DNA of 64,000 nt from Octopus vulgaris (Eukaryota): the NCBI GenBank assembly GCA_951406725.2, contig OX597822.1, positions 44,330,001 through 44,394,000 on the forward strand, read 5' to 3'. Positions 1-64,000 of this stretch are shown one piece after another. The notes under the pieces are model-generated. The model saw only the letters and a program-made list of their open reading frames with translations. It was not told the origin of the DNA and did no database searches. Made by a program: the position numbers and the translations under genes. Each line of letters starts with the position of its first letter. Position 1 is the stretch's first letter.

Positions 1-88
1 CGGAATTTGAACTCAGAACGTAGCGGCAGACGAAATACTACTATGCATTTCACCCGGCGTGCTAATGGTTCTTCCAGCTTGCTGCCTT
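1..88 (-). mobile_element. tRNA-derived SINE family A, head fragment
   Basis: Reverse complement matches the head of the copy at 35350 (GGCAGCAAGCTGG..TTAGCACGCCGGG..GAGTTCAAATTCCG). Confidence 0.75.
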
Positions 89-96
89 GGATTTAA

Positions 97-538
97 TCTA
101 TACATACAAAGCTAAAGTTGTCTGTGTGTGTGTGTGTGTGTGGCAGGTTTGGTAGCCTTCAACTAACACTATCTCCTCCGAGACCCTGCGGCGCAATTTG
201 ACCAAGATTGAGAGTAAGTTAGGCTTGCTCTTCATTCCGTAGAAGAAAAAATTCAAATCGGACCATGTTAAGACCAAAAATTATTTACATTAAAAAGATG
301 CTTTTTTCTATGAAAAGCCTTATATTTTACGATTTTTTAACTGCTGTGTCGCCATTTTTCGGTGTATTTCGACCAGAAAAATGTTCACTTAAAGAGAATA
401 ACAAGCTAAATAATGCAGAATCTTTACTTTTCAAAAAAGATTGAAACTGTGTCAAAAATTTGTAAACGCGACATCAAAGTCTGCCGTTTTAAGCGCAAAT
501 AAAAAACAAACCCGAGCAACGCTGGGCTATATTGCTAG
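97..538 (+). mobile_element. Non-autonomous Helitron
   Basis: Starts A|TC (97) and ends CTAG|T (535-538). A GC-rich hairpin CCCGAGCAACGCTGGG lies ~8 nt before the end, and a short TG repeat is near the 5' end. Confidence 0.7.
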
Positions 539-908
539 TGTTAAATAATATTGAAACATCTGATAAACGTGAGAGGGAGGAGGAAGAGAGGAAACGAGGA
601 GGAAATCAAAGATGACGGCATGGCGTGTAAAGAAAAATATAGGACAAAGGAGACATTAGTTAATTAGTTAAAGTTTTAATCCTCCTGATACTAAAATTGA
701 AGGAAGAGGGCATTTACTAATTACATAATAGATTACCAGGCAGCAGTCAACCATCACCATACTATTCCATCACGTACCGTTTTGAAAAGAGACGCTTCAA
801 TCACACCAAAAATAAACATCAGCAACAACACCAAGAACAATATGAACTGAATTGAGATTATATTATATAAATATGTATATATATATATGTATATATATAT
901 GTATATAA

Positions 909-990
<82 letters not shown>

Positions 991-1009
991 ATATATAAAC
1001 TAAGAAAAC

Positions 1010-1238
1010 TTAGATATCTTTCGACCAAAGATTGGTCACGGCCATATCTAACTAAATACTACCACCTGATAGGATTATCTAAATCCTTTTTAAGTCAAGT
1101 TTTGTTTATGATCCATTCAAGTAGTGAGTTCTTTTTGAGTGAGTTGTATTCAGGTATGAGTGGCTCATCTGGTATTCCTTAAAGATGATGGGATCCTTTT
1201 CCTCTTAAATCAGTTTTGGGACAAAGTTAAACAGGGCA

Positions 1239-1240
<2 letters not shown>
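1010..1240 (-). mobile_element. CR1-like LINE 3' end relic
   Basis: Similar to 9630-9880. Minus frames give [21 protein letters not shown], typical of a CR1 ORF2 C-terminus. Confidence 0.6.
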
Positions 1241-1295
<55 letters not shown>

Positions 1296-1312
1296 TACAC
1301 ACACATATATAT

Positions 1313-1351
<39 letters not shown>

Positions 1352-1505
1352 TATATATATATATAATTGTATTTATATACAATATCTTATATTTTATTTC
1401 TACTTTCATTCTCTCATTTCCCTGTATATTCCCTATCTCCTGATTTTCCAAAATAATTCCTTATTTCGAATTCAAACATTTACCTCTTTTTAACCATCTC
1501 ACATC

Positions 1506-1553
1506 GTCTCTGATGAAGGTATATCTATAATATCCTAGAAACAGCTGTAAGAC
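1506..1553 (+). ncRNA. Minimal type I hammerhead ribozyme motif (Penelope-type)
   Basis: GTCT-CTGATGA-[AGG..ATAT/ATATCCT]-A-GAAA-CAGCTG (palindromic stem III)-TA-AGAC. Confidence 0.75.
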
Positions 1554-1948
1554 TATATCTATATCTTCTTCCATATAAATGTCCTGAAAACTCCACACAG
1601 CCTTGGCTTTGTTAACTCTTGTCTAATATATATACAAAAAAAAGTATATATTGAATATTATTTTTTAAATCTTAGGAAAACAGACTGACTCGAGCAATCG
1701 GTGCGGATGTTTTCGAATTGTATGTAATGGCTTTCGTTGTTTAGTTCTTCAGACACACGTGTTGTAGAGAAATCTGCACAGAAGATGTTTATTTTAGCAA
1801 TGGTGTTCATTATTTCCTGATCAGTTTCGGATTCAGGATTTTTATAAACTATTCTTTTTCGTTTCCCAGTTGATCATTTTCTTCTTTTTGCTTTTCCTCA
1901 ATTTGTTTCGTTTACCGTTTGACTTTTACTCGTTTTAGTTATAGATAA

Positions 1949-2001
<53 letters not shown>

Positions 2002-2300
2002 AAGATAGATAGATAAATAGATAGATAGATAGATAGAAAGAAAGAGAGAGAGATACTCAGTCAGATAGACAAACAGGCAGACAGACAGATATATATGTGT
2101 TTATATATATATACATATATATAATTTATAAACAAGGGCAAAAGAAAATTGTTTCTACTTTTCTTTCGCCCTTGTTTATGAATTCTTTATAATTTTAACA
2201 TTTAAAGGTATTTCAAATATGCTGCCACTTCTGATGATTTTTTTTCTGGAAAAATGTTTTATCCTATATTAGTAGTATATATATATGTGTGTGTATGATA

Positions 2301-2365
<65 letters not shown>

Positions 2366-2551
2366 CTACAAAATTAGAGAATGGAGAAACATACTTAAAT
2401 CAATAAAACATCAACTATCAGATGATACCCAATCAATACTTTAATACACCATTACATATCAGTAAAGGCATTATACAAAATATACAGTAAGAGTAAATAG
2501 ACAAAGAGATATAAGTATAAAATTTCAAATATAATATGTAATTAAATCAAA

Positions 2552-2661
2552 TCTGACAGCTGTTTCGGCAGTGAGGGCAGTCATACCTCATTTAACCTAT
2601 AAGCCATAAAGGCAGGTATAAATGAGGCATTAACAAGGATGCCCCACGGCCTCTTCAGAGA
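2552..2661 (-). ncRNA. Type I hammerhead motif with extended stem II
   Basis: Minus strand: TCT-CTGAAGA-GGCCGTGGGGCA..inner hairpin ATGCCTCATTTA/TAAATGAGGTAT..TGCCCTCACTGCC-GAAA-CAGCTG-TC-AGA. Confidence 0.75.
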
Positions 2662-2889
2662 ATTAAATTTGTTATAATTGTGAAAAAGATTATTTAACCA
2701 TATACATATAAATATAAAAATATAAAAATGTAAAATATAAAAACTTATACATAAACTTCATAGTGCTACAATTATATAATATAATACTCATTGGTACAAT
2801 AATGGAAGGTAAACAGAACAAAATAAAACAAAATATATATCAGTGTATATATTACTATTAATAAGCACCGATATTATACATATTTGGCT

Positions 2890-2932
<43 letters not shown>

Positions 2933-2935
<3 letters not shown>

Positions 2936-3185
2936 ACGTAGAGTAGATGAAACCATAGCGACTGAAGAAGGGTTTTTTTCTTTGTGTTAATTGTCCTGTA
3001 CTCCATTTTTTGTTGTTTTTAAAAAATGTCCAGTTCCTTTGGTTTGTGTCTATGTTTTCGTTTCTCTTTATGTTCGACGTCCCTTTGGTGTCCTGTACTC
3101 ATATATGCGTGTATATGTACATGTAGAGGTAGGTACGTACATATATGTTTATATATATGCATATGTTTTATTTCATTTATTAATA
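2933..3185 (+). repeat. Dispersed repeat (putative Penelope-associated tail) with GAAA..CTGAAGA head
   Basis: 2965-3175 aligns by eye with 48254-48475. Confidence 0.6.
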
Positions 3186-3260
3186 TATATATATATACTT
3201 ATATATGTGTATGTATATATCTATATATATATATATATATAATATATATATATATATTTT

Positions 3261-3316
<56 letters not shown>

Positions 3317-3328
3317 TTATATATATAT

Positions 3329-3374
<46 letters not shown>

Positions 3375-3526
3375 AATATATATTTATTTATGTTTTATTT
3401 TATTTTATCTAGTTTCAGCTCACAAACTGTGGCCATGCTGGGACACCGCCATTTGGTGTTGCTACATGATTTTACTTCACGAATGCTTTTTAGCAATTGC
3501 CATTTGGTGCACGCGAGAGTTCGATG

Positions 3527-3580
<54 letters not shown>

Positions 3581-3804
3581 TGTATGTATGTATACATATA
3601 TATATATCACTCCCTTGACAGAAACGCACAAAGATTTCTTTTAGACAATAGACACCCCTTCTCTCACTCTCTGACACTCTAAACTCTACATCAAACCATT
3701 TATAATGAAGACTTCAACCAAAAATCTCCAGACATGTTCTTGACTATGAGATAGAAGATAGACTGCTTTTTCTTCAAAGTTTTGAAATTTTTATAAGTTT
3801 TTAC

Positions 3805-3846
3805 TAATATTTGATAAGATCAACTACATCGAAACCGGTAACATTA
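3805..3846 (+). ncRNA. Degenerate minimal hammerhead motif
   Basis: TAATAT-TTGATAA (two changes from CTGATGA)-GAT/ATC stem-GAAA-CCGG-TA-ACATTA. Confidence 0.5.
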
Positions 3847-4025
3847 ATAATTTTACTTATATAATCTTTTATTAAGTTCCCTCTTAAACTGAAATATCTT
3901 AGACTTAATTCTGCGTTATTTCCATCCCCATCTTTTTTATAATAAAAATGTGATTTTTATAGATCTCTATATTTTTTCAACTACACACGCACACATACAC
4001 ACATACACATACACACATACACATA

Positions 4026-4506
4026 CATTAATCCCTTGGCATATCGTGATTCACCTATCGCGCAGTCAGTACGTTGCGGATTTTTCTGACTAATATATAT
4101 ACATTTATATTGCGGACTACTCACTAGATCGCAGGTTTCTGCGGCCGATAGTTATTTATATTTGGTTAGACTTTAATTATTTGTGTGGTAAAATAAGAAT
4201 TTTCACGGCTAAAAATTAATAAATTAATACACAAAAATAGAGTAGAATGCAGCACTGTATAACATATTAATTAAAATATATTAAAAAGAAGATACTTCCT
4301 GTATCATAGATGAGTAAACTAACTTTTCCCATACTGAATGGCAAACGAAACTCGGGAGGCAAGTAGGTGGTATTGCTTTGCATTTATAATAAAATAAATA
4401 TATTCAATAAAAATGAGTAAAAAAACAGTACGGTTTCTACTTCACCGATTTTCACCCATCGTGAGGGGTTTTGGAACGTACATCCGCAATTGTCGACGGC
4501 TTACTG
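4026..4506. mobile_element. Tigger/pogo-like MITE
   Basis: TA-flanked imperfect TIRs CATTAATCCCTTGGCA.. and ..TGTCGACGGCTTACTG; no ORF. Confidence 0.55.
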
Positions 4507-4535
4507 TACACAGACACACACACAAACACACACAC

Positions 4536-4607
<72 letters not shown>

Positions 4608-4630
4608 ATAGATAGATAGTGTGTGTGTGT

Positions 4631-4927
4631 GGAGGCGCAATGGCCCAGTGGTTAGGGCAGTGGACTCGCCGTCGTAGGATCGTGGTTTCGATTCTCAGAC
4701 AGGGGGTTGTGAGTGTTTATTGAGCGAAAACACCTAAATCTTCTCGAGGCTCCGGCAGGGGATGGTGGCGATCCCTATTCTACTCTTTCGCCGCAAATTT
4801 CTCTCACTCTTTTGTAGGCCTGTTCGCTTAGCCAGCGAGGTGGCGTCATTTGAAGGCTAAAACAATCCAAAGGGCATTGTGACCAGCGAGTTGTAGCAAC
4901 ATCTGCTAGCCTGCTCGGTCACGTGAT

Positions 4928-4935
<8 letters not shown>
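4631..4935 (+). mobile_element. tRNA(Arg)-derived SINE family C, tail type 1
   Basis: A box TGGCCCAGTGG, B box GTTTCGATTC and a TCG anticodon-like loop. Head shared with 31722-32091 and 61037-61345. Confidence 0.8.
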
Positions 4936-4968
<33 letters not shown>

Positions 4969-4984
4969 ATCATTATTATTATTT

Positions 4985-5175
4985 TATTCCTCTACTTATT
5001 TCAATCATTTGACTGCGGCTTTGCTGGAGCTCCGTCTCGAAGGGTTTTTTCTTAGTCGAACATATCGACCCCCAAGACTTACTTCTTAAGCCTCGTGCTG
5101 ATTCTATAGATTTTCTTTGACGAAACGCTTAGTTACCAAGACCGGTTGTCCAGTGGGGATTGGGGACAAACACAC
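4985..5175 (-). mobile_element. SINE family B 3' part
   Basis: Reverse complement of the tail of 10945-11350. Confidence 0.65.
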
Positions 5176-5880
5176 ACTAATACACAAACATAAATATATA
5201 TACACGCGTGTGTGTGTTTATGGAAGGGAGTCTGTTCGTGCGAAAGAGAGCCAAAGAGAGATAGAGAGAGAAAGGGAGAGAGAGATAAACATATTCGTAA
5301 TATTACTACATATAGTATTTCTCCAATTTTAACGATTGCTTAATATGACAAAAGGAACTTACGGTTTCTTCAACAGTCTACACATACTTTCATTGAAGTC
5401 TCTACTAAAGACGTAATTGTTTTCAGGCTCGTGTTTGATGACGTTCTAGATTCTGCTTCAATTGCCTTGTGTGTCCGTTGTAAAACTCACATCGTCTCTT
5501 TTCCACCCAGCTTTATTAACAATAACACTATTTTTCTTCCAGGCTACTTGAAACGCCCAATTAACAGGTAAGAGTATCCACAACGCTTTGTTCAATAATC
5601 CTACGTGGCGAGACGGCACGGCGATTAAATTCAAACGATGTCACGCCACATACTCGCGGCGCACACTAACATATGCGCTTATGTGTCGATACATAAACGT
5701 ACATACATGCACACACACACACACACATATATATGCATATAACTGCATAGACAATATATACACACTGCCATAAATGTAAGTGATCAAACAAGAGTAGTAA
5801 CAATATTTGCATTAAGATCAATATACATTTTCACTTATAGACATACGGATATCGATTTAGGTATATATACATACATACAT

Positions 5881-5911
<31 letters not shown>

Positions 5912-5924
5912 TATATATATATAC

Positions 5925-5986
<62 letters not shown>

Positions 5987-6091
5987 TATACATACATGCA
6001 TTCCTGAATATGTACGTGCAATTATATTATATATATATGCATATATATAAAAGTATATATATTCATCAATGTGCAATTATACTTTAATGAA

Positions 6092-6144
<53 letters not shown>

Positions 6145-6244
6145 GTATATCTATATATCTATATAATATATATATATTTCATATATATATTCATATATAT
6201 ACACGTATACATGTATGCAGAGACATTTGAATATATCTATGCCC

Positions 6245-6316
<72 letters not shown>

Positions 6317-7078
6317 CATATACATGCATATGTGTATAGATAAAGACACACACATACACACACACACACGTATCTTTCATTGATTCCCAGGCTAATACCG
6401 ACTTGAGGCTAGAAAGCTAATGATTGGCGTGATAGCGAATAAGTTAATGAACCGGAAGTTAAATAGTCAAGTCCTATTGGTGCTGTCGAAGAAGAAAGGA
6501 AGATCGACGTGGTAGTCGACGCCAAAGAATTTTACAGAAGACAATGACAAAGCGAAAACAATAAAGACAAAACTAACACCATTTCTCCTTGTTCTCCATC
6601 CTCCACGACACCCTCGACGTTCTGCCCTACCCATCTTCCCGCTAATGTCTTAGCAGTCATTAATTGGTCGAGGCCTTTGTGGATTAAAACAACGTTTAAC
6701 TTACTGCAGGAACAGTATTTGCAATGGGCATTCATGTATGTTGCTCTCCAGCACTGTACTACATGTATATATGTATATATAAACTCTACACGTACGCACA
6801 CACATACATACACAAAGTTCACTCACAAATGAATGTATATACATGTATATATTATATGGCTACATACACGTATTTGTTTATATGGGTGTTTGAGTATGTA
6901 TACATGAATACATATAAATACATTTATACATAGATTTATGTATATAGATATAAAGAACTAATATATGAATATATATATATATCTATACACGCACACTCAC
7001 ACGCATGAATATGTATATATGTATATATATATACATTCACACATACTCACGCGCATGAATATATATATACATATATAA

Positions 7079-7120
<42 letters not shown>

Positions 7121-7208
7121 TTACACACATATGTATATAGTTATCAACAACTAATATATGAATATATATATATATCCATACATACACACTCACACGCATG
7201 AATATGTA

Positions 7209-7266
<58 letters not shown>

Positions 7267-7379
7267 TATATATATATATATACTTATATATATACATATA
7301 AACATATATATGCACAGTCGTGACAGTGTGGTAAGTAGTATATATGTGTGTGTGTGTGTGTGTGTATGTGTGTATGTGT

Positions 7380-7570
7380 CATCCCCCCGAACCGATCCTG
7401 GTGTCTTTACGTCCCCGTAACATAGCGGTTCGGCAAAGAGACAGAAACAATAAGTACTAGGCTTACAAAGAATAAGTTCTGGGTCGATTTTTTCGACTAA
7501 AGTCGGTGCTCCAGCATGGCCGCAGTCCAATAAGTGAAATAAATAAAAGAATAAAAGAAACAGAATAAAG
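7380..7570 (+). mobile_element. SINE family B 3' part
   Basis: TTTACGTCCCCGTAAC..GCGGTTCGGCAAA..CTCCAGCATGGCCGCAGTC shared with 11160-11340. Confidence 0.75.
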
Positions 7571-8308
7571 AGTATATATATATAAGATATATATATATAT
7601 ATATATATATATAGTGTATGTAACACACACACACATATATATATATGTGTGTGTGTATATGTATATATGTATATATGTATATATATATATATGTATACAT
7701 ATATATACATATATACATATATATGCATATATATACATATATATACATATATATACTTATATGTATGTATTTATGTATCCACAATATGCATGAATATATG
7801 AGGTCAAAGAAGAAATTACGGTCACCACTTTTCTTAAATTGCTAATGGACATATTACGGTAGGGAGAAATAGTGAAGCGAATAGGACGAAGGTAGACTCT
7901 GGAGATATAAAGAAATATGCAAATAAAGAAAGAAGACAAGAAAGAGTATTGTGAAAGGGAAAAATAAGAAAAACGAAGGAAAGCAACTATGTCCGTAATT
8001 TGTTTTACGTCACGAGGGATTTCGATTGGATTCGACTTATGAAAATGGAGATTGAATTTGTAATTCAAGTTGATTTGAAAGGGAGTCTATATTTGCCCAA
8101 TATAGACAAAACTGCGATGTAGATAGCCAATTATGTATGCGTGTATAAATAAATACACACACACACACACAGACACACACATACATCCATGTACATATAT
8201 TTCTTTCTCTCTCTCCCTCTCGCACTCTCTAAATCTATGCATGCATGCAAATTCAATAATCATACGCATCTATACTTTTTCAATGGCAGACATTATACAA
8301 TATACATA

Positions 8309-8348
<40 letters not shown>

Positions 8349-8552
8349 ACATATATATATATATGCATGTGCATATATGTATCTATGTATAAACATATAT
8401 AGATAGATAGATATGTATTTATGTATATATATACACATACACACACATATATGCATAAATCTACATTTACAAATGTATATATATATATATATACACACAC
8501 ATACACACACACTTATATACACATACATATATGCATAAATTGACATTTACAC

Positions 8553-8610
<58 letters not shown>

Positions 8611-9213
8611 GTAATATATATATACGTACACACATACATATGTAGTAATTCATATTCGAGAAAGGAGAGTAGATTAGTCGTAAGTAATGGAATGATGATT
8701 TCGTTTTCTTAAAACAAATAAGAAAATCAATAGAAGTTTGTCTTCGCCATATTGTTCTAATGTTCTTGGTGGAATCTCGGCATCATGTGTTCCTCGTCTT
8801 ATTTGGAATCGTCTAAGAACGGAATGCATCCACGAGATATTTATCGAGATTATAAAGATAATCCATATTGTTTTTAAGTATGTGTCTTACCTATCGCTAC
8901 ACGAACGTGATTGCACTCACTCCTAACTGTTGTTTCAGTGCTTATCTCCCCTTCTCATAGAAACCCTATCGTGCTCATGTTATGCTACACATGTTTGTGT
9001 GTTTACAAGCCGACATACGCTCATACACACACATCACACACACACGCACACAGGGACATACACGGACGCACAGAAACAACACATATGCATACAGTTGGGT
9101 AGTTAAATACAAACATAAATATATACTTATGTATACACACGCAGACATGTATATATGTGTGTAAATATACAAATTTACATATATGAAACTATCTATCTAT
9201 CTATCTATCTATC

Positions 9214-9259
<46 letters not shown>

Positions 9260-9619
9260 TGTGTGTGTGTGTTTGTTGGATACAATGTGAGACAACTGCT
9301 GTTGTCAGGCCTAACTCTACCACCATGACCGATATCCAAACTACAGTGGAAAAGGCTAGCTACTGGTTTTGTTTAAGAAGCAACAATAAGTGATGGCTAG
9401 ATAAATACTGAGCTTCGTTTGGTAACCAGTTGATCTAGCAAGCCGGGCCTCATATCATGAGGGATTCCGGTGCGCAGTGACGAAAGGTAGGCCCCGTAAC
9501 GGCGAGCATTCTCTCCTGATGATCTCAGACACTTGCTGGCCTCCGGTGTGCGGAGGTCTCGACTTGTAGCCGTTGCATGTGAAAATTGTTTGCAAAACAT
9601 ATATATATATATCTTAGAT

Positions 9620-10260
9620 TTGTTTCGATCAACCATTGGTCCAGGCTATGTCTAACTTATTAGCACCACCTGATAAGAATTTGCTAAACCTTTTCAACGT
9701 CAGGTTTTGTGACATCATGACCCATTCGAGTAAGGAATTCTTGTTGGGAGGGAGTTGTATCCAGGTACGGGTGGCATATCTGGTATTCCTTGACGAATTT
9801 TGTCCAGATTCTGTTTAAAGGTAATGGGACCCTTTTCCCCTTTGGTCAGTTTTGGGACAATGTTAAATAGGGTAGGGCCTGTTTAGGAACAGAAATTGTA
9901 TTTATGTGTTGTGATCCTGAATTAGATAGGGGACGTATGGCTCTTGGTCCTAGGCTTGGATGAATTCTGAAACTAACGTGGAGCTCGTTTGAGCAATGCT
10001 GGTGGTATATTCTTTACATCGTGTAAATGATGTATCGCTCGCAGCAGCGCTGGAGAGAATAGAGTTTCAATGCTTTAAGGCAGTCACAATAATCGAGATC
10101 ATTTGTGCCCTTGATTCTTTTAGTGATTGCCCTCTGGAGTGATTCAATCTTCGGAATGTTTACTTTTGTATGGTTAGACCACAGGTGGCAACCGCATTCA
10201 ATGTGTGGCCGTACAAAGGAGGAGAAAAGGGGAATGACGAAACCTTCTTCTCTGGACCGT
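9620..10260 (-). mobile_element. CR1-like LINE ORF2 C-terminal relic
   Basis: Peptides FVRPHIECGCHLWS, KIESLQRAITKRI, LKLYSLQR..ERY and GPTLFNIVPK. Confidence 0.75.
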
Positions 10261-10401
10261 ATATGGATATGTGTGTGTATATGTGTGTGTGTCTTATTAG
10301 ACAATAAAACAAGTGGTAGATTCAAGGTAACTTAGTGGTAACTTACTCATTTCTCAAAGATATATATATATATATATATCTTTGGGTAATGAATAAGTTA
10401 C

Positions 10402-10433
<32 letters not shown>

Positions 10434-10737
10434 TTGTAAGTATGTAATACTAGGTGGATAGATTTCCATCTATACATACATAAATGCTATCAAAGAGACT
10501 AGCTGCCAGTAGAGTTAGGGTTCAACAGTATGTCCACCAATGAACAACTTTATCTTACTACAATATTGATCCAATCATCAGGTCAAAGGAGAGGTTAAAA
10601 GGCCGACTCCGTGGGGTCCCATTACATAAAGAGGCAATCAGATATTATTTTTAACATTTTTATGCCTTTGAATGTACAAGTGTTTGAATGTGTTCACTAC
10701 TCACTCCTTCAATGGATCGGCAATTTATTTCTTATGT

Positions 10738-10900
10738 AAGGCGGCGAGCTGGTAGAAACGTTCAAATTCCGCCGAGGTCGGCTTTACCTTTCATCATTTC
10801 GGGTTCGCTTAATTTAAGTACCATTTGCGAACTGGGATCGATCTAATCGACTGGGCTCCTCACTAAAAGTTTCGGGCTTTGTGCCTAGAGTAGAAAGGAA
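10738..10900 (+). mobile_element. SINE family A, internally deleted
   Basis: GGCGGCGAGCTGG..GTTCAAATTCCGCCGAGGTCG..CCTTTCATC. Confidence 0.7.
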
Positions 10901-10944
10901 GATATTTCTGACTTGATGAAGAGTTAAATGATTAACTCACGCGC

Positions 10945-11350
10945 TGGTGTAGATGTGTGATAAGTAGTATGCTTACCAACCACATGTTTCCGGGTTCAGT
11001 CCCACTGCGTGGCACCTTGGGCAAGTGTCTTCTACTATAGCCTCGGGCCGACCAAAGCTTTGTGAGTTGCTTTGGTAGACGGAAACTGTAAGAAGCCTGT
11101 CATATATATTTATGTGTGTGTGTGTGTGTGTGCGCGCGCGCTCGTATTTGGCACCCAACCATCGCTTGACAACCGATGCTGGTGTGTTTACGTCCCCGTA
11201 ACCTAGCGGTTCTGAAAAACAGACCGCTAGAACAGTTACTAGTTCACAAAGAATAAGTCCTGGGTTCGATTTGTTCGATTACATGTAGTGCTCCAACATG
11301 GCCGCAATCAAATGCCTGAAACACATAAAAGAATTAAAGAAAGAATGAAA
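10945..11350 (+). mobile_element. tRNA-derived SINE family B, full length
   Basis: B box GGTTCAGTCC, CCTTGGGCAAGT core, internal TG microsatellite and A-rich tail. Many copies in the window. Confidence 0.8.
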
Positions 11351-11439
11351 GAATATACATATATATATAAATATATATATATATATATCTTTAATTTTAG
11401 TTTTAGCTCAAAGCTGTGGCCATGCTGGGGCACCGCACT

Positions 11440-12475
11440 TTTGCTACACAGTGCATTTGTTGAATAAGGGAATTTGATGTCGCTACGCTCATTTGCACCT
11501 CTTGCCGCGAGGTAGGTTCATCTGGAGCTTTCAACCGGGAGATGTCCAGTTTTGATTTGAAAAAATCTACATCCAATTTGTGTAGGTCCCTCAGGCTCTT
11601 TGGGATCTTTGGTATCTCTGGGATCTTTGGAACTGGGCAGTATCGATCTGTTCTGGCATTTGTGTCGCTTTCAATGCCAAAATTTATCACAATTCCTTCC
11701 AGGAATTGCGCATACATCTCCCACCTTCGCTCCAGGGAGTAAAGACTTAGCTCTTTCAGCCTTTCCCAATATCTGAGCTGTTGCAATGAGATGATCTTCT
11801 TTGTGAAGCTTAGCTGTTAATTTTACACTGTTGGGTGACCCCAGTAAGAAGCAGTAATCCAAGCGGCTGACAACATATGTCCTCAAGAAGACCATCATGA
11901 TTTCCTTTTCTCTGGTTCTGAACGTACTCAGGACCCATCCAGACAGTCGTCTGCACTTTCTCGCTATCCTGGTAATGTGTACTTGGAAAGAGGTATCATA
12001 ATTCATGTCAATACCCAGGTCCCTCACTGATTTAGGCTCTGCGATTGTTATCCCCTGTGGACCAGTTTATCCTGTAAGTTTAGTTTTGGACGCTGGTAGC
12101 GCAGGGCTTGGAATTTTTCAGCATTTACCTGCATATTATTGTTCTCAGCCCATATGTAAATTGCGTCCAACTCCTGCTACAGGTAAGCATCATCTCAGGG
12201 GTTCTGTATTTTCTGCGAGACATTCGTATCGTCTGCGTAGCTAGTGGCTATCCGGGTAGCTGAAGGCACACTTGAGAGGATCATTATGAAAAGCAGTGGT
12301 CCTAAGGCAGTGAGTGCCCTGTGGAACACGCCTCACTATTTGTGTTTGCTTTGAGGTGGTTCCAATGACCACTACTGCCTGACTTCTATCTTTCAGAAAG
12401 TCATGTAATCACGTTCGAAGTTTTCTAGCTATGCCGAGATCACGCAGGTTTTGGCATATAATACTCTGATCTACT
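11440..12475 (-). mobile_element. CR1-like LINE RT and C-terminal relic
   Basis: Frameshifted peptides RDLGIDM..SFQVHI, VVSRLDYC, YWERLKELSLYSLERR and FKSKLD..PDEP. Confidence 0.8.
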
Positions 12476-12480
12476 TTAAG

Positions 12481-12561
<81 letters not shown>

Positions 12562-12917
12562 ATGTGTGTATACACACACACACATATATATATATAAACA
12601 TATATACGCACACATATACATACACACACAGATACACATATATATATGTATAAAGGAAAACAGAAAATAGAGTTACAATTAATGGATAACAAATGATTTA
12701 CATCATATATTAATTGACAAACTCTAGTTTATTTTTGTCATTAACTATCATTTATGAGCATTAACACCAATGCTCATGATTAAATATACGTAATACACCA
12801 GTGGATTCATAGAATACCAGTTATCTCTCTGACTGTTGTTATAACCTCTAACGTACCCTGACCAATATATATATATTCATATATATATATATATTCATAT
12901 ATTCTAACGTACCCTGA

Positions 12918-12968
<51 letters not shown>

Positions 12969-12984
12969 TATATAGATATATATA

Positions 12985-13090
12985 TAGGCTCGAAACGTCA
13001 AAGACTCTTCCATTCTTCCCGAGCGTGAAACTAATGCACATGCTTGTTCCCTTATACGTCTTCGTCTTCTGTTTTCTGTAAATTTGAAAT
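12985..13090 (+). repeat. 5'-truncated copy of the hammerhead-bearing repeat at 59250-59450
   Basis: TAGGCTCGAAACGTCAAAGACT matches TAGGCTCGAAACGTAAAAGACT on the minus strand at 59344-59365. Confidence 0.6.
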
Positions 13091-13115
13091 ATATATGTGT
13101 GTGTGTGTAGAGAGA

Positions 13116-13155
<40 letters not shown>

Positions 13156-14208
13156 AAGACAGACAGACAGATAGACAGACAGACAGACATATGGACAGAC
13201 AGACAGACAGACAGATAGAAATTGATACGCCAGGATATTCCTGGGAATACAAGCAACTGTATATATGGCGGGGAATTAAATTTAGTTTGTCGTATACATT
13301 AGAAAGCAATTTCAAGTGAACATATCCTGCGATAATCAGCTGGCAATGTCTCACAGCTTTCTGTTGGGACTAGAATATTCTCTAAAGGTTTCTTGAATAT
13401 TGGTGTGTATGAACAATTTGACAAACCTATACAGAAATTATTTATTGCATTTAGAAGTGTTATTAATATTTGTTGATTACAAAAAATTGATTTCCATTCT
13501 GTTTATGGTGCAGACCTATCTGGAGTATACGACAGCTGTATGATATACCCAAAGCAGATAATCGATGTTATTAATATATTTTCTAAATTATGAATAGTTT
13601 TTCTTTCTGGTCCAGAAGTTGCAACGTACAGCGTTTTTATTATTTATTCACTTTAAACAGTGTATTATTTCTGATAGCGATACAGTTTTGTATTAATGAA
13701 AAACCGTTTATTGATATCCATTTTAAAACCTTTTTACTGTAGATATCTGATATATCTTCTCACGATTTAGTTACTCTTAACTGCAGAGAGTAGTGTTATA
13801 TACCGAAGTAACTTTTTTTTTGAGGTTTGTCGTGTTTGAAGCTATTTTGTTGAGATATGTTAAGATTATTGAGGCAACGTAGCTTGCTGTAGAACCAATT
13901 CTGTTTTTGGCAAATATTTTGCATCTTTACTGGAATAACCACGAAATTTAGTTTCGCGTTTGAAGAGTCGAGACACTACCCTTTTGAAAATTGTCTCAAC
14001 TTGTACACATTACATCAACACTAAACTAAATCTGGAGAGTTTATCCCTCGTATCATCAATGGTAATATATCTGTATTATTTGTAGAAAAATCAATCGCAT
14101 ATTTATATGTTTTAAGCATTTCAATATATGTTATTTACGATATATTTATTTCTGACGAATGCAATTTAATTTAAAACACGTCCTACTTGACTATTATTAT
14201 TATTATTA

Positions 14209-14261
<53 letters not shown>

Positions 14262-14301
14262 GTTGTTGTTGTTGTTGTTGTTGTTGCTGTTGTTGTTATT
14301 G

Positions 14302-14334
<33 letters not shown>

Positions 14335-14341
14335 TTATTAT

Positions 14342-17300
14342 TCTATGTTTGACTTTTGCTTTATATTTGTACAAGTTGGCTCCAAGTCTCACCCAGAGAC
14401 CTCAAGAGACAACAGGGTTGGAAGTTCATGTTGTTGTTATGCCTAGTGTGCCATATATTTGGGGGGTGGGGATGTTGTACTAATGAATGTCTAAAAAAAA
14501 GTTGTTTTTTTTTTGTTTTTTTGTTTTTTTTAAACCGAAAATTATGGTTGTTTTAAACCTTGAGGTTACATAGAGAGTATTTTGCGTAGGATATGAGCAG
14601 TTCCCATGAGCACTATCTTTTGAACTTCTGCCATTTTTGGGTTTCCTGGTATCTGAGTTAGGTAGCTATCAGCCCATTTTGCTATCATTCCCAGGGCACC
14701 TATGACAACAGGTATTGTTTTAGTCTTCAGCTTCCACATTTTACTGATTTCTATTTCAAGATCTTTATATTTGCTCAGTTTTTGGTAGGTCCTGACGAGA
14801 TACGTTTATATCGATTGGGACAGTCATATCAATGAGGAGGCATGTTCTTTGTTTGAAGTCTTTCAATATGATGTCTGGCCTATTTGCATCTATCTTCCTG
14901 TCAGTTTGAATGGTGAAGTTCCAGAGGAGTGAGATGTGGTCATTTTCAAGCACTGGGGGTGGTTTGTGTTCCCACCAGTTTTTTTCATGGGGCAAATCCA
15001 GGTTTTTACAGATTACCCAGTGAATATATTGTGCAGCTCTATCGTGCCTGTTGAGATACTCTGTAGGCGCTAGAAGACTGCACTTGGAGACCACATGGTC
15101 AATGGTTTCATTTTGTTGCTTGCATACACGACACGTTGGACTGCTTCTGATCTTTAATATGTTGGCCTGGTAGTTTCTTGTTGGTAGGCATTGATCTTGA
15201 GCTGCTATGATAAACCCCTCTGTTTCAGATTTTAAGCCAGAGGCCATTAGCCATTGATGGGTCAGGGCTTTGTCGATATCTGCATTATTCGCTCTCTTTG
15301 GGTATTTGCCATAGAGAGGTTTTTCTTGCCATTTATTATTCAGAATATCTAAGGCCGCAGTTTTGGCACGGGTTTTCATGCGCCTAGCTTTTTCTGTGCT
15401 TGTTTCTTGTATGTCTATCTCTAATTCCGAAATTGGTTGTATTCGGAATTCACTTAGATATTCCTTTGCCTGTTTTGTGACTGAGTATGATGCTTTCTTG
15501 TTTTCATGTTTTGAGACAAGTTTTAACATCCAGTCCTCAGAGTTTTTCAGGTAGGTGTCTAGGCCAATTGTAGCAATCTTCATTGTTATTGCCAGTTGCA
15601 AAAGACCACGGCCTCCCTCTTTTCTTGGCAGATAGAGTCGTTCTGTATCTGCCTTAGGGTGGTGCATTCTATGCATTGTCAACAGTTTCCTTATTTTTCT
15701 GTCGAGCTGACATATTTCAGTAATTGACCAGTTAACAATATTGAAACTGTAAGTCACGACTGGTATAGCTAATGCATTGATTGCTTCGATCCTGTTTCTT
15801 GCATTCAGCTCTGTCTTGAGTATTGCTCTCACTCTTCGATAGCATTCTCTCCTGATCCTTTCCTTCATCTCTGAATGCCTTATTCCGTTCCCTTCAATTA
15901 CCCCTAGGTACTTGTAGCTCTCCGCTGGGTCTAGTTCTTTTATGACATTCTGTTGGTCAAGGTTAACGTTAGATGTTTCTGTCATTTTTCCTTTGATAAA
16001 GGTAGCCTTTGCACATTTATCGAGGCCGAATTGCATTCTGATGTCGTCACTGAATTGTTTGACTATCGCTAGTAAGCCCTTGAGTTGTTGATCATTTTTT
16101 GCAAAAAGCTTTAAATCATCCATGTAAACGAGATGATTTATATTTTTATCAAACATTTTATACCCGTACTGCGCGTCATTGAGCAGCTTTGAGAGAGGTA
16201 TTAAGGATAAACAAAAGAGGAGTGGTGACAGTGAGTCACCCTGGAAAATGCCACACGAAATTTTTACATCACCAGCATTTAGGGATTCACTGTCACTGTT
16301 CAGAGTTAGTGTGGTTCTCCATGATCTCATACTTACAGTCAAGAAGTTTCGCAGAGTTGGTGCTATCTTATACATTTCAAGGCATTTCCTAATCCAGCTA
16401 TGTGGTAGGCTATCAAAAGCCTTTTTATAGTCTATCCAGGCTATTGATAAGTTTTTGTGTCGTTTGTGACAATCTTCTAAGATCATCTTATTGATGAGTA
16501 GTTGGTCTTTACAGCCGTAGGATCCACGTTTACATCCTTTCTGTTCATTAGGGAATATGCTGCTGTCTGTTAAAAAACTATAGGTATATTCCGTCAGGAC
16601 AGATGTTAGTGTTTTGTACATAGTTGTTAAGCAGGTTATGGGTCTATAGTTTTTTGGTTCATTTGTTTCTTCACTTTTTGGAAGCAGGAATGTTAACCCA
16701 TTAACTAGCCAAGGAGGCATCCTACTAGGGTGTTGCAAAACATCATTGTACAGTTCTGTTAGCAGTTCATGGCTCTCTGGGAAGGCATTCAGCCAGAAGT
16801 TAGGAATTTTATCCTTTCCTGGAGACTTCCATTTGCTTGACCTCCTGAGAGCAGATCTTATATCTTCTACCTTGACACCCTCCCACTTTTGCTCTTCTAA
16901 GGGGTCCAGTTCTGTAGATATTCTGTCAATCCAGGGGGCCTTTTCGTTGTGTGTTTTTTCTTCTGCCCAGATTTTATTCCAAAATCTCTGCACTTCTTCT
17001 TTTGATGGTACAGACCCTGCAGTAAACGCTGTTTTTCCTATCTTCCTGTAAAAATTCTTGGTGTTATTTTTGAACATGTTGTTGTCCTTGAAAAATCTAA
17101 CACGCTTTTCATACCTCGCTATGCGGGCAGCTTTGGCAGATACCTTTTGTTTGATGGTTTCTATGGTGGCATCAATATCAAGTATAGTTTTCATATTGTA
17201 TTTTTTCAGTAATTTTTGGGTTTTTGTAGGTTTGGTAGTCTTGTGAGCCTTAAGGTTTTTCAAATATTCAATGTCAGATCTAAATACTTTAATTTGTTGT

Positions 17301-18258
17301 TGCAGACGCTCTTGCCAAGAAGGCTTTTTGTGGGACTGTTGCCGTTTTCTAATCTTTACACCACATAGGATCGTTGAGATTTTCGCGGATGCATAGTATA
17401 GGTGGTTGAGGTTTGTGATATCAACATCATTAACTGAAATTATATCCTTAAGTGCAAGCCGGATTTTACCAATTATTTTCATGTTTTGGTTAGAGTTGCG
17501 GATTTTAGGAAGTGTATCACGCTCATCCATGCTGGTTTCTTTAATTTTCAGCCATTCAATCATGATTTGATTTTTTAGCTCATGTAGTTCTGTTGGGTCA
17601 ATATTTGTGTGACTTTCTTTATCTATTTGATGCTCATCTGTCTTAGTGTTTATGATTGGTTCAGGGCGTATTTCACTTTGCCTATCACTTATACTAACTC
17701 TTTCAATCCTCTCTTCGTTTTTATCCGCCCTGGGCTGGTCTATAATCATTTCCTCTGTATTATCTTCTCTAGCTGCAGCTTCGTTCATTTTATCCGATAT
17801 TGCTTGTCTAACCTGATCAATCTCTACTTCAGTCAGTAATTTCTTTTTTATAATGTTTCTTCTAACATTGGCAAGTTTGTTACTGTCTATGTAGGGTCTT
17901 ACTTCAGGGTGTTTCTGTCTCCAGTTTAAGTATGCTTGTACAGTGCTAGACTTATCTGTGGGGAAATATATGGCATGGTAGAAGGCCTCAAGAACTTCTT
18001 TATTATCTTCCCTAGACCATTTTTCCTTCTTTTTCTTTTGATTATTTGGTGATGAGCATGGATGGCCATCTGTTGGAATATTCCGGTTGTGGGGTTCGTC
18101 CAGCTCCTGTGTGTTGGGAAGATTTGATCCAGTAACTGATTTTTCAATCAGGATTTGGTTCAATTTTCGGGTACGTGGTCTTTTGTAATCCGCGCAATGA
18201 CCAATGCGGTTTATTGTTTGATTTGTTGACCTTGAAGCATGACGAGCATCCATTCTTA

Positions 18259-18260
<2 letters not shown>
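14342..18260 (-). mobile_element. R4/Dong-clade non-LTR retrotransposon, near full length, inserted in (TAA)n
   Basis: Single long ORF with RT and C-terminal RLE, a ~220-nt 3' UTR, and (TAA)n on both sides. Confidence 0.92.
14566..18253 (-). CDS. R4/Dong polyprotein: reverse transcriptase, CCHC knuckle and restriction-like endonuclease (1-nt frameshift near 14797)
   Basis: Motifs KSPGKD, NYRPITCL, IDYKKAFDS, GIFQGDSLSP, YMDD, YKYLG, CRVC..HVVSKC, RHD, RPD and LLIDMTVP. Removing one base near 14797 restores KYKDL..IPVVIGALG..RKILSM* with the stop at 14566. Confidence 0.92.
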
Positions 18261-18321
<61 letters not shown>

Positions 18322-18659
18322 TTCTTTGACATATGGCAACTTTAATTATATTTCATGGAAAAACTCAATACGCTAAGGAATAAGTAATATAATGCCATGG
18401 CAGTGATGCCGGAATAGGTTGAAAATGATTTAGTTTGTAAGGAAAGCCCTTCTTTACAAAATCCAATTTAGACCGATAAATCTTCAGGTATCACTTTTTC
18501 TCCGTTTATTCGCAATAATGTAAGTGATTATAAACATGTCTAATCCATGAATAACAGATGGTTGACTTTTTGTTGGCGGCTTTTGTATACAGACCCAACA
18601 TTTTGCTTTCCTCAGAATCAGTGTTAGTGGTATGAAGCACAGTACAAAGATCAGTGGGG

Positions 18660-18820
18660 ACATGTAGTCCCCTTGGAAGATGCTACTTCTGATTTGTACA
18701 GTCCCTTAATTTCTTCCGTATGCTGTCAGGTCCGGCCTCCACTTCGCCATACGTTTTCCAAGCAGTCGCTCAAAATTCGATGCAATACCAAATAGGTTCA
18801 TACATTCCATAATCCAAGAA
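18660..18820 (-). mobile_element. R4-type RT fragment
   Basis: Minus frame WIMECMNLFGIASN..VQIRSSIFQGD. Confidence 0.6.
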
Positions 18821-19128
18821 TGTAGATAGACATACATACGTTCATGCATGCATATATAAATGTATACATAAATTCATACATATATACATTCATATATATA
18901 TAAATACATACATGCATACATACATGAATGCATATATTAATACATACAGCGATACATACAGCGATGCATACATATATACATATATACATACATACATACA
19001 TACATACATGCATGCATGCATGCATACATACATACATACATACATACATACCATCATACATACATACATACATACATACATACATACATACATACATACA
19101 TACATACATACATACATACATACATACA

Positions 19129-19160
<32 letters not shown>

Positions 19161-19734
19161 CGCGGCGGGTTTCGAGTTTCAACACGTTTTTGTTTCTGAT
19201 ATTCAAAGACGAGACTGATTCATCGGTTGATCCGGCATTACAGAAGACAGCCAATTTGCCGTGTTGCAAGAACGAACGCCAAACCACGTACTTACAAAAC
19301 AAACACGTTAAGCACGGAGACATGTATGTCTAGACTGTTTGTACGCAACAAAACTAGAGATGACCAGAACAGTAATGTGTTATATCTAAGATCCGTAACA
19401 TGTACGATTAAGCCAGTCTTAAACCAGACACCATCAACACGTTCGAAGTAAAAAAAAAACAGCATTCTACTATATGTAGATTTTTCGTAAGTAGATAGTT
19501 TGTTGAGAAGCTGTTAGATATCGAGAGGAAGAAAACCCCAGCTGTGTTTAGAGAGAAATCGTTGGATGTAACTATTCTTTAAATAGAGCTAATATGATAA
19601 TTAGCTTAACTACTTAGGCGCTTTGAAGAATCTTATCTCTGCCTGTAACATATTTTCGTTTTACAACCAATGACACGCTCACATACATACATACAGACAG
19701 ACATATACATGAATATATTTACAGACACACAAAC

Positions 19735-19821
<87 letters not shown>

Positions 19822-20325
19822 CAGATAGATAGACAGACAGACAGATAGATAATAAGATAGATAGGATCTCAGAGAGATTGCAAGTGTTCAGACAGCCGAA
19901 ACTGGAAATCTCGCTCGTGTACAAATTTTATCCTTAAATCCCGTAAATATTTCTTGTTATTAACTGTACATACATACATTCATACAAACATACATAGATA
20001 CACATACACACATATATGTGTGTGTTTGAGTCTGTGTGTGTATATACATATATATGTTTATATATTTGTTTTGCAAGATTTTTGATGAGAAATCGTGTGT
20101 TGAAACAGATATTGTTGTATTTAGGAATGGCCATTTTGCCAGTTTAGCCAATAATAAGATTAAGCTTAATGTAAAAAATAAATAATATATATATATATTG
20201 ATGTATTTAGGAATGGTTATTTTGCCAGTTTAGCCAATAAAAACACACACACTATATATTTGGTGTTACTTTGCTTCAGCGTTATTTATTTTTTACATTA
20301 AGCTTAATCTTATTATTGGCTAAAC

Positions 20326-20373
<48 letters not shown>

Positions 20374-20477
20374 TATATATAGGTATATATATATATACGT
20401 ATACATATACATAGGTATATATATATACGTATGTACACCCATAGATATATACATATATATTTGAATACGTACGTATG

Positions 20478-20541
<64 letters not shown>

Positions 20542-20917
20542 CAATCAGGATATTCAAACTTCTTATAGGGATATTATTTCAAGATACACTGGTTTATTTT
20601 ATTAAATTTTGAAGTGATAATTCTTCAATGAATATATTATATAGAAAATCATAAGTTATCAAACATTTTATTGAGTTAGAAAACAAACATATTTAATGGA
20701 TGCAAATAAATTTATTAATTAATCAACACATTCACCAACAATTATATCATTTCTCAAATAAGATTACAATTACAAAACCTATACAAAGATATAACATTGC
20801 ATTTTAAAAAAGTTATCAGGGTTTTCAAAGAACAATAAAGATTACATTAGGATGCTTTCGGAATACATCCATCAGATCACTCTGTTTTCTAACATACATA
20901 TACATACATACACATGT

Positions 20918-20948
<31 letters not shown>

Positions 20949-20963
20949 CATACATACATACAC

Positions 20964-21017
<54 letters not shown>

Positions 21018-21439
21018 ATAGCATACATATAAGAGGGATGACCACTAAATGGACATACAATATGCTAGATGTAGACCCCCATATGGTCTGACCACTTAGA
21101 AAAGATTAATATAGACCACTTAGAAAATATAATATAATTTTTCTGAATCTTCAGATATTTTCAAAATGCTAGGCCACTGGTTTAACTTGATGTTAATATA
21201 ATTAATATTCAATTTTTTACTCTGAATATTTAAATATATATATATATATACATATATGAACAGGTCGTGGTCTTATAACGACGAAAATATTTTGACAAAT
21301 TAAACTTAAATGTTGAAGTGAATCCAACGGCTTTTGTGTGTTTCTTAAATGGCTTACAAACACCTTCCACGATGCAATTGTTTTCGTTCCAGCACACGAT
21401 CTCAGATCAAATCACTTGCTATGCAAGTACATATCCGTA

Positions 21440-21477
<38 letters not shown>

Positions 21478-21486
21478 TTATATATA

Positions 21487-21523
<37 letters not shown>

Positions 21524-21532
21524 TTATATATA

Positions 21533-21607
<75 letters not shown>

Positions 21608-21619
21608 CGCAAGGTGATA

Positions 21620-22440
21620 CTCTGAGTTTGTAAGGTATGTAGGCAGAGTGAGGCAGTACTTCCGACTCCACAAATTCCTCTAATTTCCGCTTGCTCTTAT
21701 TGGTTTTGTTTGCTGAGGCAATGTTACGTTGTAGGAGAGCGCAACTTTGATTAGCGAAGGCAAAGTATCAAGTTTTCAAAGCATTAGATAACAGCTGCCG
21801 TCGTTGAGAATAAAGACTGGCGTTCATAGCATGCCCAATTGGAACCAGCTCAAAGGGAAGCACTCCCTCGAACTTCCACTAAACGCGCATCATATCTGTC
21901 TGTTCAAAACGCCGTGTTGGTGTTGCGCAACAGATTTTGAGGCTGGCCGGGACGAAACCACTGATGTATCTTATCAGAATAGGCCCATTTTTCATCCGCA
22001 GTTAGAACTCGACGCTAAAAACGGACATCTCGAAGAGTTGCCAGTAGTTGTCAGCAACTGCTCAAGCCTCGTTGAGCCTGGTCATTGGTCAGTTCATGTG
22101 AAGCTTGTCCACAGCATCTGTTCACGAGTCCGAGCTTCTGGAAGTACCGGATGAATACAATTTCTGCTGACAATATATGAATATTTTGCCATTTCTTGCA
22201 AGGACTAATCTTACACAGCGTAATCTTACACAACGTAACACCTTTGTTTCTCTTCAAGGCGAGTGTCAACTTCCATGAAACGTCGGAACCAATTTTGTGC
22301 CACACATTTGTTCTCATATTCTGGGCTTCCACGTCACGAATATCTTTCGCCACTGACTTTGCACTCGCTTCTTTTCTCAATGGTCGCTTAAAACAGCTTT
22401 CATTGCTACTTTTTCACCACTCATTTTCAACACTGTGACA
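21620..22440 (-). pseudogene. Mariner transposase relic
   Basis: Broken frames give AQNWFRRF, RRVLTADEKW, WKFEGVLPFELVP and EVLPHSAY. Confidence 0.75.
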
Positions 22441-22661
22441 TAAAAAAAAAAAATCATTAATGGTTGAACCAAATGATGTATCAAATTGCCACTCTGGAAC
22501 TAGTAAAATAATGTGTATACATCCGTCTGTCCATCCATTTAACCATCCTTCGTCCCATCCATCCATCCATCCATCCATCCATCCATACATACATACATAC
22601 ATACATACATACATACATACATACATACATACATACATGCACGCATACATACATACATACA

Positions 22662-22695
<34 letters not shown>

Positions 22696-22699
22696 AATC

Positions 22700-22990
22700 T
22701 AGCTATTGAGAAATTTGCAGTTACTCTATCCAGATGACAAGTTCAGTTTTATACCTGTAATAATTGGGACTCTGGGATATGTAACCCACTGCTTAAATAC
22801 CAGTCTTGAGAAATTAGGCTTCTCAAAACCAGAAAGGAGAAAGCTAATACCAATTAACACTGGAACTGTAAAAATCTGTGAAACTTTACAGAAGTTTATC
22901 ATTTAAGTATATATGAACATGTCTAGATAAGTAACTATATGCTTGAGAATACACAAAAAAAAAAAAACATACAAATCTGCACGTACACAC
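22700..22990 (+). mobile_element. R4-like LINE 3' end (RLE C-terminus and 3' UTR) in (CATA)n
   Basis: LQLLYPDDKFSFIPVIIGTLG; homologous to 57035-57390. Confidence 0.7.
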
Positions 22991-23083
22991 ATACACACAT
23001 ACATACATATATACATACATACATACGTATGTGTGTATATATATGTGTGTGTGTATCTATCTATTTATCTATCTATCTATCCA

Positions 23084-23126
<43 letters not shown>

Positions 23127-23139
23127 ATGGATATATATG

Positions 23140-23283
<144 letters not shown>

Positions 23284-23672
23284 GGATAGATATGCTTTTA
23301 TTAAATCGTAGTAGCAAATAATATTTACACTAACAGAATTTTGCAACTCACACGATGCAGTTCATTGAAATATGTATAAATATATATTTATGACATGGCA
23401 TGGTCACATTTTATTGACGATGCACATTAACTCCCTGAACATGCTCAGCTTATAAGCAACACTGATTAAATCTACAATTCAACCTGCTTCTCTAACACGC
23501 TGACATATATTAGGTGTCGCTGATATATTAAGAATCCGATTAATCTGACGACCGATTATTACTTGGTATATCTTGGCCATGGAGCAATGAACTACCGTGT
23601 ACTGTCAATAAGAGATGATGATATCGATTTGTATCTGTATATATATATATATAAATATGTAAATATATATAT

Positions 23673-23751
<79 letters not shown>

Positions 23752-23792
23752 GTGTGTGTGTGTTGTGTGTGTTTGTGTGTGTGTGAAGCTCG

Positions 23793-23834
<42 letters not shown>

Positions 23835-23837
23835 CAT

Positions 23838-23877
<40 letters not shown>

Positions 23878-23995
23878 GCATGTATGTATATGTCTTTGTA
23901 TGTATGTACGTATGTATGTATGTATGTATGTAGGTAGATAGGTAGGTAGGTAGATGCATGGATGAATAGATAGATAGATAGATAGATAGATAGAG

Positions 23996-24059
<64 letters not shown>

Positions 24060-24853
24060 GGTTTCAGACATTCCGTTTGAATAGAGAATATAAACAAAAA
24101 CAGTCTCTAGCAGGTGTTTCTAGAACATCCAATCTTGTGGATCATGTTATGTATTAAGGATTCTATGTGGTAAATAAACCGTCATCAGAGAGGAAAAAGC
24201 CAGAAAATATAAAAACGCAGAATATTCCCCCTTCAAGAATAGTAGCAATTTCTATTTTGTAAAAACTAATGAACGGATCAGAGTGAAATAGGTATGCATT
24301 ACGTAGTTCCATGTTCGAATAAATGATGAAGATATAAGTAAGGTCCTGTGGCATAATACAACCTCGAATAAACAATAAATAACGGGTTTCAAAGAACAAG
24401 CAGCAAGTTCAAATAATACGTAGCAGGCTTGAAATAAAAAGTCGGAGGCTTTGAAGAGAAAATGGATTGGGGCTGATTCTTTTGACTAAAAAATCTTCAA
24501 AGCTGTGTATGGCCGCGATCCAATGACTGAAGGAAGCAAAAGATGAAAGTTAAAGAGAAATCACGTAAAAATCAACCTTAATATAAATACACTACACCGC
24601 ACCCGCACATATAAAGTCATGTTATATGTAGATTAGAACACGTGCGTGTATATAATTGAACGAAAAGAGTTTTCATTATTTTCGAATATTTATTATTCGG
24701 AGTTGATGTTGTTTTTTTATGAATCGCTACCTGGAGGATAAAATATCCTGTATTTCCTATGGATCGGAATCACGGAGAATTCGGAGCTAAAAACAGACTT
24801 CGACCTCTGTCTGTCTGTCTCTGTCAGTCTCTCTCTCTCATCTTTCCCCCCAT

Positions 24854-24921
<68 letters not shown>

Positions 24922-25310
24922 TTGCGTCTATCTGTCTCTCTCGCTGCCTGGGTATCTCCTCTCCAATTGGAAACTCAACCACTGAAATGCGTGAAGGTAA
25001 TGCTAACGATAATAATGTTAATAGTGAGGAAGAGACGGAGGAAAAGGTGGATGAGTAGAGGAGGAGTAGAAAAAGGAGTAGAATGAGGAGGAGGAGAATG
25101 AGGAGGAGGAGGGGGATTATACTAATGAGAAATCCCAGTTACCAACATCTGCATTCTTATTTTTCGCATTGAACTTAGTACTGTAAACACTCGGATATGA
25201 TAACACACTCTCTCTTTCTCACACACACATACATACATACAAATACACACATATACACACACACACCCAAATATGTACCTTTACATATATATGTGTATTT
25301 ATATATATAC

Positions 25311-25375
<65 letters not shown>

Positions 25376-25575
25376 GAGAGAGAAAGAAGGAGAGGGAACG
25401 AGAGAGATACAATATATATACATACATATGTATCTATGTGTCTGTGTCTGCGTTTGCGAATTTTGTTCTTTACATCTGTATGTGTATTTATGATACTGTC
25501 GGATCTTTTAGTGATTTGATTCGATGAATTTGTAGCTTATGTAGAGAGAGAGAGAGAATGAGAGTGAGAGAGAGC

Positions 25576-25611
<36 letters not shown>

Positions 25612-26688
25612 AAGAGTGAAAGAGAGGCGAGGTAGAGACGTTGAAAGAGATTGGGAGATACGATAAAATTTTTGAAAGCGGTAAACAAAAAAATTAAAAT
25701 AAACAGTTGATATTAATATTAAATATAGATTTAAAAATAAAATAACAAGGAAACCAACACAAAACTACCGCAGCAGCAGCGAAAACAACAACAACAACAA
25801 CAACAACAACAAGATTGTAATATGGCGGATATACAATGAAAAAATATTTGAACAAATTCGTGAATACGTAAATAAAATATATACAAAACGAGAAGGGTAA
25901 CTAGGCCTAAACAGAAAATTTTGCAGGTGATGGTGCGATATAGGTGAGATATTTGGAAGAATTCCCACAGATTATCACACCTGTTTTTTTTCTGCAATAT
26001 TTACAATTTGTAAACAACACTGCTGTAAATATTTTCTTGTTTTAAATACATTTTTTTTTGCTATGGCTTGTTTTCTTGTCAAATATTAATTTCTCCAGAG
26101 AAATAAATTTCAATCTTTTTTGCTGTTTTTTTAAATTTTATTTTCTTTTATATTTTGGTCTGAATTTTTGAATGTATAACACATGTTGAATACAATGTAA
26201 TATATGTTCGTATCCATGTGAATATATATACACATAAACATAAATATGTTTATACATATATATATATATATATCCATGTATATATGCGTATATATATTCA
26301 TGCATATATATATTTATGTATAGAAACACCTCTCTCTATATATATTTATTTAGATATAAATATTTATGTATATATGTGTATATATGTATGTATGTATATA
26401 TGTATATATTTGTGACGTACGAAACAGCGTAAAAGGGAAGGAGTGAAATGAATTTAAAAATTAGAGACGCTCACTGAATATTATTAGATATATCACTTCA
26501 GTTTTATTGAGGAGCAGGGCAGAATTAGGGAGATAAAATCTCCTGATGGATCGTTCCACGTTTTCATGTTCCCTCCTGTGGAAAGGCATAGCGGTTTCCC
26601 TTCCGAATCAAAAGTATTGAATCATCTACGTTGTGATCACCGTAGGCATTCCATGGGGCCTCTCCAAATATATATATCTATATATGTG

Positions 26689-26721
<33 letters not shown>

Positions 26722-26864
26722 CTTTGTGTGTGTGTGTGTGTCTTTGTGTGTGTGTGTGAGTGTGTGTTTGTGTGTGTAGATGTAGCTGTATATATATATA
26801 GTGAGGGAGAGGGGGACAGACAGAATCAGACAGATAGACAGATTGACTGACAGACAGACAGACT

Positions 26865-27003
<139 letters not shown>

Positions 27004-27479
27004 GTAAAATACAGCTAATTGGTGTCTCATGTGTTCTCATGTGCCTATTTTTTATTGGATAGACTGTAAATATTTTCCAAATATTTTTTATCTTAACAAC
27101 GTCATCGCTTTCCTTCAGACTCGTGACTTACTTCGATCGCCTCCTGGTCAATGTCCTCATTACATCCGATTTCTTTTAATTACCCTTTATTTCCATGGGA
27201 TACATCATATTAGATGATATCTTTATAATATTATATTTGTGTGCTCGTTGTCGAAGTATCCGACTCATCCATTTCGATGCTGTATCTGGTTTCACTGATT
27301 TCTAATTATTCTATATTTTGAATGTTTACATACGTCATTCTGTACACATGATATGTTCCATTGTCCTGTTCACTTCACTATCCACTCTCTCAAAGTTATC
27401 TTCTCTATATTTTCTATTAATAAATTTGCTGGTTACATTGTGGCTTCTTCTTTCATATGAATTTTCTTTGGACTTTAGC

Positions 27480-28230
27480 ATTGAAGGAAAGAACCTAACC
27501 AGCAACACAAACCGCAGGATCTACAAAATATTCTTCAACAAAATATTCAGTGAAATAGCACCATTATATGGTGAAGCTTTGAAAAGGAATGAGATAAAAG
27601 ATGAATTAGAGTTCCATGCCAAATTGGCACAATTGTATCTGACACCAAACAGAGCCCCCACCTCACCCCACGCCAAATGGGACATTATCTGCTTCAATCC
27701 GACCTTCAGCGCGAATGTTGCAATATATATATTAAAATAAGCAATCATTCTAATGCAAAACACTAAAAGCTTCTTAGCTGTTCAAACATAGAATAAAATA
27801 CTGCACAAATAGTATATAAAATTTACAACAGCTAGTAGACCAATCAAGCTATTAATGTTTAGTTATTTAGAAATCCACAGCATATAGTGGAAAAATAAAT
27901 GCAACTGTAATCTATTGAAACACTTCTCATTGTTTGGAAACCATCTAAATATAAAAATAATCTACAATGCATCAGTAATTCAAGGGTTGCAACCGATAAC
28001 ATTGATTAAGTGTAACAATCAACCCATTCAAAACCTGATGCACAAAACGCAATTACACGCTCTGGTATGTGTACGGAGTAATTCAACATCTCCACCGGAG
28101 AATATTTGGGACAAAACCAAGGAAAACATGAATATAAATATAATCTGACCAATATAGAAAGAGATTTGGTAGATGATCACGATCTTGGTGTTTATGTACT
28201 GTAAAAACACTCATAATTTTACTCAACGAA
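27480..28230 (+). pseudogene. Penelope-like element relic (RT thumb to GIY-YIG, Neptune-like)
   Basis: IFSEIAPLYGEALK and DIICFNPTFSANVA resemble the PLE motif IIWFNPP(F/Y)SxNV. KIIYNASV follows a Cys-containing linker. Confidence 0.6.
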
Positions 28231-28696
28231 TTTGTTCAGTTCACAAATGAAGTGAAGTGCACTCACTTTCTAGACACCAGAAGCATTCCTTTTAAAATAC
28301 TTATGTGAATTGCATATTGGGTAAATAACTAGTGGCGGAATATGCCGTACAAAAGACATTGGAACAACGGCATAAAATAAAAGACCAATTTAACTCACAA
28401 AAGCCGTAACTGCGACACGAATAAAAGACTAAATAAGAATGACTCTTTACTGTTACATATTACATATTACAATACCCGAAAAATAACACAACATAACTAA
28501 AATGACGACACAAAAAAGAATGTCCGACATAGTCGATGCAGATATCGACGAAACGGAAATATTTTAAAGATCGATATATCAATATATTAACTCAAAAGAC
28601 AAAATAATCGACGTATTGGTAAAAGAAAAGTGAGAATGCTACCATAATTTAAAACAAGCTACAATCATTGAATTAACGAAAGGAATTTAAAGATCA

Positions 28697-28860
28697 AGGC
28701 GGCGCGATAGCAGAAACGTTAACGTGTCGAGCAAAATTCTTAGTGATATTTCTTCTGGTTATATATATTCAGAGTTCAAATCCTGCAGAGGTCAACTTGT
28801 CCTTTCATCCTTTCACGGATGTGTAAATATAGTAATAGACATAGAGTAATCGATCTAACT
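28697..28860 (+). mobile_element. SINE family A, diverged
   Basis: AAGGCGGCG..GCAGAAACGTTA..GAGTTCAAATCC..CCTTTCATCCTTTC. Confidence 0.65.
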
Positions 28861-29716
28861 GAAAATTACCCATCCTTCAGAATGCTACGCTTCAAGTTTG
28901 TAACGAACCATTGTCGCATTGAGAGGAATGTTGTGATCTAGGCGCACTGCCCTTATGCGAGATGGAAACCGTATATTGGGCTTAGCTATCGAAGGTCTCT
29001 AAAAAAGAAGACAAGAGGTTACAATACAAAATTAAATGATATAATGGAGACAATTTAAGCGGCGAATGAACAAGTAAGACGGAACAGAATCATTCCAACA
29101 CATCAAAAATTAGGTTAATTTGAAGGACGGTATTAAAAGTTATAGCTACACCGAGAAGACATTGTGCATAAGTGTATACGGTACCAACAGTAAATACAGG
29201 AATTACAGCCGACTATGATATATAAAGATACATACATACATACATACATACATACATACATACATACAAACATACATACATACATACAAACATACATACA
29301 TGTATACATATATATATTTGGAAAAATGGTCAAGGTAGAAAATGCTAAAATGATTTTATAAAAATCATTTCAGTACCGGTTTCACTCATTGAAACTTTTT
29401 CAACTATAAGTATGGAAAACACTTAAGTTTTGGAAAAATTATAAGAAAAGTTTTTTAAGAGAACATTTGCATTGTGTTCAAATACAAGTGACATTTCCTT
29501 TGTTTCTGCCTGTTTCTGTCTCTCTTGTTTACTCTTTTGGGTTCGAGGTCGTTGTGAATTCTTAATACATATATGTATATATATATGTACAGAAGTTAGA
29601 GTGACTGAACGGCCGAGAGTTTCGTGTATAAATACCTAGCAAAGTACCAAAGCACGAACCACTAGTCACTTGAGTCACTTAGTAACTTCACCCATTATGT
29701 ATATATATATATATAT

Positions 29717-29761
<45 letters not shown>

Positions 29762-30432
29762 ACATACATACACGAATGTATATATTATGTGTGCGTATAT
29801 ATATAAGTGCATATGGATATATGTTTGTGTACATATATATACGGACACATAGACATGTGTATGTATGTATGTATGTTTGTATGAGTGTACGCATGTATGC
29901 ATGTTTGTGTGTGCGAGTGTGTGCATGCACGTATGTATGTATGTATGTATGTATGTATGTATGTATGTATGCATGCATGCATGCATGTATGTATGTAGGT
30001 ATGTATGTATGTATGTATAAACAGTTGCATCTTCCTGCATTCTGCTTTGTGATATTTACCTTCCATAACCAGATTAATGTCAAGTCAGAGGGGAGAAAGA
30101 TTTTGTCTTTGATTTACTTTTGTGTTTTTTTGTTTCTTTGCTTTTATTTTTTTTCGAATATATCTTTTCGTTCAGTTAGCTTGAACCACACTTTGTGTAG
30201 TCTGCTTTGAATTCCGTCATACCGTCTTTCCCCACCATTCCCACATCAATCTGTATGCGTGTTTGTAAATGTATATATATATATATATATACATATATAC
30301 ATATAGACGTATGTATATATATGTATATATACATATGCGTGTGAATGTTATGTGTGTGTATGCGTAGGTAAATATAAATATTGGAGGTTAGGTATTAACA
30401 AGCATGGCCTAAATTTTTCATATTCTTGTTGA

Positions 30433-30470
<38 letters not shown>

Positions 30471-30524
30471 ATATAAAAAAATATATATACATATACATGC
30501 AGACACACACACACACACACATAC

Positions 30525-30612
<88 letters not shown>

Positions 30613-30666
30613 TTGTATATATCTATATCGCAATCGATCTATTGTTTTTATTCGTCTCTCTCACTG

Positions 30667-30713
<47 letters not shown>

Positions 30714-31721
30714 CATTTGTCCCTACGCTATTTTCATTAGGATTTTTTATGTTTGATCATTGTTGTTTCTCTGTGTAGGTGTGTCTACATCTCTCTCCTT
30801 CCCAGCACCGAGTGATTTCTCCAACGCTTCATCTCTCCACCTTTACACATCTCCATCTTCTTCTCACATCTCCAACTTTCTTTCTCACAATATATATATA
30901 GTCCAACACTTCACCTCTTTGTCGTTTTCTAGTTTTCTTAACCACTTACTCTCTTCTATCTCCCCCCTCTCTCTCTCTTTCTTTTCACTCTTAGCCAACA
31001 ATCTCACTATCTCCTCTTCGTCTTCTTTCTCTTATTATTTTTTATCTCTGGGCTTCGTTCTTTGATCACCATTCCTTGTGGCCTGTTCTATTTTAAAGGT
31101 CATATGATGCTATATCTACATCCATATTCACACATACAATTCAACAGACATAGATACGAACATAGCCACACACACACACACACAAACACACATACACATA
31201 CACGGTTATATATAAATACATATGTATACAATGATATAGACACATATGTATATATACATATGTGTGTGTGTGTATGTGTGTATAAATGCATAAAAAATAC
31301 AGATCTGCATATGCACTAACGCCAAAATACTTGCATATATACAGATATATATGCACAACTGCCAAGTTGATATTCCTGAAATTCCATAGAAACTACATTG
31401 GAACTAGGTTAGAAACCGTTTCTTTCTCCATTAACATGAAATATAGACAGAAAACTAAATAGTAAAACGCACACACCTACCTGCCAACCTACCTACCAAC
31501 TTACCTACCTACTTACCTACCTACATACCTTCCTATCTACATTCATACATGCATACATACAAACATGTATACGTACATGCATACATACGTACATGCATAC
31601 ATATATACAAATATACATGCAAAAATACCGGGACCTCAGATCTAGGTCAGAAACCAGCTCTTTCTTTATTGGCAAGAAATCTCGAAATAAAACTAAACAG
31701 TAACATACATACATACATACA

Positions 31722-32091
31722 TGGAATGGAAGCACTCCGTCGGTTACGACGACGAGGGTTCCGGTTGATCCGAATCAACGGAACAGCCTGCTCGTGAAAT
31801 TAACGTGTAAGTGGCTGAGCACTCCACAGACACGTGCACCCTTAACGTAGTTCTCGGGGATATTCAGCGTGACACAGAGAGTGACAAGGCCAGCCCCTTG
31901 AAATACAGGTACAACAGAAACAGGAAGTAAGAGTGAGAGAAAGTTGTGGTGAAAGAGTACAGCAGGGATCACCACCATCCCTGCCGGAGCCATCCCGCTC
32001 AATAAACACTCACAACGCCCGGTCTGGGAATCGAAACCGCGATCCTATGACCGCGAGTCCGCTGCCCTAACCACTGGGCCATTGCGCCTCC
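31722..32091 (-). mobile_element. tRNA(Arg)-derived SINE family C, tail type 2
   Basis: Same head as 4631 with a different tail ending (TTCCA)n. Confidence 0.8.
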
Positions 32092-33031
32092 ACACATACA
32101 TACACACATACATACAAACACACATACATATAGACATACGAACAAACAAACAAGCATACATGCAAACATAAAAACATACATACACAATACATACAAACAT
32201 GCATATATATGTACAAACAAAAATACATACATACATGCAAACATATATATATGCATACATATATGCATACATACATAAAGGAGAATAAAGGAGAATCTGA
32301 ATTAACTGGCTAATTCGTACAAGTGCAAACTGTGAGTGGAACAGTAAAAATATGCAAGACTTTTCTCAAGTTCCGAAAGTGAATTTGCCTGTGTTAACTA
32401 CATCTGAAAGATGGAGCTTTGTCTCTTTGTTGGAAACCTGCTCCTTCTTCAGTGAAAGATTTATAATAATTAAAAGATAGAAGATACAGAGATACATCCA
32501 TCCATACATTACATACATTACATACATACATACATACATACATACATGCATTAATATATTCATACATGCATGCATACATGCATACATACATACTTGCATA
32601 CATACATGCATACGTACATGCATACATGCATACGTACACATATACATACATACATGCCCATCGTTATCATGTGAGAGGCAGTTCATCCGTGTATTTATGT
32701 TCTGAGTTCAAAACCTGCTGAGTTCACATCTTCCTTTCACCACTTCCAGGTCGATGAATTAAAGTACCTGTGAACTGAAGTGTACATATTCGAGTTGAGC
32801 GCTCCTCAAAATTCGAAATTTCTTGCTTTGAAAGTTGCAACGGCCAGGTATCCCGTTCAAAGGAATATTGACTTCTGCCACTTCTTCGCAGTGGTAATAG
32901 TATAATAGGCATTATGAAGCCTTGGACCCAAGGAAAACACCAAAATAAGTTGCATGACTATGGCTTCTTAACAGGATCAACACTGTTACTAATAACTGTG
33001 GGTGCTTGTCTGATACCTTTATATACATATC

Positions 33032-33396
33032 ATTATTACCTCCGCCTTAGGGAAGGCAGAGGTATTGTTTCCAGTTGTGCTTGTTTGTTCTTGGACAAGA
33101 TATCTCAAGAACCGCTGGATGGATTCGGATGAAACTTTCAGGAATGTTTGGTCTCGTAACTCGCACGATCTGATTAGATTTTTGGGATCGATAAGGTACC
33201 GGACAAGGATTCTGGATTATTGATCCTGGTTTTTTATTACTTAATCTTTGAGAGCGGTCGGGTTCGATTTTAGTATTCTCGTTTGTGAGAGCAGTCGAAT
33301 TTATTTCAGATACTCACATTTTAAAATTCATCTCAAGCTAATCGCTGAGATGACGTTGACGTTGCCTTGGCGGAGGTTTGCGCCCTATGCGGGCTA

Positions 33397-33400
<4 letters not shown>
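33032..33400 (+). mobile_element. DINE-1/HINE-like non-autonomous Helentron
   Basis: SubTIRs ACCTCCGCC (33038) and GGCGGAGGT (33369), a 5' palindrome, a GTTT microsatellite, a 3' stem-loop GCCC-TATGC-GGGC and T-rich flanks. Confidence 0.7.
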
Positions 33401-33466
<66 letters not shown>

Positions 33467-33509
33467 CATTATTATCATCATCATTATTATTATCATTATT
33501 TGATTAAAT

Positions 33510-34225
33510 CAGGCAGCGAGCTGGCAGAATCGTTATCACGCCGGTTAAAATGCATAGCAACATTTCATCCGTCTTTATGTTCTAAGTTCAAATATCGCCG
33601 AGGTCAACCTTGCCTTTTATCCTTTTGGGATCGATAAATTAAATACCAGTCAAGTTACAGGGGTTATTGACGACCCCGCTCCCAGAAATTTTAGGCCTCT
33701 TGCCTATAATAGCAAGGCGAGCTGGCAGAAGCATTAGCGTGACGAGCACAATGCTTCGCGGCTTTTCGTGCGCTCATACGTTCTGAGTTCAAATTCTGCC
33801 GGGGTCTACTTTGCTTTCATCCTTTCGGGGTCGATAAAATAAGTACTAGTTACGCACTTGTGTCGATGTCATCGACTATCCCCCTCCCCCAGAATTTCAA
33901 ACCTTGTTCCTGTTGTAGTAAGGGTCATTATTTGATGGAAACTCGCTGCTTATTTTGCTGGGTATGATGGAAAGTGTCAGCAGACTAAGGTGACGTTTGA
34001 TTACTGATCATGCTTCAAGAACCTTTCCAAGAACTCTTACAGTTCCAAGTAATGATGATTTTTGTAGGAGTTCTATCTTCATATTTGTACCAATCTGCTG
34101 AGTTTGACTTCGCCTTTCATATGTTTTCAGTCGATAAAATAAGTACCAGTTAAGAACTGGGTTCGATGCGATTGACTCATCCCAACCCCCCAAACATTGC
34201 TGGCTTCGTGCCAAAGTTTGAAACC
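33510..34225 (+). mobile_element. Cluster of three SINE family A copies with an R4 3' fragment (34005-34085, minus)
   Basis: Repeated GAGCTGGCAGAA heads and GTCGATAAA..AGTAC cores; LQKSSLLGTVRVLGKVL on the minus strand. Confidence 0.7.
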
Positions 34226-34939
34226 AATATATCATAGCCATTTGGTTTAGCATTATGCATCTTGCCTACGATCTAAGAATTCTGAGAGACCGTGTAAAAC
34301 TCATTATCCAATAGTATATGAGTTGGACTGTATCAGGACGTCGTCCTTTATTCGCTTAAATGCAGCGATACCCATAACACTTAATATTTAGTGTAGACTA
34401 CATTTTTTTCAATAATTTACACCAACTCACGTCTCTATTTATTTGAAAATTACCAAGTTCTAAAGTCATTTATATTACTGCGAGGGAGATTTCTATAAGC
34501 TTTTATTTAATTTCAGTATAAGTCTAGTCTATTGTAGGAGCAAAAGTGATTCTTTCTCCAAAAGATAAAGAACTGACTGCAAGAAATATACTTATGAAGA
34601 AGTTTGAATCTATAATAATTAAAATTTTCCATCGCGGCTTTATATTGAGGAATATTGTTATTAGTTAAACGAAATTGAATATATCTTGCGACAATAGTTT
34701 AAATTACAACAATAGAAATGTTTCCTGGTATTTTTCCATCTTGAATTATTTCATATCTTTATAGAAACGTATATCTGAATCACAGATCTTGAATTAGTTC
34801 AAGAAATTTATTGCATTTTATATTTTTTGAGTGCAAATTTCATATTTGTAATAATTGTTATTTTCATTTTGTAACACATTTTAACTGCAACAGGTATAAT
34901 CATGACAAAGGTGAAATCTGTAAAAACATACGAATGTAT

Positions 34940-35752
<813 letters not shown>

Positions 35753-36240
35753 TTAGTATTCTTATTCTAGTTCTAATATTCCAATTCCGTATGTAGTTAT
35801 CATATTATTTCTTCCTCTGACTGAAGAATTTCAAATATGAGATTTATTACGTGTTTATCCTATATGTACGATTTTATGGGTCCTATTATCATATGAAATA
35901 TGTCTTATGGTGAATAGACATGGTCTCTGTACATGCACGCCCTAACCTTTCTCGACTAATTATAGCCACTATACTGGCTAGTATGTATTTACACCATACA
36001 TCCAACTTCTCCGTCTTTCCTCGTGACAATTGTATAATATTCCTCTTCTACTTGTATTCTTCGCCAAGAATTACCACCGAACATTCTCATTTGATCCTGT
36101 CATTGGTCATGACCCGGAACCATATTTTTTATTTGATCATGGATCTATCTAACGCATTCCTATATTTCTCTGATCCCTTCCCAGATTCTTGGCTAACCGG
36201 AATACACTAATATCCTCGTTTAGAGTCTTTCGCTTTTACA

Positions 36241-36331
36241 TCTCTCTGATGACAGCATACTCAGCCCTAGGGAATCCTTAATCCATATGATGATCCACGC
36301 ACCTCATTATCTTAGAAACAGTTGTAAGAGA
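36241..36331 (+). ncRNA. Type I hammerhead motif
   Basis: TCTCT-CTGATGA-(~60 nt)-GAAA-CAGTTG-TA-AGAGA. Stem I is perfect; stem II is decayed. Confidence 0.6.
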
Positions 36332-36418
36332 CTCTGTATATCTATATTCTATATCGAAACGCTTTGCTTATTCATTTTCCCTTTAATCTTTATCAATATG
36401 CATATATATGTATATGTA

Positions 36419-36753
36419 CAGGGTGATTCAAAACTCTCCATACATAGGAAACATTTATTTTTTTATCAGAAACAGTTCCTAGATCCTCTGATCTAATTTC
36501 TTTTGATTTCTATCTTGGGGGGCATAAATCACTTGATATAAGTGATTTGAAGGAACGCATCACCAACTCGTTTGCACAAGTATCACCAGATGTGCTACTA
36601 CATGTTCACAACGTATGGGGTAAGCGTATTACAATGTGTATTCAAAACAAGGGTAACCATATAGAGCTTCTTAAATAAAAAATAAACTGTTCTTATAAAT
36701 TGATTCTAATAAGAAATAAATTGTTCCTATGTATGGCGACTTTTGAATCACCT

Positions 36754-36755
<2 letters not shown>
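36419..36755 (+). mobile_element. Internally deleted Tc1/mariner element
   Basis: ~40-bp TIRs CAGGGTGATTCAAAA..CCATACATAGGAA and TA flanks. The interior encodes a transposase C-terminus (PRS.DLISFDF, LKERITNSF..RITMCIQNKGNHIE). Confidence 0.8.
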
Positions 36756-36804
<49 letters not shown>

Positions 36805-36851
36805 ATGTAATATATCATTTTGCTTTATCTATATATTTACATATATATATA

Positions 36852-36916
<65 letters not shown>

Positions 36917-37072
36917 CATATATATATAGAGAGAGAGTTAGCGGTTGTAATAACCGACCAAATGATAAAAATCCGTATGTACTATCGGTATCCGTTACCC
37001 GGGCTTGGTATGCAGGCACACTATGCTCGTAGACTGCAGGTGAGAAGCGTTTATCAGGAAACAAATACAAAT

Positions 37073-37717
37073 AATCAGAAAATGGAAAAAGCCTAAGATT
37101 AACAAACACATCGATTGGACCACATTTATAGCTTATTTTTTTTAATACAAAGTATGACATAACAAATGGGTGACGTAAGAATTCTTACGGCCGTTTCCGC
37201 ATCCGCTCCCAAGCACTACTTATCAATAATTGCAAAAATAGAATTCTCCATCTTCATAGGACATTCGGATTAAGGCACGGAGCGTCATCAGAGTAAAGAA
37301 CACGACCATCCAATATAAACAAAGGGAAGGATGGATAGGAAAGAAGACATGGCCTAGAAACGGACCTACGGACCTCGTAGCCCCCAAAATAGTGGATTAT
37401 TTCCTTTTAATATATTGGCTTATAGGCTTCGTTTCTAGGCCACGTTTTCTTTCCTATTTCTTCTTCGCTTTGTTTGTATTGGATGGTCTTGTTCTTTACT
37501 CTAATGAAGTTCCGTGCCTTAATCCTAATGTCCTATGAAGAGGAAGAATTTTATTTTCGCAGTTATTTATAGGCGAGGCTTGGAAACAGATGCGGAAACG
37601 GCCGTAAGACTTGTTACGTCACCTATTTGTTATGTCATGCTTTGTATATTTAAAAAATAAGCTATAAATGTGGTCCAATTGATGCGTTTGTTAATCCGAG
37701 CTTTTCTCCATTTTCTG

Positions 37718-37720
<3 letters not shown>
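37073..37720. repeat. ~295-bp inverted repeat pair, each arm with a hammerhead motif
   Basis: 37073-37368 is the diverged reverse complement of 37423-37720. CTGATGA-CGC..GCG-GAAA-CGGCCG-TA on minus 37183-37294; CTAATGA variant on plus 37499-37609. Confidence 0.85.
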
Positions 37721-37799
<79 letters not shown>

Positions 37800-38039
37800 C
37801 ACACACACATACATATATATATGTGATTTTGCTTTGAGGCTTATTGAAGCTCTTCTTAAGAGATTGCAAAATTTTGTTAACAAAGTGATAAGATTTTGAA
37901 TTAAGGGAGTTCCTGGTGTTTGTAAATATATGGTTGTTCCGGTGTATTTATTCAAAATTCGATACATACACACATGTACATATGTACCATCAAGTCTGTG
38001 GTTATCTGCATTACTCTCTCTATCTTTCCTTCATTACCT

Positions 38040-38080
<41 letters not shown>

Positions 38081-38365
38081 AGATTCAGATGAATATGGTA
38101 CTTAAGTTGATGTAACTTCTAAACTGGAGTGAGACACCATGTTCTTTGTCTATCTCCTTAACTTCATGGATATTTTAAGTATATTTATACTAATGTGTCC
38201 ATCTGTTCTGACTTAATTAAATTCTATGTCTTTGTGCAGCTGAAGTTTCCTCTGCATTTTAAATTGATGTAATGATTGCATTGTTCAATTCAATGGAGTT
38301 GCATGAAACGATCGTACTGCATTACCGCTGGATATCCTTGTTGCTTATTTTGATATATATATGTC

Positions 38366-38430
<65 letters not shown>

Positions 38431-38677
38431 TCAAACACAACTGAAGTGAGCAGTAAGAAGTCATTTGGTAGATGAAAATATAGTTTATTTGTGGATTAAC
38501 CACGCAGAGAATAGTTTCAAGCAGGAAATTCCCCAATTTTCAAGCGGACTGCATTAGATTTTAAATAATCCACCTCAATATTGATTGCGACTCTTTCAAT
38601 TTTCCGCATGAAACCTTTGGTCGCAACGTTAATCCACGACTATAGTCTATACACCCACACATACACACATATGTGTG

Positions 38678-38708
<31 letters not shown>

Positions 38709-38710
38709 AC

Positions 38711-38764
<54 letters not shown>

Positions 38765-39532
38765 AATATATATCTATACACACACGCGCAAACAAAGGCG
38801 CGTTTTGATCGATACATGTGGATTTGGAACGGTGACCGATTCGGAAAAGAATCAATATGGAGAAGAAAGTTTTATTACGTAGGGTGTCTATGATTATACG
38901 ATGCATCACCCTATAACTTCTGTAGATTATTTTTATCTACAGAAAGAATTTCTTTGTAATGTTGATATCAACGGGTGTAAGAAAATTCTCACCTTTCCCG
39001 TGTACTTTCTGTAACGTAGAAAACATCACTAATCTTTTACTTGAAACTTTAAAAGAAGAATGTTGATTTTGTTTCGCTCAATTCTTGTAATGATCTCTAT
39101 TTCAATATGGTGCCCTCTGTTAAGCGGATGTATTCCTCAGACCTGTCTGTTTTCCTTGTGCATATGTATATATATTTATATATATAGTATATTTTAAGTA
39201 ATACATATGTGTATGTGTGTGCATCTGTGTGTTTGTGTCTATGTACATATATGTATGTATGTATACATACGTATATATATATATATATGTGTATATATGT
39301 GTGTGTATGTGTGCGTGTGCGTTTATAGATGTATGCATATGTTTGTGTATGTGTGTCATAACGTATAATGTACGACATAGATGGTATACATGGTACAAAT
39401 ATGCAACTGTCACACATACGTATAGGTACAGGTACATAGCAGCTGATTATATTAAACGAATAATAATAATAATAATAACAATAATAATAATAATAATAAT
39501 TATTATAATAATTATAATTATTCTTATTATTC

Positions 39533-39835
<303 letters not shown>

Positions 39836-39923
39836 TGAATATTTTTTTATCATGCCTAATGCACCTACTATGATAGGAATTGTTTTTGTTCTTAGATTCC
39901 ACTATTATTATTATCATCATTAA

Positions 39924-39990
<67 letters not shown>

Positions 39991-40854
39991 CGCCGAAGAA
40001 TAGCATATTGTGTGAACATTGCTACGTAAAAGTTCCTTTTTTTTCTGTAAACAAACATAAAATTGCAAAAGAAAATCTGTGTTTATTTTGCACCAGACCA
40101 AAACACAATGGATATGACCGTTTTCTAGTTTTGCACGTATCATGAAATTCTCGGCTGTACGTTTTCCAGCTTCCTAAATCTTTTTCAATATAACCCCTAA
40201 CCAATACCTCGTTAAGTTTTATTCTACAATATTTGCTTTTATTCCAATAACATTCATCACAACTGAAGCGAACATTCTAGGGCTTTCGTTATGCATACAA
40301 CTGCATTTTTAAAAAAAAGATCGTTGCCAAAACTCCTCTTGCTCTAAACTTTTGTGTCTATTTTTATTCTTACGATTCCAGTTTATTCTTCCCATTCTTG
40401 TTATATCATTTCTCAAATATTTCTATTACGTTAAGTTTCTCCATTTCTTTTACAGATAAATTATTCTCTGGTGGAAGGAACTGATACAAGAATTAGGTAA
40501 CATTTCTTACAATGCTTTTTCCTAACAAAAAAACTATCTTTAATTGTTTGCGTTTTTTTTCATTTATCTCCTTGTTTGTAGGAATAGAAATTTTCCAGTT
40601 TTTTTTTTCTGTGGGCGGTTTGTAATGCAGTCAGTCATAACTTTCATCCTGTGAAATATCTAACATATCATGCCTGTAGCTGAATAATTGGTTAAGAATC
40701 GGCTTCAACGACAAATTGGCTTGTTTATTTGCAGCATCCGTATTCTTTACAGTCATATTCTGTATCATGATTCGCTTTATGTTTTCAGAGCACGTCGGAT
40801 AAAATGCTTAGCGGCATTTTCTTTCGGCATTTTTACATTCTGATTTGAAATTCC

Positions 40855-41400
40855 GATGACAACAATAATGTTGATGACGATAATGATTGTGGAAAATGTA
40901 ATGACGTTGATGAAACCGACGATGATGATAACGACGACGATCATGATGATGATAATGGTGGTGATGATGATGATGATGATGACGATGACGATGATGACGA
41001 TGATGATGATGACGATAACGGCGACAATGATGATGACGATAACGACGACGACGATGATGATGATGATGATGATGATGATAATGATGACGACGTCGACGAT
41101 GATGAAGTTGATAATGACTATAAGAACAATGACGATGCTGATGAAAAGGATGACGATGATGATGAGGACGATGACGATGATGAAGAGGAGGGTGACGCTA
41201 ATGATAATGACAACAGTGTGGACGATGATGAAAATGACGATGATGATGATGATGATGACGACAACGATGACGTTGACGACAAAGATGATGATGGCAGTGA
41301 TGATAACGATAGTAATGATAATGATGAGGAAGATAGTGACGACGACAACGACGATGACTATGATCATGAAGGGGGGGGATGTCGGCGATGAACACGATGA
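40855..41400. repeat. Degenerate (GAT/GAC)n trinucleotide array
   Basis: ~540 bp of in-phase GAT variants. Confidence 0.9.
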
Positions 41401-41644
41401 TTAGTGATGGTGGTAATGATCGCTCCTACGATGACCATACTGACCGCGATAAGAATTACTGAACAATTACTCGCCACCGATTCGCGCCGTTTCTTTTTCC
41501 TTGCATTCCTTCTCTTGTGGCTATCGCTTCTCCTCTCCTCTTCGCTCTACTTCTTCTTCTCCTCATTTCTCTCCCTTCCCCTTTTTCATTTTCTTCTTTC
41601 TCGTTCTTCTAATTCTTCAAAACAAAATGCTAGAAATTATCATA

Positions 41645-41701
<57 letters not shown>

Positions 41702-41765
41702 TGTATGTATGTATATATGTGTGTGTATATATATATATTTATATGTATATATAAATGTTATATTC

Positions 41766-41814
<49 letters not shown>

Positions 41815-41966
41815 GCCAATGTGAAATCCATTGGATAAATATCTCCCTCTCACTGCCTCCCTCTAACCCCACACTCTCACTTACTCTCATACGCAAACTA
41901 GTTCACAAACACATACATACACTCGTACTCACACATACGTACTAATACACATATTCACACACATAA

Positions 41967-41997
<31 letters not shown>

Positions 41998-42248
41998 TTC
42001 TCTAATAACATTAATTCCTAACACAAAATGGCCGACAGTTTGAAGATTTGTTTCATTCTCATAGTAATTGTTGCTGCTGTTATTGTTTCTTGTTTGCCTC
42101 TTCTTTTTGTTTTTTCTTTTATTTAGCTTCATTTTGTGTTGTCGCCAACATTGCAGCCGCAGCCATCGTCGCTGTTGTTGTTGCTGTTCTTACATTTGTT
42201 GTTTTATCGCCATTGTTATTTTATCATTACTATTATTATTATTATTAC

Positions 42249-42300
<52 letters not shown>

Positions 42301-42303
42301 TTA

Positions 42304-42358
<55 letters not shown>

Positions 42359-42957
42359 TATTATTATTATTATTTCTTCGTTCTCATTTTGTATTTTGCC
42401 GTTTGTGGTTATCTTTGTCGGCCATATTACTAATTTTCTTTCGTTTTATTTTATTTTATTTTAGTTTATTTCTCTTTAATCTCTTCTTCAATTTCTCTTT
42501 GTTTTATAACAATAAAACGAAAACAAGCGAACAATAAACCACAAAAAAAACAAAAAAAAAATATAAACAACAAAAAACGGAACCAACAGCAACTAACTAC
42601 AAACGATGATAAAACATGTAAAATGAAATAGAAACGTAATGCTTATACATTTTGTTTCGTTTCGTTTTAGTTATTTGATGTTCTATTTTTGTATTTTCCT
42701 CGTTTGGTTTTCGCTCTCGTTTCGATTCCTATTTAGACATTTATAAATATTCATTGAATTGCTGAACGCATTTAAGACGTGTTTTAATCTATCGTTTCAG
42801 AGAAAACTGCTATAATAAAAGACCAATATGCATGGATATGTATGTGTGTGTATGTCTGTGTGTACGTATTGTTATATATATATATATATATATATTTATA
42901 TTTATTATTATATTTAGATATATGAATATAAATGCATATTATAAAGATGTATATACA

Positions 42958-43038
<81 letters not shown>

Positions 43039-43502
43039 GCAGACATACACATCATATACGTATATATGTGTATGTGTGTGTGTGTGTGTGCATGGCTGTA
43101 TGTATGCATGTATATTAATAATATTATATAATATGTGTAGTGGCATGTTTATCATTTTGTAAATTCAGAATTTTGTGAGTATATTTAAGATGAATTATTG
43201 TACGATAGCATCTGTGTGCGAGAGAGTTAGTGTGTTTGTCTGCGTGTGGTTAACTCTGTAGATGTGAGACCGTACATGTGTATTTGCTAGCGATTGGAAG
43301 AGATGAGGAACTGGAGATGAAGGGGTATTGAAGATGAAGCGGGAAGATGAAGAGAATAGGGAGAGATGTCAATGTTGTGAATGTAAGTAGAAGTAAACTG
43401 GAAGAGGACAGCGTGAGCTTGCGATGGATAGCCATGTAGAATACTATGGTAATATGACAGAGTCGGTGTACATACACACACAACACACACACACACACAC
43501 AA

Positions 43503-43555
<53 letters not shown>

Positions 43556-43993
43556 CATACACACTTATACATGTGTGTTTCTCTGTGAGTGTGTGTATGC
43601 GTGTTTGTATGATAGACATAGATATAGATGTAGATATGGATATGGCATATACATATGTATATATATATATATGCATATAAATGTATATATATGTATAAGT
43701 ATATATATATATTTATATGGAAGAAGAAAATGCAAGAAAAATCACAGGAAGAAGTTGGTCGTTCCTGTTATTTTTCCTCCATTTTCTTCTTGTATATAAT
43801 GTATATATGTAACCCTATTTCCATTTTCTTCGTGCATATAATTTAAACTACGGTTTAACCTCTGAATTGCCTGCTACCGTATGCCATTTACCAAGGACTG
43901 TACCTACGCAGGTAATTACCAGGTGTGCCTTTGGATTCAACCATCTTTTGGAGGTTTTAAACACCTCTAATTTATACCTACATAACTTATATT

Positions 43994-44025
<32 letters not shown>

Positions 44026-44109
44026 TGTATGTATGTATGTATGTATGTATGTATGTATATATGCATGTATATGTAAATGTATATATATTCTCATATTTAT
44101 TAATAGATA

Positions 44110-44318
44110 TCTTTACTTGTTTCAGTCATTTGACTGAAGCCATGCTTGAGTACTGCCTTTAGTCGAACAAATTGACCCAGGGCTTATTCTTTGTAAGCCT
44201 AGTAATTATTCCCTCGGTCTGTTTTGCCGAACCGCTAAGTTTCGGGGACGTAAACACACCAACATCGGTCGTTAAGTGATGTTTGGGGGTGGGAGACAAA
44301 CACAGACGCACAAACACA

Positions 44319-44389
<71 letters not shown>

Positions 44390-44544
44390 GTATACATATA
44401 TACGACGGGCTTCTTTCAGTTTCCGTCTACCAGATCCACTCACAAGGCATTGGTCGGGCCGAGGCTATAGTGAAATACACTTGCCCAACGTACCACGCAG
44501 TGGGACTGAACCCGGAACCAATGTGGTTGGGAAGCAAGCTACTT
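44110..44544 (-). mobile_element. SINE family B (head continues at 46893-46925)
   Basis: Matches 10945-11350 and is interrupted at CAAGCTACTT. Confidence 0.8.
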
Positions 44545-46892
44545 TATTTCATAACATTTGCCATAAAGGCAGTACATAGAGTAAGTTAGCTTTGCGGTAT
44601 GGACGAGGACATTAATGAAATGAATGGTAATGAAAGAAAGATGATGGGGTTGGAAGAAGACAAAAAGCGCTCGCCGACTTCTGCTTCTCTAAAACATTGT
44701 TCTTTTAAAAACAAACACAAAACGAGGTATTAAACCTCTTACAATTTTTACAACTTTTCAATTTTTGGACTTAACAGTCCATTACTAACAACAACATAGT
44801 TCAATAATTACATATGATATAAATACAATACACAAAGCTCCTCCTCCCAGACCTGGCTTACACCTCCCTTAGGAATGCGCCAGCTCTAAGTCGGGGCCCC
44901 TCAAGTCGTATCACAATTTATGACTCGTCCTCAAAATAACTTGTGCCCGCACCCTCCGCCATCCACCACGCCTCCCTCAGAATGTAATCGAGTTCCGTGT
45001 TAGCGTCGCCCGGGACCAAGCTATAATCCTCATTGAGCTCCTTCAGCCCAAGCGTCACGTCGAACCCCACGGCCTCCACAGCTACCTGCGGAGGCCATTC
45101 GGGGTCCTGTCTGAAGGCTAAAGGTGCTTCCTTATGGTGCTTTTCCATCACCTTTTCAAGCTCTCCGCCTCTATGGAAGAGGATCAATACATCGTTTTTC
45201 CTCGAGTGCGGGATATTCAACTCTTTCGTTGGCGGCACAGTTCCCGCCAACGGTGTTTCTTCTCCTGTCGGTGACACAACCCCAACCGACGTAGTTCCGG
45301 GACATTCCGGTACTATGTCACCGACTGCCGGTAAAGTCCCGTTTCTCTTCCTCTTATTTTTCTTTTCTTTTCAACTGAGGGAGGGTGCGTCTCCTCCGTG
45401 GCCGGAAGATTCGCCTTTCCCTCCTCATCCCTAGTATCCTTTGGTGAGCACCCATTGTTGCTCACCTTCTTCTTTCGACCTCTGTTTGAGGAGTCCTCCG
45501 CTTCCTCGGCCGTTTTCATTCCCTCTTCTACAGGGGTTTTACTTAACTGTTCCGGGATCCTATTTTGTTCCCGGGGACAGTTTTTCTTCACATGGCCGGA
45601 CTCCAAGCACCGATGACACCTAGGGGGGCGACCCTCAAGTATCACCGGGTACTTGCACCCGGCCATTTTCAAAAAATCTGGAAGAACCAGATTGGCTGAT
45701 TGGGTCCAAAGGGTCAAAATTGCTTTTGACCCAACCCAAACAGCCGCAGGAAGACCTTTCACATTAAGAAGCTTAGTTCCGCTGCTACCCAGACCCCCGG
45801 CGGATAGTCTCCTCTATCCACTCGGGTTTTATGCCGGGTGGCAGCCCGCAGATCCAAGCTTACGTCAGTCTCTTTCTTTGGTACGTGGGCAGAAATAAAA
45901 TTTCCTTACCCTCCAGGATTTTACTAGCAAATTTGCAAGCCTCTTCATGGGTGTCAAATAGCAACCACACCATTGCATATCTGACACCCCTGGAAATGAA
46001 TTTGATTGTTGGCAAATACTCTGCCAACTCCTTTTCAATTGCCGTCTTTTCGAATAGGGCGATGGTGTCGAGTGCCTTGGAGTAGGTTCTCAACACCACC
46101 GTCCTATCTTCAAGGTCTTTTAACCACTTTTTAGGCGGTATAATCTCCCATTCCAAAAGTTTGTCATTTTTCATTGCCATGTTTTTTTTTGAAATATATT
46201 CGAAATAAACTTAAAAAGCGAGAAGAAAAATGTTCCAAAGTCCAAATAATATTCGATAGATTTTTTTGAAAAGAAAGGGAAGATACAAAAAGGAGAGAGC
46301 ACAACAGAAGGGAAGAAATCAACGGAAAGTCGCAATAAACCAAAAAAAAAACAAAAAGGGGAGTTAAATAAAGTTCAAAAGAAAGTCAATAAACAGCAAA
46401 ACACAGCAAAAACCTTCTGGCCTTACAGTACTCCAGGCCTGAGTTGAACCTGGAACGCCGCCACTGGAACACAACTTCCACAAAAATTGGTCCAAAAGGT
46501 AATCCAAGTGGCTTATTCTTATAGTTTTCTTGCGAGATACGCACACAAGAAGAATTCTCAATTCACCGTTACTGCCAAAATTTAACACTATTTTCAAACG
46601 AAAGTTTGACAGGATACGCCCACCAAACCAATAATTTTCACAATTAAGTGAATATTTTCACAATTAAGTGAATATTTTCACTCAGCCTCAGGTAGACCAG
46701 AGTCTAGTGAGGACTTCTTGCTTGTAAAAATAATTTGCAACACACAACAGGTCCCCACTGGACCCCCAAAATTCTTACCTTACGGCTGAGTATTCAAAAG
46801 TCTTCAATTTAAGAAGGCTTTCAAAAACACGTCTTACATCTTCGGTGTCCAGCACCACATTGACTTGCACATGCGTAGAAGCAACCTGTTAA
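44545..46892 (-). mobile_element. ORF1-only (HAL1-like) L1/Tx1-type non-LTR element
   Basis: 10-bp TSD CAAGCTACTT (44535-44544 and 46893-46902), a ~700-nt 5' UTR, a broken ORF1, a ~370-nt 3' UTR ending AATAAA, and no RT. Confidence 0.75.
44918..46180 (-). pseudogene. L1/Tx1-type ORF1 (RRM-like region and CCHC zinc knuckle), disrupted
   Basis: AWICGLPPGIKPEWI and VILEGRPPRCHRCLESGHVKKNCP (CX2CX4HX4C); one stop and about two frameshifts. Confidence 0.75.
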
Positions 46893-46973
46893 CAAGCTAC
46901 TTACCACACAGCCACTCCTGCGCCTATATAATGTATAGACATATACCCATCCATAAATATACATGCACAAACG

Positions 46974-47010
<37 letters not shown>

Positions 47011-47724
47011 ACATATGCGTGTGTGCTTGTGTATTTATATATACGTATGCATTCATATGTGTGTATGTATCCAGAGTAAGAAAAGTTACTTAACAAATCC
47101 TGTACATTTTATATATTGTTGACAATGAGTTGGCGATTCACCCCTCTGTTACTCAGAATTTTACACAGGAAATAATTACCTGTGGGTTAGTCAAACAATG
47201 TAGGGGTCTTACCGTGTGTAATGCTCTTGGTAGACCGATTCTAAATAATCTCGGAGTGCCATGTCACATGGTGGAATATGGAATAGGTGAGAGAAAGAGA
47301 TAACTGGAATGCTGTGGTCTTGTGTAAGGGCAACCACACAGTTTTGGCATAAGCTTGTGAATTTGTAATAATGTGCGGCGAATGTATGTTGGATTTGAAA
47401 ACTATCTTTACCTTTTAATTTTTTGCTTCGGTCATAGAACTGCGGCCATACTGGTGCACTGCGTTGAAGGGAACTGCCGAACGTATGGGCCACGGTACTT
47501 ATCACTATTTTTATATATGTATGTATATAGTTTTAGCTTGGCATTTAGATTATCTTTTTCATTGCTAGACGTCTAACACAAGCGAAGGGGAGAAAGACGA
47601 CAACAACGTTCCACACATACACACACACGCACATACACACAGGCACACACACACACACACACACACACAAACATTCCTCCTTAATACAGAGGTGGGCCAT
47701 TTTCCATGAAGGCTATGATATATA

Positions 47725-47950
47725 TATACGTTTCTTTTTTACTTTATCTTTGGAATGCAGCCATGCTGGTGCACCGTCTGGAAGAAATATATTCGAAAGA
47801 ATCGACCCCAGTAATTTATTTTTTACTTAAAGCTGGTATTTATACTATGCTCTCGCTCTCTTTACTTCAACTACTAAGTTACGAAGATATTAACCCACCA
47901 ACATTGGTTCTCAAGCTGTTGTGGAGGACAGACACAGGCACAAAGACACA
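47725..47950 (-). mobile_element. SINE family B 3' part, diverged
   Basis: GCAGCCATGCTGGTGCACC..ATCGACCCC. Confidence 0.6.
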
Positions 47951-47960
47951 CTCACACACA

Positions 47961-48046
<86 letters not shown>

Positions 48047-48068
48047 AAGAGAGAGAGAGAGAGAGATT

Positions 48069-48106
<38 letters not shown>

Positions 48107-48147
48107 TTACTTGGAAGAAGACGACGACGCGTGCGTTCAATCATATA

Positions 48148-48615
<468 letters not shown>

Positions 48616-48639
48616 GTATATGTATGTATGTATATATAT

Positions 48640-48830
48640 ATGTTTTTCTCAGTTTTATTGGTTGCGGTTCTTCCAGAACGTTCGTCAATATCGACATCTT
48701 TCGGCCATGTTGGGAACGTATGGACCGCTCGTACTCTTATGTGCAGCTCATACACTCCTCTCCATCCACTTTCTGCAACCTTGCGAAGCCTCTGAGCAGG
48801 TATCGCCATGACAACTTGCTTTGTCATGGT
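48640..48830 (-). pseudogene. Mariner transposase N-terminal HTH relic
   Basis: [32 protein letters not shown]. Confidence 0.65.
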
Positions 48831-49326
48831 CAGTGTGATGATCACACGCTACACACCTTCATTCCAAGCACTGCTGTAGACAGCGGAAGTGTGCTAGAAC
48901 ATCAAAACTTTGTGCGCACAGACAGCGGTGTTCATGGTCAATATGTGCCAAGCGACTTTACTCTGCATTATTTAGTTTTGTTACTACAACAACAATCCGT
49001 ATCATACCTCGTTTACGTAACAAGATAGCACTCATGAATGTGTGTGTGTATGTGTCTGTGTATGTGTGTGTGTGCATGTGTGTATGTGTATGTGTGTGTG
49101 TGTGGGGGGGGGGTTACTGTAACACTATAGTTTGACCCGGCGGTGGGGAGTTTCTGTGCTGCACATCAGAAAGTTTGTTGCGTACAACTCATATCTAGTT
49201 GTGTAGTCTCTGTCTGTCTGTCTCTTTCTCTCTCTCTCCTTCATTTATACATACACACCTGTACACGTATATATGCATAAATACACACACACATACATAC
49301 ACAAACATACACAAACATACATGCAT

Positions 49327-49377
<51 letters not shown>

Positions 49378-49664
49378 GGAGAGAGAGAGTATGTGTGTGT
49401 ATGTTTTAGATAAAGCTATAGCTTTATAAGATCTGTTCAGAATTACCTCTCTTAGATATTTTCTCTTGGTAAAAGCTAAGGAGCTAGAAGCATTAATGTC
49501 TGGGATTCCTGATCGATGGCGACACTGAACAGATATGATGTGTTTACACCGTTTCCCCAAAAGAGAATATTTTCTCTTCGGTAACTGCAGTGTATTTACC
49601 TATTGGCAATTGAAATTTGTCACAAACATGTTTTAACTAAACTAACCTTTGTTTATGCACATAT

Positions 49665-49718
<54 letters not shown>

Positions 49719-49889
49719 TACATACATTCATACATACACACAAATTTATTTACTTTTACGCTCTAATAGTTGATATTGCAAATCTATATTCAAGTATGAA
49801 CCATTTATATTAGTGAATACATCCACGTGCATTAAAGCATGTACATATATTGTAGGTGATTTTTAGTGAGTGATCGAAAACTTTGGATT

Positions 49890-50200
49890 TATCTTACGTA
49901 GATTTGTGTACCCTGACGTTGGGTAAGACTGGTGGCAGCCTATGTAGTACAGGGGTTGGTCAGCAGCCATCGTCAGAGCATGCTTCCATCGTAGATTTAG
50001 CATCTAAAGGTCTTTGTCGAACGTCTGATGCTAGTTCAGCTTCGGAAGTACCTTGCACTGTTGCTCTTGAGGGTCCACGTAAGGACTTGGCCGGCAAATT
50101 TGGTCGTCGTGGGACTTAATGCTTGTCGCAGCCAACGCAGTCGGCGCTTGCAGACGGTCACGGAAACTAAGCGTTAGATTCATCATTAATACTGAATTAC
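49890..50200 (-). mobile_element. RTE-like LINE 3' relic
   Basis: Minus frames RRLRWLRQ, RFAGQVLTWT and MAAD..YPTSG. Confidence 0.55.
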
Positions 50201-50692
50201 AGGATGTCCTGCCAAATGTCTATTGCATAAAGAATAACTTTTAAAATACTCCGATCGCTGGAAAAATAAACTATCCTAATCGAAAACTTATAAAGACAAA
50301 TTTACGGTCGGCAGGGACATAAGACATTTTAAATTCTTTAGAAATTTTGACAATAGCAAATGATATTACAACAAAGATAGATATAGCAATGTACTATGAA
50401 GCCATTTTCAGATCGAAAATCGAGAAATAAATGTTTTATTTCGTATAATGTATATGTTTTACATTGTTTGTTCTATTGTTCATATTCTATAAATTCTTTA
50501 TATCTACAGGCGATCAATGACACACTACCCTTTGCCTGACTCACCCAGCCTCCCATTTGTGTTTGTAACAATTGAAAAAATGTGCTGGAATCTTTGCCAG
50601 TTATATTAGATATGGTCTCTTAATACCGCCATCATCTCCAGCCCGACAACTGCCGTCATCACCTCGCTTTCTGTCTCTCTTTCCCCCATCTC

Positions 50693-50772
<80 letters not shown>

Positions 50773-51024
50773 GTAGCTGTTTTGAAAAGAGTATTTCAAA
50801 CGGAAGCTGTGTTTTAACTGTGTCAGTTTCCTTTCGATTATAAATTAATTTGCTTGTTTCATTTTTTGTTTTCTCTTTAATATATAGACTATATTTCTAC
50901 ATTTGCAATCTTTTTCTTTTTCGTCCTTGCGAAAAATATTTGAAAATTATACTTGTAAAGTCAGGGCTAGGATATTCAACTTCAGCAGAGTGCTAATGAC
51001 AGTTGGGACATCTTTGCATACATC

Positions 51025-51094
<70 letters not shown>

Positions 51095-51274
51095 ACTCTC
51101 TCTTTCTCTCTCTCCCTCTTTCTCTCTCTATCTCTATCTCTTTATCTCTCTCTCTCTCGACACACACACACACACAACACGCACATACGTATGTATATAT
51201 ATATATATATATACATACATCCACGAGTATTTACATATGGTTGTGTATATCATATATATATGTGTTAAGTGTTA

Positions 51275-51630
51275 ACGGGCATGGCTGTGAGGTAAGAAGG
51301 TTGCTTCCCAATCACATGCTACTGTGTTCAGTCCCACTGCGGAGTACCTTGGGCAAGCCTCGTGACTGGATGTGTTCGACGCATACTGAAAGAAACCCGC
51401 CATATGTACATATATTTGTATGTGTGCATGTGTGTCTGGCTGTCTATCTATCTGTCAGTCTTTGTCCTCCACCATCGTTTAACAACCGGTGGTGCTGTGT
51501 TTACGGCCGCAATAACAGATAGAATAAGTACCAAACTTTAAATAATTACTTGAGTCAATTAGTTTGACTAAAATTTTTCTATGCGTTGCCCCAGCATAGC
51601 CACAGTCTAATTGTCAAAACTAGCAAAAGG
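51275..51630 (+). mobile_element. SINE family B, diverged
   Basis: GTTCAGTCCCACTGCG..CCTTGGGCAAG..CCAGCATAGCCACAGTC. Confidence 0.7.
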
Positions 51631-52439
51631 TATATCTTTACAGCTGTTTCGGATGACCTGTCTGGTACTATATGAAAGAATATATTATGTAAGAAAACCC
51701 AATACTATTGTACGCGTATGAACTGGAACGGATTTTGACCGATTCTTGGGCCGAGGTCATCATATTCCCACCACCACTCATTGATTATCCGGCTCTTTCT
51801 TTGCTCTCATTTTCCCTAACAATTCTGTAACTTCATTGCCACCTACCAATATCAATGAGTTGGAATCTTCAATATTTTCATAGGCAATCGCGTTAATTAC
51901 TCTTGATGGTTTTTATTTTTCCTTAAACGTGGTTGGACACACTTTCAGCTGAATAACAGGTATAAGACATTTTGACACAATCGTTTTGGCGCCGTCTAGA
52001 TACCATCTATTTGGCGTCGATGATTTGATGCTGATTTGTTTGACATCCGACGTTTAAATGTTTCTCTTGTTTTCATCTCTCTTTCTCTCTCGCTCTTTCT
52101 GTCCTTCTCTCCCATTCTCTTTCACTCTTTCGCCTTCTCCCTGTTAATGCACGTGATCATATTTCTTTGTATGAGATGGAGAGTGTATATGTTAATCAAG
52201 TTCCGTGTGAAAAAAAATTATGTCAACCCCAATTTTTTCAGTCTTTATGTATATATTTCTTCTCGTGTGCGCGCGTACGTGAGTGTTTGCCTTCTTAGTG
52301 AAAACGTCTGTCATCGAAACAGGTAGAATGTTCCGTTATTAGCGCCAAATCGCCAGCGATCAAAGAGCAGCGCCGGATCTTCTCATTCCACATATTAACC
52401 GATTACAAGATCTATTCTCCCTTCAGTTTCTGCCTTAGT

Positions 52440-53765
52440 TGGTGACTGCGAAGTCATCCAATTACCAGATGGTCAGACATTAAAATCATTGAAAGGAGGG
52501 GAGAGTTATAACTACTTATAACAAACCTTAGAATCTGACAGAGTACTAACTACGGAAATGAAAACGAAAATTGAGAAGGAGTACATCAGAAGGGTAATGA
52601 AGCTAATGAAGTCAAAGCTATATGGTCCGAATCTAATGAAGGCTGAAAATACTTGGGTTGTATCATTACTTAGATACTCAGCAGCTTTTGTAGATTGGAC
52701 AAAAACTGAATTAGCAAAGCTAGACGGAAGAACTAGGAAAGAATTCAATAGGAATGGATGACTACACCCAGAGGCAAGAATAGCAAGATTACTCTTACCT
52801 AGAAAGGAAGGCGGGAGAGGGTTAATATCATTAGAAGACTGTGTGGAGTTAGCTAGAATAGATATAGACTCCTATATACATAATAGTGAAGAAAATTTAT
52901 TAAAAGCTGCTACAGTCACAGACATGGGGAAAGCAAAACACCAAACGAGCTTAAAAACCAGAAAAAACAAAAATTATCTGTGTGACAGAAGAAGGCGTTC
53001 CATGGTAGATTCCCAAAGATAGTTTCAGCAAATAGTTGTAGTGAGACAAGGTTATGGCTGCAGAAAGGAAAGCTGAAGAGGGAGACATAAATTTGTTTGT
53101 AGCTGCATAAGATCAAGCATTAAATAATAATTGGATAAAAACCAAGATAGACAAAAACTAAGTAGATTCCCAATGGAGATTATGCAAATCAAAAGAGGAA
53201 AGCGTTACTCATAGAGTTAGTGAATGCAGCATGCTGGCACAGAAAGAATACAAAAAAATACATGACAATCTAGGGAGAGTAGTCCATTAGGAATTATGTA
53301 GAAAGCTAGAATTTGGACATACTGATAAATAGTATGAAAATGAACCTAATAAGCTACCAGAAAGTAAGAAATGTAAGATGTTGTTGGACTTTAACATTCA
53401 GACTGACAGAGTAATATAAGCTAGAAGGTCTGATTAGGTAGTAGAAGATAAAGGCAATAGAAAGTGCCAAATAATTGCCTTTACAGTCACAAATGATGAA
53501 AACATTTATATGTCAAGTATAGAAAAAATAGCCAAGTACCAGGACCTAGCTATTGAATTACAGAAACTATGGAAAGTGCGGGTAAAATGTATGCCAGTAG
53601 TTATAGGTACATTGGGAACTATCCCTAAAGATCTGAACAGATGGATAGAGGAAATAAGCATAAAACACAGTTTAGTACAGCTCCAGAAAACAATGTTATT
53701 ATGGACAACTAGGATACTTAGGCGGGTTCTTGGCATCTAAGGTTACTTGTTGTAGTCCGATGTTA
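52440..53765 (+). pseudogene. Degenerate R4/Dong-type LINE, 3' third
   Basis: LLLPRKEGGRGL, WDFNIQTD, KIAKYQDLAIELQKLW..PVVIGTLG; many stops. Confidence 0.85.
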
Positions 53766-53971
53766 GGATTATTTTCTTTTCCAACAGTCTAATCTGATGA
53801 AAGTATATGAAATTAATAAAAATTATCATTTTTATTCCTGTTGGGGTAAACAAATGTTGCGTTTTTGAAACCAAGTCTATATTTTTCTGAGCTAATATTA
53901 ATATGGATATATTGAAGCAATGAGGCAACATGCAATTAAACGGCCGGATAAGATTCAGATCATAAAGAAAT

Positions 53972-54016
<45 letters not shown>

Positions 54017-54025
54017 GATTATTAT

Positions 54026-54061
<36 letters not shown>

Positions 54062-54512
54062 TTAAACAAATAGTAGTAAATGTATAACAAAATAAATAAA
54101 ACAAACAAACCTGATTGCGAACACTAGAATACCAGTCTCAATGATTCTGACTTAAGAGCCTAGTGACCTAAACTTTAAAAGATAACATTGTCTCGTGAAT
54201 AACGATGAAGACAATGATGATGATGAAGATGAAGGTGATGATGATGAGCAGGAGGAGGAGGGGGAGAAGGAGGAGTAAGGTGATGATGATGAAGATGATG
54301 ATGATGATGATGATGATGATGACGACGATGAAGGTGAAGAGAAGGATGTGGTGAGGAGAGGGAAGTGGAGAAGGATGATGACGATGGTGATGATGATGAT
54401 GATGATGGAGATGATGGTGATTGTGGCGATACCTGGTGATAGTGATCATGATATTAACATTACAAATACTATTGATGTATATGTAAATGTGTGTATCTAT
54501 GTGTGTACAAAA

Positions 54513-54558
<46 letters not shown>

Positions 54559-55644
54559 AGAGACGCATGCATACATACAGAAATTTAATACGCGCGGACA
54601 GAACAGAGGCACACAATTAGCTGTGAACACACACACCTATACACATATATACTGTACAGTATATATACATATATATGTATATATGTATATGTGTGCTTTA
54701 TATATACACATACATATACATATATATATATATATATGTAATGCATATATCTATATGCATATATACATATATGTATATATATGTATGTAATATATATATA
54801 TGCATTTACACTTACATGTATATATGTCTGTATGTATATATATATATGCATATATACATACATGTATATATGTGTGCGTGTATATATGTGTATGTATGTG
54901 CATACATACATACCTACCTACATTCATACATACATACACACATACATACATACATACATACATACATACATACATACATACATACATACATACATACATA
55001 CATACATACATACGTACATACATACATACATATATATATGTTCTATACTGCAACACCTGCGAGACGAAAAGATATTTGATAAATAACATGCCAGAGGAAG
55101 ATATTCTGTTACATGAAGATTTCTCATATATACGTTGTTGTTGCACATGTATACAGTTTATATGTGGATGTGTAGGTGTTTTTGCGTATATACTACAACA
55201 GACATACACACAATGTTATGTATACACGAAGAAACATAACTAGCCAATTAGTTGCAATGCTTTAAGTGTTAACATTATCACGTTAATACATGTATATACC
55301 TGTATGTGTATACATACACATATATATAGATATATATATATGTATATTTGTATATATGTATGTATGTGTGTATGTATGTATGTATGTATGTATGTATGTA
55401 TGTATGTATGTATGTATGTATGTGTGTATGTATGTATGTATGTATGTATAGTGTGTCCCAGCAAAACTGCCCACCCACTTAATGATTATAAAAAAATACA
55501 TTTCATTTTCAAAATTTGATAACATCTACAGACTGAATTTGATTTCTTCTTATGAGCGGCTGTTTTCAAGCTAAAGAGATTTCTTGTTCAAATAATCTTG
55601 GTAACAAGAAGTATTGGATACAGTTCTATATTTAAGAGATGACG

Positions 55645-56211
<567 letters not shown>

Positions 56212-56555
56212 ATAAGAAGTATTGGAATCGCAAACATAGAGAAAGATTCTCGATATTCCTGCGCATTCAGTTTCCTCTTTCGTACACAAAATTTTATCTG
56301 TTAAGCATTTCCATAGAAAAAAGTTCTAAAGGTACGCGATCCGGTAAACACGAAATGCTATACTGCCTCTTGTCCACATGATTGGCATAATCAGGGTCAG
56401 ATATGCTCTGACATTTCTATAGAAGTGTGAGGGTGCCCAACTGCCTGGAAATATAGCTCCACATCTTCATAACGGTAATTCGCACTATGTTCAAGTAAAC
56501 GAGAGAAATTACAGCATAGTAATCATTCATCAGCTACAAGCATATATACATATGC

Positions 56556-56670
56556 ATGTCATTATTCAGTTTTATTTCAAGATTTCCTGCCAATAGAAAA
56601 AGATCTGGCTTCTAATCTAGTTCCAAGGCTCTTTCATTGCAATTTCAACATCAACAACAAGTATTTTTGT
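56556..56670 (-). repeat. ~120-bp dispersed repeat embedded in (CATA)n
   Basis: Homologous copies at 31364-31470, 31619-31705, 60052-60160 and 60177-60275. Confidence 0.75.
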
Positions 56671-57034
56671 ATGTATGTATGTATGTATGTATGTATGTAT
56701 GTATGTATGTATGTATGTATGTATGTATGTATGTATGTATGTATGTATGAATGTATGTATGTATGTATGTATTTATGTATGTATGTATGTATGAATGTAT
56801 GTATGTATGTATGTATGCATGTATGCATGCATGCATGCATGCATGTATGCATGTATGTATACGTGTTGATTTGTGTGCTTTGTTTCTTGTATGTAATTTC
56901 ACGCATATAGTTCCATATCTAGACACGCTCGCAAATAGTGAAATGTATGTATGTATGTATGTATGTATGTATGTATGTATGTATGTATGTATGTACGTAC
57001 GTACGTACGTATGTATGTATGTATGTATGTATGC

Positions 57035-57390
57035 ATGTATGCATGTATATGTATACGTGTTGATTTGTGTGTTTTGTTTCTTGTGTGTAATTTCACGCAT
57101 ATAGTTCCATATCTAGACACGCTCACAAATAGTGAAGTAATAATCTCCTGGAAAGTTTCACAGACTTTTACAGTTCCAATGATGAACTGGATCTGTAATA
57201 TTCAAATCAGCTTTCTTCTTTCTGGTTTCAAGAAGCCTAATTTCTCAAGATTGGTATTTAGGCAGTGTATTACATATCCCAGTGCTCCAATAATTACACG
57301 CATAAACCTGGACTTGTAATCTGGATAGAGTAACTGCAGATTTTTCAATAGTTCAGCGTAGGCATCCTCTTTTCCCCTGATCTCCAGGTT
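57035..57390 (-). mobile_element. R4-like LINE 3' end with (CATA)n tail; 3' UTR duplicated at 56860-56942
   Basis: KEDAYAELLKNLQLLYPDYK..VIIGALG; same family as 22700. Confidence 0.7.
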
Positions 57391-57460
57391 TATATGCATG
57401 TGTACTTATATATAGCTTTCTTACAAAAGGGACTAGTACACTTAGCTTAGACTTTTGAGG

Positions 57461-57531
57461 GGACAACCAGATCGAACCATCTCAAGTGTAACTGTCCGAA
57501 ATGGTCGTAATTTCTGGTACTTGACTGATGA
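57461..57531 (+). ncRNA. Non-circularly permuted hammerhead-like RNA, copy 1
   Basis: GGACA-ACCAGA-tcga-ACCAT-C-TCAAGT-gtaac-TGTCC-GAA-ATGGT-cgtaatt-TCTGGT-ACTTGA-CTGATGA. Confidence 0.7.
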
Positions 57532-58119
57532 AAGAAAGCCAAGAATGACCCGTCTTCTTTTTCTTTGCCCGTCCGTCTAATTGTTTCTCTTGTCCGCCTT
57601 TGTGTTACCTATCTGTCCGAACGTTCTGATGCCCTCTATTCCGTTTTTGTTTCATTTATATATATACACACACACATACATATGAGTCAATTGTCTGGGA
57701 AATTATGATACGACCCATGGTAAATAATACAGCGGTGAAAGGACAATTAAATCTCGAGTGAATAGTAAATTTGTAATATATTTGAGTCTACACTCATTAC
57801 TGAGTCTCCCGTAAATGAATGGCCGGTTTTCAGTCTAGAACTTGCTTTCAAATAAGTACCATCATTTAATATTTACATATATGTACACATAGCTTTTTTA
57901 TATGATTATGCAATTATAGTTACAAATAGCGATTTACAAGCATAGAAATCGTGAAAAAACTTCGGTGGATGTTTAGACAAACAGGACGGGCAAACAGATC
58001 GATACATTTATTTCATAGAAAGATATATGTTATACATACACTTGTACACAAACGCACATGTAGAAGCATACTTAGATCGATCGATAGATAGATAGATAGA
58101 GAGATAGATAGATAGATAT

Positions 58120-58150
<31 letters not shown>

Positions 58151-58431
58151 CATACATACATACGTACATACATACATACATACATACATACATACATACA
58201 TACATACATACATACATACACACATACAAACGGACAGCAGATATACAGAATATACAGAAGCAAATGTTGTCCCGAGACACAAATACACAGACACACATAC
58301 ACACCCCCACATATATACATACATATATATACATATGTATATTTATTTATCTATTTACACATATGCGTACATACATACAGAGAAAAATAATATGTTTGTG
58401 TTCCTTTTACTCATGTATGAGTGAATATACG

Positions 58432-58470
<39 letters not shown>

Positions 58471-58594
58471 ATACATCTATATGTATGTGTGTGAGAATTG
58501 CCATACGTACATACTGGGCCACATGCATTTAGCCATACATATAGATAGACATAACATATATCTTATAGCTGAAGATACACACACATGTATATAT

Positions 58595-58649
<55 letters not shown>

Positions 58650-59345
58650 GTACATATGTTGCATTTAATTTCGTTCTATGTATAGCATAAAGGACGCTGT
58701 ACAGAGCAAGCAGGCGTAGTGTCCTTGCTACAAGAACAGAGTCAACAGACAAGATTACAAGTCGCTTAATGGTATTGATTGCGGAGATCGCTTGGCCTGC
58801 GTTGATAATCCATTCGGATTTTGATGATAGCATCAGCAATTATTTTCTTTGACATAGACGTAGTCAGCGACACGCTCCCATATGCACGCACGCCCAAATG
58901 TACACCTATATACGTGTAGGTCTGTGTGTGTTTGAGAAAATATATATACTTACACATATATAAACATAGGGGTGCCTATACTGACACAAACACTCGCGTA
59001 GATATAAACGCAAACACACGCACGCATACATATACATATGTGTGTGTGTGTGAGTGTATATACACCCATATATGCATATATGTGTGTCTGCGTGTTTTTG
59101 TGTGTGTGTGTATGTCATGCGTTATATGAGTCCGTGTGGTTTTCGGTAATAAGATAAGTCTTAATGCTACTATTTTCATGGGACATATTTCTTATATTTT
59201 GCCTGCATACGCATGCGCATGCATACGCTTGTATATATATATATATATATTTAAAGGGAAAGTTTACGAAAATAAACAAAAGACGAAGGCAGGGAGTGTA
59301 CAAACAAACAGATGTATTATTTATAACGCTCAGGAATAGAAAAAG

Positions 59346-59383
59346 TCTTTTACGTTTCGAGCCTACGCTCTTCTACAGAAAGA
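59346..59383 (-). ncRNA. Variant minimal hammerhead motif
   Basis: TCTTT-CTGTAGAA-GAGC-gtag-GCTC-GAAAC-GTA-AAAGA. Confidence 0.6.
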
Positions 59384-59458
59384 TACACAGAAAAAAACAA
59401 GGAGAGAAACAAGAAGAAAAAAATGTGTGTAGTAGCTAACGATCTATCATGCCATCTA

Positions 59459-59499
<41 letters not shown>

Positions 59500-59512
59500 G
59501 TCTATCTATCTA

Positions 59513-59566
<54 letters not shown>

Positions 59567-60289
59567 TAGGTGTGTGGGTATATATGCGTGTATGTTGGTG
59601 TGTATGTAGTTTTATGGACGGGCACAATACCATACGTAGTATTGTGAAGTGGGTTCACCTACTGGTGTGATGTGTGGCTGCCGTGGTATTGTAGCTACTG
59701 TTTCACGCTAGTAGCCTCAATAGTTACTAGTCATCGGATACCGTTTGTATCACTTCGTACTGTAATATTTATACACTAACTTCTGTCATACTATCGCTTA
59801 CAGTCGTCTCTCATCTCTTCGATTCTCGACCCTCTCTTGATGACCGGCTACTGGTGTATATACAATGGCTGAACCATATCTCTATTTACCGCGAGTGGTA
59901 TACATATTCACTATAGAACACATACATACTTACGTACGTACATATATTCGTACGCTCGTACATACATACATACATACATACATACATACATACATACATA
60001 CATACATACATACATACATACATACATACATACATACATACATACATACATGCAAAAATACCTTATTGCTGACGCTGAAATTCCTATGAAGGAGCCTTGG
60101 ATCTAGGTTACAAACCGGTTCTTTATTGTCAAGAAATCGTAAAATAAACTGAATATTGACTTACATATACACATACATGTTGATGTTGAAATTCCAATGA
60201 AGAGCATTGGATCTAGATTAGAAACCGGGTCTTTCGCTATTGTCAAGAAATATTAGAATAGACTGAATAACGACATACATACATACAGA

Positions 60290-60460
60290 TGTAATGGATT
60301 CTCCCTTCGACGTATGGTCTTTTAATGTACCTGGCATTAGGTACCTACCATTCCCCAATGTCTACAATTCCCCTTGTAACTCCTCATGTGTGTCCTCAGG
60401 CCACCAAAAGCATTATGGAGACGAGCATGACATATCAAACCACTATGTGATCTAGCTAAG
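60290..60460 (-). mobile_element. Possible RTE LINE 3' end
   Basis: LICHARLHNAFGGLRTHMRS resembles the C-terminal GL..H.R motif of RTE elements. Confidence 0.35.
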
Positions 60461-60494
60461 GAATGACGATATGAAAGAGAGGCATATATATATG

Positions 60495-60530
<36 letters not shown>

Positions 60531-60556
60531 GACATATATATATATATATATGTGTC

Positions 60557-60625
<69 letters not shown>

Positions 60626-61000
60626 AATGTCACTAAAGTGACAAGGATACATAGTGGTACCAGAATTTCTAGAAATAAGAGTCAAAAACGACTCATTAGC
60701 AACAGAAAAAAAACTATATTCGTAAACTGACGAGACAATGCTCCCTACAGGTGTAGCAGATATACTCATGTCACGTGATTTCGAATTCTAATGCAGATCA
60801 TCTCAATTCACGTCAGTGGATCTCACTCTGTTTAGGGTTAAGCTCAATTCGTCTCGTCAACTTATAAGAAAACCCGTTATAAACATGTGATGTCTCAAAC
60901 ATTTTGAATATACATATAAAAGCACTTATTTCATTATTCCCGCTACAGCATGATATTGTCAAAAGTAGATAAAAAAAAGATTATTATTATTATTATTATG

Positions 61001-61036
<36 letters not shown>

Positions 61037-61345
61037 GGTTGCGCAATGGCCCAGTGGTTAGGGCAGCGGACTCGCGGTCGGAGTTCCGGTTTCGATTCCC
61101 AGAACGGGCGTTGTATGTGTTTATTGAGCGAAAACACCTAAAGCTCCACGAGGCTCCGGCAGTGGGTGATAGTGACTCCTGTTGTACTCTTTCGCCCCAA
61201 CTTTCTCTCACTCTTTCTTCCTGTTTCTTGAGTAACGCTGCAATGGACTGGCGTCCCGTCCAGCTGGGTGGAACACATACGCCATAGAAACTTGGAAACC
61301 GGGCCCATGAGCCTGGCTAGGCTAGAAAAGGGCGCATACATAAAT
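61037..61345 (+). mobile_element. tRNA(Arg)-derived SINE family C, tail type 3
   Basis: Same head as 4631; tail ends GGGCCCATGAGCC..AAAAGGGCGC. Confidence 0.8.
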
Positions 61346-61359
61346 AATTATCATTATTA

Positions 61360-61740
61360 TTGACTTTGCACAACATCTAACACTGGAGATGTACTATAAT
61401 GTCAATTGTTCACTCCAAGTGAAATATGGTAATACCTCTTGTTTTTCGAACACATTCCGGAGTATTCAGGTGGTTCCAAGCAGTTCTGTTTTCTGCAAGT
61501 GCTTCACCCTTATTGCAGCTCCTATTTGTCCCATGTACTTCTCGAGATTTTTGCTCAGTTCCCAGAGCTCCGACAATTTTTAATACTACTGCTACCTTTT
61601 CCATCGACCACAACTGCTTAACTTCGCAAGCTAACCTGTCATATCTCTCCATTTTTCTTTCCTCCTTATCGCATACCTTGTCAGCTGGGAATGCTATATC
61701 TATGATCCAGCATAGTTTGTTTTCTTTCTCAGTTAAGACT
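61360..61740 (-). mobile_element. R4/Dong RLE 3' relic
   Basis: CWIIDIAFPAD..KMERYDRLACEVKQLW..IVGALGT. Confidence 0.75.
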
Positions 61741-61750
61741 GTCTCAATTA

Positions 61751-61785
<35 letters not shown>

Positions 61786-62015
61786 ACATATGTGTGTGTG
61801 TGTGTGCGTATGTGTGTATAAGATTACCAGTGAATGGATAGAAGAAAGTGGGTAGCATTCACCACAACTGGTATGCGTTACTTATATTATTTTTCAGCAA
61901 CACTTTTGACTTGTCGACCCTATGGAATTTTAAGCGGCATGAAAGCGAATCAGACTCTTATTAACGAATAACATATGCACCTGTTTATGCTATGGAGGAA
62001 TATACATACATACAT

Positions 62016-62998
62016 AGCCGAAATTACTACGATGATCCGGTTCTTGACTGAAGACTGAGGGTTTCGAATGTCCTGTCCGTGTTTATTGTGTCGTCTTCTA
62101 AGAGTTATACGTTCTTGTCCATGTTGTAATTTTCTACATACCTTAACATATATTCCAGGCGCCCCGTACCCCCCTTAACATTTATGTGAGCACATATTCT
62201 TAATAATTGGTACGACTCTCTGTTTGTCTCTCTCTCTCTCTCATTTTTACTTGATCTGTCCCCCTCTCTCTCTTTTCTCTCTACTCATCCTCTTTTTCTC
62301 TTCTCTTTCCTCTGATTCTTTGGTCTAGTCTTCCACTACCCTCCTATTTCTTTGTCTCGCTCTGCACTCACAGGTCATTCTTCGACACCCATCCCTTCTC
62401 CTCTCTGATTCCTTCTTTCTCTCTCTTCTCTCTCTTTGTTGCGTTTGTCCCTCCTCTCTCTCTCTCCTCTCTCTTTCTCTTCCTTTGCTTCTCTTTCTTT
62501 TCTTTTCCCTCTTCTCTGTCACGTGACTGTTGGCCGAAATCTGCCTTTCAGCTTCTGACCCTCGTCTTGTTAACATCGCTGTTTTCGTCCGCCACTATAA
62601 AGGCTTTTTCCATTGCGCCAGAGAAAAAATTTGTTTGCTTGTTATCAGTCGTAAGACACTGTTGTTTTCACCGTTAATGCTTCTGTATTTCATGTTTCTG
62701 TATTCCATTATTGTTTTTTGTTTTTTTATATCTGTCCCTTTTGCTGTCCTGGTGTTCGTATGCATTCGATCCTTCTTCCAGGAAATCTACGCTTCCAGCT
62801 TAGTTTTTCTAATGCTCGTTGCTTGGTTTTTCTTGGAGGGCTGGCCGTGATCTAGTAATCTCAAGATTAATCAGCCGAAATTACTACGATGATCCGGTTC
62901 TTGACTGAAGACTGAGGGTTTCGAATGTCCTGTCCGTGTTTATTGTGTCGTCTTCTAAGAGTTATACGTTCTTGTCCATGTTGTATTTTTCTACATAC
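62016..62998 (+). mobile_element. Non-coding retrozyme-like element with 126-bp direct terminal repeats
   Basis: 62016-62141 equals 62873-62998 with about one mismatch; CT-rich interior; flanked by (CATA)n. Confidence 0.75.
62839..62911 (+). ncRNA. Non-circularly permuted hammerhead-like RNA, copy 2
   Basis: GGCTG-GCCGtGATC-TAGTAAT-C-TCAAGA-ttaat-CAGCC-GAA-ATTACTA-cgat-GATCCGGT-TCTTGA-CTGAAGA. Confidence 0.7.
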
Positions 62999-62999
62999 T

Positions 63000-63091
<92 letters not shown>

Positions 63092-63092
63092 C

Positions 63093-64000
63093 AAGCAATA
63101 AAGGGTTTAGCAACGAATTGCCTTACCACAGACCGAATTTAGAAATAGCAGTCAAAGAGTTATAGCTATTTCTTCTACTAAAAAGGGAGATCTCAGTAAA
63201 AAACACAGCAATTGGAAGGCAGACACAAACAGGTAAGAGAATGAATTGACGGCAATCTATCATACAATGTTAAGTTATCTACGGACGCACGTTTCGAAAT
63301 CAAGTTTTTAGGAACTCAAAGTGTGAATGAAAGGATTGTGTCACCAGCCCCTTCCCACCCGCGTGTAGCCAAAACAAGATGCTATGGTCATCTACTGAGA
63401 TAAGGGGCTGGTGACACAATCCTTTCATTCACACTTTGAGTTTGGTGATACTAGTTGCGGATTCTAGCTCGCTCTGATACTGAGTTGAGTTGGTGCCTTC
63501 TAGTATCTCAAAATTCAATATATAATCACTTATGATTATAGTATTCTACGCTGAAGAGAAAAGAAGTTTGGGTAACGTAGAATTATTTAATATTTAATTC
63601 TCATGCTTTCCTAAAAACTTGATTTCGAAACGTGCGTCCGTAGATAACTTAAAATTGTATGATAGATTGCCGTCAATTCATTCTCTCTTACCTGTTTGTG
63701 TCTGCCTTCCAATTGCTGTGTTTTTTACTGAGATCTCCCTTTTTAGTAGAAGAAATAGCTATAACTCTTTGACTGCTATTTCTAAATTCGGTCTGTGGTA
63801 AGGCAATTCGTTGCTAAACCCTTTATTGCTTAGTATTACTTAAATTTTCCTCGAATGAGGCTTTTACATGCCGAAGACTACTTGGTGTAATTGATAATTA
63901 TTCCAAATTAATTAATTTCACCCTTCATTATTACGGATAACCATATTTTATCTCAGTAGATGACCATAGCATCTTGTTTTGGCTACACGCGGGTGGGAAG
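63093..64000. repeat. Young hammerhead-bearing repeat with an inverted, internally deleted copy
   Basis: 63093-63314 is the reverse complement of 63608-63831; 63313-63353 of 63402-63442; 63351-63403 of 63948-64000. Confidence 0.9.
63545..63644 (+). ncRNA. Intact type I hammerhead motif
   Basis: TCTACG-CTGAAGA-GAAA..AAGTTT/AAACTT..TTTC-GAAA-CGTGCG-TC-CGTAGA; GUC cleavage triplet. Confidence 0.8.

Follow-up and report, generated by a model that had tools for sequence, protein, structure and literature searches.

A hammerhead-like RNA with a strand break inside its catalytic core, predicted to self-cleave at the 3' ends of Naiad retrotransposons and non-coding Penelope-like elements of Octopus vulgaris

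Based on sequence comparisons, we consider it very probable that the 3' ends of Naiad Penelope-like elements (PLEs) and of non-coding relatives encode a cis-cleaving hammerhead with a new wiring, which cuts at the predicted sites. Two copies of this RNA lie in the window analysed here, a stretch of 64,000 nucleotides from Octopus vulgaris (assembly GCA_951406725.2, contig OX597822.1, positions 44,330,001 to 44,394,000 of the forward strand). What is new is the break in the strand between A9 and G10.1. The additional helix P4 and the short linker between P1a and P2b, which a preliminary description of this DNA had listed among the unusual features, are present but are already known from the published type SGC (covered sections of PMC10085705).

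Both copies hold a complete hammerhead core whose strands follow the order P2a-P4a-P3a-H-P1a-P2b-GAAA-P3b-P4b-P1b-CUGANGA, with a P1a-P2b linker of 5 nt. In copy 1 (57461..57531, + strand; recognised from the sequence and by a descriptor of the permuted order), P2 is formed by 57461-65/57493-97, P4 by 57466-71/57513-18, P3 by 57476-80/57501-05 and P1 by 57482-87/57519-24; GAAA occupies 57498-501, CUGAUGA occupies 57525-31, and the predicted cut falls after C57481. The corresponding parts of copy 2 (62839..62911, + strand; sequence and descriptor) are P2 at 62839-43/62872-76, P4 at 62844-52/62891-98 with one bulged U, P3 at 62853-59/62880-86, P1 at 62861-66/62899-904, GAAA at 62877-80 and CUGAAGA at 62905-11, with the cut predicted after C62860. 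All of these parts lie where the preliminary description placed them, and each copy scores 22 base pairs by the descriptor. No site besides these two was found by the descriptor in 264 kb (the window plus 20 arbitrary 10-kb stretches), and ten dinucleotide shuffles of the 264 kb gave one hit at 16 pairs and one at 17. Since the 200 kb of arbitrary genome contained no intact copy by the descriptor, such sampling gave no new families. In Rfam there is no match at gathering score in the window and none at E<=10 around copy 2, and near copy 1 a single snoRNA fragment appears at chance level (E 9.2).

The catalytic positions are constant while the helices vary. Across 16 aligned copies, C3-U-G-A-N-G-A9 beside stem I is invariant except for N7, and CUGA, GA and GAAA are constant. 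Nine representatives with unlike helix sequences, chosen as well preserved and including three more distant groups (a tenth did not parse), pair in 133 of the 135 cells of P1-P3, with variation in P1, P2 and P3 alike; U16.1-A15.1 is U-A in all nine, R10.1-Y11.1 is G-C in eight and G-U in one, and position 17 is C or A, that is H. In an alignment of 14 copies from several subfamilies, which omits the Naiad-type rows misplaced by automatic alignment, 88% of 510 cells are paired, a share that is not a probability because the rows are related. None of 500 shuffles reached it, partners slid out of register pair in 28-51%, and 15 of the 37 pairs show changes on both sides. Compensatory change had been claimed for all four helices, and this holds with one reservation: P1 stays nearly constant (5 of 6 pairs) within the families represented in the window, so that its covariation rests on the more distant ones.

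The claim that the order is no circular permutation was also upheld. The blocks follow the order S-G-C, which differs from the circular order C-G-S of types I, II and III, a three-way junction free of pseudoknots. A second CUGANGA supplied by the 5' flank was considered and rejected, as there is no look-alike before P2a and none elsewhere in the unit. The disconnection of CUGANGA from stem II is equally clear in the window's families: of 62 copies, 61 have no more than one pair between P2b and the strand following CUGANGA, and 48 have 5-7 pairs between P2b and the upstream P2a.

The strand right after A9 is joined to the 5' flank in a helix, P0, and a hairpin, P5, ends at G10.1. In copy 1, P0 comprises 8 bp between 57415..57422 and 57532..57539 (both +), the latter directly after A9, and P5 (57423..57459, +) abuts G10.1; this hairpin is decayed in copy 1 and well paired in the family members L021 and L023. 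In copy 2, 62791..62798 makes 7 of 8 pairs with 62912..62919 (both +), again directly after A9 and in a register taken from the alignment, and P5 (62799..62838, +) ends directly before G10.1; it is weak in this family, with a U-rich inner loop. With 58-nt flanks, P0 and P5 are both formed in 45 of 89 copies versus 128 of 1,530 shuffles, with just 4 of 11 members of the cluster that holds copy 2 among the former, and P0 is the weakest helix (73% paired). A closing-helix test with 40-nt flanks had given no signal (p 0.06-0.98) because the 5' strand of this helix fell outside those flanks. The core stands as first described, but P0 and P5 had been missed, and they extend the structure by about 45-50 nt on its upstream side and by 8 nt on its downstream side. 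Where P4 meets P3 (57472..57512, +, in copy 1, with strands 57473-75 and 57506-11), most copies of seven of the eight clusters have NGA opposite 3 nt plus GAN. This pattern presumably fits the kink-turn consensus, and we refer to the joint as kink-turn-like. One of its strands is lost in the young family F2b, and in copy 1 it is damaged, with an A at 57509, a position that is G in 27 of 30 family copies.

Eckert et al. (2023) divide the hammerhead into blocks C, G and S, none of them assumed to be interruptible, which gives six orders, and report that types SGC (HRIMA-1) and CSG cleave in vitro (covered sections of PMC10085705). Measured against the same sections, our RNA resembles these two types in that block S leads into G through a short P1a-P2b linker and the core contains two pseudoknots; P4 is their helix 'I', the strand before P1b being joined with the strand after P2a; and the cyclic order, with the ends joined, is the same. 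Unlike SGC and CSG, it has its ends between A9 and G10.1, inside block C (P1b-CUGANGA-P2a), and it carries P0, P5 and the kink-turn-like joint in addition, so it would work like them but is not a member. The novelty that the preliminary description left to be settled against published permuted hammerheads is therefore partial: the order is none of the six types, but the wiring is that of SGC and CSG. In the covered sections, the examples of those two types come from metatranscriptomes and metagenomes and none from a eukaryotic genome.

With the canonical types I, II and III, including the minimal type I of PLEs (Rfam), the RNA has in common CUGANGA, GAAA, the UH site, G10.1-C11.1 and stems I-III. 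It differs from them in strand order and in having helices, not 1-2 nt, inserted in the core; one extra base between A9 and G10.1 is tolerated by a natural viroid hammerhead (PMC3705267). Neither a hammerhead with its ends between A9 and G10.1 nor a Naiad with a permuted hammerhead was reported in the literature we searched, which included few subscription papers and whose scope ended before the supplements of PMC10085705 and the bioRxiv preprint (10.64898/2026.07.22.740005). The window itself contains two ordinary minimal type I PLE hammerheads in inverted orientation, at 56117 (+) and 55749 (-), within an inverted repeat (55652-56214); their stem II arms are identical to the P2 arms of copy 2. 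Elsewhere in the window are a G+C-rich, apparently structured segment (9430-9550, +) in which GAAA is followed about 45 nt on by CUGAUGA and which fails the descriptor, and a long inverted repeat (37136-37656) with 227-nt arms that are 85% complementary.

Block C might not be truly split if the RNA cleaved as an ordinary type SGC, taking G10.1 from the strand after CUGANGA with a stem II of 1-2 bp, or if it cleaved across two tandem units, the CUGANGA of one docking with P2a of the next. Stem II is indeed as short as 1-2 bp in some natural hammerheads (covered sections of PMC3088659), and among 42 Naiad-type copies the nucleotides that follow CUGAUGA form 2 pairs in 32 and 5 pairs in five. However, the counts for the window's families run the other way, P2a covaries with its partner, and the strand after CUGANGA is itself paired in P0. 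The units are tandem, as docking between neighbours would need, but about 780 nt would still separate A9 from G10.1, so that the core would be split in this version as well. We therefore regard an unsplit block C as improbable and retain the split core.

Both window copies are parts of non-coding Penelope-like elements, with a fixed 3' end, ragged 5' ends and (TA)n targets. A single pattern covering both of their families has 5,597 matches genome-wide and none in a reversed control. Copy 1 belongs to an older, 5'-truncated element inserted in (TA)n (family F1; 57414..57657, +). It has 1,899 candidate matches in the 2.8-Gb genome, the best 40 of which (39 besides itself) are at 92-100%; the 5' starts of F1 copies are scattered, most copies stop in (TA)n at a common point about 130 nt downstream of CUGAUGA, and no tandem units were seen at 30 loci. 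Copy 2 belongs to a young tandem element between microsatellites (family F2b; 62016..62998, +) that comprises 1.15 units of an 857-nt repeat; a third, 5'-truncated copy begins at 62016 in the upstream partial unit, 13 nt after the cut site. Copy 2 has 1,016 candidate matches, and the 40 listed are identical over 141 nt and lie in arrays with a spacing of 843-861 nt and one ribozyme per unit. Among 30 central F2b copies, 14 end at +143 from the predicted cut, 15 continue into the next unit and one does otherwise. By sequence, a TATA-like box (62596..62601, +) is a candidate internal promoter, and a weak hint for a promoter at 62596 comes from a run guessed to be RNA, in which one contig begins at 62614. 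No RT-like ORF belongs to the units of the window families or lies beside them.

The young family F2b looks like a retrozyme. Like the non-LTR retrozymes of the covered sections of PMC7229834 and bioRxiv 10.64898/2026.07.22.740005, it consists of non-coding tandem repeats with one hammerhead per unit, and retrozymes probably move as circular RNA with the help of PLE enzymes (Cervera and de la Pena 2020, PMC7229834; Li et al. 2026). In the same sources, retrozymes have a type I hammerhead by definition or search and units mostly of 170-400 nt, whereas the hammerhead here is permuted and the unit is about 850 nt. A helper for F2b could be a young intact PLE with a C-terminal GIY-YIG (loci L200-L204; G000:C3, C1, C18, C14, C11), of which four of five copies are >99% alike. 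Its open frames of 699-762 aa (753 aa in the intact one) encode an RT and the GIY-YIG, and it shows inverted partial copies and (TA)n ends, no CUGANGA hammerhead of its own and no sequence in common with the units. Another PLE-like RT fragment adjoins two ribozyme copies, on the opposite strand, at L104 and L105 (about 2358-2918 and 1589-2480, +). The permuted fold with other helix sequences also appears in a further family at L207:2062-2140 (+), which has 2,440 candidate matches and rests on one copy, and in another at L185 (minus strand, about 164-240).

Naiads have been reported to be without a canonical hammerhead and flagged only as 'HHR_core' or 'HHR_half_core', with half cores 35-50 nt apart (Craig et al. 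2021, covered sections of PMC8557442). Of the 54 Naiad consensus sequences in the covered part of that source (PMC8557442), 53 were inspected by eye over their last 300-330 nt. The permuted order stands at the end of eight of them, from a comb jelly, cnidarians and cephalopods (Bfor, 2_Movir, Amil, Aacu, Anas, Obim, Ovul and Esco), with the exceptions of one mismatch in P2 in Esco and, in Bfor, a P1 of only 2 bp. Read in the same way, six nematode Naiads (1-3_Nbra, Hcon, Hpol and Asuum) are of type CSG and two spider elements look like further variants; the remaining Naiads among the 53 show no such fold by eye in these last 300-330 nt. A 3' stretch of Naiad-1_Movir resembles a twister ribozyme and is possibly a further ribozyme. 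Two other 3' motifs are possible ribozymes as well, one without CUGANGA that is conserved in bivalve, hemichordate and one hydrozoan Naiads, and a third common to five mussel and clam Naiads (covered part of PMC8557442 File S5). Both CSG ribozymes of Eckert et al. (2023), known only from metagenome DNA in the covered sections of PMC10085705, might derive from elements like the nematode Naiads.

Two of these readings by eye, the Ovul type and the coral type, were then checked computationally. The 3'-end motif of Naiad_Ovul has 333 exact matches in the genome and defines a third family, whose RNA parses fully in this genome with helix sequences different from those of the window families. At two loci (L165 and L174) the decayed remains of an RT, which match Pfam RVT_1 at E 1.3e-5, short of the curated cut-off, precede this RNA by 1.3-1.4 kb, and DKA, as the motif is defined in PMC8557442, occurs in 4 of 12 loci of the third family. 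Among 150 scored matches there is no intact Naiad; the Naiad matches scored are decayed, whereas F2b is very young. Metagenome contigs contain the coral-type motif at least 120 times; all six helices are retained in 20 full-length copies, among which P0, P1 and P4 show double changes. No linked RT was found at 120 metagenome loci, which leaves the published consensus, read by eye, as their tie to Naiads.

The window elements are like the Naiads of the covered sections of PMC8557442 in their (TA)n targets, heavy 5' truncation and partial tandems, and they also have the fixed 3' end. Unlike Naiads they are non-coding, with no ORF combining an N-terminal GIY-YIG and an RT with DKA, and they are without long sequence similarity to Naiad; window 11-mers were not found in the supplement of Craig et al. 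(PMC8557442). The fold and a short P4/joint motif that the window families have in common with the Ovul type suggest, without proving, that they descend from a Naiad. As for the broader link to Penelope elements that had been named at the outset, the fixed 3' ends, (TA)n insertion, 5' truncation and RT remnants behind the third family support it.

If the 3' cleavage product is reverse-transcribed, genomic copies should have their 5' ends at the cut or slightly downstream of it, and seldom slightly upstream. Of the copies flanked by (TA)n in the F2 families, 135 begin with the nucleotide that immediately follows the cut, compared with 43 distinct loci that begin anywhere in the nine positions before it. 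On the minus strand, 848 starts fall within -18..+12 versus 220 within +13..+37; among the first 100 listed minus-strand rows are 27 distinct loci, of which 24 start at +1..+11, none at 0..-9 and three further up. In the metagenome family, ungapped extension places 66 of 98 scored copies at +13..-2, a few of them longer copies with gaps, and one at -3..-20, after 22 had been dropped at contig ends; a gapped method, which overextends, gives 43 of 97, then 11 versus 24 expected (P=2e-4). Two unrelated families with dissimilar sequences, one of which is not inserted in (TA)n, thus both show an edge of 5' ends at the predicted bond. Starts in the first 12 nt after the cut may be raised in number by A+T microhomology with (TA)n, which may add to the pile-up in this genome but does not explain an edge shared by both families. 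None of the sequencing runs that contain these elements is recorded as RNA. In two runs guessed to be RNA (X1 and X5), contigs read through the cut without a difference; they may represent uncleaved RNA, re-ligated RNA or DNA. Contigs cannot show RNA ends, and a circle junction equals a tandem junction in sequence.

These contigs would suit a conserved protein-binding or RT-recruiting structure that derives from a hammerhead and has lost cleavage, the pile-up then reflecting RT stalling or (TA)n microhomology. Such a structure would also accommodate starts that spread over +1..+11 and do not fall at +1 alone, and in the canonical PLE hammerhead cleavage is dispensable for insertion in vitro, with RT starting at fixed internal sites (PMC11167929); these internal starts fit the fixed 3' ends seen here. 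But the catalytic positions and U16.1 stay constant and position 17 avoids G, even where N7 and the helices differ, and the edge recurs in families that differ in sequence and target. Stalling would moreover meet little structure, since the partner strands of P1a should already be copied when the RT arrives. A loss of cleavage is accordingly unlikely in our judgement, and the cleaving hammerhead remains the preferred reading. Chance pairing in a high-copy repeat can practically be dismissed: although the helices are short, the copies within a family are not independent and the nested MFE of both window copies is no better than that of shuffles (z about -0.8, pseudoknots lying outside the model), it is already contradicted by the descriptor controls (at most 17 pairs in shuffles versus 22), by covariation, by the double changes in the metagenome family and by the recurrence of the same order with different helix sequences in at least five sequence groups.

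We propose that the RNA folds into the usual hammerhead active site, with P4 clamping stems I and II, by analogy with type SGC. The only connections of CUGANGA to the core would be P1, the A9-G12 contact and helix P0; together with hairpin P5, P0 would take the place of the single bond between A9 and G10.1, and the kink-turn-like joint would let P4 fold back from stem III. Transcription may start from the TATA-like box at 62596 or arise by read-through, and the RNA would be cut after C57481 or C62860. Tandem copies would release unit-length RNA, probably ligated to circles as proposed for retrozymes (covered sections of PMC7229834). The 3' cleavage product would serve as template for a PLE-type RT/endonuclease acting in trans by target priming at a nick in (TA)n, with copying predicted to begin at one constant position within the RNA, which lies 143 nt past the cut in F2b and about 175 nt past it in F1. 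Copying up to the cleaved 5' end would make genomic 5' ends accumulate immediately downstream of the cut; copies running past the cut may stem from uncleaved RNA or ligated circular monomers, and copying round a circle would give 850-nt tandem arrays.

A wider reading, which we favour while granting that it is far from certain, is that the Naiads of comb jellies, cnidarians, cephalopods, nematodes and spiders carry hammerheads that all have the SGC/CSG wiring and differ in their opening points. The form described here would then be a seventh natural permutation, opened inside the catalytic strand and with a multi-helix insert between A9 and G10.1, which cleaves in vivo, sets the 5' ends of insertions and has seeded a large retrozyme-like family missed by type I searches. 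The split-core order would break the six-order rule for hammerheads, and non-circular permutations, so far known from rare environmental RNAs, would be represented thousands of times in the genome of an animal. A hammerhead in which a helix carries the ends out of the core would also be a new scaffold for switches and for the production of circular RNA. The edge of 5' ends would be a DNA-only record of cleavage that makes the open role of PLE hammerheads testable, and the permuted fold would offer a direct answer to why Naiads seemed to be without the ribozyme of other PLEs.

What the first reader, a model, noticed from the sequence alone, without database searches (positions are those of the whole stretch)
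62016..62998. Retrozyme-like element built around the permuted ribozyme
Seen: a ~980-bp non-coding unit with near-identical 126-bp direct repeats (period 857 bp), inserted in (CATA)n. The full permuted motif overlaps the start of the second repeat. The first repeat begins 12 nt downstream of the position equivalent to the predicted cleavage site. Known: retrozymes and Penelope pLTRs show such partial-tandem structures. Inference: a young non-autonomous retroelement whose ~857-nt RNA is processed by the permuted ribozyme, possibly circularised, and copied by a Penelope-type RT.
Basis: partly seen in the sequence, partly recalled or inferred. Interest (0 to 1): 0.8.

Follow-up and report, generated by a model that had tools for sequence, protein, structure and literature searches.

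The report
Mobile RNA with split hammerhead ribozyme
This is one copy of a young, non-coding jumping element whose predicted self-cutting RNA is wired in a layout not found in the papers searched; the same layout sits at the ends of several Naiad retrotransposons, which were reported to lack a normal self-cutting RNA.

Summary
The unit is real: a 126-bp direct repeat with 1 mismatch and period 857. It belongs to a young family with 1,194 exact end-junction matches, dispersed and in tandem arrays, a fixed 3' end in (TA)n, and no PLE-like ORF.

The hammerhead is not plain type SGC. The base after CUGAAGA cannot pair with the base before GAAA (0 of 11 representatives). Stem II instead forms with a strand upstream of the cleavage block, and long-range helices close the gap between A9 and G10.1. 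This layout covaries across about five sequence-distinct lineages in this genome, including the decayed octopus Naiad. By eye it also fits published Naiad consensus ends from cnidarians and cephalopods; nematode Naiads show type CSG.

Copy 5' ends pile up 0-15 nt after the predicted cut (31 of 100; 6 exactly at it) against 2 of 69 just before it. Stops are rarer at later passes (1 of 26), which favours a circular template.

Cleavage, circular RNA and the mobilising reverse transcriptase are not shown. Verdict: a retrozyme-like element carrying a probably undescribed hammerhead topology that would explain the 'missing' Naiad ribozymes.

The parts
62016..63001 (+). One insertion of family A: an 857-bp unit entered 12 nt after the upstream cut position, plus a 3' partial repeat. 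The 3' end is approximate; this copy differs slightly from the family end.
62016..62141 (+). First direct repeat: G and C blocks of a 5'-truncated ribozyme copy and the segment up to the 3'-junction position
62142..62157 (+). Internal junction. Copies end about here and run into (TA)n, while internal units continue with a short TA-like tract; inferred start point of reverse transcription, about 144 nt after the cut.
   Evidence: inference
62216..62517 (+). Pyrimidine-rich low-complexity body of the unit; most length variation between copies (843-863 bp) lies here
62763..62775 (+). 5' strand of long-range helix IV (62763-69 pairs with 62921-27; 62771-75 pairs with 62914-18)
   Evidence: mean pair probabilities 0.97 and 0.73
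62778..62836 (+). Hairpin V (62778-85 pairs with 62829-36); 62837-38 can pair with 62912-13, right after the core
   Evidence: probability 0.95
62839..62844 (+). 5' strand of hammerhead stem II (G10.1 = 62839), detached from CUGANGA; pairs with 62871-62876
62845..62866 (+). Distal stem III 5' strand (62845-52), stem III (62853-59), AUC triplet with predicted cut 62860/62861, stem I 5' strand (62861-66)
   Evidence: copy 5' ends
62871..62897 (+). G block: stem II 3' strand, GAAA, stem III 3' strand, distal stem III 3' strand
62899..62927 (+). Stem I 3' strand, CUGAAGA core (62905-11), 3' strand of helix IV
62873..62998 (+). Second direct repeat, followed by (TA)n target DNA to 63091
57414..57660 (+). 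5'-truncated copy of an older related family (B) with the same ribozyme layout and compensated stems

Best explanation
A young non-autonomous retroelement (retrozyme-like, unit about 845-860 nt) of the Naiad/PLE type. Its RNA carries a hammerhead whose strands run: IV5' - hairpin V - stem II 5' strand - S - G - stem I 3' strand + CUGANGA - IV3'. The step from A9 to G10.1, a single backbone link in described hammerheads, is replaced by a branched helical domain (a 3- or 4-way junction). SHOWN in DNA: the anatomy, the covariation, copy number, the fixed 3' end in (TA)n, the 5'-end pile-up at the cut, and array-private haplotypes. INFERRED: transcripts self-cleave at 62860/61. Some monomers stay linear and some are closed into circles. 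A PLE RT-endonuclease supplied in trans nicks (TA)n and starts copying inside the RNA about 144 nt after the cut. A cleaved linear RNA then gives stubs of at most 144 bp, while a circle lets the RT pass the cut repeatedly and write head-to-tail arrays with variable 5' ends.
For:: 11 representatives of about 5 lineages keep stems I, II and III with different sequences; stem II pair 1 is G-C in 11 of 11, and the canonical pair (after A9) forms in 0 of 11. One search, families selected without regard to stem II: upstream stem II of at least 5 bp in 18 of 30 (0.8 expected) and 14 of 20 (3.6 expected); canonical stem II of at least 2 bp in 0 of 50; stem II 89% paired with 3 of 6 pairs compensated; III 100%, 3 of 5; I 99%, 1 of 6; the MFE fold of 62763-62927 contains IV, V and II. 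(counted by eye): 31 of 100 copies begin 0-15 nt after the cut, 6 exactly at it, against 2 of 69 in the 24 nt before (p 2e-6; 23 of 92 and p 1e-4 after removing 8 A' rows); 21 of 30 A' loci begin 0-19 nt after the cut, 3 exactly at it. First pass 30 of 74 stop, later passes 1 of 26 (p 4e-4); substitution differences within arrays are 0 in 8 of 10 pairs, between arrays 0 in 7 of 110. Craig 2021 supplement (by eye): same layout in Acropora and octopus Naiads and in four more entries.
Against: No cleavage or RNA-end data: laid only contigs of runs guessed to be RNA. No intact Naiad ORF was found: Naiad-like RT matches are broken, longest open frame 300 aa, so the driver is unidentified. An intact C-terminal-endonuclease PLE family shares no sequence and no motif with the unit. 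In the Naiad family itself the 5' pile-up is weak (9-10 of 100 against 2, p 0.04-0.06, none exactly at the cut). Helix IV was recovered by constrained folding in only 4 of 11 representatives and is 73% paired, where the window row is misaligned. The shuffles ignore relatedness. Families B, C3, F and G were found with a scanner that demands stem II. Some Naiads do not fit (two bivalve ends read, Skow-2) or fit only partly (Bfor, Esco).
Confidence: 0.72

Rival explanations
1. The ribozyme is active as described, but there is no circle. Arrays come from long linear transcripts of existing arrays that are only partly cleaved, or from RT template jumps.
For: PLEs are transcribed as multimers, and the HHR was dispensable for insertion in vitro (PMC11167929, passages). 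The window copy and C1:14210819 stop at the second pass of the cut. A homogeneous source array would also give identical units.
Against: Independent cleavage of each site predicts equal stop rates at each pass; observed 30 of 74 against 1 of 26. Haplotypes are private to arrays. Arrays reach 6 junctions.
Confidence: 0.25
2. The motif does not cleave, or cleaves only slowly. The 5'-end pile-up marks a transcription start or an RT stall in the pseudoknot.
For: No direct assay. 7 of 20 solo copies are shorter still (50-86 bp), so structure-related stalls may exist. PLE hammerheads can be weak in vitro (PMC4209133, passages).
Against: The boundary is sharp at the predicted phosphodiester: 6 of 100, 3 of 30, plus L143 and L148 (family C) and L086 (Naiad), and few ends lie just upstream. 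A stall would be expected at the 3' edge of the fold. All core bases are kept across lineages.
Confidence: 0.12
3. An ordinary type-SGC hammerhead whose stem II is 62912-15 with 62871-74, leaving two unpaired C before GAAA.
For: These 4 bp are possible in this copy, and the block order is S-G-C as in PMC10085705.
Against: The offset helix is 57.6% paired across 23 relatives, no better than a one-column slide (58.7%), and one of its pairs fails in 22 of 23. Its pair probability is 0.00.
Confidence: 0.06

Closest known systems
Non-LTR (animal) retrozymes (PMC7229834; bioRxiv 10.64898/2026.07.22.740005)
   Same: Non-coding, hammerhead-bearing, dispersed and tandem repeats; proposed circular RNA intermediate and PLE dependence.
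   Different: Those are defined by a type I hammerhead and are mostly 150-450 bp (up to 972 bp in the 2026 survey). Here the unit is about 850 bp, the ribozyme is split and reverse-ordered, and the copy ends record both the cut and a fixed internal start in (TA)n.
Non-circularly permuted hammerheads, types SGC/CSG/GCS (Eckert et al. 2023, PMC10085705)
   Same: Same conserved core, same reverse cyclic order of blocks, pseudoknotted stems I-III, short linker from stem I to stem II.
   Different: Their scheme assumes CUGANGA is contiguous with both flanking stems. Here it is separated from stem II by a branched domain. They found none in eukaryotic genomes (SGC in metatranscriptomes, CSG in two metagenome sequences).
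Naiad Penelope-like elements (Craig et al. 2021, PMC8557442)
   Same: (TA)n targeting, partial tandems, 5' truncation; the same ribozyme layout at the 3' end of the octopus Naiad in this genome (306 motif hits) and of other published Naiads.
   Different: No ORF, and no sequence similarity to the local Naiad beyond the fold. The authors reported no canonical HHR, only 'HHR_core' and 'HHR_half_core' flags.
Poseidon PLE of Anolis (PMC11167929)
   Same: Internal initiation of reverse transcription and AT-rich targets would explain a fixed 3' end far from the cut.
   Different: Minimal type I HHR; the initiation site was not homologous to the target, whereas here a short TA-like tract follows the junction.

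Membership tests
Hammerhead ribozyme | Core CUGANGA, GAAA and NUH | tested here: met
   CUGAAGA 62905-11, GAAA 62877-80, AUC 62858-60; kept in 11 of 11 representatives (the scanner requires it)
Hammerhead ribozyme | Stems I and III in register with the core, with covariation | tested here: met
Hammerhead ribozyme | Stem II stacked next to G12, typically G10.1-C11.1 | tested here: met
   G-C in 11 of 11, made by an upstream strand
Hammerhead ribozyme | A9 directly followed by the 5' strand of stem II | tested here: not met
   0 of 11, 0 of 50
Hammerhead ribozyme | Site-specific self-cleavage | not testable with these tools
   Only an indirect genomic footprint
Hammerhead ribozyme | Match to an Rfam hammerhead model | tested here: not met
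   none among 31 matches up to E 10 in 60000-64000
Type-SGC hammerhead (Eckert 2023) | Block order S-G-C | tested here: met
Type-SGC hammerhead (Eckert 2023) | Block C uninterrupted (stem I, CUGANGA, stem II) | tested here: not met
Non-LTR retrozyme | Non-coding, multicopy, dispersed | tested here: met
Non-LTR retrozyme | Head-to-tail repeats, each with a ribozyme | tested here: met
Non-LTR retrozyme | Type I hammerhead | tested here: not met
Non-LTR retrozyme | Expressed as circular RNA | not testable with these tools
   one search gives contigs only; indirect support
Naiad PLE | ORF with N-terminal GIY-YIG and C-terminal RT | tested here: not met
Naiad PLE | (TA)n insertion preference and partial-tandem structure | tested here: met
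Naiad PLE | Terminal sequence shared with an autonomous Naiad (for a non-autonomous derivative) | tested here: inconclusive
   Fold shared, sequence not; no intact Naiad among 105 and 154 matches; one intact distant RT family was not examined

The most novel reading that the evidence does not exclude
A seventh hammerhead topology, in which the A9-G10.1 link is replaced by a multi-helix junction, is catalytically active and is the ribozyme of many animal Naiad retrotransposons and their non-coding parasites. Other Naiads use type CSG. Non-circularly permuted hammerheads, so far known almost only from environmental sequence, would then be abundant in animal genomes (thousands of copies here), and the 5' and 3' ends of these copies would record a circular-RNA retrotransposition cycle.
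Probability: 0.65. Interest if true: 0.88.

Novelty: new variant of a known kind. Interest (0 to 1): 0.8.

Why it matters
It breaks an explicit assumption of the six-permutation scheme for hammerheads and gives a natural scaffold with an insertion point right at the catalytic core, of interest for RNA structure and engineering. It offers a direct answer to a puzzle in print: Naiads were said to thrive without canonical hammerheads although some kept core fragments. It moves non-circular permutations from environmental RNAs into animal chromosomes. The copy ends give rare genomic evidence on the role of ribozyme cleavage and circular templates in Penelope-type retrotransposition. The main claims can be tested with a 180-nt transcript.

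Tried and rejected
Rfam: no hammerhead match. Plain folding of short windows did not show the pseudoknot, and the whole unit is no more structured than shuffles (z -0.14), unlike the highly self-paired small retrozymes.

My first reading that 5' ends are random (17 insertions) was wrong: that query selected copies spanning the cut. correct it.

The offset canonical stem II was rejected. A loose genome pattern for further families gave 0 of 30 passing loci. Two scanner hits look like chance (L051 inside an ORF, L188).

Search for the partner: GIY-YIG search and 12 extended loci gave an intact 781-aa C-terminal-endonuclease PLE without the motif or shared sequence. Naiad RT searches gave only broken copies, plus a distant intact RT family (about 31% identity, frames up to 782 aa) that was not examined. 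Upstream parts of families B, C, F and G in the loci read are non-coding.

No RNA holder is on record. Contigs of 4 runs guessed to be RNA cover parts of the unit but show no ends or joints. No match in metagenome contigs. No earlier scan findings.

Full report
Observation. The window is G000:C9:44330001-44394000 of a 2.8-Gb genome, octopus-like by inference from 306 exact hits of an octopus Naiad motif. The repeat is as stated: 62016-62141 against 62873-62998, 1 mismatch, period 857. Rfam finds no hammerhead. Reading by hand and by script shows hammerhead blocks in the order S-G-C with stems I (6 bp) and III (7 bp) in exact register and a predicted cut at 62860/61.

The element. A 221-bp query gave 1,259 candidates; the 40 scored were all 100% identical. 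The 3'-junction pattern has 1,194 exact matches (control 0); of the first 100, 31 are internal junctions and 69 are ends in (TA)n, with arrays of up to 6 junctions (counted by eye). All 16 3' ends printed fall at or within a few bases of the same point, about 144 nt after the cut. Units are 843-863 bp. In 8 arrays (16 units), substitution differences were 0 in 8 of 10 within-array pairs and 0 in only 7 of 110 between-array pairs. The unit has no PLE-like ORF.

The ribozyme is not type SGC. In type SGC (PMC10085705; I read parts 2-6 of 8 and passages, not the supplements), CUGANGA runs straight into stem II. Here the base after CUGAAGA is C and the base before GAAA is C. An offset 4-bp helix is possible in this copy but is not conserved (57.6% paired; probability 0.00). 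Instead 62839-44, upstream of the cleavage block, pairs with 62871-76. The strands on either side are held by hairpin V and long-range helix IV, which the MFE fold of 62763-62927 contains. A descriptor for this layout hits twice in the window, here and at about 57.4-57.5 kb, against 0.02 per shuffled window.

Covariation. Related families were found in the same genome. A' has 178 hits. C has 610 hits, and 18 of 30 loci pass the descriptor. B has 2,562 candidates, and 14 of 30 loci pass at the target site. The decayed Naiad passes in 6 of 20 loci. Further families F, G and C3 turned up in unselected flanks of the 272 loci held. On 23 chosen sequences of A, B and C, stem II is 89% paired with 3 of 6 pairs compensated, III 100% with 3 of 5, I 99% with 1 of 6, IV 73% and V 84% (rows were chosen from loci with mostly intact motifs, the window row is misaligned in IV/V, and relatedness is not controlled). 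Across 11 representatives the first stem II pair is always G-C, as in canonical hammerheads (recalled knowledge), and the canonical partner never pairs. In two families selected without regard to stem II it forms in 18 of 30 and 14 of 20 loci against 0.8 and 3.6 expected; the misses include truncated and decayed copies. The junction varies. In F, G and the Naiad, helices IV, V and II abut without linkers (by eye), a four-way junction with the core. In A a 2-bp helix follows A9. Helix IV is the weakest part: constrained folding recovered it in 4 of 11.

Naiads. Craig et al. 2021 (PMC8557442; passages, supplement parts 1, 21 and 24, and term hits) state that Naiads lack canonical HHRs, target (TA)n, and sometimes keep an 'HHR_core' or 'half_core'. 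Reading their consensus ends by eye, the split layout fits Amil, Aacu, Anas, Obim and Ovul and four entries whose names I infer from file order (one Clytia, two Morbakka, one crustacean). Nbra-1, -2 and -3 and three more entries in the nematode part are type CSG with a canonical stem II. One entry in the spider part may be SGC. Bfor and Esco fit partly. Skow-2 does not fit, and two bivalve ends read show no core. I saw only part of the 54 Naiad ends, and these readings were not run through a program.

Footprint of cleavage. Of 20 solo copies, 7 begin 2-19 nt after the cut, 7 are shorter, and 6 pass it. Of 30 A' loci, 21 begin 0-19 nt after the cut, 3 exactly at it. Of 100 genome-ordered matches, 31 begin 0-15 nt after the cut (6 exactly) and 2 of the remaining 69 begin within the 24 nt before it (by eye; p 2e-6). 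That pattern excludes intact A' copies; removing the 8 known A' rows leaves 23 of 92 (p 1e-4), and one pair of rows is a segmental duplicate. Offsets of 5-19 mostly start at A/T, consistent with joining to (TA)n by microhomology (inference). In the old Naiad the pile-up is weak (9-10 of 100 against 2; p 0.04-0.06), although L086 starts exactly at its cut.

Mechanism. Shown: anatomy and end distributions. Inferred: self-cleavage; partial circularisation; nicking of (TA)n and internal initiation by a PLE RT (internal initiation is shown for a Poseidon PLE, PMC11167929, passages); rolling copying of circles. The driver is open. Naiad RT remnants are all broken. An intact 781-aa PLE shares nothing with the unit. 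A further intact distant RT family was not examined. RNA evidence is uninformative.

Comparison and novelty. It works like an animal retrozyme (PMC7229834, passages; bioRxiv 10.64898/2026.07.22.740005, parts 1-3 of 5, supplements closed) but fails the type I criterion. It shares the block order of SGC but fails the intact-block-C criterion. Nine literature searches found no description of this layout or of permuted hammerheads in Naiads. The library lacks most subscription papers, and unseen supplements of Eckert 2023 or the 2026 preprint could bear on this. Verdict: new variant of a known kind, interest 0.8.

Noticed in passing
window 57414-57660 (+): Truncated copy of older family B with the same split hammerhead; 2,562 candidates genome-wide at 85-89% identity for the 39 best other copies.
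   Followed up: yes
window 14765-18352 (-): 1,195-aa stop-free frame with RT and a C-terminal restriction-like nuclease motif; looks like an R4/Dong-type non-LTR element (label recalled, not tested). A decayed fragment of similar type lies at 61410-61740 (-).
   Followed up: no
window 63093-63314 and 63608-63831: Near-perfect inverted repeat of about 220 bp per arm around a spacer of about 290 bp, with further inverted pieces at 63340-63420 and 63940-64000; resembles an inverted PLE or foldback insertion.
   Followed up: no
window 60076-60287: Tandem duplication, period 110-114 bp, about 80% identical.
   Followed up: no
L061-L069, L071-L072 (e.g. G000:C16:20834800-20843500): Young PLE family with a 781-aa RT plus C-terminal GIY-YIG frame, a 479-aa upstream frame and repeated CCAAT-like boxes in its terminal repeat; no hammerhead core found in the 3' region.
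   Followed up: partly
G000:C18:77003163, C3:61677160, C1:90013574, C12:16775326: Intact RT family about 31% identical to the Naiad RT segment, open frames 753-782 aa; a candidate driver.
   Followed up: no
L104:2859(+), L180, L141:2209(+), L131:2404(+), L245: Further non-coding families (F, G, C3) with the split hammerhead and different stem sequences; GUU, GUC and AUA triplets.
   Followed up: partly
PMC8557442 supplement, File S5, nematode Naiads: Clear type-CSG hammerheads by eye at the 3' ends of Nbra-1, -2, -3 and neighbouring entries; type CSG was known from two metagenome sequences only.
   Followed up: partly
L167, L181, L034, L039, L042: Ordinary type I hammerheads of other repeat families also occur in this genome (18 CGS-order scanner hits).
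   Followed up: no
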